Assembly (NCBI GenBank): GCA_951406725.2
Contig: OX597814.1
Coordinates: 150,040,001 to 150,104,000 of the forward strand
Length of the DNA stretch: 64,000 nucleotides
Direction: 5' to 3'
Source: Octopus vulgaris
Taxonomy: Eukaryota
Shown: one piece after another, positions 1-64,000 of the stretch
Layout: the number at the start of each line of letters is the position of its first letter
How positions within the stretch are numbered: position 1 is the first letter of the stretch
Notes under the pieces: generated by a model
What the model saw: the letters and a program-made list of their open reading frames with translations, nothing else
Database searches by the model: none
What the model was told of the DNA's origin: nothing
Translations under genes and position numbers: made by a program

Positions 1-939
1 GTAAAAAAAAAATAATACAATGTGACCAGATATCTTCAGGGCAGCCTCGTGCAAAAGGCTAATGCTTACACATTTTTTTCACAGGAATTCAAGTTGGGGG
101 GGGGGGGTAAAAAAAACTTACTAAATAAGATTGATGAGGACCACATATTCATATGTTAAGTATCTACGTAATGTAAACATTAAGTTAGAAAAGTAAGAGA
201 GTACGTCGAAGGAGTATTAGGGGAAGGTTTAAGCTAATCAAAACTTTCTAAAAAGTTATTAGGGATTTGAAAAAAAAAAAAAGACGGGTACGTGTTTTGA
301 GGGGCATTTTGTAATCATTTGCGAAAATATATAGGCGGTTAGGGGTTGTGAGGGACATTATGTAATTAGGGTAAGATACTGTGAAGACGTTAAGCAAATA
401 GATTTAATTAAAGGGAAGAAAATGGAGCGATAAGAAAAAATAGAAAAATAAGAATATAGAGGGAAATAGATTTGCTGTGGGGAAGAATAACGAAATGAAA
501 ATTTTAGTTCATTGAAAGAAGCGAGAAAAAGCCCTAAGTGATTAGGGATATACAATGTAAAGTATATGTGTAGATTTTAATATTTTAAGGTTATACCTAA
601 GAAGGATTAGACTATATTGTATACTTAGGTAATTCTAAAGTAGGAATTTAATTGAGGTTCACTGGTAAAGAGGCTTGTATCTTCACAGGTTAAGATCAAT
701 TAATAGCGGAGGGTATATATGTAAAATAAAATTTAAAGATACAGCTCTTTCGTTAGATTATAAAGAAAAATTTTCGTTACTTATTATTGTTATTAGTATT
801 ATGTAGCATTTCAATGCACTATCAGATACATTCAATTATACGGAAAAACTATTTGATAAAAAAAAAATTATGCGCTTTTTATGTCAGACACACTCGAGCG
901 TCACTTGGCACATCTCTACTACATTGCGCAGCAGAGTCA

Positions 940-1365
940 AAAGTATTTACTCACAATCAACTTTTATTTCGTCTTACAAGTGTCCAATGTGGCCACCACT
1001 GGCAACATATATGCGATAAGAGAATTCCTCCCAGACGCGTATCAGCATATCACGATCCACTGAGTATCCAATGAGTACTTCTTTGGCTGTCTGGGTGAAT
1101 GATTTACCGAAGTTTTTCTATTTCCCTTCTATGTCAATATCTTCTGGAATATCATCAAGCAAAGCAAATTTATTCTTTAGTTCTATGATGAACTTGCTTT
1201 TGATATGCTGATACGCGTCTGGGAGGGATTCTCTTATCGCATTGATGTTGCCCGTTGCTGCAGGTTGGGCCACATTGAACTCTTGTAAACTGGAGTTTTC
1301 TGTTACTTTTCCTTATTAAAATATTGCGTAATGAAATCGGTTCATTCTTTTTGAATAACCCAGTG
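940..1365. mobile_element. Tc1/mariner-like non-autonomous fragments in inverted orientation
   Basis: ~970-1050 (caatgtggccac...gcgataagagaattcctcccagacgcgtatcagcatatc) is the reverse complement of ~1200-1280. A TIR-like end at ~1340-1365 abuts a TA-rich microsatellite. Confidence 0.5.
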
Positions 1366-1429
1366 TGTGTATGTATGTATGTATGTATGTATGTATGTAT
1401 GTATGTATGTATGTTTGTATGTATGTATG

Positions 1430-1768
1430 AAAGCACGTAATTCAGTGGTTAGAGTGTCGGGCTCACAATCCTGAAGTAGTGAGTTCGATTCCTGGATCGG
1501 GCTGTGTGTTGTGTTCTTGAGCAAGACACTTTATTTCACGTTGCTCCAATTCACTCAGCTGGAGAAATGAGTTGTGACGTCACTGGTGCCAAGTTGTATT
1601 GGCCTTTGTCTTTCCTTTGGATAACATCGGTGGCGTGGAGAGGAGAGGCTGGTATGCATGAGCGACTGCTGATCTTCCATAAACAACCTTGACCAGACTT
1701 GTGCCTCGGAGGGAAACTTTCCAGGTGTAATCCCATGGTCATTCATGACCGAAGGGGGTTTTTACCCT
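1430..1768 (+). mobile_element. tRNA-derived SINE (family C)
   Basis: A-box-like cagtggttagag and B-box gagttcgattcc. Near-identical copy at 60523-60858; related heads at ~6350, ~25705, ~28715 and ~51225 (minus). Confidence 0.85.
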
Positions 1769-2194
1769 TATATATTTAGTGGAAACATTTCTGTCAGCTT
1801 TGTCAGTTTCACTAATCATTTTTAAGTTGTATAAATTCAAGTACTTCTTAAACTTTTCGAATCAGCCTTTACTAGCGAGTACATGCGTCGCTAAGGGGTC
1901 GCACTGGACGGCACTGCCTCCTCACTATTCATTAGTGCAACCTCGGATGTACAGAAATACACTTATTTTGAAGTTTCAGTTTAGTATTATTTCAAATTAG
2001 TGCCCACCCAGAATTTTCTGAAGCACCCCCAGGTACCGAAGTCTGGCGACGGACCTGCTTGAGAGAGAAGAATTTTCATTAGAGGTTTCTCTTTCATTTT
2101 TATGCAAATCGAAAAATAAGCGTTTAGAGATTTGTTTCTATTGTCATCGTGCTTTTCGACCCATTACGTCTAGTTTGATTCACGATCCATAAAC

Positions 2195-2493
2195 ATGCGT
2201 GGCACATTGAGCAATTGTCTTCTACTATAGCCTCGGGCCGACCAAAGCTTTGTAAGTGGATTTGGTAGACGGGAATTGAAAGAAGCATGTCGTATATATT
2301 TATATGTGTGTGTGTCTTTGTATCTGTATTTGCCCCCCTCTTATTACCGTTAGACAACCGGTTCGGCAAAAGAGACCGATAGAATAAGTACCAGGCTTTA
2401 AAAAAATAAGTCCTTGGGCCGATTTTTTTCGACTAAAAGGTGGTGCTCCAGTATGACTGCAGTCATATGACTGAAACAAGTAAAAGAATAAAA
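2195..2493 (+). mobile_element. SINE family D, 5'-truncated
   Basis: tactatagcctcgggccgaccaaagc...tgactgaaacaagtaaaaga, shared with the full copy at 56830-57423 and many others. Confidence 0.8.
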
Positions 2494-2618
2494 GCTGTCT
2501 TATTTGACGTATCTAAGAAAACCTAAGATCCAAGAATTATAAAAAAAAAAACTAATATCCAAACAGTTAAGAAGGGAACTTTTTGAACACTTGATTTAAT
2601 TTTTCCATCTGTTATAAG

Positions 2619-2970
2619 GCAGCGAGCTGGCAGAATCGTTAGCACGCCGGGCGAAATGCTTAGCAGTATTTCGTCTGTCGCCGAGGTCGACTTTGCCTTT
2701 CATCCTTTCGGGGTCGATAAATTAACTACCAGTTACGCACTGTGGTCGATGTAATCGACTTAATCCCTTTGTCTGTCCTTGTTTGTCCACTCTATGGTAT
2801 TTCGTCTGCCGCTACGTTCTGAGTTCAAATTCCACCGGAGTCAACTTTACCTTTCATCCTTTCGGAATTGAAAAATTAAGTACCAGTTGCGTACTGGGGT
2901 CGATCTAATCAACTGGCCCCCTCCGCCCAAAATTTCGGACCTTGTGCCTAGAGTCCTAGAGTAGAAAAGA
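2619..2970 (+). mobile_element. tRNA-derived SINE family A, composite/dimeric
   Basis: ggcagcgagctggcagaatcgttagc head; central gtcgactttgcctttcatcctttcggggtcgat domain present twice. Confidence 0.85.
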
Positions 2971-3009
2971 ATTTTCCATCTATTATCCCGTATTGTTCTG
3001 ACTCTAGAC

Positions 3010-3301
3010 CAGTGTTTCTCAACAATTTTTTTACTTATAGATCATTTTGATTCCAATCGAGATTCAAAGTTAAGGGTTTCTCTTTGTATCCCACTTTACT
3101 CGGGTAGATCCGCACAGTCATTCATGCTTTAAAAAATCCAGTTATATTTTTATAATTAAATATTATTAGGAATTGTATTAAAAGATTGTTAAAATATTTT
3201 GCTTATTGTAGAAGTACAACCAGTTTGTTGCAGATAAATTTTAACTACTAAATCTTATATGGAACTCTAAGGGCCATAGGGACCCCAGTTGAAAGCCACT
3301 G
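3010..3301. mobile_element. hAT-type MITE
   Basis: TIRs cagtgtttctcaac / gttgaaagccactg; perfect 8-bp TSD ctctagac (3002-3009, 3302-3309). Confidence 0.9.
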
Positions 3302-3672
3302 CTCTAGACATTGCAAGCGTTAATATTTTGGCAGTCGACTTAGCCTTTCATCCTTTCGGGGTCGATTAAATAAGTACCAGTTACGCACTGGAGTCGCTGT
3401 AATCGACTTAATCCCTTTGTCTGTTCTTGTTTGTTCCCTCTACGTTTAGCAATGAAGAAATAAAATATGTTGGCAATAAGAGCGAAGTTACAGACTGTAT
3501 CCCAAAATTAGTTGTCTTACTTTACAAATTCTGTAAATTCGAAATCCTGTAACCCGAGGAAACCGTAACGCGCGGTATGTCTGCTGATACATACATACAT
3601 ATATACATACATCATAAATATCATATGTATTACATGTATACATATCACGCGCTCTGTTTCTTTTCCTTTTTC

Positions 3673-3744
<72 letters not shown>

Positions 3745-4107
3745 TCACACACACACAGAGTAGGAAGGAAGACACATGGAAATGTATATGCTTCTATGAC
3801 AGAGTATGCGATTTCACGAAATTCTATTTCTGAACCTCCAAACTTTTTCTTTGTTTTCCTTCTGTACCCAGTCTTCCTGAGTATTTGCTAGCTTACAGGT
3901 TCTGACAAGCAAGCAGTTATGTGTCAAGGTGTGGTGATGGTTAGCAGGTGAATAGAATGTGTCTTTCGAGTAACAGAAATGTATTTATATAACTGAATGT
4001 ATAAATATATAATGTACGTATATTCTATATATATGGTTCACATTCTTGTGCAAGAAGGTAATGGTCTACATACTTTAACGTCATTGGGTCACTGTGTTGC
4101 ACGTTAC

Positions 4108-4613
4108 ACTACATACATACATACATACATACATACATACATACATGCATACATACAAACGTACATCACACACACACCAGAAGCAGATACATACATACAT
4201 GCATACATACATACATCACACACACCATACATACATACATACATACATACATACATGCATGCATGCATCACACACACCTCTCACAGATACATACATACAT
4301 ATATGCATACATGCATGCATACATACATATATGCATACATACATACATGCATACATACATACATACATCACACACACCACGCATACATACATACATCACA
4401 CACACCACGCATACATACATACATCACACACACCACGCATACATACATACATCACACACACCACGCATACATACATACATCACACACACCACGCATACAT
4501 ACATACATCACACACACACACCAAATGCATATACATACATACATGCATACATACATACATACATCTCACACACCACACATACACACACACACCACACGCA
4601 GGTACATACATAC

Positions 4614-4649
<36 letters not shown>

Positions 4650-4660
4650 GCACGCACACA
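4108..4660. repeat. Compound (TACA)n/(CA)n microsatellite with a ~27-bp higher-order unit (catacatacatacatcacacacaccacg)
   Basis: Directly visible; it produces the spurious H/T/Y/I-rich ORFs at 3997-4804. Confidence 0.95.
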
Positions 4661-4969
4661 GGGATACTCGTGGAACATCCCAATAAAACATCAATTTGGT
4701 GCAGGCATTACAAATCTGATATCGTTCTATGGGGCAGGAAACAAAAGTGGTACACTGTTGTAGCGGTCAGCTGCCCAGCGGATTGTATGTTCAGTCAAAT
4801 GTAAAAAAAAAATAAAAAAAAAATAAACGTTTATGACGCATTAAAGCGAAACTTACAGCTCTTGTATCCTGGCTATGGATTCTTATTTGTACTTATCATC
4901 ATACGTGCATTTGGTTATGTACCAAAAACTTTGCGCAAAAGCCTAGAAATACTCGGCTTCACGGAAAAA

Positions 4970-5560
4970 TTAAGCTGGCGTGTGTGAAAGTAAAGCCTTA
5001 CGCAGGGACATGACATTTGACAGGCACAGGGAGGAATATAGATGTTGCACAGATGGTAGTCGAACCTAGAAAGGTCAGGCTTGGCCCAACACCGGTCGCG
5101 TGGAAAGAGAAGAGAGAGAGGCAGAGGGATAGAAGAATTAAGGAGGAGCGAGAAAAAAAAAATTAAAGGGACATTCCTCCCTGTGCCTGTCAGATCTTAT
5201 GCCCCTGCCGTAAGGCTTTGCTTCCATACACGCCAGCTTAATTTAATTTGTCCTTAGTCGAAAGACACCTGTTGTTATGTCCTGTTATTTGCATTTGTAT
5301 TTGTGTAACATTTCTCCGTTTTTTTTCCTATCCTTGTTTTCGTATACATTCGCTGCTTTCTTCCAAGGAATCTAATGCTCTTAGCTTAGTTTTTCCTTGG
5401 GGCTGGCCAGACTGGAGCAATCTCGAGTATAACCAGCCGAAATTGCAAAGATAATCTGGAACTCGACTGAGGAAAGCAAACTCCGAATGATTCGTCTTTG
5501 TTTCCTTGTATCGTCTGTCTGTATGTTTTGCGTTCTTGTCCCATTTTTGTATCATATATG
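4970..5560 (+). mobile_element. Penelope-like non-autonomous repeat with internal inverted repeat
   Basis: 4970-5037 (aattaagctggcgtgtg...gacaggcacagggaggaat) is inverted relative to 5173-5244. The downstream part has a diverged copy at ~11250-11428 and contains a hammerhead-like motif. PLE assignment is inferred. Confidence 0.55.
5401..5484 (+). ncRNA. Candidate rearranged (non-circularly permuted) hammerhead ribozyme
   Basis: CTGAGGA 5467-5473, GAAA 5439-5442 and AUC triplet 5420-5422. Stems: GCAAT/ATTGC, TCGAGT/ACTCGA, GGCTGG/CCAGCC, CCAGA/TCTGG. Covariation in the copy at 11378-11426. Confidence 0.55.
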
Positions 5561-5566
5561 TATGTG

Positions 5567-5795
5567 TATATATATATGTGTGTGTGTGTATGTATGTATG
5601 TATGTATGTATGTATGTATGTATGTATGTATGTATGTATGTATGTATGTATGTATGTATGTATGTATGTATGTATGTGTGTATGTATGTATGTACGTACG
5701 TACGTATGTATGTATGTATGTATGTATGTATGTATGTATGTATGTATGTATGTATGTATGTATGTATGTATGTATGTACAGGTGCGTGTGTGTGT
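5567..5795. repeat. (TATG)n microsatellite
   Basis: Directly visible; source of the MYVC-repeat ORFs. Confidence 0.95.
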
Positions 5796-6735
5796 ATTTA
5801 TTGTACCTCTGTGTCTATGCTTAAATGTGTATGTATATATGGGTGTACATGTCAGTGTTCGTATATGCATATACATGTGTGTATCCGTTTGGGTCAACAC
5901 ACCCTAAATTCCTGTTTAGTCTGAGTATGAAAATGTCAAGCGACACGCACGGATGAACGCCACTTGTCAAAAGACACATGCCTAAGTTCTCGGATGAGCA
6001 ACCCAATAGTATATGATTCATCTTTTATCTCTTAAAAATCTCGATGATCTTTTTATTCTTCGTTCCTTTTGTCTTTCCTCCTTTATTCCAGCAACTGTTG
6101 TGATCGTCATATGTACGTACATAGTCACACATAACTTAGGTAAATTAGATATGTTTGGACCAAAGATTGGTCAAGGCCATGTCTAACTTAATATCACCAC
6201 CTGATAGGATTAGCTGTGTGACTATATATAGATACTATATATAGATACATATAGATACATACACATTGTATGTGTGTGCGTAATTGTCTGTCCGAGTACT
6301 CTTGTGTGCAGGTGTAGGTATGTGTGTATGTGTGTGTGTGTGTGCGTGTGGTAGTAATGATTTAGTGGTTAAGGTATTGGACTCATGATCGAAAGGTTGT
6401 GGTTTCGATTCTTGGACCGGCCGACGCATTGTGTTCTTGAGCAAAACACTTCATTTCACGTTTGCTCCTGCCATTCAGGTGGCAAAAATGAGTAATCCCG
6501 CGATTACTCCAGGTGGGGAATATATACGCCACAGACTGCAGAAACCCATTTTATGAGCCTATGACTTGGGAAGAACTTTTGATCCTTTTTTATATATGTA
6601 TGATATGTATAATACATACATATATGTATTTTGTGTGTATGTATGTATGTTTATAAGTTGTTTATAAATTTAACCTTTAAAGGTATTTTTTAATATGCTG
6701 GCCATTGATAAAATTTATTTCGAAAAATTTTATCC

Positions 6736-6777
<42 letters not shown>

Positions 6778-7196
6778 TGAGAAAGTTGGTGTGTGAAAGC
6801 ACGTGGTTGAATATATAGAAAATAGTAAAAAGTGAAAAAATACAGAAGGCTTGTTTTAAAAGGTTAAAGAAATATATATTTGAGTCATTATGTCAGAAGA
6901 ATGTTATAATTTTTTCATACAGTGACATAGTTTTTGAAAGAAATTACCGAAATCTTTTCAAATTTCTCAAAACATTGTTATGATTTCGTTTAAGAAATTT
7001 ACACTTCTTAAACGAAATCATAACAATGTTTTGAGAAATTTGAAAAGTTAAACACGAAACCGGTAATTGGGAGGGGCTTCAAAACTATGTCACTGTATGA
7101 AAAAAATTATAACATTCTTTAGGACATAATGACTCAATATATATTTTTAACCTCTTAAAACAAGCCTTCTGTAGTTTTTTCACTTTTTACTACTAT

Positions 7197-7281
<85 letters not shown>

Positions 7282-8106
7282 ATTAAAACAACATTTTAAA
7301 CAAAAAAGGAAATAATACACCGTCACTAAAAGTAACCAAGTGTGCAGGGAGCACTGGCATTGCCAGAAATAAGAGTGAAAGACTCTTTAGTCACAAACAA
7401 AATATATGTTCTATGTACTGACAAGGGAGGGAACCTCTCCACTGCAAGCGAGGGCATTAGATTGGCATGCTAATTTCGCATGAAATTAATGCTTACTCCA
7501 ATGGTGGTAAAGTTGAAATTACATTTGTCAGTCTCTATAGAATTTTCCATAGGAATCAATGGCTGAGTCAGCAAAATGGTAATGTGAAAATTATAAAATA
7601 ATTAAGGTGCTAGACGCTATATAAAACGAAAAAGGAAATAATTCACTATCACTAAAAGTAACCAAGGATGCAGGGAGCACCAGTATTGCTAGAAATAAGA
7701 GTCAAAGACCCTTTAGCCACAAACAAAGCACATGTTCTATGTACAGTGATATCTCATGCCTACTTCGCGGTTCAACTTCTCGCGGATTCAAATACACTGA
7801 AGTAAACCCTCTGGCATTAAATCATAGGATCGTGTGACCCACGTTGTGTGGCAATGCTGCGGGATTTTTGTTAAAGCCAGGACTTATTTTTCTTCACAAT
7901 GTCTAAAACCACGCCGGTTGCAACACCATATGGTTGTACCTCCAACAAAACAAGACTGCTGTGATTTTTGCTACTAAGGTATCGGTTAAACTTTTGATTA
8001 ATCTACTACAAGATTATTCATCTTTCTATTTCACATAATATATATATATATATATATATATATAGGTGAGAAAGTTGGTGTGTGAAAGCACGTGGTTGAA
8101 TATATA

Positions 8107-8488
8107 GAAAATAGTAAAAAGTGAAAAAACTACAGAAGGCTTGTTTTAAAAGGTTAAAAAATATATATTTGAGTCATTATGTCAGAAGAATGTTATAATT
8201 TTTTTTTCATACAGTGACATAGTTTTTGAAGAAATTACCGGTTTCGTGTTTAACTTTTCAAATTTCTCAAAACATTGTTATGATTTCGTTTAAGAAATTT
8301 ACACTTCTTAAACGAAATCATAACAATGTTTTGAGAAATTTGAAAAGTTAAACACGAAACCGGTAATTTCTTCAAAAACTATGTCACTGTATGAAAAAAA
8401 AAATTATAACATTCTTCTGACATAATGACTCAAATATATATTTTTTAACCTCTTAAAACAAGCCTTCTGTAGTTTTTTCACTTTTTAC

Positions 8489-8493
<5 letters not shown>
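8107..8493. repeat. Near-perfect palindrome, ~190-bp arms with 8-nt loop (8297-8304), between (TA)n tracts
   Basis: ...gatttcgtttaagaa-atttacac-ttcttaaacgaaatc...; arms are reverse-complementary. Confidence 0.92.
8333..8372 (+). ncRNA. Minimal type-I hammerhead-like motif, U3:A8 variant (mirror copy on minus strand at 8229-8268)
   Basis: gagaaat-TTGAAAA-gt(taaac)ac-GAAA-CCGG-TA-atttctt: 7-bp stem I, 2-bp stem II, palindromic ACCGGT stem III, GUA cleavage triplet. Confidence 0.55.
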
Positions 8494-8574
<81 letters not shown>

Positions 8575-9037
8575 ATTAAAACAACATTTTAAACAAAAAA
8601 GGAAATAATACACCGTCACTAAAAGTAACCAAGTGTGCAGGGAGCACTGGCATTGCCAGAAATAAGAGTGAAAGACTCTTTAGTCACAAACAAAATATAT
8701 GTTCTATGTACTGACAAGGGAGGGAACCTCTCCACTGCAAGCGAGGGCATTAGATTGGCATGCTAATTTCGCATGAAATTAATGCTTACTCCAATGGTGG
8801 TAAAGTTGAAATTACATTTGTCAGTCTCTATAGAATTTTCCATAGGAATCAATGGCTGAGTCAGCAAAATGGTAATGTGAAAATTATAAAATAATTAAGG
8901 TGGCTAGACGCTATATAAAACGAAAAAGGAAATAATTCACTATCACTAAAAGTAACCAAGGATGCAGGGAGCACCAGTATTGCTAGAAATAAGAGTCAAA
9001 GACCCTTTAGCCACAAACAAAGCACATGTTCTATGTA

Positions 9038-10295
9038 CAGTGATATCTCACTACTTCGCGGTTCAACTATCGCGGATTCAAAGAGGAAGTAAAACCCTCT
9101 GGCATTAAATCATACAAGGATCGTGTGACCCACGTGATGTGTGGCAATGCTGCGGGATTTTTGTTAAAGCCAGGACTTATTTACAAGTCTAAAAACCCAA
9201 GGGCTTAAAAAAAACAAAACAAGAATCTGCTACCCGTACATTGGATGCGCAGTCCAAAGGCGTGGATAACGAAGATGCTGGCCTTCGACTGGTTCCACCA
9301 GTGTTTCATCCTGCAAGTCAAGGTGTATCTATTAGAGAAGGGCTTGCCATTCGAAATTCTTCTCCTTATGGATAACGCTGGTGCCCATGCTACTGATCTA
9401 TCGCATGAGGGCATTCAGATTGAGTTTCTGCCGCCCAACTCTACGTCACTTATTCAACCAATGGACCAGGGTGTTATCAGAGCATTCAAGGCCCTATACA
9501 CAAGGAATGTCCTGGCGAACCTGGTTGCTTCTGTAGATGCCGCCCAAGAAGACGAAGGAGAAAATTTTAACTTGAAGGCATACTGGCAGCAGTACACAAT
9601 TGCCACGTTCCCCCAAAATATTCAGAAGGCATTGCAAGAGATGAAAGCTGCCATCATTAACACGAGCTGGAAAAAATTGTGGCCCGGGGTTATTTTCGAC
9701 GACAAGGGATTTACACCTGCCGAAATCCAACCTGGCTAAAGAATTGAAAGAGGGGGTCACAGGAATGGGACGACGATATGGTTCGTTCTGTACAATTTTG
9801 CAACAAGGTCAATGAAGTCATGAATCCCTACAAGATGCTCTTTGAACGGAAAAAGAAGCAGCGGCAGCAACTTCCTATCACAATGTTTTTGCAGCCTCGC
9901 AAAAAAGAGCCAATTCCTGTTGCTACTACTACGGTTGCACCTTCGGAAGAAGTGGAAGAGGTGTCCCAGGAAAGGGCACCGCTGTCATTTCATCATCATC
10001 ATTTCTACTGCGCAGCAAATTCATCACTACCATCATTCGAATTTCACTTCAACTTTTTTCGTGTTTAGTACAGTAACAATCTTTATTTTTAAATCTAAAG
10101 TGTTATTGCTTAACAGTTGTCCTTGTTTATTAATAGACTACTGTAATGGGTGGGTTGTTAACAGTACAGGGAGGATTTTGAAAGTCCAAATACACGTTAA
10201 ATAAATACTGTAAATATGGTATCCCTACTTCGCGGAAATTCAGTTATCGCGGCCGGTCTCTGAACCAATCTGCCGCGATAAACGAGGGATCACTG
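9038..10295 (+). mobile_element. Tigger/pogo-family DNA transposon, internally deleted
   Basis: TA TSD; TIRs cagtgatatctc... / ...gagggatcactg. The uninterrupted target gttctatgtactgacaag is seen in the paralogous repeat at ~8701. Confidence 0.9.
9245..9739 (+). pseudogene. pogo/Tigger DDE transposase fragment
   Basis: KAWIT...FDWF...ILLLMDNAGAH...IEFLPPNSTSLIQPMDQGVIRAFKALY motifs are typical of DDE_1 transposases. The N-terminal HTH region is missing. Confidence 0.9.
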
Positions 10296-13200
10296 TACTG
10301 ACAAGTGTATTTATATGTGTGTATATATATATATAAACAACTGTTTACAACGTTAGACCGTAAAAGAAAATTATAGCTGTCAGCTAAACTTGATTAAGGG
10401 TGTGAATAACACCTACATTGCTAGAAATAGGAGAGCCATCTTCCGCAATGCCTGCTCATTCGGTTGATTCCAGGCTAGCTCGCCTATATTCACTATAAAA
10501 ATCTCTGGACGATTTAGCAGATCACTAATGTGTATACAAAAAATTAATACAAACCGCTATTTGCAACGTAATACCGTAAAGGAAAATTATAATCGTCAAC
10601 TAAACTTGACTAAGGGTGTGAATAAAAGTCTACCTTGCTAGAAATAAGAGCTAAAATGCTCCAACGGTGTTGGACTGTCAACACTATTTATTCTCGTTCA
10701 AGAATATATGCTCTACGAAAGATATTGAATAATCCTCCAGTTCAGTGTAAAGTTGCCGTCTTTTAACTCGACGGAAAAACAAGCATTTATACATACACAT
10801 ACATTCATGCGCGCACACGCAAACACACATATAGTGTTTGAGGTTTCCTATCTGTTTAAAAGAAGCAACTTTTACATTCTCATTTATTAACGTGCTGTCA
10901 AACTATGAAAGTTATAAAGGCTTCAGGGATTTACTTGGTCGTTGACACGTTAGAAATGCAAACGGAGTCAATGAACTGAGATGCCGAGGAATTGGGTTAC
11001 AAATGTCGTTTAGAACTCTTTGACACTCAACAGTTCGTTATGCCGTTAAGAAACGAACGGAAATGACGGCAACTGCTTTTTTCGTGCTTTAAGTAACTAA
11101 AATGTATTTTTAAAGATATTAAAAAGAAGTTTCGATACGCGATTTCAAATATCACATCATTTTCCAGACAAGTACTCATCCCTCTTCTCTCTTCTCTCTC
11201 TCTCCCCCTTTCTATGCGTTTGTCTGCCTGTCTGTCTCTGTGTGTTGCTATTTCTTGTTGTTTGTATTCGTAATTGTGTACTATGTTCTCCGTTTTTTTT
11301 CTGTTTATTTGTCTTTATTGCCGTACATATTCGCTACCTTTCTTACAATGGAGTCTAATGCTTTTAGCTTAGACTTTGGGGAGGCAACCAGATCGAACCA
11401 TCTCAAGTGTAACTACCCAAAATGGTCGTGACTGTGCTAAGGAAGTCTCTTAGCACAGGACCACGCTTGTGAAGATTTTATCTTATGCTCCATCTTTCCA
11501 TCACCCATTCCATATGCAAATGTTTCTCAAGTCTTGGAGGATCCTCGGAAGGAAGTTGTTAAGTATTAGTTTCTAGGTGTGAAGAAATCTACCCCTGGGT
11601 ATGGTGCCAATCTATCCTATTAATGCCATGAATCATCTCTAATTGACTTAAACCCGCAAAACATGAGTTCAGCAGCAGCCCTTGGGACACAGAGGATGTG
11701 CTACAATCCCATCTACAATCAGTTCTCAATCACCAGCCCTTAAAAGCTCCTTGACACAGAGGACATTTCCATGTACGTTTCATAATTAAATGAATGTAAT
11801 ACGATTCACTTTTTTAATACCTTTGTCAGAGGAAGGATATACTTAACTAGATACCCGACCCAAATACTTGCTTGAAGTTGGAGGGGGGATCCCTCTGCTA
11901 AAGAAGTTAGGTCGTGGGTGGAAGAGGTGGTTTTAAACTGGGTGATGGAGTAAGTTTCCTCCAACTCAAATAGACGAAAGCGAAATTTGAACTCAGAATG
12001 GAAAGAGCTGGAAAAAATATTGCTCCACTCCACTGCTAACAACTGGCACTTTATTTTATTGAGCCTCTAGCTAACCATGGGGAGATCTGAAAACAGAACG
12101 CAGGAAATCATAGATACCCCAAGACATTTCAACCAATGCTGTAATGACTCTGCCAATTTGCCGCCCGTTGATCATTCTCCAACTATTTGTAGGTTTGTGC
12201 CTCTATGCAAATCCTCTCTCAAAAGATCATATCAAGTTAAAGAGTTACTTGTCCTGTTTAAACGAAATCATACTCCATGTATTATCAAAGAAACTCTACA
12301 TTTATAAAACTAGTGACTCACAGCACCCAACCTGCATTCGCATATAATTAAAATGTTTCTTGCTGTTGGCTCTGAGAAGTATGAACAAAGCTGCAGCTAA
12401 CTAACTGGAAGTTGATATTTTACTGGTCGTTTGTGACTAAATTTTCTATGATCCATTCTTTATTCTCAGATCGAGCTGGGTATGTTATGTTCTTGAGAAT
12501 TACACTTCATTTCACGTTGCTTGAGTTTACTCAGTAGAAATAAATGAGTACCAGCGATAGCTGGAAAGTTAAACCTACAACGGACTGGCGTCCGTTCAAC
12601 GGAGAGTGAGTTTTGTAATATCAGTTGCATAAGTGTCACAGAAATGGAAAAAGAAGATCGTGTCTGTTGGGCATGTAGGCTTCTGACAGACTTTAACTTG
12701 CAGAAAAAAGTTAGTAAATGATCCCAAATCCCGTGAGATGCTTGAGAATCGGTATTAAGCCTTGGTTTCTCGAAGAAATATTCCGCTGCGTATAGTTTCT
12801 CTCTGTTGTGGAAAACAAGTATGATTTCTAACTGTTTGGTGCCTTGATCCAATGTAGAATTTATGAATGTACTACCCAAATACATAGGCGTGGATTTGTA
12901 CCATTTCTCTTCTACCGATAGCCCAGTCTATTTAGTTGTAGATAGGTACAATTGTTAAACAGAGCCTATGCTACAAATACTTTGTTACGTTGCATTGCTT
13001 TGCTTTCATCATTCGAGATATAAAATCATTGCAGTATATGCTATGTTTAACTACTCTAATAAGTGCTGTTCAGGCATGGTCTTAACTGTGATGGTTGACA
13101 CAAAGAACTGATGATCTTACAATACAATCATTGTTGTTTAGCCCCACTCGTAGATCATTCCTGATGAATCAGACCGACATTTAGAGGTATTTCAGCTTTG

Positions 13201-13399
13201 ACTGTCTTGCATTTTGTCAATGAGACAGAACCCATGATCACAACACGTTATGCAACATGTCCTTTTACAAGAGTGTACAACAATATCTCGATTATCGCAA
13301 GTGTTACATTCCCCCCACCCCCGTGATAGGTGAAAATCCGCGAAATAGAAAAGTACTGTCTGAAGCTCAAGGTGTGATTGCTGAACCTGGCTTTGAAAT

Positions 13400-14450
13400 T
13401 CCCCTCTGTGAGACCCACATATTTCATTGACGAAACTATGTCCTAAGTGGTTGTAGAGTCTACGGTGGCTTCATAAATGTTGGTCTCGGACATGCAAGCT
13501 CCATTTAGCGGGCTCAAATTTTTATCCCTGCATGAACAGCTGATTTCATTTAGTTGTTTTTGCGTGTTGTGTGCAATTATATTTTTAAAATTAGTAATTG
13601 AGCTAAAACTAATTTTTTAGGTTATGTCTATTGAAGAGCTTTCGGTAATTATGATTGATTGGAATATGCCTATCTATAAGTGTTAAGAAATATTTACCTA
13701 TATTAAAGGTCACTTGGGGGGTGGGTAAGGGGATGTGAACCAAATAGTTTTCCTATTCCTATGTTTCCTTTTCTTTATTATTGGACTGGTAACAGGTGTA
13801 TAGGTTATTTCCTTGCTAAATCCATTATCTTTTAGAGTTTTATTTTATATTGGGGCAACACTATTAAAAATGTTCCTATTGGAGGAGAGGCTAGAAATTC
13901 TCTTGCTAATGTTTTTGACTAAATATTTAAACACTATAGGGTGATGGCAGGAACCTACATTAATGTAACTAAGTCTATCGTTGGGCTTCCTATAAGGTTT
14001 GTAAATGTTCTTATTTAAATCTAAGGATACATGTAGGGAATTGACAACCGTCAGGTTGGTAGCTGTAGTTATGCTAAGACCGAAAGTTTTCATCATTTGG
14101 ATGTCCTTCATAAACCGATCTTGCGCTGGTCCATTGGTATTTGTGGTTAAAGCTAGGGCGTCATCTTTGTAAATGACGAAAGATACACCAGGAAAAGTCT
14201 TGTCCAATGTATCAAGTAGGAATAGTCCAATGAGATCGCACATGGCTGCTCCATCATATGACCCCATGCTCACATCAAAAGCACCCTCTTTATCGATAGT
14301 CTTGACCCACTCTGCTTTCTCACTGAAGAGTAAAGTCCTTCTAGCATGGAAGATTATGTCCTTATCTTGTGTACTAATTTCTATAAATTCGCTTGCGAAG
14401 GTTAGAGCTTTATCTAGCAGCCCCTTATAGATAGAGGCATAGAAATATAA
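13400..14450 (-). mobile_element. Penelope-like retroelement RT plus start of GIY-YIG region, decayed
   Basis: ORF 13845..14273: MGSYDGA..CDLIGLFLL...YKDDAL...YRKPND..SYIN.GSCH. CSCR..N.SPLNGAC follows at ~13500-13540. Confidence 0.88.
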
Positions 14451-14454
14451 GGCC

Positions 14455-14805
14455 TGGAAGACTTCGAAGCGGGCCTACTGAAGCTCATAAACAAAATAAA
14501 ATTTTGTTAGTCTTTTAACACTTTCCAACAGAAACTGAAAAAAAGATATCAAATACATAAAGATTTAAAAAAACAAACAAAAAAAAACAGCACTTTTCTT
14601 CTGATAAAACCAAGAACTTATACCTTGTAGACAACAGCACATTCTTACAACTCCTACATAACAACATTATTAATAATTACGCTAGGCCACAAATTTATAA
14701 CAAAGTTAATAAAGAAGCTAGCATCATCACCGCTAGGCTTAAATTAGATTTAAAAAATAGAGGACCTTCCCCCCCCCAAAAAAAAGAGGCCTTTATAACT
14801 ATTAG
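14455..14805 (+). mobile_element. Penelope N-terminal fragment, inverted relative to the adjacent RT part
   Basis: + strand reads FQQKLK and SDKTKNLY (tctgataaaaccaagaacttatac), a motif upstream of PLE RT domains. Confidence 0.6.
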
Positions 14806-15067
14806 ACACCAATTAGTAAAAGGTGATTGTTACATAGCAAAGCTAAATGTGTTACACTAATTCATCATCGTGGAGTGTCATTTTGATTTCTATTTAGAAC
14901 TAGGTTGTTGCTAGAATAGACTTGATACAATGCCAAATTCAGATCCGGGCTAACAGAAAGCACTTTGAAACACAGAACTAAATACTGTACTGATACATAA
15001 CAGCCCATTTTGAAACATATGTGCGTAACTTATACCGTTATTTGTGGGCGTGTATCTGCGTAATAAT

Positions 15068-15100
<33 letters not shown>

Positions 15101-15170
15101 AATAATAATAATAATAATAACATCAAAAAATACCTTAGGAATGAGAACCCAGGTTCGAAATTTCCCCCAA

Positions 15171-15216
15171 GACACCTGATGAAGGCTGGAGGGTATATCA
15201 ACCGAAACGTTGTGTT
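15171..15216 (+). ncRNA. Minimal type-I hammerhead ribozyme (PLE type)
   Basis: GACAC-CTGATGA-a-ggctg(gagggtatat)caacc-GAAAC-GTT-GTGTT: intact core, stem I GACAC/GTGTT, palindromic AACGTT stem III, one mismatch in stem II. Confidence 0.75.
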
Positions 15217-15299
15217 AACAACAAACAAGATGAGGACAAATATCCGTCAATTGTAAATCATGTAAATAATGTAATTATTTTCATTTTCATATATATATA

Positions 15300-15531
15300 T
15301 ATTTCTTTACTGACCTCTAGGGGCTAAATGCAGAGGGGACAAGCAAGGACAGACAAAGGGATTAAGTCGATTACATCGACCCCAGTGCGAAACTGGTACT
15401 TTATTTATCGATCCCGAAAGGATGAAAGGCAAAGTCGACCTCGGCGGAATTTGAACTCAGGACGTAACGACAGACGAAATACCGCTAAGCATTTCGCCCG
15501 GCCTGCTAACGTTTCTGCCAGCTCACCGCCT
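15300..15531 (-). mobile_element. tRNA-derived SINE family A
   Basis: Reverse complement of the element at 61961-62176. Confidence 0.88.
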
Positions 15532-16599
15532 TCAATTTTCATATATATATATAATCATTAAGCAGGTACCCATACTTCCTGCGTTAATTCAGTTCGAGTG
15601 CATTAAGGCAACCCACGCTTAACGTTACTATGCTGATATGAAAGAAGGAAAACAGGAGTGTCATCTATCTCAGTGGCTTTTCGGTAGGCAATCGGGTGTA
15701 TCAAAATCCCTTCCCTTTACAGGATTTTTTCTCTGGGATCTCTAACGTCATGTGGGTAGCTCTCTCTTTCTCATCTTTCTGTTTCAACTGGGGTACCCAT
15801 GTATCCCCTCAGTTCCTGTAGCATTCAAACCGGCCATATCTGGCCAAACTATTCTAGTTGTTTTATGTTGAAACTAGCCAGATCTGGCCTCTCACACCTA
15901 CTCTACCAGAATTACTGGTTTACAACCTTTACAATGGCAAGGATGACAGGGGATTGATGGGGTAGCATGGACAGAACATTTATTAGAATTGATTCCGTTT
16001 AAAGGCACCAATTTTTCTAATCCCCACAACTCATCATCCTAACAATCCCTCCCTCCATCCATGCTCACCACTCACCATATTTACTCTCCTTTCACACTCT
16101 TGCAAAGTTACCTGCCCATTCACCCTATCCAACCCCTAGTACCACTTTGCTTATAATTCACCACCCTGTAACTTCAGGGTCTATCCTGACACCTCTTCAC
16201 AACAATCTTCTCTCTTCCTCTCCCACTATCTCCCCATCTCTCTCTCTCATTCTTTTACACACACTCTCTCTCTCATTATCTTGTACCTGTCGATTGACAA
16301 CTTTACCAATTTGAAGTTCTCAGAGATTTCCATTGTACGTTTATTGAAGATTTTCGTTGTACTTCTATTATTACACTCTGATTCTTTGTCTCCATTTAGT
16401 GCTATGTAAGATGGAGATTTTATTTTTATTTTTACTTCTTTCTAGCTCAGAATTAGATGTGTGTGCAATTTGCTGTTGTGGCTGGAGTTGTATATTTTGT
16501 GTTTGTCTACTGGGTTTTTTTCTCTTGTCTGTTCATTGTTTTTACGTGTAAATTTTCTTTTTGAAAGTGGTAGTGATAGTGTATTTGTTGTGCATTTAG

Positions 16600-18250
16600 T
16601 AGTACTTGGGATTAATATGGAACTGATTTTGTGTTTTCATTTTTGTTTCTTGTTCTGTTTTTTTCTTTTCTTGTCCCCCTTCGATATAAGAGGTTGTATG
16701 GTCGGAAATTTCCGCCTCGGAGTGGGGGAGAGGTAGAGGCAGGGGCATATTTTTCTTATTTGTTCTATATCTGTGTCTGTGCATGAGCAGGAGGAAGAAC
16801 AGATGGTTTAGAAAGACTGCTGAATTGGAATATCCCGTGGGTGACGATTATTTTGTGGTTATCATTATTTTCCACCACCTCAGGTTATCATTATTTTCCA
16901 CCTTGTCAGTTCCTGACGAATTGGATATTAATGTTGTTGGTGATGTTACTGTTGATGTTTCCACAGTTGCTGCTGTAGTTATAGATGTTGCTGCTGTTGC
17001 TGTTGTTGATAGTACAGATGTCGTTTATATCGTAGCTCACTTTCTTTACTCTTGCTAGTGTTACTACTTCTTCTATCTGTGCATGTTGTTGTTTTTGCAG
17101 TGATCCTGTCAGCAGCCGTTGATCACTTTTTTTCCTTTCCTGTTTTGATTGTGTTGACACAAAGCTCTGAGATGTTCTATCGTTCCACAGATGTGATACC
17201 TCGGCCTTCTTCTTTCCACGATTAATGTTGACAGGAACTCTGAGATACTTTCTCGATGTTGAGGTTTTACATGGAAAAAGACTTCTGTTGCCTCGTTCTC
17301 TTCACATGCTGCAGAGTATCTCTCTCCTCAAACACTACACTTGCCAGGATCCACCAGCGATCTAGCTCTAGCAGAAAAAGTGAGTTAAGGCATCACTGCA
17401 ACGAGAAACTACGAAGCGTTGTACTGCGAGAGCTCCATTGTCAAATAAAACCTCCTCTCACCAACTCTCTTGCCGTAGATGTATATGCTGTATGTCCTAC
17501 ATCCTGTCATACACTACGGAGGATTTGTTCTACTTGTGCGTTCGTGGCCGCCTCTTTCAGACAAGGTTTGAACGAATAACAGTAATGTATTATTACTGTT
17601 GTAGAAGTTGCAGTTAGAGTTTCAGGTGGGGTGCAAAAACTGCTTTTTTGCTCCGAGTTCCTCAATTTTCCTAAATTGACCAACGTCTTAGTTTGGAACA
17701 CCTGTCTTCTAAGAAGAGCTTGTATAAACCATTTGTTGATGCTACTCCAGGAAGGGAAACTTTGTGATCGTCGTTGTTGTTGTTGTTGATAGTGGTGGTG
17801 GTGGTATTGTTTTGTGTTCCGCCAGTATTATTGCTTTCGTGCCTACTATCATTGTCGTTATTCTTGTTCCTGTTGCTGCAGCTACTGTTGTTGTTACTGT
17901 CATTGATGTTGCTGTTACTTTTGTTACTGTTGCTGCAGTTGTTGACTGTTAATGCTGTAGCTGTTGTTGTTTTTGTTTTACTGCTACTATCGTTTGCTGG
18001 TGTGGCAGTAATGCAATTGTTTGAACTTTGAACGCTAAAATTACCTCTTCCACTTCCATGAGTAGAGTGTTACCTTTGTTGTCACTGCTGCGGCTGCTGC
18101 TATTGCTGTTGCTTCTGTTAATGCAATTGTAGCATTTTGTTGTTACTGCTACTACCGTTTACCACTATACAATTATTTGAACTTTCAACTTTCAACTTTT
18201 GAAAATCATCCTTCTCCACTTAAATGAGTAGATTAAGCAGGAGGAATCTT
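16600..18250 (-). pseudogene. Decayed retroelement ORF1/gag-like region with degenerate CCHC zinc knuckle
   Basis: Minus strand ~17240-17150 reads LIVERRRPRYHICGTIEHLRALC (Y-x2-C-x4-H-x4-C), surrounded by T/N/Q/A-rich low-complexity coding-like sequence with stops and frameshifts. Boundaries are approximate. Confidence 0.55.
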
Positions 18251-18541
18251 GACTCATGCTGCTTCTATCTTTGAAAGTCACTTCCTACCTTTCCCTTCAG
18301 TTTTCTGGCTGTGAAAACTGACACTATGCTTGTAAAGAATATGTTTACCAAAATCTAATTAAAAAGCTTTTGCAACAAATTTGAGCCCTTCAAGGGTTGA
18401 AAATAAAAAAAAAATGTCTTTAGGGTTTGGGTTAGCTTAACAAGAGAAAATTTAAGCACTTTGCAAATCTATTAAAAAATTAACAAAATGAGATAAAAAT
18501 CCATGACTGTGAAAGATTTTGGAACATCTATAAAGAGAAGG

Positions 18542-18587
18542 TCTTACAGTTGTTTCCAGGATATTTTATATATCACTTCATCAGAGA
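18542..18587 (-). ncRNA. Degenerate hammerhead motif at the end of a purine-skewed, probably PLE-related repeat (~18540-19240)
   Basis: Minus strand: tct-CTGATGA-agtgatatataaaatatcctg-GAAAC-aact-GTA-aga. Stem II is damaged. Confidence 0.5.
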
Positions 18588-19484
18588 TGGTGTGAGAAAA
18601 TGGTTAAGCAAAAGTTATTCTAGAGAAGATATGAAATAGAGAGTTAAGGGGAGGAATGAAAACAGACGTGAGCTATGCAGGGATATTGTATCAGCAGATC
18701 TATTATTTAAGCTGAAGGGTATACATATAAGTTCCCTGTACATTGTGTGTAAGTTCCAATAGTATTTAAAATTGGTCATTCCAAGCATAGAGTTTGTAAA
18801 CGGTATTATTGAATGAAAGGTTTTTTTTGAAGTGACTTAAAAGTAGGGAATGTGTTTGTAAGGTCAAATCAAAAACAGGAAGCAAGGGAAAAAAAGAAAG
18901 AAAGAAAAGAAAAGCAGGTAGAGAGATAATAAAGAAATGAAGGAAAGGGAAAGTGTACTGGTTAGTGGCCAGTCAGGATAAATTGATAGAAGGAATGGGG
19001 GGGCCGAAGGTGATAGAGAGATTAAGATATGAGAGTGTAAAGAGATGAGAGAGTAATGAGTAAAGGAGTGTCAGGTATGTAGTGATATAGCCTAAGTGAA
19101 AGGCAGAGAGGGGTAGTGAAATGGTGGAATGAAGAATTTGGAAATACAGGTTAGGTTGCTTAGAGGACAGGTCAGTACTTAGTAGTAGAAGAATAAGCAA
19201 GTAGACAAACTCATGAGAAATCCAATGTGCATCTTGCCAATGCAACCATAATAATAATAATAATAATAATCCCTTCTACAAAAGGTACAAGGCCTGAAAT
19301 TTGCTGGGAAGAGACTAATCCATTACATTGACCCCCTGTGCTTCCCTGGTACTTAATTTATCAACCCCAAAAGGATGAAAAACAAAGTCAACTTCGGTGG
19401 AATTTGAACTTAGAATGTAGTGACAGGCAAACTACTGCTAACCATTTCGTCCACCATCCTAATCATTCTGCCAGCTTGCCACCT

Positions 19485-19563
<79 letters not shown>

Positions 19564-19569
19564 AATAAT

Positions 19570-20122
19570 TAATAAATAAATAAATGCCCTGATGCAGTAC
19601 CAGACAATGGCTCTCATGGCTTCTGATCTTAACTGATTGGAAGTGTTATCATGTACATTGTTTTGTCTTGGTATAAAAGATGGGCTACAGCAAATATTCT
19701 GCTCAATACCACAGATTTGCTTGTCAGTTGTTTGACCTTAACCATTTGAGCATGTCCCTTAGTGGCTGACGATATGTGCATTGTAGTGGGGGAGCATCTT
19801 GGCCATGTGTTGAAAGGAATCCTTGGAGGTTTGGATAATTCACCTTTGGAAACATGGGTGGTTCATTCAACATCCTTAAACAATCCTTATTCAGGGACCT
19901 TTTGAGCTGGATGGGCTACTTGACCAGAAGAAAATTCTAACTGGGCCCCACCTGCAAGGTCATGTGCTGTTTATCTTGATATGAGATCACCATGTTGCGC
20001 ACATATGGTTGTGATGCATGTGCCTGGTGTACCCTTATCAGATGGGTAGTCATGATGGATATACTGGGCTTCAAATATTTTACCCCAGTGTCATTTAGAT
20101 GACATTCACTGCTCTCTCACTC

Positions 20123-20125
<3 letters not shown>
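19570..20125. mobile_element. Interspersed element embedded in (AAT)/(GAT)n tracts; possibly a microsatellite-targeting non-LTR derivative
   Basis: ~550 bp of higher-GC sequence with (AAT)n on both sides. The family assignment is inference only. Confidence 0.4.
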
Positions 20126-20160
<35 letters not shown>

Positions 20161-20752
20161 GATAGCATTTGGGAACATATATCTAATTTCAAAAGAGACA
20201 TGTTTGGGCAGAACTGACTAATCATATTTCAAAAGATATCTATACATACACTGCATAAATAATTGATTGAAAAAGCATTTTAATTTGTCTTTTTATCATA
20301 AATACTTCATCGCTTTTGTCAAAAGGATGAAAGTTGATCTTAGCTGACTTTGAATTAAAAGTGTATTGAGGCAGAATAATTACTGCAAAATAATCTGTCA
20401 GATGCTCAAACAACTCTGCCTACTGGTTGCTTCATATCTATCTATTTGTCTGTTTGTCTGTCCATCTAGCTATCAGTCTGTGTTTGTCTAACTAGTTAGC
20501 TAGCTAACTAACTAGCAAGCTATCTACCTATGGATTGACATGTGAATATATGCATGCATGTACATGTACAAAATGAAAATGAGGGAATGTGGAAATGCAA
20601 AAACAAAACAGGAATAAGCCAGAATACATGCTGGTGGCATGTATTTGAAAAACAAAAGCAGGGAAGGGTGTATTAGATAAGATACAAGACAAATTTTTGT
20701 TTTGTTGAAGTTATCTCTGCTTTTAAATAGCATAAACCAATCAAGTGGTAGC

Positions 20753-20809
<57 letters not shown>

Positions 20810-21084
20810 GTCATCATCATCATTATCGTCATCATTATCATAAATAATGTCTGTTTTCCATGCAGGCATGTATTGGATGGCTTGACAGGAGCCAGCAAAA
20901 ACAGGGGATGCTTGAGATTCCATAGTTTGTTGCTTTTGTTACTGCTGCAGCTGTTGTTGTAATTGAGGAGAGATGGTTTCAAGAACCAAGAATTCTGCAA
21001 ACTTAACATGCCACTAAAGAGGAGATAGAAATAATACATTTCTAAATCTCTCAAAGAGATTTATGCAGTAGCAGCACAATAAAG

Positions 21085-23539
21085 TGATAGTATGTTGTCA
21101 ACTTAATGTGACAGTCCCATGAAAAGGAAGAATGCTACTGTTATTTAGCCCTAGAAAACACCATTTCCTGTTGGGCTTGACACATTTCCTGTGTCCTTGC
21201 TGTGTCAAGCAGGAAACAATGTTTCCTAGGGCTAAATAACAGTAGCATTCTTCCCTTTCATGGGACTGTCACATTAAGTTGAGAACATACTATCATTTTA
21301 AAGAAAAGATAGTCTGATTGTTTGAAGACATGATGACAGCTGTGGACATGAGTTTCTGTCTCAATAGGTATCATCAGTATATTGCTCTACATCAGTGTTT
21401 CTCAACCTTTTACCCTTGTGTAACCCTTAAAATAAATTACATGTCTCAAGGAATCCCTGCACAAAAAAATTATATACCATATCTTTCTCATATCTTTTTC
21501 ATTATAGTTCACATGGTAAATGTCATATATATATATATATATGTATATATGGTTGTTATATTTTTTGATAACATAATAGGTTAGATAGGATGATGTCTAT
21601 ATTACGATATTACAATAACCAATATGTTGCACATGTATTACTATACATGTGCAACATATTGGTTATTGTAATATCGTAATATAGACATCATCCTATCTAA
21701 CCTATTATGTTATCAAAAAATATAACAACCATATATACATATATATATATATATATATATGACATTTACCATGTGAACTATAATGAAAAAGATATGAGAA
21801 AGATATGGTATATAATTTTTTTGTGCAGGGATTCCTTGAGACATGTAATTTATTTTAAGGGTTACACAAGGGTAAAAGGTTGAGAAACACTGATGTAGAG
21901 CAATATGCTGATGATACCTATTGAGACAGAAACTCATGTCCACAGCTGTCATCATGTCTTCAAACAATCAGACTATCTTTTCTTTAAAATGACAGTATGT
22001 TGTCAACTTAATGTGACAGTCCCATGAAAGGGAAGAATGCTACTGTTATTTAGCCCTAGAAAACACCATTTCCTGTTGGGCTTGACACATTTCCTGTGTC
22101 CTTGCTGTGTCAAGCAGGAAACAATGTTTCCTAGGGCTAAATAACAGTAGCATTCTTCCCTTTCATGGGACTGTCACATTAAGTTGAGAACATACTATCA
22201 TTTTAAAGAAAAGATAGTCTGATTGTTTGAAGACATGATGACAGCTGTGGACATGAGTTTCTGTCTCAATAGGTATCATCAGTATATTGCTCTACATCAG
22301 TGTTTCTCAACCTTTTACCCTTGTGTAACCCTTAAAATAAATTACATGTCTCAAGGAATCCCTGCACAAAAAAATTATATACCATATCTTTCTCATATCT
22401 TTTTCATTATAGTTCACATGGTAAATGTCATATATATATATATGTATATATGGTTGTTATATTTTTTGATAACATAATAGGTTAGATAGGATGATGTCTA
22501 TATTACGATATTACAATAACCAATATGTTGCACATGTATAGTAATACATGTGCAACATATTGGTTATTGTAATATCGTAATATAGACATCATCCCATCTA
22601 ACCTATTATGTTATCAAAAAATATAACAACCATATATACATATATATATATATATATATATGACATTTACCATGTGAACTATAATGAAAAAGATATGAGA
22701 AAGATATGGTATATAATTTTTTTGTGCAGGATTCCTTGAGACATGTAATTTATTTTAAGGGTTACACAAGGGTAAAAGGTTGAGAAACACTGATGTAGAG
22801 CAATATACTGATGATACCTATTGAGACAGAAACTCATGTCCACAGCTGTCATCATGTCTTCAAACAATCAGACTATCTTTTCTTTAAAATGACAGTATGT
22901 TGTCAACTTAATGTGACAGTCCCATGAAAGGGAAGAATGCTACTGTTATTTAGCCCTAGAAAACACCATTTCCTGTTGGGCTTGACACATTTCCTGTGTC
23001 CTTGCTGTGTCAAGCAGGAAACAATGTTTCCTAGGGCTAAATAACAGTAGCATTCTTCCCTTTCATGGGACTGTCACATTAAGTTGAGAACATACTATCA
23101 TTTTAAAGAAAAGATAGTCTGATTGTTTGAAGACATGATGACAGCTGTGGACATGAGTTTCTGTCTCAATAGGTATCATCAGTATATTGCTCTACATCAG
23201 TGTTTCTCAACCTTTTACCCTTGTGTAACCCTTAAAATAAATTACATGTCTCAAGGAATCCCTGCACAAAAAAATTATATACCATATCTTTCTCATATCT
23301 TTTTCATTATAGTTCACATGGTAAATGTCATATATATATATATATATATATGTATATATGGTTGTTATATTTTTTGATAACATAATAGGTTAGATAGGAT
23401 GATGTCTATATTACGATATTACAATAACCAATATGTTGCACATGTATAGTAATACATGTGCAACATATTGGTTATTGTAATATCGTAATATAGACATCAT
23501 CCCATCTAACCTATTATGTTATCAAAAAATATAACAACC

Positions 23540-23571
<32 letters not shown>

Positions 23572-24449
23572 GACATTTACCATGTGAACTATAATGAAAA
23601 AGATATGAGAAAGATATGGTATATAATTTTTTTGTGCAGGGATTCCTTGAGACATATAATTTATTTTAAGGGTTACACAAGGGTAAAAGGTTGAGAAACA
23701 CTGATGTAGAGCAATATACTGATGATACCTATTGAGACAGAAACTCATGTCCACAGCTGTCATCATGTCTTCAAACAATCAGACTATCTTTCTTTAAAAT
23801 GACAGTATGTTCTCAACTTAATGTGACAGTCCCATGAAAGGGAAGAATGCTACTGTTATTTAGCCCTAGAAAACACCATTTCCTGTTGGGCTTGACACAT
23901 TTCCTGTGTCCTTGCTGTGTCAAGCAGGAAACAATGTTTCCTAGGGCTAAATAACAGTAGCATTCTTCCCTTTCATGGGACTGTCACATTAAGTTGAGAA
24001 CATACTATCATTTTAAAGAAAAGATAGTCTGATTGTTTGAAGACATGATGACAGCTGTGGACATGAGTTTCTGTCTCAATAGGTATCATCAGTATATTGC
24101 TCTACATCAGTGTTTCTCAACCTTTTACCCTTGTGTAACCCTTAAAATAAATTACATGTCTCAAGGAATCCCTGCACAAAAAAATTATATACCATATCTT
24201 TCTCATATCTTTTTCATTATAGTTCACATGGTAAATGTCATATATATATATATATATATATGTATATATGGTTGTTATATTTTTTGATAACATAATAGGT
24301 TAGATAGGATGATGTCTATATTACGATATTACAATAACCAATATGTTGCACATGTATTACTATACATGTGCAACATATTGGTTATTGTAATATCGTAATA
24401 TAGACATCATCCTATCTAACCTATTATGTTATCAAAAAATATAACAACC

Positions 24450-24481
<32 letters not shown>

Positions 24482-24842
24482 GACATTTACCATGTGAACT
24501 ATAATGAAAAAGATATGAGAAAGATATGGTATATAATTTTTTTGTGCAGGGATTCCTTGAGACATGTAATTTATTTTAAGGGTTACACAAGGGTAAAAGG
24601 TTGAAAAACACTGATGTAGAGCAATATACTGATGATACCTATTGAGACAGAAACTCATGTCCACAGCTGTCATCATGTCTTCAAACAATCAGACTATCTT
24701 TTCTTTAAAATGATAGTATGTTCTCAACTTAATGTGACAGTCCCATGAAAGGGAAGAATGCTACTGTTATTTAGCCCTAGGAAACATTGTTTCCTGCTTG
24801 ACACAGCAAGGACACAGGAAATGTGTCAAGCCCAACAGGAAA
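21085..24842. repeat. Array of alternating inverted copies (period ~905 bp, ~4 periods)
   Basis: The same MFEDMMTAVD ORF alternates +,-,+,-,+,-,+,- eight times. Hairpin turns lie at ~21640, 22540, 23450 and 24360. Confidence 0.97.
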
Positions 24843-24940
24843 TATTACGATCATGAAATTAGCATTAGCTTTCTTGGGGAACCTTTTGGAAACTTTTGTG
24901 AAATCCTAGGGTTCCTGGGAACCCTGGTTGAGAAACACTG
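21393..24940. mobile_element. hAT-type MITE whose left part was amplified in the inverted array
   Basis: TIRs cagtgtttctcaacc (21393) / ggttgagaaacactg (24940); 8-bp TSD ctctacat (21385-21392, 24941-24948). Confidence 0.85.
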
Positions 24941-27900
24941 CTCTACATAATCTTCAGCTGATGAAGCTCTTCAACATATACAAAAAAGATTAGATGACAT
25001 TTATGGCCAAAGTAATTTCCATAAGAGCTAAGACATGAGAAATGAGCTAAGACAAGTAACTTAAAATAACAATCGGCATATAGTTGAACTACAAAACAAA
25101 TATAGGTATATTAAATAATATTCAAGATAAATTCTTGTTTCATTGAAATTATCTCTGATTCACTTGGTAGCAATTGTTACCAATTCCAAATATGAAGGGG
25201 AGGTAATCTCAAGAATCAAGGTTTCTCCAAAATTGACATGCCATTTAGGAAAAGACACTTTGTCTGAAAACAACAGCACAGTTGTAGGCATGTGTTTCTA
25301 CCTCAAGAGCATCATTAGCATGGCAATGGTTTGAATACATACCTATTTCTTTACTACCCACAAGGGGCTATACACAGAGAGGAAAAACAAAGACAGACAA
25401 ACTGATTAAGTCGATTACATCGACCCCAGTGCATAACTGGTACTTAATTTATCAACCCCGAAAGGATGAAAGGCAAAGTCGACGGAACTTGAACTCAGAA
25501 CATAGTGGCAGATGAAATACCATGAAGCATTTCGCCCGGTGTGCTAACGATTCTGCCAGCTCGCCGCCTTTGAATACATACCACTGGTTTGAATACATAC
25601 CACTGACAACTCTTTTAGTTCATTTTCTTTTCATTTATGCAAATTATTTATTCTATATGTTCTGTTTTTCTTTTGTTTATGTTGAAGTATGTTATCTGCT
25701 TTGAGGACACATGGTCTGGTGGCTAGAGTGTTGCACTTAGGATCACACGATCATTCTGAGACCAGTTTTGATTCTCAGACCAAGTGGAGCAGTGTATTCT
25801 TGAGCAAAACACTTCATTTCATGTTACTCCAGGCTACTCAGCTGTAAATGAGTAACCCTAAAAAGGATGCCATGAAAACCAGGTAACCAGCCATGTGAAT
25901 CCACGTGAAGCCATATGACAATTTTTACTTTTTTTCTTCACTCATCTGCTGAAGATAAAGTAGGACAATTGTATGTTTTCTTCTTGATATGTGTAATGTC
26001 CATATTATTATGCTGTTTAAGTAAACTACATTCCAAAAGGACATCTCTGATTCTATAAACTACAGATCTATCACTCTCACTATATCTCAAGGCCAACAAG
26101 GGAGTATCTCTATAGTAACTGAACATGTTAAAATAGCAGTCAAATCTCCCGTTTCTACATTTTACCAAGTATTATGCCAGCACTCTCAAAATATCTCAAA
26201 GCCAATAAAGGAAAATTTACATTGCCACTTCACATAGATATTTTTTAATTGGCCATGAGACATGTTGGCCAAAATCTTCTTTAAATCAGATGCAGTTATT
26301 TAAAAATACAAAGAGTTCTGCATTTGAAAATTAGATAGAAACTGCTTGATCAGACATATGATTAAAAGTATTCCATCCATGGCCATCTTGCTTTTTTTTC
26401 AGGCCTAGTGTACTCTAACTACATTGCCAACAAAGTGTCTTTTTCTTTTTAAAAATGGTATGGTTTAGTATGGTGAAAATTTAGCTGCTATTCTTAGCAC
26501 AAGAAGCTACTATGCAGAGGCTCACTCATTACCTTGGTTTGATCAGATAGAGTCAGGTAGACTCTGTACTTAAACAGTTTTTCCAGAAACTTCTAATTTA
26601 AGAGTTTAGAGCCCAGTGATACAGACAGAATTTGTGCAGCTCAAGAAAGACCTTGAGTACCTCATCACCATGCAAAATACAATAATATATTTATAGAGTT
26701 CAGCACCCCACTAACGACAAACAATCCACTGCAGGTAGATTGTCCTCTCCCTTTTTCATTTCATTTTAGCTACACAATTCTTAGAGCCTATTGTGTTAAA
26801 ATTTTATAAATAGATTCTCATGTCAGACATGGTTGGACACTTTATTGATGTCAAAAGTAATTACATTGTTTTTACTGTATCTGTAATGTATTAGATCAGA
26901 TCACTGGTAAATCTGCCTCTATAGCAACCATAACGGTAATCAATGAAGAGATAACAAAAAATGCAAGTTCATAAAGTAATCAATTACAACTCCCCATCAA
27001 TCACATAGCTAGATCTGCGGTAGCTCTTGGTATCATTTGGTAGTCCTTGAGTTGGCTGTCTCTACCCACGAAAAGCAACACTATACATATATAATGTGCT
27101 ATCTTCCAAAAATACCACTTGGGACAAACTGTTCCCTTTCCTCAATTCATCTATGCTAGTGGTTTCAATAGCCTCTGAGCTATTTGTTGTTGAGCATATG
27201 GCCAACCTTCATTGAGCTGTACTGTCATCAAACATATTCCTGTCAAGATAACCTCATCTTTTGTTTTCCAGGTATAATGGCATATTTCATTATGAAAAGT
27301 GTTCTTCCATTTTTAAGGCAGTAGATTATAATTTGAGGGAGATTTCCCAACTATTTCCAGCAAGTCGAACAACATATTGTGACACCTTTGTTGATTCAAC
27401 CTTTCAGATATTAAACATGAAGAAATGATATATCAGTTGTTAAGTGACTCACAATCATTATTATAAAATAAACCCTTATCATAAATACAAGAAATTAGTG
27501 TTATTATTAGACTCTGGCATGCAGATATATTCCTTGCTTATTTTTATCACAGGCGGATAATAACCCCTTGAAGGTGATGAGGTGCATTATTGTGTATATC
27601 CTTATGATGGCAATAGAGCAAATAGCAGCCACATTTCCCTCAAACTGTTCCCATGAAAGTATGGAAAAAATTACTTTTTTTCTTAGACTGATCTGGAGAA
27701 AATGCTTTGTGTGTATCATTCATAAACACTAAAATGTTGAAAGTAAAATAGCAATATAGAGTAACTGAAAGCAATTAGCCACTCCAATGAAGGAACTTCA
27801 ACCTTGTTGCTCAACCTGCGAGAAATAATAGCTAAATTTTCCTCAAATCATAACCAACCGCCATAAGAAAAGAAGGACACATTGGACATTAGAGGCTAAG

Positions 27901-28278
27901 TATATTATGTCCGCAAAACATGTATGAGAGTTAAAAAATAGAATGCCCTTGATCACAGGTCTGCTTGATCAGGGTTACCTGGGGTTAAATAACAGCGACA
28001 ACAACAATAACTAACCTCTAACCGATATAATGTGGGAGTCTTTATGTGGTTGCTTGATCAGATAGAAATAACAGGCAGATCTCCTTCAAATTGCACCTGA
28101 CCATCTTTAAAAATAGTTTAGAGCACATTGGATGATAAAGCTTAAGATGCCTTTCAAAAGACTGGATGGCCATGGTTGGAATGTATTTACTCATAGATTA
28201 AAGGTTAAGCAACAACAACCAAAACAACAACAATGACAGCAACTAACCTACTTAATAAGCCCTTTTGTATGTTTCCAG

Positions 28279-28398
28279 GGTCTGAAAGCAACCCTTCAAT
28301 CAATGGATATCGAAATGCCAAGAACTGAGAGCAGTATCAACAACCGTGTGGCTCTCATGAAACAACTACATATTGAGAAACTGATGAAGAAGAATAAG
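28279..28398 (+). CDS. MINDY4: MINDY4/FAM188B deubiquitinase, coding exon (probably exon 2)
   Basis: tttccag|GGT...AAG|gtatgt, 120 nt, phase 0/0. Translates GLKATLQSMDIEMPRTESSINNRVALMKQLHIEKLMKKNK, recognisably similar to the vertebrate MINDY4 N-terminus as recalled ([23 protein letters not shown]...LHLEFLYKENK). Confidence 0.92.
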
Positions 28399-30584
28399 GT
28401 ATGTATGCCACCTCTGCAGCTGTATCAATTCAGTTCAACTTTTTAACTTTTATTTAAGCTCTTTCCTCCTTATTGAGCATAGGCCATTGTTGGCTTTTTA
28501 CTACTGTTCTCAACTCTGGGCTGTCTTTTCCTCTCCTAAGTCTTAGTTTGAATTATCAACAATCCTTCTGTAACTTTGCCTTTTTTCTGTGTAGAGAGTG
28601 TTGGTCGAATGTAAACCTATTTTTACCTTTGGGAAGAGGTGGTCCATATTAACCTGGCTTCTGTCCTTTGACCTATCCATCACAGAAGACCCTGCTAGGA
28701 GCTTGCACTCTCCTGTGGAGGCATGTGGCTTAGTGATTACGGTGTTGGACCCATGATCATAAGATTGTTGTCTCAATTCCTGGACCAGGTGATATGTTGT
28801 GTCCTTGAGCAAAAAGCTTCATTTCACGTTGCTCCAGTCCACTCAGCTGGCAAAAATGAGTAATCCTGTGATGGACTGGCATCCAGGTGGGGGATATATA
28901 CACCATGGAAACTAGGAAACTAGCCTTTATGAGTCAGCATGACTTGAGAAAGAAACTTTCCCTTTTTTTCACCTTGCACTTTCCCGGAATAGCTCTCAGG
29001 ATCATTGAAGCAGCAATGCACCTCATCACAACGAGGATTTGACCTTGTAGTGGAATTCGATTCACGACTCTATTTTGGATGCATGCATGGCCATGAGGTT
29101 AAGAAATATGGTTTGCAGTTTTATGGTTTCAGGTTCATTCTCTCTCCAAAGCACCTTGGGTTAACCAAAGCCTTATAAAAGAAATTTGGTTGTGAGAAAC
29201 TGTTGGAAAACATGTCATCAATTATTTTTATTTTTGAGTGGAATATTCAATCCACCATCAAGTTTAACATAACCATCTCAATTTTTGCATTCAGGCCAGA
29301 TCCTTGGTTTGAGATTAAATGTGTGTTTACCTCATCCCAGCCACAGAGCCCAGAAAAGGGCCATGGTTATTACTCTTCCCTCTCTAGCTGCTACAAAACA
29401 TATTTTCCCCATTTTTAGATCTGTTTTGCATTGCTGATATGGGTCAATTGTTTTACTTCTTTATGCAACTATTGTTTATGATGTCTTTTAGCCCTAGGCC
29501 TTTCCAGCTTTGTGCAGATTTATCCTATCTTTTTATCAATCTACTTCTACACTGTACAAGGTGGCCTATTTTTCAAGTTTGCAGAGTATTTATAGTATAT
29601 TTGGAGGCATAAAAGGTGCATATTAGATGCGCCCTAATTACAGTAACTTATATTCATGAAAAAGTGTTTTTAAATCATTAAATCTTTTGGGAGGCCCAAC
29701 TTCGATTATAGGACTCATTTGAGGCATTTTGTTTGGTAAAAAGTGCTCTTTATATGCCACCAAATACATTTCCATTGTGAATACTAGCATGTCACTACAG
29801 TTGTTTTTACACCTGAATAATTTGGCAGTATCATTGAGCATTGGAGAAAATACCTTACAATGTTTAATTATAGCTTTTCATGTTCTAAGTTCAAATCTCA
29901 CTGATGTCGACTTCACTTTTCATCCTTTCAGAGTCAATAAAATGAAATACTAGTTTAATACTGCGGTTGATGGTTATTGACTAATTCCCTCCCTCAAATT
30001 TCTAGCTTTGTACCTCTGCTACAAGCAATCATCTATTATTAATCATTTAATCCCTCAACTGAGAAGCAGGAATGAAATTTGAGGTTTTTTTTTGTTTTTG
30101 TTTTTGTTTTCATTCAGCCAAACTAACTGGAACATGAAAAAAAATTATGTACCTTGTTTAGAAACACAATAGAATGACACCAGAAAAGTGTAACCCAAAA
30201 TACACAGAAAAAAATTATAGATAGTCATGGATGGAATGCTTTTGATTGTAGGGTCTTGTTGATCTAAGATGACTTGAGGTTAAATAAAAACCTCTGTTCT
30301 ACCAACAAATTACTTGTTATACTCTGTAGTGTAGATTGTAGCTGCTGACCTTCTTGTCTTGTTGGTTTGTTAAATAAATGATGTTGTTTAACCCCAGCTT
30401 AGCCTTCATTGAGCCATTCTATGATCAAAAGTATATCAGCCATGACTGTCCTATCTTTCTTTCTTGTTTGCCAGTGTGTCTGGGACTATCCAGTATGTTT
30501 CGTTTTGAAACAATAAAGCAGTATTACTCACTCTGTTTGGTTGGTGGCACTATCTATCTATCTATCTGCTCACTATCTATCTAT

Positions 30585-30782
30585 CTATCTGCTCAGTGTC
30601 CTCCAGTCAGTTCCATCCTGGGCCACTTCTTTCAGATTGGCTATGTCCATTCCGGTATCACTCTTGATGGTGTCAAGCCAGCGGGTTCTTGGTTGGCCTC
30701 TTCCTCTCTTGCCATTGACCATTCCGAGCATGATGTCCTTCTCCAGGGATTTTCTCCGCATAATATGACCAAAATATGCCAA
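30585..30782 (-). mobile_element. RTE-clade LINE 3' end with (TAGA)n tail
   Basis: YFGHIMRR..LEKDIMLG.V.GKRGRGQPRTRWLD is a typical RTE C-terminus; tail at 30551-30590. Confidence 0.88.
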
Positions 30783-31095
30783 TTAGAGAAGAACCACCAT
30801 ACGCACATATTTATATATATAATACAAACACATATATACATATATACATATATGGTGGCACACTGAGGATTAAATAAGAAATAGCAGCACTCTGGAGATT
30901 AAATAAAAAAAATAGTGGTGCACTGGAGATTGAGTTAAATAATTGGACCATACTGGATGTTATATGGAAAGTAGTGGCACACAGGAGACTTAAGAGAAAA
31001 TATACTGGTCCATTTCACATTCAAAGTTAGACAAAAATATATATGCTAGATTTGAAAATTAGAAAAGATCCAGAAAATTCTTGATTACCTTGATT

Positions 31096-31675
31096 TCATC
31101 ATCATCATCATCGTTTAACGTCCGCTTTCCATGCTAGCATGGGTTGGACGATTTTGACTGAGGGCTGGCAAACCAGATGGCTACACCAGGCTCCAATCTT
31201 GATCTGGCAGAGTTTCTACAGCTGGATGCCCTTCCTGATGCCAACTACACCGAGAGCATAGTGGGTGCTTTTTACGTGCCACCAGCATGAGGGCCAGTCA
31301 GGCGGTACTGGCAATGACCTCGCTCGAATCTTTTTACACATGCCACCTGCGCATGTACCAGTAAGGTGACGCTGGTAATGATCAGACTCAAATGGTGCCT
31401 TTTACGTTCCACCGGCACGGAAGCCAGTTACTCGCTCTGGCAATGATCACACTCAGATTGTGCTCTTAGCACCCTACTAGCATGGGCACAAGTGCCAGTA
31501 AGGTGACGCTGGTAACGATCACACTCGAATGGTGCCTTTTATGTGCTACTGGCACAGAAGCCGGTTAGCCGCTCTGTCAACGATCACACTCGTATGGTGC
31601 TCTTTGCACCCCGCTAGCCCAGATGCCAGTCATCGAATTTGATTTTGATTTTGATTTCACTTGCCTCAACAGGGC
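31096..31675 (-). mobile_element. SINE/LINE-tail family E with internal tandem subrepeats
   Basis: (CAT)n-cgtttaacgtccgctttccatgctagcatggg... end shared with ~36110-36380, 37090-37265, 54930-55270, 58325-58495 and 62450-62675. Confidence 0.75.
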
Positions 31676-31848
31676 TTGATTTATTAAACATATTTGTATG
31701 ATCAACTTCCATCCTCCCCTCAAAATGCTGGCCTTGTGCCAAAATTAGTAAACATTATTATAAAATAAACCCTTATCATAATACAAGAAATTAATGTTAT
31801 TATTAGACTCTGGCATGCAGATATCTTCCCTGCTTATTTTTATCACAG

Positions 31849-31990
31849 GCGGATAGTAACCCCTTGAGGAGTATGGTAGAAGTTGTTACAAAATTTATTT
31901 TGGAACAATCTGACTTTTGTAATACCATCCTTGCGAAATCAAATTCTTCTTCAAAGTCATCTCAACTAAATACAGCTTCAGAAAGAAAAG
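31849..31990 (+). CDS. MINDY4: MINDY4 coding exon
   Basis: ttttatcacag|GCG...AAA G|gtaaaa, 142 nt, phase 0/1. ADSNPLRSMVEVVTKFILEQSDFCNTILAKSNSSSKSSQLNTASERK; the start resembles MINDY4 AKENPLKTSLELITRYFL. Confidence 0.9.
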
Positions 31991-32239
31991 GTAAAACTTT
32001 TTTTTTCTCTCTTTCTATCTTGTATAAAATTAATGTCTAAAGAGTACATGTAAATGGTTTAGTTTAATAAGAACTTACACCCACCAACACACACACATAC
32101 GCGCACGTATATATATATATATATACATACATACATACATACATACATACATCATATATATATATACACAGACACACATACATATATTATGTATTATGTA
32201 TTATACATACATACATGTATAAAATATAAATAATATATA

Positions 32240-32283
<44 letters not shown>

Positions 32284-32469
32284 TATATGGATACAGGACA
32301 TCACCAACTGTGTAAACAACATGAAATATGAAAACAAACAAGTTAAATATACAAAAGTGAGAGAAAAAAATGGCAAATAAGACATATGTATATAATGTAT
32401 GTGCATATACGCACATAGTTATATATATATAATACAAGTACACACATATATATATATATATATATGCTG

Positions 32470-33200
32470 GCAGAGCCCTCATGTACCTTCCCCATATCTT
32501 CCCATCAAAAGCATCCATCTTTACACTTTCCTGTTGCATTTCCAGGTGTGACCATGGTCTATCTCTAAGTCTTTTGCCAAACGTCTTGGTTTGAAGAATC
32601 TATCTTGTATTCCTTTCCTGTGGGTTTCTAACCACTTGCCCATAGTACTAGAGCTATGACCTCTCAGTGTAGAGAAGTAGCAACACAAACTGGAAAGACA
32701 CTGACCACTGAGCAACACATTCTGTTGACTAACATCACTCCAGAGATCCCCTTTCAGCCACTTGTCCCTTGTATTTGTAATCACATGCTCACGAACATAG
32801 GTGATGATAGGAATAAAAGTTATATTAAAGATAGCATTTTTTTTTTTTTTTTTGGATAACAACTTCTCTTTTTAGGCTTTGAATCTTGAAGTTGGTTCAT
32901 TACTGTGCCAGCATCTGCAGTTTTGGCATCCTGTTCAACCTCCCATGACTTATAAATGTGGATCTGAAATATTTAAATTTCTCCACTTGCCTCAGTGATG
33001 TTCCACTAACATGCAAAATGTGTTGGGATGACTTTCTTGAGAGAACCAATATCTAAATCTTTGCAACACTAATTCTTATCCTTGCATTGCAGCACTTGGC
33101 GGTGAATCCATTCAGTGCATGTTTGAGATCCCCTTCAAATGAGCCAAATAGCACCATGTCATCTGCAATTATCAGCTGAATTCTTAATCACTCAGCCATT
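32470..33200 (-). pseudogene. Decayed non-LTR (RTE-like) reverse transcriptase fragment
   Basis: Minus strand reads QLIIADDMVLFGS (~33140-33178) and VEKFKYFRS (~32960-32987). Confidence 0.7.
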
Positions 33201-33231
33201 TGTAAATATATTGGTTTCAAATTTTGATTAA

Positions 33232-33451
33232 CCCTTTTGTTACTGTATTTATTTTGAGATGCTCTGTGTTTCTTTCAATTACTTTAAATATAACAAAGAA
33301 TTTAGTAAAATAACTTCGTTATCATTCAGCTAGTGTTAGGAACATAAATTGTGTCTAAGGCTTGGTGGAAGATTTTAATTCAAAACTTATGAAAACAAGA
33401 CATTAGTACTCAGAGCCAGAGCCGGTTTCAGCCGGGTTGGTAACAAAAGGG
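33232..33451. mobile_element. TTAA-flanked (piggyBac-type) MITE
   Basis: ttaa|cccttttgttac ... gtaacaaaaggg|ttaa. Other copies at ~33527-33998, 41990-42210, 49396-49606 and 52115-52336. Confidence 0.85.
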
Positions 33452-33600
33452 TTAAACACATTAGTCTGTAAACTAGTTTAATGTTGTTACTCATATCTTC
33501 TAAGGTTACATAAAATTAGCTGTTAACCCTTTTGTTACCGTGTTTATTTTGGGATGCTCTGTGTTTTTTTCAGTTAATTTTAAATATAACAAAGAATTCA

Positions 33601-33857
33601 GTAAGGCTAGCCACTGGATTTGGTTAAAAAGAGACGATGAGCGATGGCTAGAAGACTATTGAGCTTTATTTGATAACCAGCTGATCTAGCAAGTGGGGCC
33701 TCATATCAGTGAGGGGGGCCGGTGCGCATTGGTGCCATTGAGAGGTAGGCCCCGAAACGGCACGCATTCTCTCCTGATGACCCTGTTCACTTGCTGGCTT
33801 CCGGTATGCAGAGTTTTTGACTGGTACCACTTGCATGTGCAAGTTGTTTGCAAGACA
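33601..33857 (-). mobile_element. Probable solo LTR nested in a TTAA MITE
   Basis: GC-rich 257-bp insert absent from sister MITE copies. On the minus strand it begins TGT, ends CCTTAC and has AATAAA ~65 nt before the end. Confidence 0.6.
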
Positions 33858-34208
33858 ACTTAGTTATCATTAAGCTGGTGCTAGGAACACAAATTGTGAC
33901 CAAAGTTTAGTGAAAGATTTTCATTCAAAACTTATGAAGACAAGACATTTGTGCTACAGAGCCAGTGGCAGTTTCAACCAGGTTGGTATCAAAAGGGCTA
34001 AAGGAGATAAATGTATTAGCTTTCTTGTATCAAGAGAAAATAGAGTGGCACAGCTTCCAGCCATATCATTGATCATAATCAGAATAATACTGTGGTCATT
34101 GTATCTTTTATATCAGAGCCTTCATTTCACACAACACCAACAAAATCAATTAATAATTTCTATGACAAGAAGGAGGCTTCTATTCTGTTGTTGATGGTTT
34201 GTTTTCAG

Positions 34209-34363
34209 AAGATAAAGAGGAAAGAAAAGAAATGATGGATGTCAACAAATTTCCTGTAAAATCTTCTCTGATTGGAGCTAATGGAGATTTTTCACCAAAG
34301 ACGCAGAATGAAATTGCTAGTCAAGTGAAAAGTACCAATAATTCTAGAAAGCTAAATGGACAT
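34209..34363 (+). CDS. MINDY4: MINDY4 coding exon (low-complexity linker)
   Basis: gttttcag|AA GAT...CAT|gtaagt, 155 nt, phase 1/0, matching both neighbours. EDKEERKEMMDVNKF...RKLNGH, within ORF 34199..34483. Confidence 0.82.
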
Positions 34364-34975
34364 GTAAGTATTCTTTTCCTTTTTTTCCTTTTCTTACTTC
34401 TTTCAGTCATTGGGCTGGAGCCATGTTTGGGGCACTATCTTGAAGTGTTTAGTCAAACAGATCAACTCCAGTACTCATTTTAAAGCCTGGTACTAATTTC
34501 ATTGGTCTCTTTCACCAAAACATTAAGCTTCAGGAATGTAAACAAACCAGCACCCATTGTCAAGTGATGGAAGGAAGGACAACCAAAAGCACAACGACAC
34601 ACACACACACACATACACACACATTTATTATAAACATATTAGATACTCACGCACACACTCACACACACCATTCCCACATACACATATGCACTTGTGAACC
34701 TTAGCTTCGTCTGGGTCACTATTATTATCTTCTTTTCATTCAGCCTCTTTCTTTTGGCCATTTCATCATGTTGAACCATTAATCTTTAAATATTTTTTTC
34801 TCTCCGTTTCTTTCGTTCTCTCTCTGTTTTTGTTTTTCCTTCTCAATCCTTTCTGTTGAAGAGCGTAGACTCAAAATGTCAAAACTCTTCCATTCTTCCT
34901 GAGTGTTAAACTTAAACACCTGACCTGTTTGTTGTTCCCTCACCTGTCTTTGTCTTCTGTTTTCTGTAAATTTGA

Positions 34976-35029
<54 letters not shown>

Positions 35030-35031
<2 letters not shown>

Positions 35032-35401
35032 AGTACAAAGTGAAATAGGGGTTATGAGTGTAACCCACTATGGGATATCAGTTATCCAATATACTGCTAG
35101 TGAAGTACCCAAAAGACAAATACATAAATGCATATAATTGCAATGCAATTAATTCATTTATTGTATTAGATGGGCGAAGGTAAAATATTTTACCTCAAAT
35201 TCATAATACAAATAAGAAAATGGAGGAACAGATTCCTTTCAATCATCGACTTACAGATATTACCAATTCATATTATTTATTAACTACTTAAATAGGAACA
35301 TCCAAATCCAACAGAATAAAACAATATACATCAATAAGTAAGATAATACCATTATCTGTAAGTCGATGATTGAAAGGAATCTGTTCCTCCATTTTCTTAT
35401 T

Positions 35402-35405
<4 letters not shown>
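35030..35405. mobile_element. (TA)n-embedded element with ~50-bp inverted repeat; diverged inverted copy at 37660-38143
   Basis: 35207-35258 is the reverse complement of 35353-35404. 35030-35260 matches ~37910-38143 in reverse orientation. Confidence 0.7.
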
Positions 35406-35445
<40 letters not shown>

Positions 35446-36380
35446 CACCCATATATATATATGTGTGACAGGCTTCCACTCATCTTTCGTGTACCAAATC
35501 ATAGATATTGTTTGATCATATGATAGTTATGTGATAATACCACCATATTATAATGTTGCAGTGATATATTAAAATAAATGAAATACTTGGATATGCTTTC
35601 AATGACTGTAAGCTTCATCTTAATCTGGAACTGTGTGTACATGCATAATCCCACACACATGCACACAGGCACTTGTGCACATATTCACATACTCTCTCAA
35701 ATACTCACACCAGCTTTTCTGTTTCTAACTTCAAGCAAATTGTTGCTCAATGTAAATGTAGATTTGTTACAATAGTGCAAGCAAGGCTATGCTATTTAAA
35801 GTTTGCTATCATTGGGTGGTACTTCAAGCAAATGCCTTCTACCTTAGTCTCAGTTTAACTCAAGCTTTTTGAATGAAACTAGATAGATGGCAACAGTATA
35901 GAAGCTTGACAGATGAAGTATACATGTTCTTGGATTCTTTTGCAAATTGCGGACAACAAACGCTGACACATGAAGTGCCACAGCAGAATTAGGTCGAGAC
36001 AGAAAATACACAAAAATCATTAAGAAATAAAATACTGCACAAGATATCATGTTATATAATGATATCGTATAGCAAATGTCATATAGAAATATATATATAT
36101 ATATATGGTCATCGCCAGTACCGCCTTACTGGCCCATGTGTAAAAATTCGAGCGAGGTCGTTGCTAGTACCGCCTGACTGGCCCCCATGCCGGTGGCACA
36201 TGAAATCACCTGCTACACTCTCGGAGTGGTTGGCGTTAGGAAGGGCATCCAGCTGTAGAAACTCTGCCAGATCAAGACTGGAGCTTGGTGTAGCCATCTG
36301 GTTCGGCAGCTCACAGTCAAACCATCCAACCCATGCTAGCATGGAAAGCGGACGTTAAACGACGATGATAATGATGATGA

Positions 36381-36420
<40 letters not shown>

Positions 36421-36838
36421 CCTTTAAGTTCGTTTACAGGAAGCATTTTGAATATGCAAATAAAAGCTCTTATTCTATTATGCCTGCTACAGCCTAATGA
36501 TGCTAACTCGTGATACCAGTTTTTGGGGGGTTACACTGAACTGTACCGATATAATGTAGGATAAATATCATCATCATCATCATCATCATCATGCCTGTTT
36601 TTCATGCAAACTTTTGTCCTCCTCAGATATAATCCCTACAGTAACAGGAATCCCTCAAGTCATATTTTGCTGTGTTAAAATTGTATATAAAGACTAATTG
36701 GCAGGAAAAAATGTTCACTGGATGCTACACTTCCTTCTGTCACTAAACGTTAGAAAAACTATTTCTAATGAGTAAATGGGAAAAAAACTAAAATAAATTT
36801 CGTTAAGTGAGCCTATTTCATATATATACACACACACA

Positions 36839-37048
36839 TGAGGGGGTGCTGAAAAGTTCATGGTCTTGGGTAAAAGAAAATACAAGAGGATCAGTTAATT
36901 ATGATTCTAGTCAACATACTCCCTGCTCAGATTCACACTTATTGCAATGGTCCTTCAGTTTTTCTAAGCTCTGTAAAAGAACTCGGAATGTTGGACGTCC
37001 AACAAGGCCTTTTGCAATACCTTTAAAGCTTGGAACTTGTCAGCACAC

Positions 37049-37053
<5 letters not shown>
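36839..37053. mobile_element. mariner-like MITE
   Basis: TIRs tgagggggtgctgaaaagttc / gaacttgtcagcacaccctta in TA context. Confidence 0.75.
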
Positions 37054-37092
<39 letters not shown>

Positions 37093-37261
37093 CACCCACT
37101 ACACTCATGGAGTGGTTGGCGTTAGGAAGGGCATCCAGCCGTAGAAACATTGCCAGATCAAACTGGGCCTGGTGCAGCCTTCTGGCTTCCCAGACCCCAG
37201 TTGAACCATCCAACCCATGCTAGCATGGAAAGCGGACGCTAAACGATGATGATGATGATGA

Positions 37262-37323
<62 letters not shown>

Positions 37324-37325
<2 letters not shown>

Positions 37326-37627
37326 AGGCGCAATGGCCCAGTGGTTAAGGGGAGTGGACTCGCGGTTGTAGGATCGCGGTTTCGATTCCCAGACCAGGCA
37401 TTGTGAGTGTTTATTGAGCGAAAACACCTAAAGCTCCACGAGGCTCCAGCAAGGGGTGGTGGCAATCTCTGCTGTACTCTTTCACCACAACTTTCTCTCA
37501 CTCTTTCTTCTTTTGGCCTGCTCGCTTAGCCAGCGGGGTGGCATCATTTAAAGGCTAAAACAATGCGAAGTGCATTGTGACCAGCGATGTGTAGCAACAT
37601 CTGATAACCTGGTCGGTCATGGTCATG

Positions 37628-37630
<3 letters not shown>
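37324..37630 (+). mobile_element. tRNA-derived SINE family B
   Basis: ggaggcgcaatggcccagtggttaagg...ggtttcgattccc head; related copy at 48445-48750. Confidence 0.85.
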
Positions 37631-37664
<34 letters not shown>

Positions 37665-38528
37665 CAAATAAGAAAATGGAGAAACAAATTCAGTTTGTTC
37701 AGTATGTTGACATCTATAGGCAAAGAAAAATCAGATTTACTGTTGACCACAGGCTGAAACAGCTGTAAGAAGCAATTTCTGAATTTCAATAATTTACAAT
37801 ATGACTTTTAAAAACTATATTTGTATTATTATATTATCTATTGATTTATATAATATTTTGTATGCTTTTGATGTTCTCATTTGTAAAATGAATAAATAAT
37901 CTAACATTATAATATCCGTAAGTTGATGAACAAACTGAATTTGTTTCTCCATTTTCTTATTTGTATTATAAATTTACGGTAAAAATATTTCTTTTCCTTC
38001 ACCCATTTAATACAATAAATGAATTAATTGCATTGCAATTAAAAACATTTATGTTTTAAGAATTTGGGTACTTTATCAACAGTATATTGGATAAATGATA
38101 TCCCATAGTGGGTCACACCCATAACCCCTATCTTACTTTGTACCCACCCCTTCCCCTCCCTCCCTTCCTCCTTCCTCCCTTTTCTCACTACTGACCTTTG
38201 TCTGCTATGCTGCTGCTATGCTGACCACCGTCTCGCCCTACCTCACACGCCTACACACAGACGCACACACTAATACATACATATATTTTTGTTTTTTACC
38301 TCGCCTCACACACACACATACACACACGCACACGCACACACTCACACATACACACACATCTGTTGCGTTACCAACCTTGTCTCCACTCTTTTGCCTTTAA
38401 AAACCCACTTTGCTCTTGTTATCGTAAACATCCGCCTTTCACCATGTGCTACTCCTAACACCAGCCGTTTTTTCTCTATCTCCGTTGCCCGCTCCGGGAT
38501 CTTTCTTTCCTCTCTCTTCCTTCTTTAT

Positions 38529-38563
38529 GTTTCCGACGAAGAGCTCCGCTCGAAACGTCATAC
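38529..38563 (+). ncRNA. Degenerate minimal hammerhead (PLE type)
   Basis: gttt-CCGACGA-a-gagc(tcc)gctc-GAAAC-GTC-atac. The core has U4->C and stem I has one mismatch. A more decayed relative lies at 34850-34884. Confidence 0.55.
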
Positions 38564-38649
38564 CTCCCTGCTTCCATTTCCTGAGCGCCTATTAATAATA
38601 ATACTGTAATTGTTCCATTGTTGTTGTTTTTTTGTTTCCCGTTTGGATT

Positions 38650-38703
<54 letters not shown>

Positions 38704-38711
38704 CATATATA

Positions 38712-39217
38712 TCTATATATATAAAACTCTAGTTGTGTGAGTGTCTGTCCCCTTCGATTTAGATTCCTAACTCCTCCCACATTTTGCGGTGCAGTTTAAC
38801 CAAATTCGGGTATCTTATAGTCGTGATTCATATCGAGCCCGCCTGACTATTAGCGCGCGTCTACGATGAGTCTACGATTTTAAAAATAATTTAACATCAT
38901 TTTTTATTCCATTTTAATGCATAAAATGCATCGTGTGTCGATGGCGGCGGAGTTGGCGTTCATGGTCACAGCTGCACCTGTTTGCTTCTCCCCCTTCCCT
39001 CCCTCGTGAAGCTGTGGGGAAGGGAGTGTAAAGAAATCAACGTCGTAATGCGTTGTGAAGGAAACCAGCGTTCTTTTAGAACAACGACTTCATGGCTTGA
39101 AGACACCAAAACAAAAATGGCTAAGAAAGCCCGAATTTATAAGGGAAGTAACTCTCTAAACATGCTTATATAGTTATTTCCCTTACAAACCCGAGCAACG
39201 CCGGGCGATACTGCTAG
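38712..39217 (+). mobile_element. Non-autonomous Helitron
   Basis: A|TC-tatatatataaa 5' end; 3' GC hairpin (cccgagcaacgccggg) followed by CTAG|T; no TSD. Confidence 0.8.
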
Positions 39218-39230
39218 TATATATATATAA

Positions 39231-39388
<158 letters not shown>

Positions 39389-40011
39389 GTCACCTTCTGT
39401 GAGTCTCTGCCTACCGAATCTACTCACAGAGCTTTGGTAAGACCAAAACAATCATGAAAGGCACTCGCCCCAGGTGCCACACTGGGACTGAATCCAGAAC
39501 CATAGGGTTGGGAAGCAAACTTCTTACCTCACAGCCGTGCTTGTACCTATAAGCCACGCCTGCTACTATTGTCACGCCTGTGACAATAGTGCATACTATT
39601 TAGTTATTTGATACTGCACACCATGACTACTACTATCAAACAGTGACACTTGATTTATTTTTAATTGTATTTTTTAGTTTAGTGCAGCAGTTTTGAAACT
39701 GTTTGTCATGATTACATTACTGTGGTGCCAACAATCTCTAGGGCTATTGTGAAACTAAATCAAATCTGTTAAATTTTCACTAATATTTCAGATCTGTCAT
39801 TTGCATACAATTTAGGTACATGGACAGGTAGCTTGTGGAATTTTATTTATCAGTTAGTTATTTTATTAATATCATTAATTTTGTATTGCCAACAAAATTT
39901 TATTAATGCGTCATAAGAACACTGCTTCAGTAGTAGTAGTAGTAGTAGTTTTGGTGGTAGTAGTGCGGATGACAGCAGCTGTCACTGCTGCTGCTGCTGC
40001 TGCTGCTACTA

Positions 40012-40077
<66 letters not shown>

Positions 40078-40373
40078 TTACTACTAGTGTTAAGGAGGAT
40101 CTGCCAAAGCCAGAAATACTGTCCTAATTCTCATTAAGTCTTGTGTCATAATAAACCATTAATGTGATTTAGAGTCAATTTTCCCTTCTCTGTACACCTG
40201 TAAATTTCTACCTATGTTAGAAAACTGTGTTAATCTAATCTATAGTAACTTTCCTTCTTCCATTGTTGATATTCTCAGTATAGTTTCAATGTTTCAATTT
40301 TAGAGGTTTATAGAGAAGGAAAAGTTAATTCTAAATCACATTAGTGGTGAGCTACACTTGTAACTTAATGAGA

Positions 40374-41418
40374 CTCAGCTGGCAAAAATGAGTAGTAACT
40401 GTATTTCAAAGGGCCAAAAAGAGTAGTATTTCAAAAGGCAAAAATGAGTAGTATTTAAAAGTGCCAAAATGAGTAGTATTTCAAAAGGCAAAAGTGAGTA
40501 GTATTTAAAAAGGCAAAAATGAGTTGTAGTTCAAAGGGCCAAAATGAGTAGTATTTAAAAAAGCAAAAATGAGTAGTATTTCAAAGGGCCAAAATGAGTA
40601 GTATTTAAAAAAGCAAAAATGAGTAGTATTTCAAAGGGCCAAAATGAGTAATATTTAAAAAAGCAAAAATGAGTAGTATTTCAAAGGGCCAAAATACGTA
40701 GTATTTCAAAACGCAAAATTGAGTAGTATTTCAAAGGGCCAAAATGAGTAGTATTTCAAAAGGCCAAAATGAGTAGTATTTCAAAAGGCCAAAATGAGTA
40801 GTATTTCAAAAGGCAAAAATGAGTAGTATTTCAAAAGGCAAAAATGGGTAGTATTTAAAATGGCAAAAATGAGTTGTAGTTCAAAGGGCCAAAATGAGTA
40901 GTATTTCAAAGGGCCAAAATGAGTAATATTTAAAAAAGCAAAAATGAGTAGTATTTCAAAGGGCCAAAATACGTAGTATTTCAAAATGCAAAAATGAGTA
41001 GTATTTCAAAGGGCCAAAAATGAGTAGTATTTCAAAGGGCCAAAATGAGTAGTATTTCAAAAGGCAAAAATGAGTAGTATTTCAAAAGGCAAAAATGGGT
41101 AGTATTTAAAATGGCAAAAATGAGTTGTAGTTCAAAGGGCCAAAATGAGTAGTATTTCAAAGGGCCAAAATGCGTAGTATTTCAAAAGGCAAAAATGAGT
41201 AGTATTTCAAAGGGCCAAAATGAGTAGTATTTCAAAAGGCAAAAATGAGTAGTATTTCAAAGGGCCAGCCTTGTCACATTTGTCATCCTGAATATCTCTA
41301 AGAATATTGAGGATATGTCTGTAGAATGCTCGGCCACTTGCACATTAATTTCACGAGCAGTTTGTTCCATTGAAGGGACCAACTGGAACCCTCATTGTTG
41401 TAACTGATAGAGTTCCAG
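40374..41418 (+). repeat. 25-bp minisatellite (~35 units, aaaatgagtagtatttcaaagggcc) expanded inside a truncated SINE
   Basis: Array at ~40383-41266. Its flanks match the SINE at ~63625-63800; TSD-like ttaatgaga on both sides. Confidence 0.9.
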
Positions 41419-41510
41419 TTAATGAGAGGAAGCAGGATGGTACCCATATCTATTTGTTTTGTTGTTTATTTGTTGTATTTACCTGACATTTTTGTTTCCT
41501 GTTTTCAAAG

Positions 41511-41842
41511 GGCTTGTCCACGAGGAGTAGAGAGGAAGCATTTTTTGAGAATTTTAGTCCATTGCCAAAAGTAAAAGATGAAGTGGGAGCTATTCCAGTA
41601 CCTCCAGAAGCTTCTCTTTCAAATGCATTATTCGATGAGTTCTTTCATGGTGGACATTGCAAGGAATCAAAGTTTGTCTGTGACTATTATCACCCCAAAA
41701 CTAAAAACAAAACAGACTTGCTTCAGGACCTAGTCCCTGAATCTTTGAAGCTTAAAGAACCAAAGAACATTCTTTCTAATGATAATGACTATCTTGATGA
41801 TAATTTGAATGCAGTGAAAGAAACTGTGATAACAGGAAGGAG
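41511..41842 (+). CDS. MINDY4: MINDY4 coding exon (linker)
   Basis: gttttcaaag|GGC TTG...AGG AG|gtaagg, 332 nt open frame, phase 0/2; corresponds to ORF 41514..41846. Confidence 0.82.
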
Positions 41843-42441
41843 GTAAGGGACTAATTATATGTTTTTGTCTTTCTTTATTTATGCTATTTCTTCATTTTAG
41901 TGAGGATTTTCTAAACAATTTCTAAACAATTTTGTTGTTCTGAATATCAAGATATTCGCATATCGTGCTGGAGAAAAGAAATACGTTAACCCTTTCGTTA
42001 CTGTATTTATTTTAAGATGCTCTGTGTTTCATTCAATTATTTTAAATATAACAAAGAATTTAGTAAAATAACTTAGTTATCATTAAGCTAGTGTTAGGAA
42101 CATAAATTGCGACTAAGGTTTGGTGGTATATTTTAATGAAAAACTTATGAAAACAAGACATTTGTACTACAGGGCCAGAGCCAGTTTTGGCTGGGTTGGT
42201 AATGAAAGACTTAATGGCAGCATATTGTGTGGACATCATGGATTTGACAGTGCCATGAGAGCTTTTATTAAAGAAATGAAGCTAGGTAGTTGCTCTTATG
42301 GAGCAACTACATATGCCTTTTCTACAGATCATGTAGGGTCATCTACCTGAATGGATTTGTTATTTGTCTGCTCTCCTATTTACTAAAACTTTGGTTCACT
42401 TTGCTCTTCTTTATATTTTCACTTTTTCTCCACATTTTCAG

Positions 42442-42589
42442 GAGTTCCTCTGTTGAGACATTAAAGGGTTTAAGTATAGAAGATGTTGATGATTCTGAAT
42501 TCTTAGACTTTACAGTACCCTCATCAAGAACTTCTCAAACAGCTCCCATGTCTACTGTAAGAAAACCAATAGATCTCAATACTGCTATG
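42442..42589 (+). CDS. MINDY4: MINDY4 coding exon
   Basis: cattttcag|G AGT...ATG|gtaagt, 148 nt, phase 2/0. SSSVETLKGLSIEDVDD...RKPIDLNTAM resembles MINDY4 GALRLEDVED...SKPIDLSVAK. Confidence 0.92.
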
Positions 42590-44519
42590 GTAAGTGATAA
42601 ATGTTACAGATATTAACTGTTTCTTTAGTTGTTTAATTTTGAAAAATATGTGAAATCCCATTTGATACCAAGCTGCCTGTGATCACCTCTTGTTCTCTGA
42701 TTCAAACTTCCTGTTAAAATGTTATCTAAATTCAAATCTTCTATCAAAATTTCGTGTTAATTTGTGTTACAAATATCACATTAATAATCCTTTCTACTAA
42801 AGGCACATGGCCTGAAATTTTAGGGGAGGGGATTAGTCGATTACATTGACCCCAGTGCTTCACTGGTACTTAATTTATTTACTTTATCAACCCCACGAGG
42901 ATGAAAGGCAAAGTTGACCATGGTGAAATTTGAACTCAGAACATGAAGGGGAACAAAATGCTGCTAATCCTTTTTCCTTGTGTGCTAATGATTCTGCCAA
43001 CTCGCTGCTTTAAATATCACATTAATAATGGTTTCAAATTTTGGCACAAGGCCAGCAATTTTAGTGGGAGGGGACTAGTTGATTATATCAACCCCAGTGT
43101 TCAACTGGTACTTATTTTATCAACCCCGAAAAGATGAAAGCAAAGTCAGCCTTGGCAGAACTTGAACTCAACTCAGAACATAAAAAGCTGAAAGAGATAC
43201 CGCCAAGTATTTTATCCTTAAAAATGCTGCACTAATAATGATGAAGAAAATTCTTCATTACTTTCAAAATTGATTGAAATAGAGGAAGTGTATTTCAATT
43301 GAAATATAGTGAAAAAATTATTCTGGTTAGAATTTTGTCTCTCAGTCTTGACTTTAAAATTTCAAGGTGATGAATTAGCAGAATAATTAGAATGCTGGAT
43401 ACAACATCCAGCAGTATTTGTTCTGATTCTTTTCACTCTGTGTTCAAACCCTGTTGCAATCAATTTTTTCTGTTATCTTTCTGAGGTCAGTAAAAATGCA
43501 CCAATCCAGGACAGTGGATTTTTTTATCTTTTATTTTTTTTTGACTGTTCTCGTCATTTGATTGTGGCCATGCTGGGGCACCACCTTGAAGAGCTTTAGT
43601 TAAACAAATCGACTTTTTTGTTAAGCCTGGTACTTATTCTATTGACCTCTATTTGCTGAACTACTAAGTTATGAGGACATAGATACACCAACACTGGTTG
43701 TCAAGTGGTGAAGGGGTAAAAACACAAACATAAAGACACACACACACACACACACACACACATATGTGCATATATATATATATATACATATATACATGTG
43801 TGTGTGTGTGTGTATGATGGGCTTCTTTCAGTTTCTGTTTACTGAATCCACTCACAAGGCTTTGGTTGGCCCAAGGCTATAGTAGAAAATACTTGCCCAA
43901 GGTGCCACACAGTGGGACTGAACCTGGAACCATGTGGTTTGGAAGCAAGCTTTCTACCACCCACCCATGCTTGTGGTTTGTGGAACTATAAGAAACTTAC
44001 ACAGGATATCTTGTGGTATTTATTCCAGCTCTTTGTATTCTGTGTTTAAAATCCCTCCCAGTCCTACATAGGTAGGTCATAACCTGTCAACCAGTTTAGC
44101 ACTATCATCTGATACCTTGGGTTCCTTTAGAAGATTCCACTCTGTTGTAAGAATTTGGGCCAGCCTCTTTCTCTCTCTCCTATCAGTCTTGGAGGCTCTG
44201 TAAAAAGTTATGGGCACTGCCTTCCTCTTAACTGAAAGATAAAAAGAAATACAAATAACTATGATTCATTGATGTACTGTAGAACACAGGTGCACCACAG
44301 ATATTTGAAAATATAATCTGCTTCAGAAAATCCATATTAAGGCTGAAGCATCCTTTCAAATATGTTATTCATAATTTTTGTGATTATCACACAATTATGA
44401 TTATTAAAAGTAGAGAAGCAATGATTTTTAAAAATGTTTTTCTCTAAAATTTTAACTTCAAAACATTGTTGGTTTTTAAAAAAATTTCTTACAAAGTGTA
44501 CCAGTAATTTCTAATTAAC

Positions 44520-44755
44520 CAAAGAAAATGCATCAGTAGTTTTTGATTCTCCATGCAGACTGCATCTGTTACTTTTACTTTTCCATGCAACATGCACTAG
44601 TAATTTTTAATTCCTCATTAAAGTGCATGAGTAATTTTTAATTTTCCATGCAAAATGCACCAGTAAATTTTAATTTTCCATGCAAAATGCACCAGTAAAT
44701 TTTAATTTTCCATGTACCAGTGAATTTAAATTTTCCATGCACTTGTAAATTTTTG
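44520..44755. repeat. Degenerate ~31-bp tandem repeat (ttttccatgcaaaatgcaccagtaaattttaa)
   Basis: About 7 diverged units are visible. Confidence 0.75.
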
Positions 44756-47309
44756 TTTGATTGCCTATGTACCACAGTGTCAAAAAGATTGAGAACTTCT
44801 GGCCTTAACTTAAGAGTAACTTAAGGATAACTTTCTGATATTATAGACAGAAATTTTATTTTACATTTTCACTGCTATTTTAATACTTTTCACTGGAGGT
44901 CAATGAAAACTAAAGAATAGAAATTAGGGTCAGTTCCATTATTCTAGTCAGTTCCCACAACAAGAAGAGGATATACTAAATCTTAAAATTAAAAGAAAAA
45001 TATTTTAAACTTACAATGGGTTTTATTTTCTTCATTACTACAAAAGAAACGGATTAAATCAGATCTACTCTCTGATTTTAAGAATATGAAGTATATGGAA
45101 TAAATTCTACCTAACAGAAACAAAATGAATGGACCAATTATTTTGACAGAGTCTTCCAGTTTACTTGACACCAGTAGAATTGATTAGAGTTATGGATGAT
45201 GATATTTGCCAGGTATTCAGTTGAGCTGAGAGGAAAGCGAGAAGAATACAATGAACCAAGAAGATATTTATCTTGTCTTGATGTACATTCTACACTTTGA
45301 CAGCAATTTGGAATCAAGAGAAATGGCTCAAATAAAAGAAATAAATATTTCTTTGATTTATTACAAAATAAAGAGAGAGAAAAAACATGCATAGTATTTC
45401 ATCTTTTTGTTTTACCTTTTTTTAGTAATTGGAGTGTGGTCATGCTTGAGCACTGACTTGAAGGATTTAGCCAAACAAATTGACTCCAGTGCTTTTTTTT
45501 TTAAAGCCTGGTATTTATTCTGTTAGTCTATCTTGCTGAACCACTAAGTCATAGGGATGTAAACTAATTAACAGTAGTTGTCAAGTGATGGTAGGGGATA
45601 AACACAAAGACAACTGACAAAAAGATACACACACATATATACATACACTCACCCTCCACACAGTTTCCATCTACCAAATTCACTTACAAAGCATTGGTCA
45701 GCCTGGGGATGTAACAAAAGACACTTGCCTAAGGTGCAGTGCAGTGGCACTGAACCCAAAACCATTTGGTTGCAAAGTGAGATTCTTAATCACATGGGCC
45801 TTGCCTGCTCTTAGTTTATATTTACAAGTCTTTATTTCTTTTCTATGCGATACAATAAATCAGTCTCAGTTGGACAGTTCAAGTTTTACAGTGGAAAGTT
45901 GGCATTGTCTTTAGATTGTCGGATAGAATGCTTTCTGGAATTTGTTCTGACATTCTGCATTCTGAGACTAAATCTTGCCAAGGTCCACTTTAACTGTCAT
46001 CCTTTTAGGGGGTCAAAAGAAAAAAGTACAAAACAAAGTAGGAGGAAGGCCTTGAAACCCACTTACAACATCCCTCTCCAATGCAGCCTTCATTTTTTTT
46101 TAAGTGAACAGAATGTGATTTGAGAAAAGTTTTGTTACTGATATTTCTAGCAGATTGAGTGACCATGTAGAGGCTTCCTCATTGGCTTCTACTCATGTAT
46201 GATGATTATTGGAATTGTCAAATTGTTGGATTGTATGCTTTGCAATATTTGTTCCTGGTCTTTGCGTTCTGAGTTCAAATCTTGCCATGCCTATGTGGAG
46301 TGGTACACTTAATCAGTTGCCCAATTTTACACCACAGCCCAGGACCTTGGATGCTTTTAACAGAGTCCACTCTGTTGCATTCCAACCAGGCCTCTCATTT
46401 GAGGATGCTTTCCTCCTTCTCTTCTTCCAATAAGTCATGGAGGCCCAGTAAAGGGTCAGAGGCACTATTTTCCCTGATGACTAAACGATAAAAAAGTATG
46501 TAGCATACCACCTTTTTACTTTAAGAAGAAACGGTTGCCCCTTAATCAGCCCTTTTCCATTTCTGAAGAGGAGGATGCTGTAAGTGGGTTTCAAAGCCTT
46601 CCTCACTGTGCAGTGTTGCTAATTCAGAGAGAGAGGGGGACAGAGAGACAGACAGAAGAATCGACTCCAGTACATATCTAGTACTTCATTTATTGACCCC
46701 AAGAAGAATGGAAGGTAAAGCTGACCATAGCAGGATTTGAACTCTGAGTAGAGATAACTGGAACAAATACTGGAGTCTGCTTTCCATTTTCCCTCTGAGA
46801 AACTAAAGTAGGCAGAGTTACGTACCTTGCTGAAATAATCACAGTTGTTATGATACAATGTCATCACTAGCTTTGTATCCTTCTGTTACAGCATTATTGA
46901 TTTGGTGTAATCCATAAATAAGCAATATTCCACGAAGGAGCTGAAGGAAATAAATGAAATATTAAGCTGGAACAGCTAAGGTTGTTGTTGTTGTTGTCAT
47001 CGTGTAGTATTTGTTGTTTTGTATCAGTTCAATTGCAATCCAATAAATCTGTGATTTAAAGTGTTCCAGCCACCATCATTCATCTTTGAAGTACTAGATA
47101 TGCACTGGAGTCAATTCTTCTGTCTGTCTGTTTGTCCCCCTTCCCTCTCTGAATTGCTTACACTGCACTGTGAGGAAGGCCTTGAAACCCACTTACAGCA
47201 TCCTTCCCCAATGCATCCTTCCTTTTCTTTAAGTGAACAGAGTGTGATTTGAGAAATCTTTTGTTACTGATATTTCTAGCAGATTGAGTGACCATGTAGA
47301 AGCTTCCTC

Positions 47310-48320
47310 ATACCGTTCTCAACTCTGGGTTGTAAGACCATCATGTCTCAGGTCTTGGTTTTGAATTGTCATCAATGCTTTGGTAACTTTGCTTTTTTCC
47401 AGGTAAGGGTGTTGGCAAACCCATTTTTACCTCTAGGAATAGGTGGTCTATCATTGTATGTATGGCCTCTATCCTTTCATGTTCAGCATGGAAGGCCCCT
47501 ACCAGGATCTTTAACTCTACTGGCATAGCTCTCAGTGTCAATAAGGTACCTAAACCACCACACTTGTGGTGGCCATTGCCCTAGAGAAGTATTTTATTTT
47601 ACTGACCCTGAAAGAATAAAAGGCAAATTTGACTTTGGTAGTATTTGAACTCAGAATGCAGAGAGATGAAACAAATACTGAAAGATATTTTCCATGCTCT
47701 AATGATTCTGCCAGTTCACTAAAGTATATCACACTGTTGCTACAGTATGATGTCACTAGAAATGGTAACAATGTTGTTAAGGGTCATAACACTATTGCTG
47801 TTGTTTGACCCCATATCAGCTTTAATTGAACAAAACATTCCAGCCATGGTTGTCTACCCTGTATATCAGCCATGCATACTGAAGCAACAGTGTGATGTTC
47901 TTTAGTGAACTGGAAGAATCATTAGAGCATGGGGAAAATATCTTGCAGTATTTGTTTCATCTCTCTGCATTCTGGGTTCAAATGCTACCAAAGTCAAATT
48001 TGCCTTTTATTCTTTCAGAGTCAATAAAAAAAAATACTACTCTAGGGCAATGGCCATCACAAGTGTGGTGATTTAAGTACCTTAATGACCCTGAGGGCTA
48101 TGCCAGTAGAGTTAAAGATCCTGGTAGGTGCCTTCCATGCTGAACAAATGAAAGGATAGAGGCCATACAATGATAGACCACCTATTCCCAGAGGTAAAAA
48201 TGGGTTTGCATAGGGCCAACACTCCTACTTGGAAAGAAGCAAAGTTACCAAATCATTGATGACAATTCAAAACCAAGACCTAAGAGATGATGGCCTTACA
48301 GCCCAGAGTCGAGAACAGTG
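47310..48320. repeat. Long inverted repeat, ~390-bp arms (47310-47702 / 47922-48320)
   Basis: For example tcagaatgcagagagatgaaacaaatactg vs cagtatttgtttcatctctctgcattctg, and gttctcaactctggg vs cccagagtcgagaac. Confidence 0.85.
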
Positions 48321-51300
48321 GAGAAAATTTGACAATGTATTTGGCTGTATAAGGAGTGAAGAGTTTAATCCTTTAGCATTTAAACCGACCATATGAGGCC
48401 CAGTTAGAAATATCAGTTACAAAACTTTTCTCAAATCACACTTTGTGGAGGCACATGGCCTAGTGGTTAGAGCAGCAGACTCATGGTCAAGGGATCGCGG
48501 GTTCAGATCTTAGACTGGGCGATGTGTGTGTTTATTAGCAAAACACCTAAGCTCCACGCGGCTCCGGCAGAAGGTAATGGCGAACTTCTGCTGACTCTTT
48601 CACCACAACTTTCTCCCACTCTTTCCTCCTGCATCTTGCAGCTCACCTGCAACGGACTGGCGTCCCATCTAGGTGGGGAACCTATACGCCAAGGAAACCG
48701 GGTAACCGGCCCCTATGAGCCAGGTATGGCTCGAAAAGAAACAAACAAAAACAGATAATCTTCCTGTTTTAGGTTCAAACTTGCCAGATCCAGCTTCATA
48801 TTTCTACTCAAAAATGTCATTCTAGAAACACACGATTATGCCATTAAAATCTTGAAGCTACAAGATTGTGCATGATTAATTCAAAATAATGTGAATAAAT
48901 CAACATTACATTTGACAGGATAATCTGAATGCAAAAAAGTTAAGCAAAGACAAACCAGGGTGATAGATAAGTGGAATTGTTAGAGTTTTAGATGACTTCC
49001 CTATTGATTCTTTGAGCTGTGGTCTAACTCTGCTACCTGGTTTTTCAATGCCTTTTGCAGAGTTTATTCTGTTGACAACATTTTGACCAAATCACCAGTT
49101 TGAGGGCAACAGCCTCCTTTCCTCCTGCTTGTCTTGGAAGCCCTGAAAATGAAAAGTTCAAGACCACCGTTCTTTACTCTTGACTAAGTGTTGAAATAGA
49201 ACAACCTAAACAACTGCTGTAGTGATTTGTGAAATTATGACCCCATTGTCAGAGGGTACATTAATTTAATACTTTGGAATGATTGTCTATAATACATGCA
49301 GAATGAATTTCATAATGTCTCGTAGAGTTTGTAGTCCTTCAAACTTCTCCTCGAACTTCTCGTGAATAAATTTAAGTTAGGATGACATACTTTAACCCTT
49401 TTGTTATCACATTTCCATTGGGATACTCTGTGTTTCTTTCAATTAATTTTAAATATAACAAAGAATTTAGTAAGATAACTTAGTTATCATTAAGCTAGTG
49501 GTAGGAACATAAATTGTGGTGGAAGATTTTAATTCAGAACTTGTGTAAACAAAACATTTGTACTACAGAACCAGAGGCGGTTTCAGGTGAGTTGGTATCA
49601 AAACGGTTAATCATACTTCATCTATTGCTAATTTTGTGCCATAGGAACTACAATTTATTTCCTGCTTCATTGAAAGAGAGCATTTTAATCATACTGCTCT
49701 TCTCATCATCATTATCCTCATTTAGTGTCCATTTTCCATGCTGGTATGGGTTGGACAGTTTGACAGGCACTGGCAGTTCACAGTGTGTACTGGATGCCTT
49801 CAACATGACACCAGCAGTGGTGATGTCACCAGTTAATTTATAAGACTAAAGCTCTTAACTGAGATGGGGTGTAGTATTGTGGAAGGTGGTTTTGTGTCAG
49901 GTAATGAGAGATTAGAATAAGGGTGGAGGTACAGAAATAGGCATCTTGCAATAAAGGAGATATATGGCTACCTCAGTTGGAGAGATAGAGAGAGAGAAGA
50001 TGGTGAAGATGTAATGGGGGGAAGGGTATGTAAATGAAGTGGGACCAAGAATTGGATAATGTGAGTGGGTGGGTAAGTTTGCAGGATTGTGAAAGAAGAG
50101 TTGGAGGTGGAGGCAATGGAATGTAACAAGTAGACAGAAATAGAGAGAGAGAGGGGGTGTGGTTTGTTAGGAGGATATGTTGGGACATAGAGGATAAATT
50201 GGGATATAGAATGGAGGAAAGGATAAACTGGGACATAGAAAGGAGGAAAATTGGGACATTGAAAGGAGGAAAATTGGGACATAGAAAGGAGGAAAATTGG
50301 GACATTGAAAGGAGGAAAGTATGGTGAGTTGTGAGCATGAGTGGAGCGAAAGAGAGAGGTGTTGGGAAAATGGAATGTGGGGGAGGGGTTTGTCTGGGAC
50401 AGTTGGTTTGTGGGTGAAGTGGGTAGTGTGTGGTGCATGGATATAAAGGACATGCTTTATGGTCTTGATTTTACTTAACCAAACAGGTCTTCTCAAGAAC
50501 AGCAAATTGCCAATTGTCTTGGTCCTTGGTCATCTCCTCTATGAAACTCGGCTTCTGAAGATCATTTTGCTGTGTGGCTGGAAAGTTTGCTTTGCAACTC
50601 TGAAGTCTGAGGTTCAGTTCAATTGTACAGCACCTTAGGCAAGTGTCTTCAGGCCAACCATGTGTGTGTGTTGAATTTTTTATAGAGTTTATGTCAATTC
50701 CATTTATAAGACATTTGTTGGTCTGATATTATTGGAAGATTTTGTTTGGTTTAAAGTAGGAGTTGTGTTTTTGATTTGATTTCATTCAAGCATAGAAATA
50801 ACTTTGCGCACATTTAGTTCTCATGACCTGAATCTGACCCACCTGAATTTCAAGGTAATAATGCCTGAAATAAGTATCTGTTCAATTTATGCCAGTGGAG
50901 AAAAATACAGATATAAAATAAATGAATGAAGCTTCACTATTCCCTATTTACTTCTGTTTTATGTTATAATAATGAATAAATGCACCCTTTTAAAACCTAG
51001 CCAGGCTCATGGGCCTGGTTTCCCGGTTTCTATGGCATATGTGTTCCCCAGCTGGACGGGACGCCAGTCCATTGCAGCATTACTCATTTTTGCCAGCTGA
51101 GTGGACTGGAGCAGCGTGAAATAAAGTGTTTTGCTCAAGAACACAACGCATCGCCTGGTCCAGGAATCGAGACCACAATCTTACGATCATGGTGCTGACA
51201 CCCTAACCACTAAGCCATGCGCCTCCACTCTGTTTTATGTTACATATCTATAATGGCACTCTGAAAGATTTGTTTTACTGTCAACCTACCAAATATTCAC

Positions 51301-53356
51301 TATCAATTTATGTTAGGTTTTCGGTGTCTTTCTTCAACTAAAAGGCATATTTTTATGAAGAATTTTCTGTATATGGCATTCAGTACATCATACTTAAACT
51401 TAAATGTCCAAATCATGCTCATGGCCCATTTGAGTTATTTCCCTTAGCTTGTTTTATTTTTATTTTACTCAAATCACTCTGACCCCAAAATATTCCTAAC
51501 TATTTTTCTGTACATAAAAATTTATCCACTGACATGCCAGTTTGGTTAGGCTTTACGATACTGATGAAAATTAATTTATTGAAGTATGTGTCCATTGTTG
51601 TTCTTGACTTGCAACCAGCCATCACACAGACCTATTCCTAATCATGGAAATTGAGAAATTTTCATCTTTCTTGTAATTATCTCCTCTTTTCTATAAGTAC
51701 AACTAGACTGATTTTTTTTCTCTAGTCAAGAAGGAAATACCAGTTAAATAAAAAGGCACTCTTTATATCCAACTTAACATGGATGTTGTGTTAGAACACT
51801 GAATACTGCATTATTTACCTCGAGAGGTCTTTTCATATGGACACATGGTAAATAAAAGCATTCATATCATTGACAGACGAGAATCGTGTCACTATTAATT
51901 ATCAGTTAACCATTTAGCATTCAAATTGCTCTGTTAAATGTAATACATATTCATTCACATTGGTTTGAATTACTCATGCATTATCTTGAAGCTTTGAGAT
52001 TTCAGTGATTGCTTATCTTATGAATGACATGTTTAGGTATAAGTGGGAGACCAGATTTGGTCAATTTGAACATAAAACAAGTAGAAAATTTGGGGCTGGA
52101 TATGGCTGGTTTAACCCTTTAGATACCAACCCACCTAAAACCACCTCTGGCTTTGTAATACAAATGTTTTGTTTTCAAAAGTTCCAAATTAAAACCTTGC
52201 ACCAAACCTTAGTCACTAATTTATATTCTTAACACTAGCTTAATGATAACTAAATTATTTCACTAAATTCTTTGTTATATTTAAAATTGACTGAAACATA
52301 GAGCATCTCACCAGAAATATGGTAACAAAAGGAAGGGTTAAATGCTAAAGGGTTAAGTAATTTTTTTTCATATGCACTGACATGACTGTGTGGTTAAGAA
52401 GTTTGCTTCCTAACAACATGGTTTCAGGTTCAGTTCCACTGTGTGGCACCTTGGCCAAGTATCTGATTTGCACTATAACCTTGGGTTGACCAAAGCCTTG
52501 TGAGTGGATTTGGTACACAGAAATTGAAAAAAGCCCATCATATGATGGATGGATGAATGGATGGATGGACGGATGGATGGACGGATGGACGGACGGACTG
52601 ATGGACGGACGGACAGACGGACGAATGGATGGACGGACGGGCGGGTGGGTGTTGGTTTGTTCACATCCACACAACATGGCTGTTCAGCAAAAGAGACTGA
52701 CAGAATAAATGCCAGACTGTAAAACCATAAGTACTGGTGCTGAATTCTTCAACTAAATCCTTTAAACTCATATCCCAGCATGGCAACAGTCCAACAACTA
52801 AGACAAACAAAAGACAAAAGTAAAAGATATAACATTCAGTATTTTACTCTACCTGAAAATTCGCTCTAAAACTTTGTCTAATTGTATTAATTTAATTATA
52901 CTGACAACAATATTAGTCTGGCTGCTTCCCTCTTGTATATATGACATTGTAATTTTTCTGTCTCTATTGTAATTATTATATCTATTGTATTGTATTAATG
53001 GTATTTCTGCTGTTCAATAATAATTTTAGTAATAGAAATTGCTACCTTAACGTGCAATTATTGAAATCCATTTGAATGTAAACAATTACGATATTACAAA
53101 GCATAATGTATTTTTCTTTCTGTAGTTATCGTCATGTTTTACATGTGTATTCTATATTTTCCATATATTTCATGTCTACATAGTTAAGATGTTTGCTTCA
53201 GGAATCACATGGTCCCGGGTTGGATTCCATTTCTTGGTGTCTTGGGCCAGTATTCTCTGCCATAACCTTGGGTTTAGTAATGCTTTGTGCGTGGAGTTTG
53301 TTAGATAGGAATTGTGTGTGTACACACTTTATGGACTGTATTTGGTGCTGGACCTG

Positions 53357-53777
53357 TGAGGTGAGCCACCAGAAACGTTAGCACGCCGGGCGAAATGCTT
53401 AGCGGTATTTCGTCTGCCGTTACGTTCTGAGTTCAAATTCCGCCGAGGTCGACTTTGCCTTTCATCCTTTCGGGGTCGATAAATTAAGTACCAGCTATGC
53501 ACTGGGGTCGATATATATATCGACTTAATCCGTTTGTCTGTCCTTGTTTGTCCCCTCTGTGTTTAGCCCCTTGTGGGTAGTAAAGAAATAGGTATTTTGT
53601 CTGCCGTTACATTCTGAGTTCAAATTCCACCGAGGTTGACTTTGCCTTTCATCCTTTTGGGGTCGATTAAATAAGTACTAGTTACGCCCTGGGGTTCGAT
53701 ATAATCGACTTAATCCCTTTGTCTGTCCTTGTTTGTCCCTTCTATGTTTAGCCCCTTGTGGGCAATAAAGAAATAAG
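53357..53777 (+). mobile_element. SINE family A, tandem dimer
   Basis: Body repeated twice (53405-53592, 53591-53777). Confidence 0.85.
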
Positions 53778-55304
53778 TAACTTGCAAGATAAGACCTCCT
53801 TAGCTGAGGGGGGGGTGTATTATTGAAGGAAGTTGCTTTAAGCCAGATGAAGAGATGTTAACTCTTTAGTATTCAGATTTTTCTGTCAAATATGATACTT
53901 ATTTATTAACTTTGTTTTGAATAAATTAAACATTATCTTGTAGCTTTTGAGATTTTGATGATGTAAACACTTATTTTTTAGAGTGACATAGTAGGGTAGG
54001 TGTGAGTGGCCAGATCTGGCTAGTTTCAACATAAAACAAGAAGAATAGTTTGACCGGATATGGCCAGTTTGAATGCTAAGGGGTTAAAGTTGATAGAGAC
54101 ACAGGAACTGAGGGGATACATGGGTACCCTAGTTGGAACAGAGAGAAGAGATGTAAGAGAGAGAGAGAGAGAGAGAGAGAGGGTAAAAGAATGAGAGAGA
54201 GAAAGAGAGGGTAAAAGAATGAGAGAGAGAGTAAAAGAATGAGAGAGAGAGAGAAGGGGAGATAGTGGGAGAGGAAGAGAGAAGATTGTTGTGAAGAGGT
54301 GTCAGGACACACCTTGAAGTTACAGGGTGGTGAATTATAAGCAAAGTGGTACTGGGGGTTGGATAGGGTGAATGGGCAGGTAATTTTGCAAGAGTGAAAG
54401 GAGAGTGGAAGATGGTGGGGTGGATATGGTGAGTGGTGAGCATGGATGGAGGGAGGGATTGTTAGTAAGATGTGTTGTGGAGGTGGGGTGGGATGGGGGC
54501 TTAAATAAATCGGTGCCTTCAAAGGGAATCGTTTCTAATAAATATTCTGCCCATGCTACCCCATCAATCCCCTGTCATCCTTGCCATTATAAAGGTTGTA
54601 AACCATTAATTCTTTTGTTGAAACCTCGAACCATTCATGCTATTGCTCATATGATATTAAATAGAATAGTATTAATACAGAGTAAAAGGTAGTGAACTAG
54701 CAGAATTGTTATCATGCTAAGCGAAATGCTTTACTGTATTTCATCTGTTTTTATGTTCTGAGTTCAAATCCACCGAGGCTGACTTTGCCTTTCATTCTTT
54801 TGGGAACAGTAAGTAAAATAAGTGCCAGATGAGTACTTGCATCAATGTAATTGACTTACTCATTGCCATGAAATTGCTGGCCTTGTGCCAAAATTTGAAA
54901 TTAATATTAATTCAAAGAAAAACATGTTTATATCATCATCATCCTCATCATCATTTAACGTCCATTTTCCATGCTAGCATGGGTTAGTCTGATCTGGCAG
55001 TGTTTCTACAGCTGGATGCCCTTCCTAATGCCAACCACTCCATGAGTGCAGTGGGTGCTTTTTACGTGCCACCGGCACAGGGGCCAAAGGAGGCTGGCAA
55101 ACGGCCACGATTGGTTGCTGCTTTTACGTATCACCGACACAGACGCCAGTCAGGTGGCACTGGCATCTGCCATGTTCGGACGGTGCTTTTTACGTGTCAC
55201 CGGCACGAGTATCTTAACTACAATTTCCATTTGATTTTCATTTTGATGTTGATGTTGACATACTTGACTCAATTATTTTTCTAAAATTTTTTTTTCTCCA
55301 ACAG

Positions 55305-55421
55305 AAACTGAAAACTTTAATTCTTGGTTCACCAAATTCCCAGTTTAGTCAAGAATGGGCAAAGCAAAACTTGGAATTCTGTTCACTGCCAAAGTTACAG
55401 TATGGTATAGTACAGAAAAAG
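55305..55421 (+). CDS. MINDY4: MINDY4 coding exon (start of MINDY catalytic domain)
   Basis: ttctccaacag|AAA...AAG|gtatag, 117 nt, phase 0/0. KLKTLILGSPNSQFSQEWAKQNLEFCSLPKLQYGIVQKK carries the MINDY3/4 EW..Q and YGIVQ motifs. Confidence 0.95.
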
Positions 55422-56829
55422 GTATAGTCAAATTATTTTGTAACTATATGTATATGTATGTGTGTGTGTGTTTGTGTGTCTGTGTTTGTCCCCCCAACAT
55501 CACTTGACAACCGATGCTGGTGTGTTTCCATCCCTGTAACTTAGCAGTTCAGCAAAAGAGACCGATAGAATAAGTACTAGGCTTACAAAGAATAAGTCCT
55601 GGGGGTCGATTTGCCCGACTAAAGGCGGTACTCCAGCATGGCCACAGGCAAATGACTGAAACAAGTAAAAGAGTAAAAGAGTATGAAAAACTTCTGCTAA
55701 GAGTATTTCATCTTATTTGTGGACATCTATGGTTATTTAGACTTTGTAAATATCTAGAAATATATTAAAAAAAAAAAAAAAATAATTAATGAAATGGCGT
55801 TAGGAAGGGTATCCAACTATAGAAACTACACTACAACAGACATATCGGGTCTGGACAGCTCCCTGCTGGTCAGTTCTTTGTCAAACTGTCCAACCCATGC
55901 CACCATGGAGAATGGACATTAAATGATGATGATGATGTTGATGATGCTTTCTTTAAATAAGTATGGTGTTGGGTCCCTACAAGGAATGTTGAAGAGATTG
56001 TTGTATAAACCAAGACCAATCCTAATTAGCTATGACCATGTTATAGCTTCTATTTTTTTAATGGTAAGCAAGTGATTTGTGAGAGATTTGATTGCTATTT
56101 CTAATGTATCATTCAGCCATATCAATGCACCCTTGAGGAAGAGATCATATGTAGGTTTATTGAATAAATTATATCTAGGGTTTCTGTCGGAACTGTATGT
56201 ATAGTTTTTTATTCTTTTATTTGTTTCAGTCATTTGACTGCAGTCATGCTGGAGCACTGCCTTTAGTTGAACAAATCGACCCCAGGACTTATTCTTTGTA
56301 AGCCTAGTACTTATTCGATTGGTCTCCTGTACCAAACCGTTAAGTTACAAGGACATAAACACACCCAACATCAGTTGTCAAGCGATGGTGGGGAGACAAA
56401 CACAGACACACAGCTACATATATCTATGTATATATGATGGGCTTCTTTCAGTTTCCGTCTACCAAATCCACCCACAAGGCTTTGGTTGGCCCGAGGCTAT
56501 AGTAGAAGACACTTGCCCAAGGTGCCATGCAGTGGGACTGAACCTAGAACCATGTGGTTGGGAAGCAAGCTTCTTACCACACAGCCACTCTTGTGCCTGT
56601 GTTCATGTTTTTCTATTCTTATCTAAATATGTTAAAAGAATCTTATCTAGCTGTTTTGAAGGACTCTTATCTAGCTAGGTTAATAGGGTGTTATCTATGT
56701 TTGCTGAATATGCTATATCTAAGGATTCCATAAGGGCTGTATGTTTGCTCATGGATTTTATCTAAATATGTTAAAAGGGTCTTATCTAGATATATTACTG
56801 GGGTCTTAACCAGTTGTATTGAAGAGGTT

Positions 56830-56995
56830 AGGCGTAGGAGTGACTGTGTGGAAAGTAGCTTGCTTAACAACCACATGGTTCTGGGTTCAGTCCCACTGTG
56901 TGGCACTTTGGGCAAGTGTTTTCTACTAAAGCCTCGGGCCGACCAAAGCCTTCTGAGTGGATCTGGTAGACGGAAACTGAAAGAAGCCCATTGTA

Positions 56996-57045
<50 letters not shown>

Positions 57046-57097
57046 GTATATGTATGTGTATATATATATATATATATATACACATACATACATATAC

Positions 57098-57169
<72 letters not shown>

Positions 57170-57423
57170 ATGTCTGTATGCATGTATATATGTGTGTGTG
57201 TATATGTTTGTGTGTTTGTGTTTGTCCCCACCAGCATCGCTTGACAACCGATGCTGGTGCGTTTACGTCCCCGTAACTTAGTGGTTCGGCAAGAGACTGA
57301 TTGAATAAGTACTAGGCTTACAAAGAATTAGTCCTGGGGTCGATTTGCTCGACCTAAGGCGATGCTCCAGCATGGCCGCAGTCAAATGACTGAAACAAGT
57401 AAAAGAGTAAAAGAGAGTAAAGA
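56830..57423 (+). mobile_element. Full-length SINE family D with internal (TA)/(TG) microsatellite
   Basis: ggcgtaggagtgactgtgtgg...gggttcagtcccactg head and (gtaaaaga)n tail. Confidence 0.85.
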
Positions 57424-58681
57424 GTATATACCAATGGATCATATCTATGTATAGCTTATGGGTCATATCTCTGTCTTCCAAGGAGTTCATATCTAGCTAA
57501 CCTGAAGGAATTATGTCAGAGGATGGTGGTGGAATCATATTCAGACTTGTAAGTTACTGTATCTAAGCATACTGATAGGTTCATGCCTGGGTATCCTGAA
57601 CAGGAAATGTTCAAGTGAGTCGATAAGTTGGAACTCCATCAATTCTATGAGTGGCTGCGTGGCAGAAAGTTTGCTTCCCATCGGTTCGGTTCTGGGTTTA
57701 GTCCCACTGTGTGGCACTGTGTGAAAGGTGTCTTCTACTATAGCCTCAGGCAAACCAAAGCCTTCTGAGTTGATTTGTTAGATGGAGGCTGAAAGCAGCC
57801 CATTATGTGTGTGTGTGTGTGTTTGTCCCCCACCACTTGGCAACCTGTGTTGGTGTGTTTACCTTCCTGTAACCTAGTAGTTCAGCAAAAGAAGACTGGT
57901 AGAATAAGTATCATGTTCTAAAAAAGATTAGTACTGGGGTTTATTCATTTGACTAAATAATTTTCCAAGGTGCTGCCCTAGCATGGCTGCAGTCTAATGA
58001 CTGAAACAAGTAAAAGATAAAAAAATAACTACTCCTAGCAGCACATGCTGTCTATCTTTGACTCATTGGGAACTGGTAGGTGGGGGGACTACTGCAACCA
58101 TCCACTAAGACATGTCCCTCCACATCACTTCACAACCAAAACTCACAGCTCAAAGTCTCCTGAATGATTCACATTCACTCAAGCAGAGGACGTGGCCTAA
58201 AGTATATGGAGAAAATCACCCAAATTCTTCAGACAAGATGGCTTTTACCCAGCATTAAAAACTCCTGCAAAACCATCATCTGGGTTGTAAAGATGACTCT
58301 ATGTATCATACATTTCACAACCTCACTACACTCACGGAGTGGTTGGTGTTAGGAAGGGTATCCAGCTGTAGAAACACTGCCAGATCAGACTGGAGCCTGG
58401 CGCAGCCTCCTAGCTTCCCAGACCCCGATCGAACCGTCCAACCCATGCTGGCATGGAAAACAGACGTTAAACGATGATGATGATGATGATGATGACATCA
58501 GGAGTGACTTTATCTAAATGCATAGGTGTAACTATATCTGCCCATTCAGGTATGAAGTGATGGGGATTAAATATCCATGTTCAAGTTTATATATTTTAGG
58601 TGAGACTGTCTAGATACCCACATGTGACTAAACACACACAAATCCTAATTTAATGTTTCTTGTTCTGTTACTATATAACAG

Positions 58682-58770
58682 GGTGGACCATGTGGTGTTT
58701 TGGCTGCCGTTCAGGCTTATGTCTTATTGGAAATGTTGTTTGGTGAAGACAAAGTAAATACTGACTCAAG
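58682..58770 (+). CDS. MINDY4: MINDY4 coding exon with catalytic cysteine
   Basis: tataacag|GGT GGA CCA TGT...TCA AG|gtaata; GGPCGVLAAVQAYVLLEMLFGEDKVNTDS. An alternative donor is possible at 58754 (aaa|gtaaat). Confidence 0.93.
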
Positions 58771-61700
58771 GTAATAATGGAATCTATTATCTGGAATTCT
58801 TTTTCACTATCTTTTACATCTCTCTCTCTTTCCCCTCTCTCTCTCTCTCTTATTGTCACTTTCTCTCACTCTTACTGTCCTCTCCTTTCTTTCATATCTC
58901 AACTCTTCCTCACAGCTTCTGTCTCTCATACTTATTCTCCCACTTTCATGTTCTCTCTCCATCCCCCTCTTGCTGGCTCCCTCCTTCCTTTTTCTCATCC
59001 ACCTGTCTTTCTTTCCACCCCTTTTGTCCTTATTTTAACAATCTTGTCTTTAAGTTTATTGCTTTATTTTTCTTGTTATTTTTTGTTGTGTTGTTTTGAG
59101 CCCCAGCTCAGCTTTGTTTAAGCAGACTTATTATCAATAGCATGTTAAAAATATATATTTCTTTACTACCCACAAGGGGCTAAACACAGAGGGGACAAAC
59201 AAGGACAGACCAAGGGATTAAGTCGATTACATCGACCCCAGTGCGTAACTGGTGCTTAATTTATCGACCCCTAAAGGATGAAAGGCAAAGTCAACCTCGG
59301 CGGAATTTGAACTCGGAAAGTAACAACAGACGAAATACAGCTACGCATTTCGCCCGGCGTGCTAATGTTTCTACCAGTTGACCAATAGCATTCCACCAAT
59401 GGCCATTCCATCTTTTTGTGTACACAGGATTATTGTACAATGTGTTCTTCCATTTTACCTTCTTCAGATAGTCATCATTTAGGGGACATTAAGCTGTAGG
59501 GGACACTAACCAGTCATATAACCTCATGCAGGCTCCTTTATTTTATTGCCTCATTATTTTTGTTTTATCATACTACATCATACAAATACACTTTCTCATC
59601 TGAGCAAACAAGGGAGCAAGCCGCTATGTGGTCACTCCACCTGCTGGAAATAGCAGCCAGTCATTTTTCAAAATCACATTTGAAATTAAATAAGTAAATC
59701 TTAAATGAAATTAGGATACAATGGACAATATAGTCACTGATATAACAAAAAGTCAGGATTGTCATGACTAGGACGTCTTTATTTTTTTTTCATAGGTCTG
59801 CTTAATGTAGGTCTGACTTGGGTTAAAACAGCACTTATGCCATTTTCTCATGTTTAGACTGTTATCATGCATACACACATTCCAGGCCAAATTCACAACA
59901 TTCATTCCCTATAAAATTATTCCCCCACCATCTTACTTCTGTCTTTACCACTACTATAAATCTTCTCTCGGTGTCTTTTTTTTTGTTATATTTCCTTTTT
60001 TTATTGTTTCTTTCTTTTCTTTTCTTTCTTTATTTTTTTTATAATTTTGTCTTCGAATTTCTAATATCAGGTATATAACACTAAATATTTTTGATGAGTG
60101 GGATATAGGCAATTTTCGTACACTCTCATATTGCAAGGGAGATTACTGTGTTATGTATCATGCTATGGCTAAATATCGGGTGAGCTTTATAATTCTGAAT
60201 TTTTAAGAACCAATGCTTACTGTTATAATAAAAGTAACAATCAATTATTCATCTTCACGATCATAATCATTTAGCATCCACATTTCCATACTTTCATTGG
60301 GTGGACAGGATTTGTTAAGGAAGCTTTTCTACAGTTAGATGCCTTTCCTGCTGCCAACTCTCATCTCTTTCAAAGCAAGATAATATTTCTTGCGCCCAGA
60401 CATGTTTTTATGGAAAACTAGAAATGAATAACATTGCTTCTATGACAGTGATGCTTGCTTACAGTCATCGTATAATGTCAAGTCAAGGGTACAACACACG
60501 TGTTTGTGTGTGTGTGTATGTGAAGGCACATAGCTCAGTGGTTAGAGCGTCAAGCTTACGATCATGAGGTTGTGAGCTCGAATCCCGGACCGGGCTGCAT
60601 GTTGTGTTCTTGAGCAAGACACTTTATTACACGTTGCTCCAGTTCACTCAGCTGTAGAAATGAGTTGCGACGTCACAGGTGCCAAGCTGTATCGGCCTTT
60701 GTCTTTCCCTTGGATAACACTGGAGGCGTGGAGAGGGGAGGCCAGTATGTATGGGTGACTGCTGGTCTTCCATATACAGTCTTGCCCGGACTTGTACCTG
60801 GGAGGGTAACTTTCTAGGTGCAATCCCATGGTCTGTGTCGTCACCGAAGGGGGTCTCATATATATATATAATTATATATACACAAACACACACACACACA
60901 TATATATATGTATATGCCAGTAGCACCTGACTGGCCCTCATGCCAGTGGCACATAAAAAGCACCACACTCTCAGAGTGGTTGGCATTAGGAAGGGCATCC
61001 AGTAGAAGAAACCTGGTGCAGTTTTCTGGCTTGCAAGTCCTCATTCAAACCGTCCAACTCATGCCAGCATGGAAAGTGGACGTTAAATGATAAAGATGAT
61101 GATGATGATGATGATACTCATATATATATATATATAAATGGCAAGTCCCTTTTGGTTTCCATGATAAGCTCAGGGCTGTAGAAAATGAAAATATTTGCCC
61201 AAGGTGCTATGCTGTGAGATTAAGCCCTAGGCCACTTGACTGGGAAGCAAGCCACTCAACTTCACAGCCATTATCGGTTCCATTGTGAAATTATCTTTAC
61301 TTGAAATATTTTCTAATAAAGACATAAAAATTATTTTCATTTTCATATTTGTTATAGTGGAAGTAATCATTTACTTTGCTTAATGTATTTTCCAAGCCCC
61401 CATTTTATTTAGGCTTTATATTAAAAACTTAAGAATTACTTTGTGTAATGTATGTGTGTGTGTGTGTGTTTAATTGAAATTAGAGCCTACATCTGAGATA
61501 AGCTGTGTTGTTATTTACACTGTATACTACTTTCAGAGGTGTTTAACGCAGTAACCTCCCTTATGATGTGAAATAAGTATGACAACCACCGAGTTGAACC
61601 TGTAGCACATGACTGGTTTGATTTCATCAATATAGTTAGAGGTGGTAAAAGCAGAATTGACTGAAATGTAATAGGAACTCAGAAACAGAGAAGGGAGAAA

Positions 61701-61960
61701 AATAACTTTGCCTCAAGCTCCATTCTGCACTTAACAAAATTCCTCCCAAACTCATCTCCAAATGCTTATTCTCACAGTTGTGTCCTCTCAGTTATCATGT
61801 GTAAAATGTCATTGAGACTATCCCAATTAATTATTCCTTTTCTACTATTGACACAAGGCCTGCAGTTTTGGTGGAAGGGTATTGTCAATTACCTCAACCT
61901 CAATGCTGAATGGTTTTATTTCAGAGATTCCCTTTTTGTCGATGGATTATCTTCACTGTG

Positions 61961-62176
61961 GCGGCGAGCTGGCAGAAACGTTAGTACACCAGGCGAAATG
62001 CGTAGCCGTATTTCGTCTGCAGTTACGTTCTGAGTTCAAATTCCGCCGGGGTCGACTTTGCCTTTCATCCTTTCGGGGTCGATAAATTAAGTACCAGTTA
62101 TGCACTTGGGTCGATGTAATCGACTTAATCTGTTTGTCCTCTCTTTGTTTAGCCCCTTGTGGGTAGTAAAGAAATA
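61961..62176 (+). mobile_element. Young SINE family A copy with 17-bp TSD
   Basis: TSD ggattatcttcactgtg at 61944-61960 and 62177-62193. Confidence 0.92.
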
Positions 62177-62418
62177 GGATTATCTTCACTGTGACTGTGG
62201 TGAACACAATCGACTCTTGACTATATTGGATAGCCATTGATTCTTCTGAGCTCTTCTGTCCCTTGTCAGATCATGTTTTACATTGCACAGGGTATCCAAA
62301 ATCACCCTCCCCACCAAGCTTGCTTGGTAGGGTTGTCAGTTTAGTCACTGATGATCCAACCATGCAACAGGTTGTACTGGGTTACATGTTACCAGTAGTG
62401 CTAAAGTAACCTGACATA

Positions 62419-62453
<35 letters not shown>

Positions 62454-62672
62454 ATCATCATCATCATCATCGTTTAACGTCCGCTTTCCATGCTAGCATG
62501 GTTTGGACAATATGATTGAGGGCTGGCGAACCAGATGGTTACACCAGGCTCCATTCTTGATCTGGCAGAATTTCTACAGCTGGATGTCCTTCCTAACGCC
62601 AACCACTCCGAGAGTGTAGTGGGTGCTTTTATGTGTCACCAGCACAGGGGCCATTCAGGCGGTACTGGCAAC

Positions 62673-62714
<42 letters not shown>

Positions 62715-63002
62715 TGTATCTGTTTAGGTATTAATAGATGTGTGCATGCATACATGCAGACATACATTTACACACACCCATGCATGCACACACGCATGCA
62801 CATGTATGTTTGAATGTGACTGATTGTTTGTGCCTCCTCATCTTGACATTGAATTATAGCTGTAAATGAATATCACCACCCTACAAGCAGCGTAATTCAT
62901 TTTCCAATCTTCCAGGTTCTATGCTCTTATTCTTGGTACTTGTGAGTATACCCTAGCACTACACCATCTCTCTTCTGTTCTGTCTTACACTTTTGCTGTT
63001 TC

Positions 63003-63056
<54 letters not shown>

Positions 63057-64000
63057 ATTGGTCACTCTCTCTCTCTCTCTCATTGGTCTCTCTCTCTCTC
63101 TCTCCCATTGGTCTCTATCTCTCTCTCCCTCTCTTTCTCTTGTTTTTCCTCTGACTAGGTAACCAAGTATCTCCTTTACATCAACAGTGTGTGTCTGTGT
63201 GTATGTTGTGTATCTTTGTTTGTCCCCACAACATCACTTGACAACCGATGCAGGTGTGTTTACGTCCCTGTAACTTAGCAGTTCAGTAAAAAACACCGAT
63301 AAAATAAGTACTAGGTTTCCAAAGAATAAGTCCTGGTGTCGATTTGATTCGACTAAAGGAGGTGCTCCAACATGGCCGCAGTCAAATGACTGAAACAAGT
63401 AAAAGAGTAGAAGAGTAAAAGAATGAAGCATAAATGAAATGAGAGCAAAATTGTGTACAAAAGCAGTCTAATGTAGTGTACAAGAGAGATACTAAGCTGC
63501 CTGTATTTCTTTGACTGAATGGTTAAGAACTTTACTTCAGATTCATATGACTTACACTTCATTTCCTTGTCAATGGAAATCTTATATTTTAGCCAAGGCA
63601 CTTTATTTCTGATTGCTCCTGTCTACTCAGCTGGCAAAAATGAGTTGTACTTGTAAATGAAAGGGCCAGCCTTGTAACATTCTGTGTCATGCTGACTCTC
63701 TCTGAGAATTACGTTAAGGGTACGCATGTCTGTGGAGTGCTCAGCCACTTGCACATTAGTTTCACGAGCTGGCTGTTCAGTTGACTGGATGAACTGGAGA
63801 GCCAGGCCATTACAGGTCTATGTTGATCAATGCCTTGTACATGAAATTTAGTCAATGGAAACTGTAAGAAGCCTGTTGTATATGTATGTGTGAGCATTTT
63901 GTGTGTGTGTATGTGTGTTTGTGTGTGTGTGTGCATTTGTTTCTATCTTCTCTTCTCATATGAACTCTAATAACTGTAAACAAAGCTACCAGCTTACAAA

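What the first reader, a model, noticed from the sequence alone, without database searches (positions are those of the whole stretch)
21085..24842. Alternating inverted amplification array with flip/flop hairpin loops
Seen: a ~345-bp segment runs +,-,+,-,+,-,+,- between two hairpin ends: a ~210-bp imperfect foldback (21085-21296) and a tight hairpin gttgcacatgta...tacatgtgcaac. The tight loop occurs in both orientations: tattactata (~21640, ~24360) and its reverse complement tatagtaata (~22540, ~23450). The large foldback keeps one orientation four times and is inverted and truncated at 24710-24842. The two 'flop' periods share a substitution (catcccatct vs catcctatct). The amplified unit straddles the left TIR of a hAT MITE, and sequence resumes inside that MITE (TSD ctctacat intact). 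Known: flip/flop loops characterise rolling-hairpin replication and dog-bone intermediates (ODIRA-type inverted amplification); hAT transposases generate hairpins on flanking DNA. Inference: a chromosomal footprint of hairpin-capped linear DNA replication or repeated template switching. A polymerase simply circling one dumbbell would give a single loop orientation, which argues against a trivial read artefact.
Basis: partly seen in the sequence, partly recalled or inferred. Interest (0 to 1): 0.75.

Follow-up and report, generated by a model that had tools for sequence, protein, structure and literature searches.

The report
Inverted duplication expanded into alternating array
In this animal genome assembly a 345-base stretch appears eight times in alternating direction; it is likely one replication slip that made a mirror-image copy, later multiplied by ordinary unequal recombination, a known kind of rearrangement, and it is not yet shown to exist outside the assembly.

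Summary
The array is in the assembly as described: eight 337-347-bp arms, at least 98% identical, loops ordered flip, flop, flop, flip. Related copies show it is a 3,199-bp insertion at one point inside a 349-bp hAT-type MITE whose TIRs and 8-bp TSD are intact. The last period alone is an inverted duplication with 480-bp arms, as two template switches would make. That inversion turns the right arm of a neighbouring foldback repeat into a direct repeat of its left arm (3 mismatches in 71 bp), about 905 bp away. Unequal exchange there would give the other three periods and explains why the big loop keeps one orientation. Spacer inversion is known in ordinary chromosomal inverted repeats (PMC5453318), so flip/flop does not indicate rolling-hairpin replication; the array is not mirror-symmetric and no junction lies at a TIR. 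Reality is open: no contig from two other runs spans an array junction, one contig leaves the window at the right junction, and all 7 arm variants lie on minus arms, as nanopore fold-back errors could. Real about 70%, artefact about 28%. The scan had not noted this structure before.

The parts
21080..21300 (+). Foldback repeat F, original copy (dispersed palindromic family, arms about 100 bp)
   Evidence: two facing arms at 24 of 27 other loci of the family
21297..21637 (+). Arm 1 of segment S (about 90 bp spacer DNA, TSD, left 245 bp of the MITE); original position
21385..21392 (+). Left 8-bp target-site duplication CTCTACAT
21393..21407 (+). Left 15-bp TIR of the hAT-type MITE (repeated in every arm)
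21638..21643 (.). Tight loop 1, inverted relative to native (junction J1', 2-bp TA microhomology)
21644..21988 (-). Arm 2 (one private substitution)
21985..22205 (+). F copy 2; junction J2 inferred in 21990-22001, new base C at 21993
22202..22538 (+). Arm 3
22539..22544 (.). Tight loop 2, native orientation
22545..22888 (-). Arm 4 (shared substitution at 22595; 1-bp deletion)
22885..23105 (+). F copy 3, junction J2
23102..23446 (+). Arm 5
23447..23452 (.). Tight loop 3, native orientation
23453..23798 (-). Arm 6 (shared substitution at 23503; one private substitution; 1-bp deletion)
23795..24015 (+). F copy 4, junction J2, left arm matching the right arm at one more site
24012..24356 (+). Arm 7
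24357..24362 (.). Tight loop 4, inverted; centre of a palindrome with 479/481-bp arms (1 substitution, 2 gap columns)
24363..24709 (-). Arm 8 (one private substitution in the TIR)
24706..24843 (-). Inverted, truncated F; its first 71 bp are a direct repeat of the left arm of F copy 1 (3 mismatches)
24841..24844 (.). Return junction J3 into the MITE; 3-bp AAT microhomology inferred from paralog consensus
   Evidence: not confirmed by the X1 contig
24844..24940 (+). Right 97 bp of the MITE with right TIR (24926-24940)
24941..24948 (+). Right 8-bp target-site duplication

Best explanation
The assembly holds a four-period alternating array that likely arose in two stages: a replication template switch that made one inverted duplication, then expansion by unequal exchange, with one later inversion of the 6-base loop. 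Stage 1 (inferred): at a quasi-palindrome in the MITE centre the nascent strand switched to the opposite strand on 2 bp of homology, copied about 480 nt backwards into the foldback F, and returned on about 3 bp of homology within 7 bases of where it left. This predicts an inverted spacer, which the first and last loops show. Stage 2 (inferred): the inversion placed the reverse complement of F's right arm about 905 bp downstream of F's left arm as a direct repeat; slippage or unequal exchange between them duplicated the whole period, keeping F in + orientation, and longer repeats drove further rounds. Stage 3 (inferred): one inner period had its spacer re-inverted and gained a substitution, then was duplicated (periods 2 and 3). 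Shown: anatomy, native orientation, single insertion point, the direct repeat, the three junction types. Not shown: the order of events, the enzymes, and presence in unamplified DNA.
For: Removing the array leaves a 349-bp MITE collinear end to end with 6 of 10 paralog loci tested (75-84% identity; the other 4 align in part or in two pieces). 9 paralog loci carry the centre motif and none continues as the hairpin. The last period is a palindrome with 479/481-bp arms; the tight-loop junction and the return junction map within 7 bases of each other in the native element. Direct repeat of 71 bp with 3 mismatches. Only three junction types, each base-identical among its copies. Adjacent periods 2 and 3 share loop orientation and a substitution. 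The same MITE site shows an independent short fold-back at L029 and palindrome-perfecting changes at L008, L011, L027. Aged analogues exist: 85%-identical palindrome of about 1 kb at window 47312-48319; six- and four-arm alternating structures in 2 of 80 random 10-kb stretches; a third F arm at 78-89% identity at 3 of 27 other F loci. Event types with inverted spacers, and inversion of a 6-bp spacer, are reported in human-chimp comparisons (PMC5453318, passages). Inverted repeats coming to lie in direct orientation after inversion and then recombining is reported in yeast (PMC4689423, passage). Weak hint: in run X2 the locus-specific F centre has word depth 144 against 65 for the adjoining single piece, as an extra F copy would give.
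Against: No contig of X1 or X2 was laid across the tight loop or J2; J3 was not among the listed pieces. An arm piece has depth 55.6 in X2 and 18.4 in X1, about single-copy, so those runs probably lack the four-period allele (assignment to the locus is inferred, and the tool warns that depth is no copy number). All 7 non-microsatellite arm variants lie on minus arms (two-sided p 0.016, or 0.031 counting the shared one once; post hoc), which descent by unequal exchange does not predict. The X1 contig stops matching at 24844, not 24841, so the AAT microhomology rests on paralog consensus only. Left arms of F2 and F3 are mosaics at diagnostic sites unless the A at 21125 is a later change or another haplotype. 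A 480-nt switched fragment is far longer than the tens of bases in PMC5453318.
Confidence: 0.5

Rival explanations
1. The four-period array is a library, read or assembly artefact, possibly an inflation of a real one-period palindrome; loop orientation and arm variants come from consensus and polishing noise.
For: No junction seen in contigs of X1 or X2 and arm depth about single-copy. Variants only on the second arm of each hairpin, all transitions or 1-bp homopolymer gaps; inverted duplicates lower nanopore accuracy after the junction (PMC7229812, passages). Zigzag triplications among orphan nanopore reads are likely artefacts (PMC5829575, passages); foldback reads are 0.55-0.6% of ONT genomic reads (PMC12870357, passages). 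Either loop is native sequence extended from one arm. X2 depths (F centre 144, arm piece 55.6, right piece 65) would fit a one-period allele with hairpin dropout (my arithmetic, weak).
Against: Shares of words of 0.59 and 0.55 suggest X1 and X2 are not the assembled animal, so absence there fits a private allele; holes in contigs prove nothing (tool text). Three base-exact junction types with re-entry at the departure point. The arm variants cannot be two native alleles scattered by polishing: at two sites 23 bp apart, 6 of 8 arms carry a third combination. F4 and F5 share a context but differ at the new C. The sequencing technology of this assembly is not known to me.
Confidence: 0.28
2. Real, but made in one event by iterative template switching: the polymerase shuttled eight times, each plus arm and F re-copied from the parental strand and each minus arm made by error-prone reverse synthesis, turning by fold-back (native loop) or inter-strand switch (inverted loop).
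For: Plus arms are identical apart from TA length, private variants lie only on minus arms and are not passed on; F stays in + orientation. Iterative switching is a published model for inverted triplications (as summarised in PMC13334657, introduction).
Against: Needs four turns on the same 2-bp microhomology and three returns that each create the same new C.
Confidence: 0.1
3. Real, made through a hairpin-capped linear (dog-bone or rolling-hairpin) intermediate bounded by F and the tight loop, which reintegrated.
For: Unit bounded by two hairpin-forming ends, one a pre-existing interrupted inverted repeat; both loops occur in two orientations; the stretch from F3 to F5 is mirror-symmetric about F4 in loop orientation.
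Against: Mirror test: 1 of 4 tight loops has flanking F copies in opposite orientation; 2 of 3 inner F copies have flanking loops in opposite orientation. ODIRA products have 2n+1 copies and include an origin (PMC4689423, passages); here there are 8 arms, a third junction and a 345-bp unit. A flipped dimeric circle would flip both loops together, yet loop 1 is inverted beside + foldbacks. Longest ORF inside the array is 90 aa.
Confidence: 0.09
4. hAT transposase cut at the MITE and left hairpin-capped ends that seeded the array.
For: The unit contains the left TIR and TSD of a hAT-type MITE; hAT enzymes make hairpins (PMC4763223, passages).
Against: Those hairpins form on flanking DNA at the TIR; no junction here is within 97 bp of a TIR edge, and both TIRs and TSDs are intact.
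Confidence: 0.03

Closest known systems
Four-point template-switch events with inverted spacer, types 3-1-2-4 / 3-1-4-2 (Loytynoja and Goldman 2017, PMC5453318; 12 passages read)
   Same: Two switches, a reverse-complement fragment, an inverted repeat with inverted spacer; later inversion of a 6-bp spacer is also described.
   Different: Switched fragment about 480 nt instead of tens of bases; followed by tandem expansion, which that model does not cover.
Small inverted triplications, SIT (PMC13334657; part 1 of 8 and 12 passages read)
   Same: Hundreds-of-bp scale, microhomology junctions, fold-back or switch at palindromic sites, near microsatellites.
   Different: SIT is DUP/IN/DUP (median 148/160/148 bp); here the founding event returns at the departure point (duplication, not triplication) and there are four periods.
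ODIRA inverted amplicons (PMC4689423 and PMC10766183; 12 passages each)
   Same: Alternating copies between two inverted-repeat junctions; secondary recombination between repeats brought into direct orientation.
   Different: ODIRA gives 2n+1 copies, two junction types, kb-scale units with an origin; here 8 arms, three junction types, 345-bp unit, origin untested.
Inverted tandem duplications in NA12878 and zigzag orphan reads (PMC5829575; 12 passages)
   Same: Supported inverted tandem duplications (6 cases) match the founding event; zigzag orphans match the artefact rival.
   Different: No multi-period case in the passages seen.
Salmonella tandem inversion duplication (Kugelberg et al. 2010; paper not held; recalled, and its model seen second-hand in bioRxiv 10.1101/2025.01.14.632981, 12 passages)
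   Same: Fold-back at one palindrome, return at a second, later amplification (amplification recalled, not read).
   Different: Bacterial, kb-scale, under selection; here non-coding and apparently unselected.

Membership tests
Template-switch inverted duplication (four-point model) | Insert is the reverse complement of adjacent sequence with two switch points | tested here: met
   last period 479/481-bp arms, 1 substitution; junctions
Template-switch inverted duplication (four-point model) | Inverted spacer when the switch lands beyond the departure point | tested here: met
   loops 1 and 4 inverted relative to 9 paralog loci
Template-switch inverted duplication (four-point model) | Short range (tens of bases) | tested here: not met
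   about 480 nt; so it works like, but is not, a short-range event
Template-switch inverted duplication (four-point model) | Ancestral allele observed directly | tested here: inconclusive
   inferred from paralogs; X1 contig leaves the window at 24844 but its letters were not shown
ODIRA amplicon | 2n+1 copies ending in a direct copy | tested here: not met
   8 arms, last one inverted
ODIRA amplicon | Both junctions at pre-existing short interrupted inverted repeats, no other junction | tested here: not met
   J2 at F arms fits; J1 has only 2 bp; a third junction J3 exists
ODIRA amplicon | Replication origin inside the unit | not testable with these tools
   no origin assay or map
Small inverted triplication (SIT) | DUP/IN/DUP architecture | tested here: not met
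   array ends in an inverted arm and rejoins at the departure point
Small inverted triplication (SIT) | Sub-kb size with short microhomology junctions | tested here: met
   345-480 bp, 2-3 bp; the 3-bp one is inferred
Rolling-hairpin concatemer | Mirror symmetry about each turning loop (recalled feature) | tested here: not met
   1 of 4 tight loops and 2 of 3 inner F copies pass
Rolling-hairpin concatemer | Flip and flop forms of the hairpin ends | tested here: met
   not diagnostic (PMC5453318)
Rolling-hairpin concatemer | Rep-type nickase and nick site | tested here: inconclusive
   ORFs inside the array at most 90 aa, not scanned for domains; an enzyme in trans was not searched for
hAT-type MITE (the interrupted element) | Short TIRs and 8-bp TSD | tested here: met
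   window TSD exact; TSD with at most 1 mismatch at 7 of 13 paralog loci where a TIR pair was found, of 21 scanned
hAT-type MITE (the interrupted element) | Short, non-coding, many dispersed copies | tested here: met
   349 bp; 1,184 first-look candidates, 40 scored
hAT-type MITE (the interrupted element) | Matching autonomous hAT transposase | not tested
   no search run
hAT transposase-induced rearrangement | Hairpin-derived junction on flanking DNA at the TIR edge | tested here: not met
   junctions 245 and 97 bp inside, about 300 bp outside; TIR and TSD intact

The most novel reading that the evidence does not exclude
A single germline event in which a polymerase shuttled eight times between two transposon-derived hairpins about 450 bp apart, turning in two different ways at the same base and making errors only on the reverse passes, or a tiny origin-less hairpin-capped intermediate that reintegrated; closely spaced foldback MITEs would then be standing substrates for one-step alternating amplification in animals.
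Probability: 0.15. Interest if true: 0.7.

Novelty: new variant of a known kind. Interest (0 to 1): 0.3.

Why it matters
If real, it is a compact, base-readable case of how a non-coding palindrome grows: one inversion next to a foldback repeat converts inverted arms into direct repeats, and the new period then expands. That is a plausible route from two MITEs to a head-to-head satellite in a genome rich in palindromes (44 hits at 31 of 80 random stretches). It also shows that flip/flop loops in an assembly are weak evidence for rolling-hairpin replication and weak evidence against an artefact. No gene or function is implicated.

Tried and rejected
Read test on 24300-25500: the stretch included a very high-copy repeat at 25325-25500 that swamped the joint and loose-end tables (105 joints and 330,182 pieces not shown), so J1 and J3 could not be judged. 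Read test on 22500-22930 at 98%: no cover over the loop, J2 or the unique spacer in X1 or X2; a hole is no evidence. Raw-read runs X21 and X22: 0 reads laid from about 3 in 100 of each run, no test. The X2 37-letter contig carrying the shared substitution departs from the window at its end and was taken as a paralog. Rfam: 73 matches, all below gathering score, nearly all miRNA hairpin models; no ribozyme, so the retrozyme or Penelope arrays noted elsewhere in this genome do not explain it. Search for a second locus with the same hairpin junction: none. Search of 27 other F loci for a young multi-period array: none. Heterozygous SNPs scattered by polishing as the source of arm variants: rejected. 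Literature searches for this exact architecture returned 0, 1 and 2 papers, none describing it by title or abstract start; subscription journals are largely missing, and no supplement was read.
Full report
1. What is there. The window is G000:C1:150040001-150104000 of a 2.8-Gb assembly in 227 contigs; earlier scan notes call it an octopus genome (not tested here). Between 21080 and 24843 a segment S occurs eight times, +,-,+,-,+,-,+,-, 337-347 bp each. Periods are 905, 900, 910 and 911 bp. The tight loops read TTACTA, TAGTAA, TAGTAA, TTACTA. The large foldback F is + four times and inverted and truncated at the end. The 18-base hairpin junction occurs 4 times in the whole assembly, all here.

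2. The parts. F belongs to a dispersed palindromic repeat family (2,049 first-look candidates, 40 scored; alignment). The interrupted element is a dispersed MITE with 15-bp TIRs. An 8-bp TSD with at most one mismatch was found at 7 of 13 paralog loci with a TIR pair, of 21 scanned, which fits a hAT-type element; no transposase was searched for. At 9 paralog loci the centre motif continues into the right part of the element and never into a hairpin. So TAGTAA is the native orientation, and the array is an insertion at one point. Removing it leaves 349 bp, collinear end to end with 6 of 10 paralog loci at 75-84% identity, the other 4 aligning in part or in two pieces; the insertion is 3,199 bp. 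No ORF inside the array exceeds 90 aa. No Rfam family reaches its gathering score.

3. Three junctions. J1, the tight loop, joins native sequence to its reverse complement on a TA dinucleotide. Its two orientations are one junction read from either strand. J3, at 24841-24844, returns from inverted F (base equivalent to 21163) into the MITE within 7 bases of J1's native position, on an inferred AAT microhomology. J2, three copies, passes from the inverted right arm of F into the left arm of a + copy, inside 21990-22001, with a new C beside it.

4. Mechanism. The last period alone is a palindrome with 479/481-bp arms (1 substitution, 2 gap columns). Two template switches would make it, and the order of switch points predicts an inverted spacer, as in loops 1 and 4 (types 3-1-2-4 or 3-1-4-2 of PMC5453318; 12 passages read). 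The native site is a quasi-palindrome. It has switched independently elsewhere: a short fold-back at L029 and palindrome-perfecting changes at L008, L011 and L027. The inversion places the reverse complement of F's right arm downstream of F's left arm as a direct repeat, 3 mismatches in 71 bp. Unequal exchange or slippage there duplicates the period with F in + orientation, which is what J2 looks like. The same principle, inverted repeats coming into direct orientation and then recombining, is reported for a yeast amplicon (PMC4689423, passage). One inner period then had its spacer re-inverted and gained a substitution before being duplicated, giving periods 2 and 3. Inversion of a 6-bp spacer is reported between human and chimp. 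The anatomy is shown; the order of events and the enzymes are inferred.

5. Successive fold-back copying should be mirror-symmetric about each turn (recalled). Only 1 of 4 tight loops has flanking F copies in opposite orientation, though 2 of 3 inner F copies have opposite loops beside them. ODIRA gives 2n+1 copies with an origin; here there are 8 arms and a third junction. hAT enzymes leave hairpins on flanking DNA at the TIR (PMC4763223, 12 passages); no junction here is at a TIR, and both TIRs and TSDs are intact. For rolling-hairpin flip/flop I saw only a search listing.

6. Is it real DNA? Open. Of 24 runs listed, 6 were laid. It stops at 24844, not 24841, so it does not confirm the AAT microhomology. 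No contig of X1 or X2 covers the loop or J2, but the tool states that holes prove nothing. An arm piece (22671-22713) has depth 55.6 in X2 and 18.4 in X1, against 65 and about 24 for single-copy pieces, so neither run seems to hold eight arms. In X2 the F centre, exact and found nowhere else in the assembly among 40 scored candidates, has depth 144; in X16 it has 41.3 against 48.3. That could be a shorter allele with an extra F copy, but depth is no copy number and I could not test it. Shares of 0.59 and 0.55 suggest neither run is the assembled animal. X21 and X22 gave no test.

7. Against the best reading. All 7 non-microsatellite arm variants lie on minus arms (p 0.016, or 0.031 counting the shared one once; post hoc). 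Nanopore accuracy falls after an inverted junction (PMC7229812, 10 passages), zigzag orphan reads are likely artefacts (PMC5829575, 12 passages), and foldback reads make up 0.55-0.6% of ONT genomic reads (PMC12870357, 12 passages). I do not know this assembly's technology. Since each loop is native sequence extended from one arm, polishing could set either orientation, so two orientations do not exclude an artefact. The same bias would follow from a one-step shuttle with error-prone reverse passes, which is the novel reading.

8. Background. In 80 evenly spaced 10-kb stretches (800 kb) there were 44 palindrome hits at 31 stretches. L114 has six alternating arms at 78-99% to a probe arm and L130 has four at 86-100%; L114 was flagged by the script, L130 by inspection. 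An 85%-identical palindrome of about 1 kb lies at window 47312-48319. Of 27 other F loci, 3 have a third arm copy at 78-89% and none has a young multi-period array. Diverged structures cannot be read artefacts, so local inversion at foldback repeats does occur in this genome, but a young eight-arm array is rare: 0 of 80 random stretches.

9. Comparison and verdict. It works like a template-switch inverted duplication followed by tandem amplification. It is not a member of ODIRA, SIT (PMC13334657, part 1 of 8 and 12 passages) or rolling-hairpin concatemers by the features tested. PMC10766183 and bioRxiv 10.1101/2025.01.14.632981 were read as 12 passages each; the Salmonella tandem inversion duplication paper was not held and is recalled. 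Three targeted searches found no description of this architecture; supplements were not read and could list such cases. Earlier scan notes held no such array. Verdict: new variant of a known kind, real about 70%, interest 0.3.

Noticed in passing
window 47312-48319: Aged inverted duplication of about 1 kb, 85% arm identity, 93 differing columns; similar arm length to the founding event here.
   Followed up: partly
window 8100-8502: Young palindrome, 404 bp, 97.5%, beside TA repeats; its arm also matches an older palindrome at 6736-7281.
   Followed up: partly
L029 (G000:C6:60760575-60760600): Independent short fold-back at the same MITE centre; the only such 26-mer in the assembly.
   Followed up: yes
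L114:2732-3656 (G000:C12:80002732-80003656): Six alternating arms of a dispersed palindromic family; inner arms 78-87%, outer pair 99% identical.
   Followed up: partly
L130:8302-8716 (G000:C19): Palindrome of palindromes: outer arms 99.5%, inner about 83%.
   Followed up: partly
L041:398-782 and L012:2147-3093: Near-perfect palindromes (385 bp, no arm difference; 947 bp, 96%) ending in TA repeats.
   Followed up: no
L051:2097-3450 (G000:C1:20002097 onward): Direct and inverted copies of a 359-bp unit at 97-100% in TA repeats; resembles the 360-bp ribozyme arrays in earlier scan notes, not checked.
   Followed up: no
L082:3109-3968 (G000:C5): Aged palindrome, 860 bp, 86%, with a small duplication at its centre.
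   Followed up: no
L138, L140, L145: F-family loci with a third arm copy 330-470 bp away at 78-89% identity.
   Followed up: partly
run X2 on window 24759-24837: Locus-specific F centre at word depth 144 against 65 next to it; unexplained.
   Followed up: partly
run X16 on window 24912-25363: Labelled organism A, but shares most listed differences with organism B run X4; the label may be loose.
   Followed up: no
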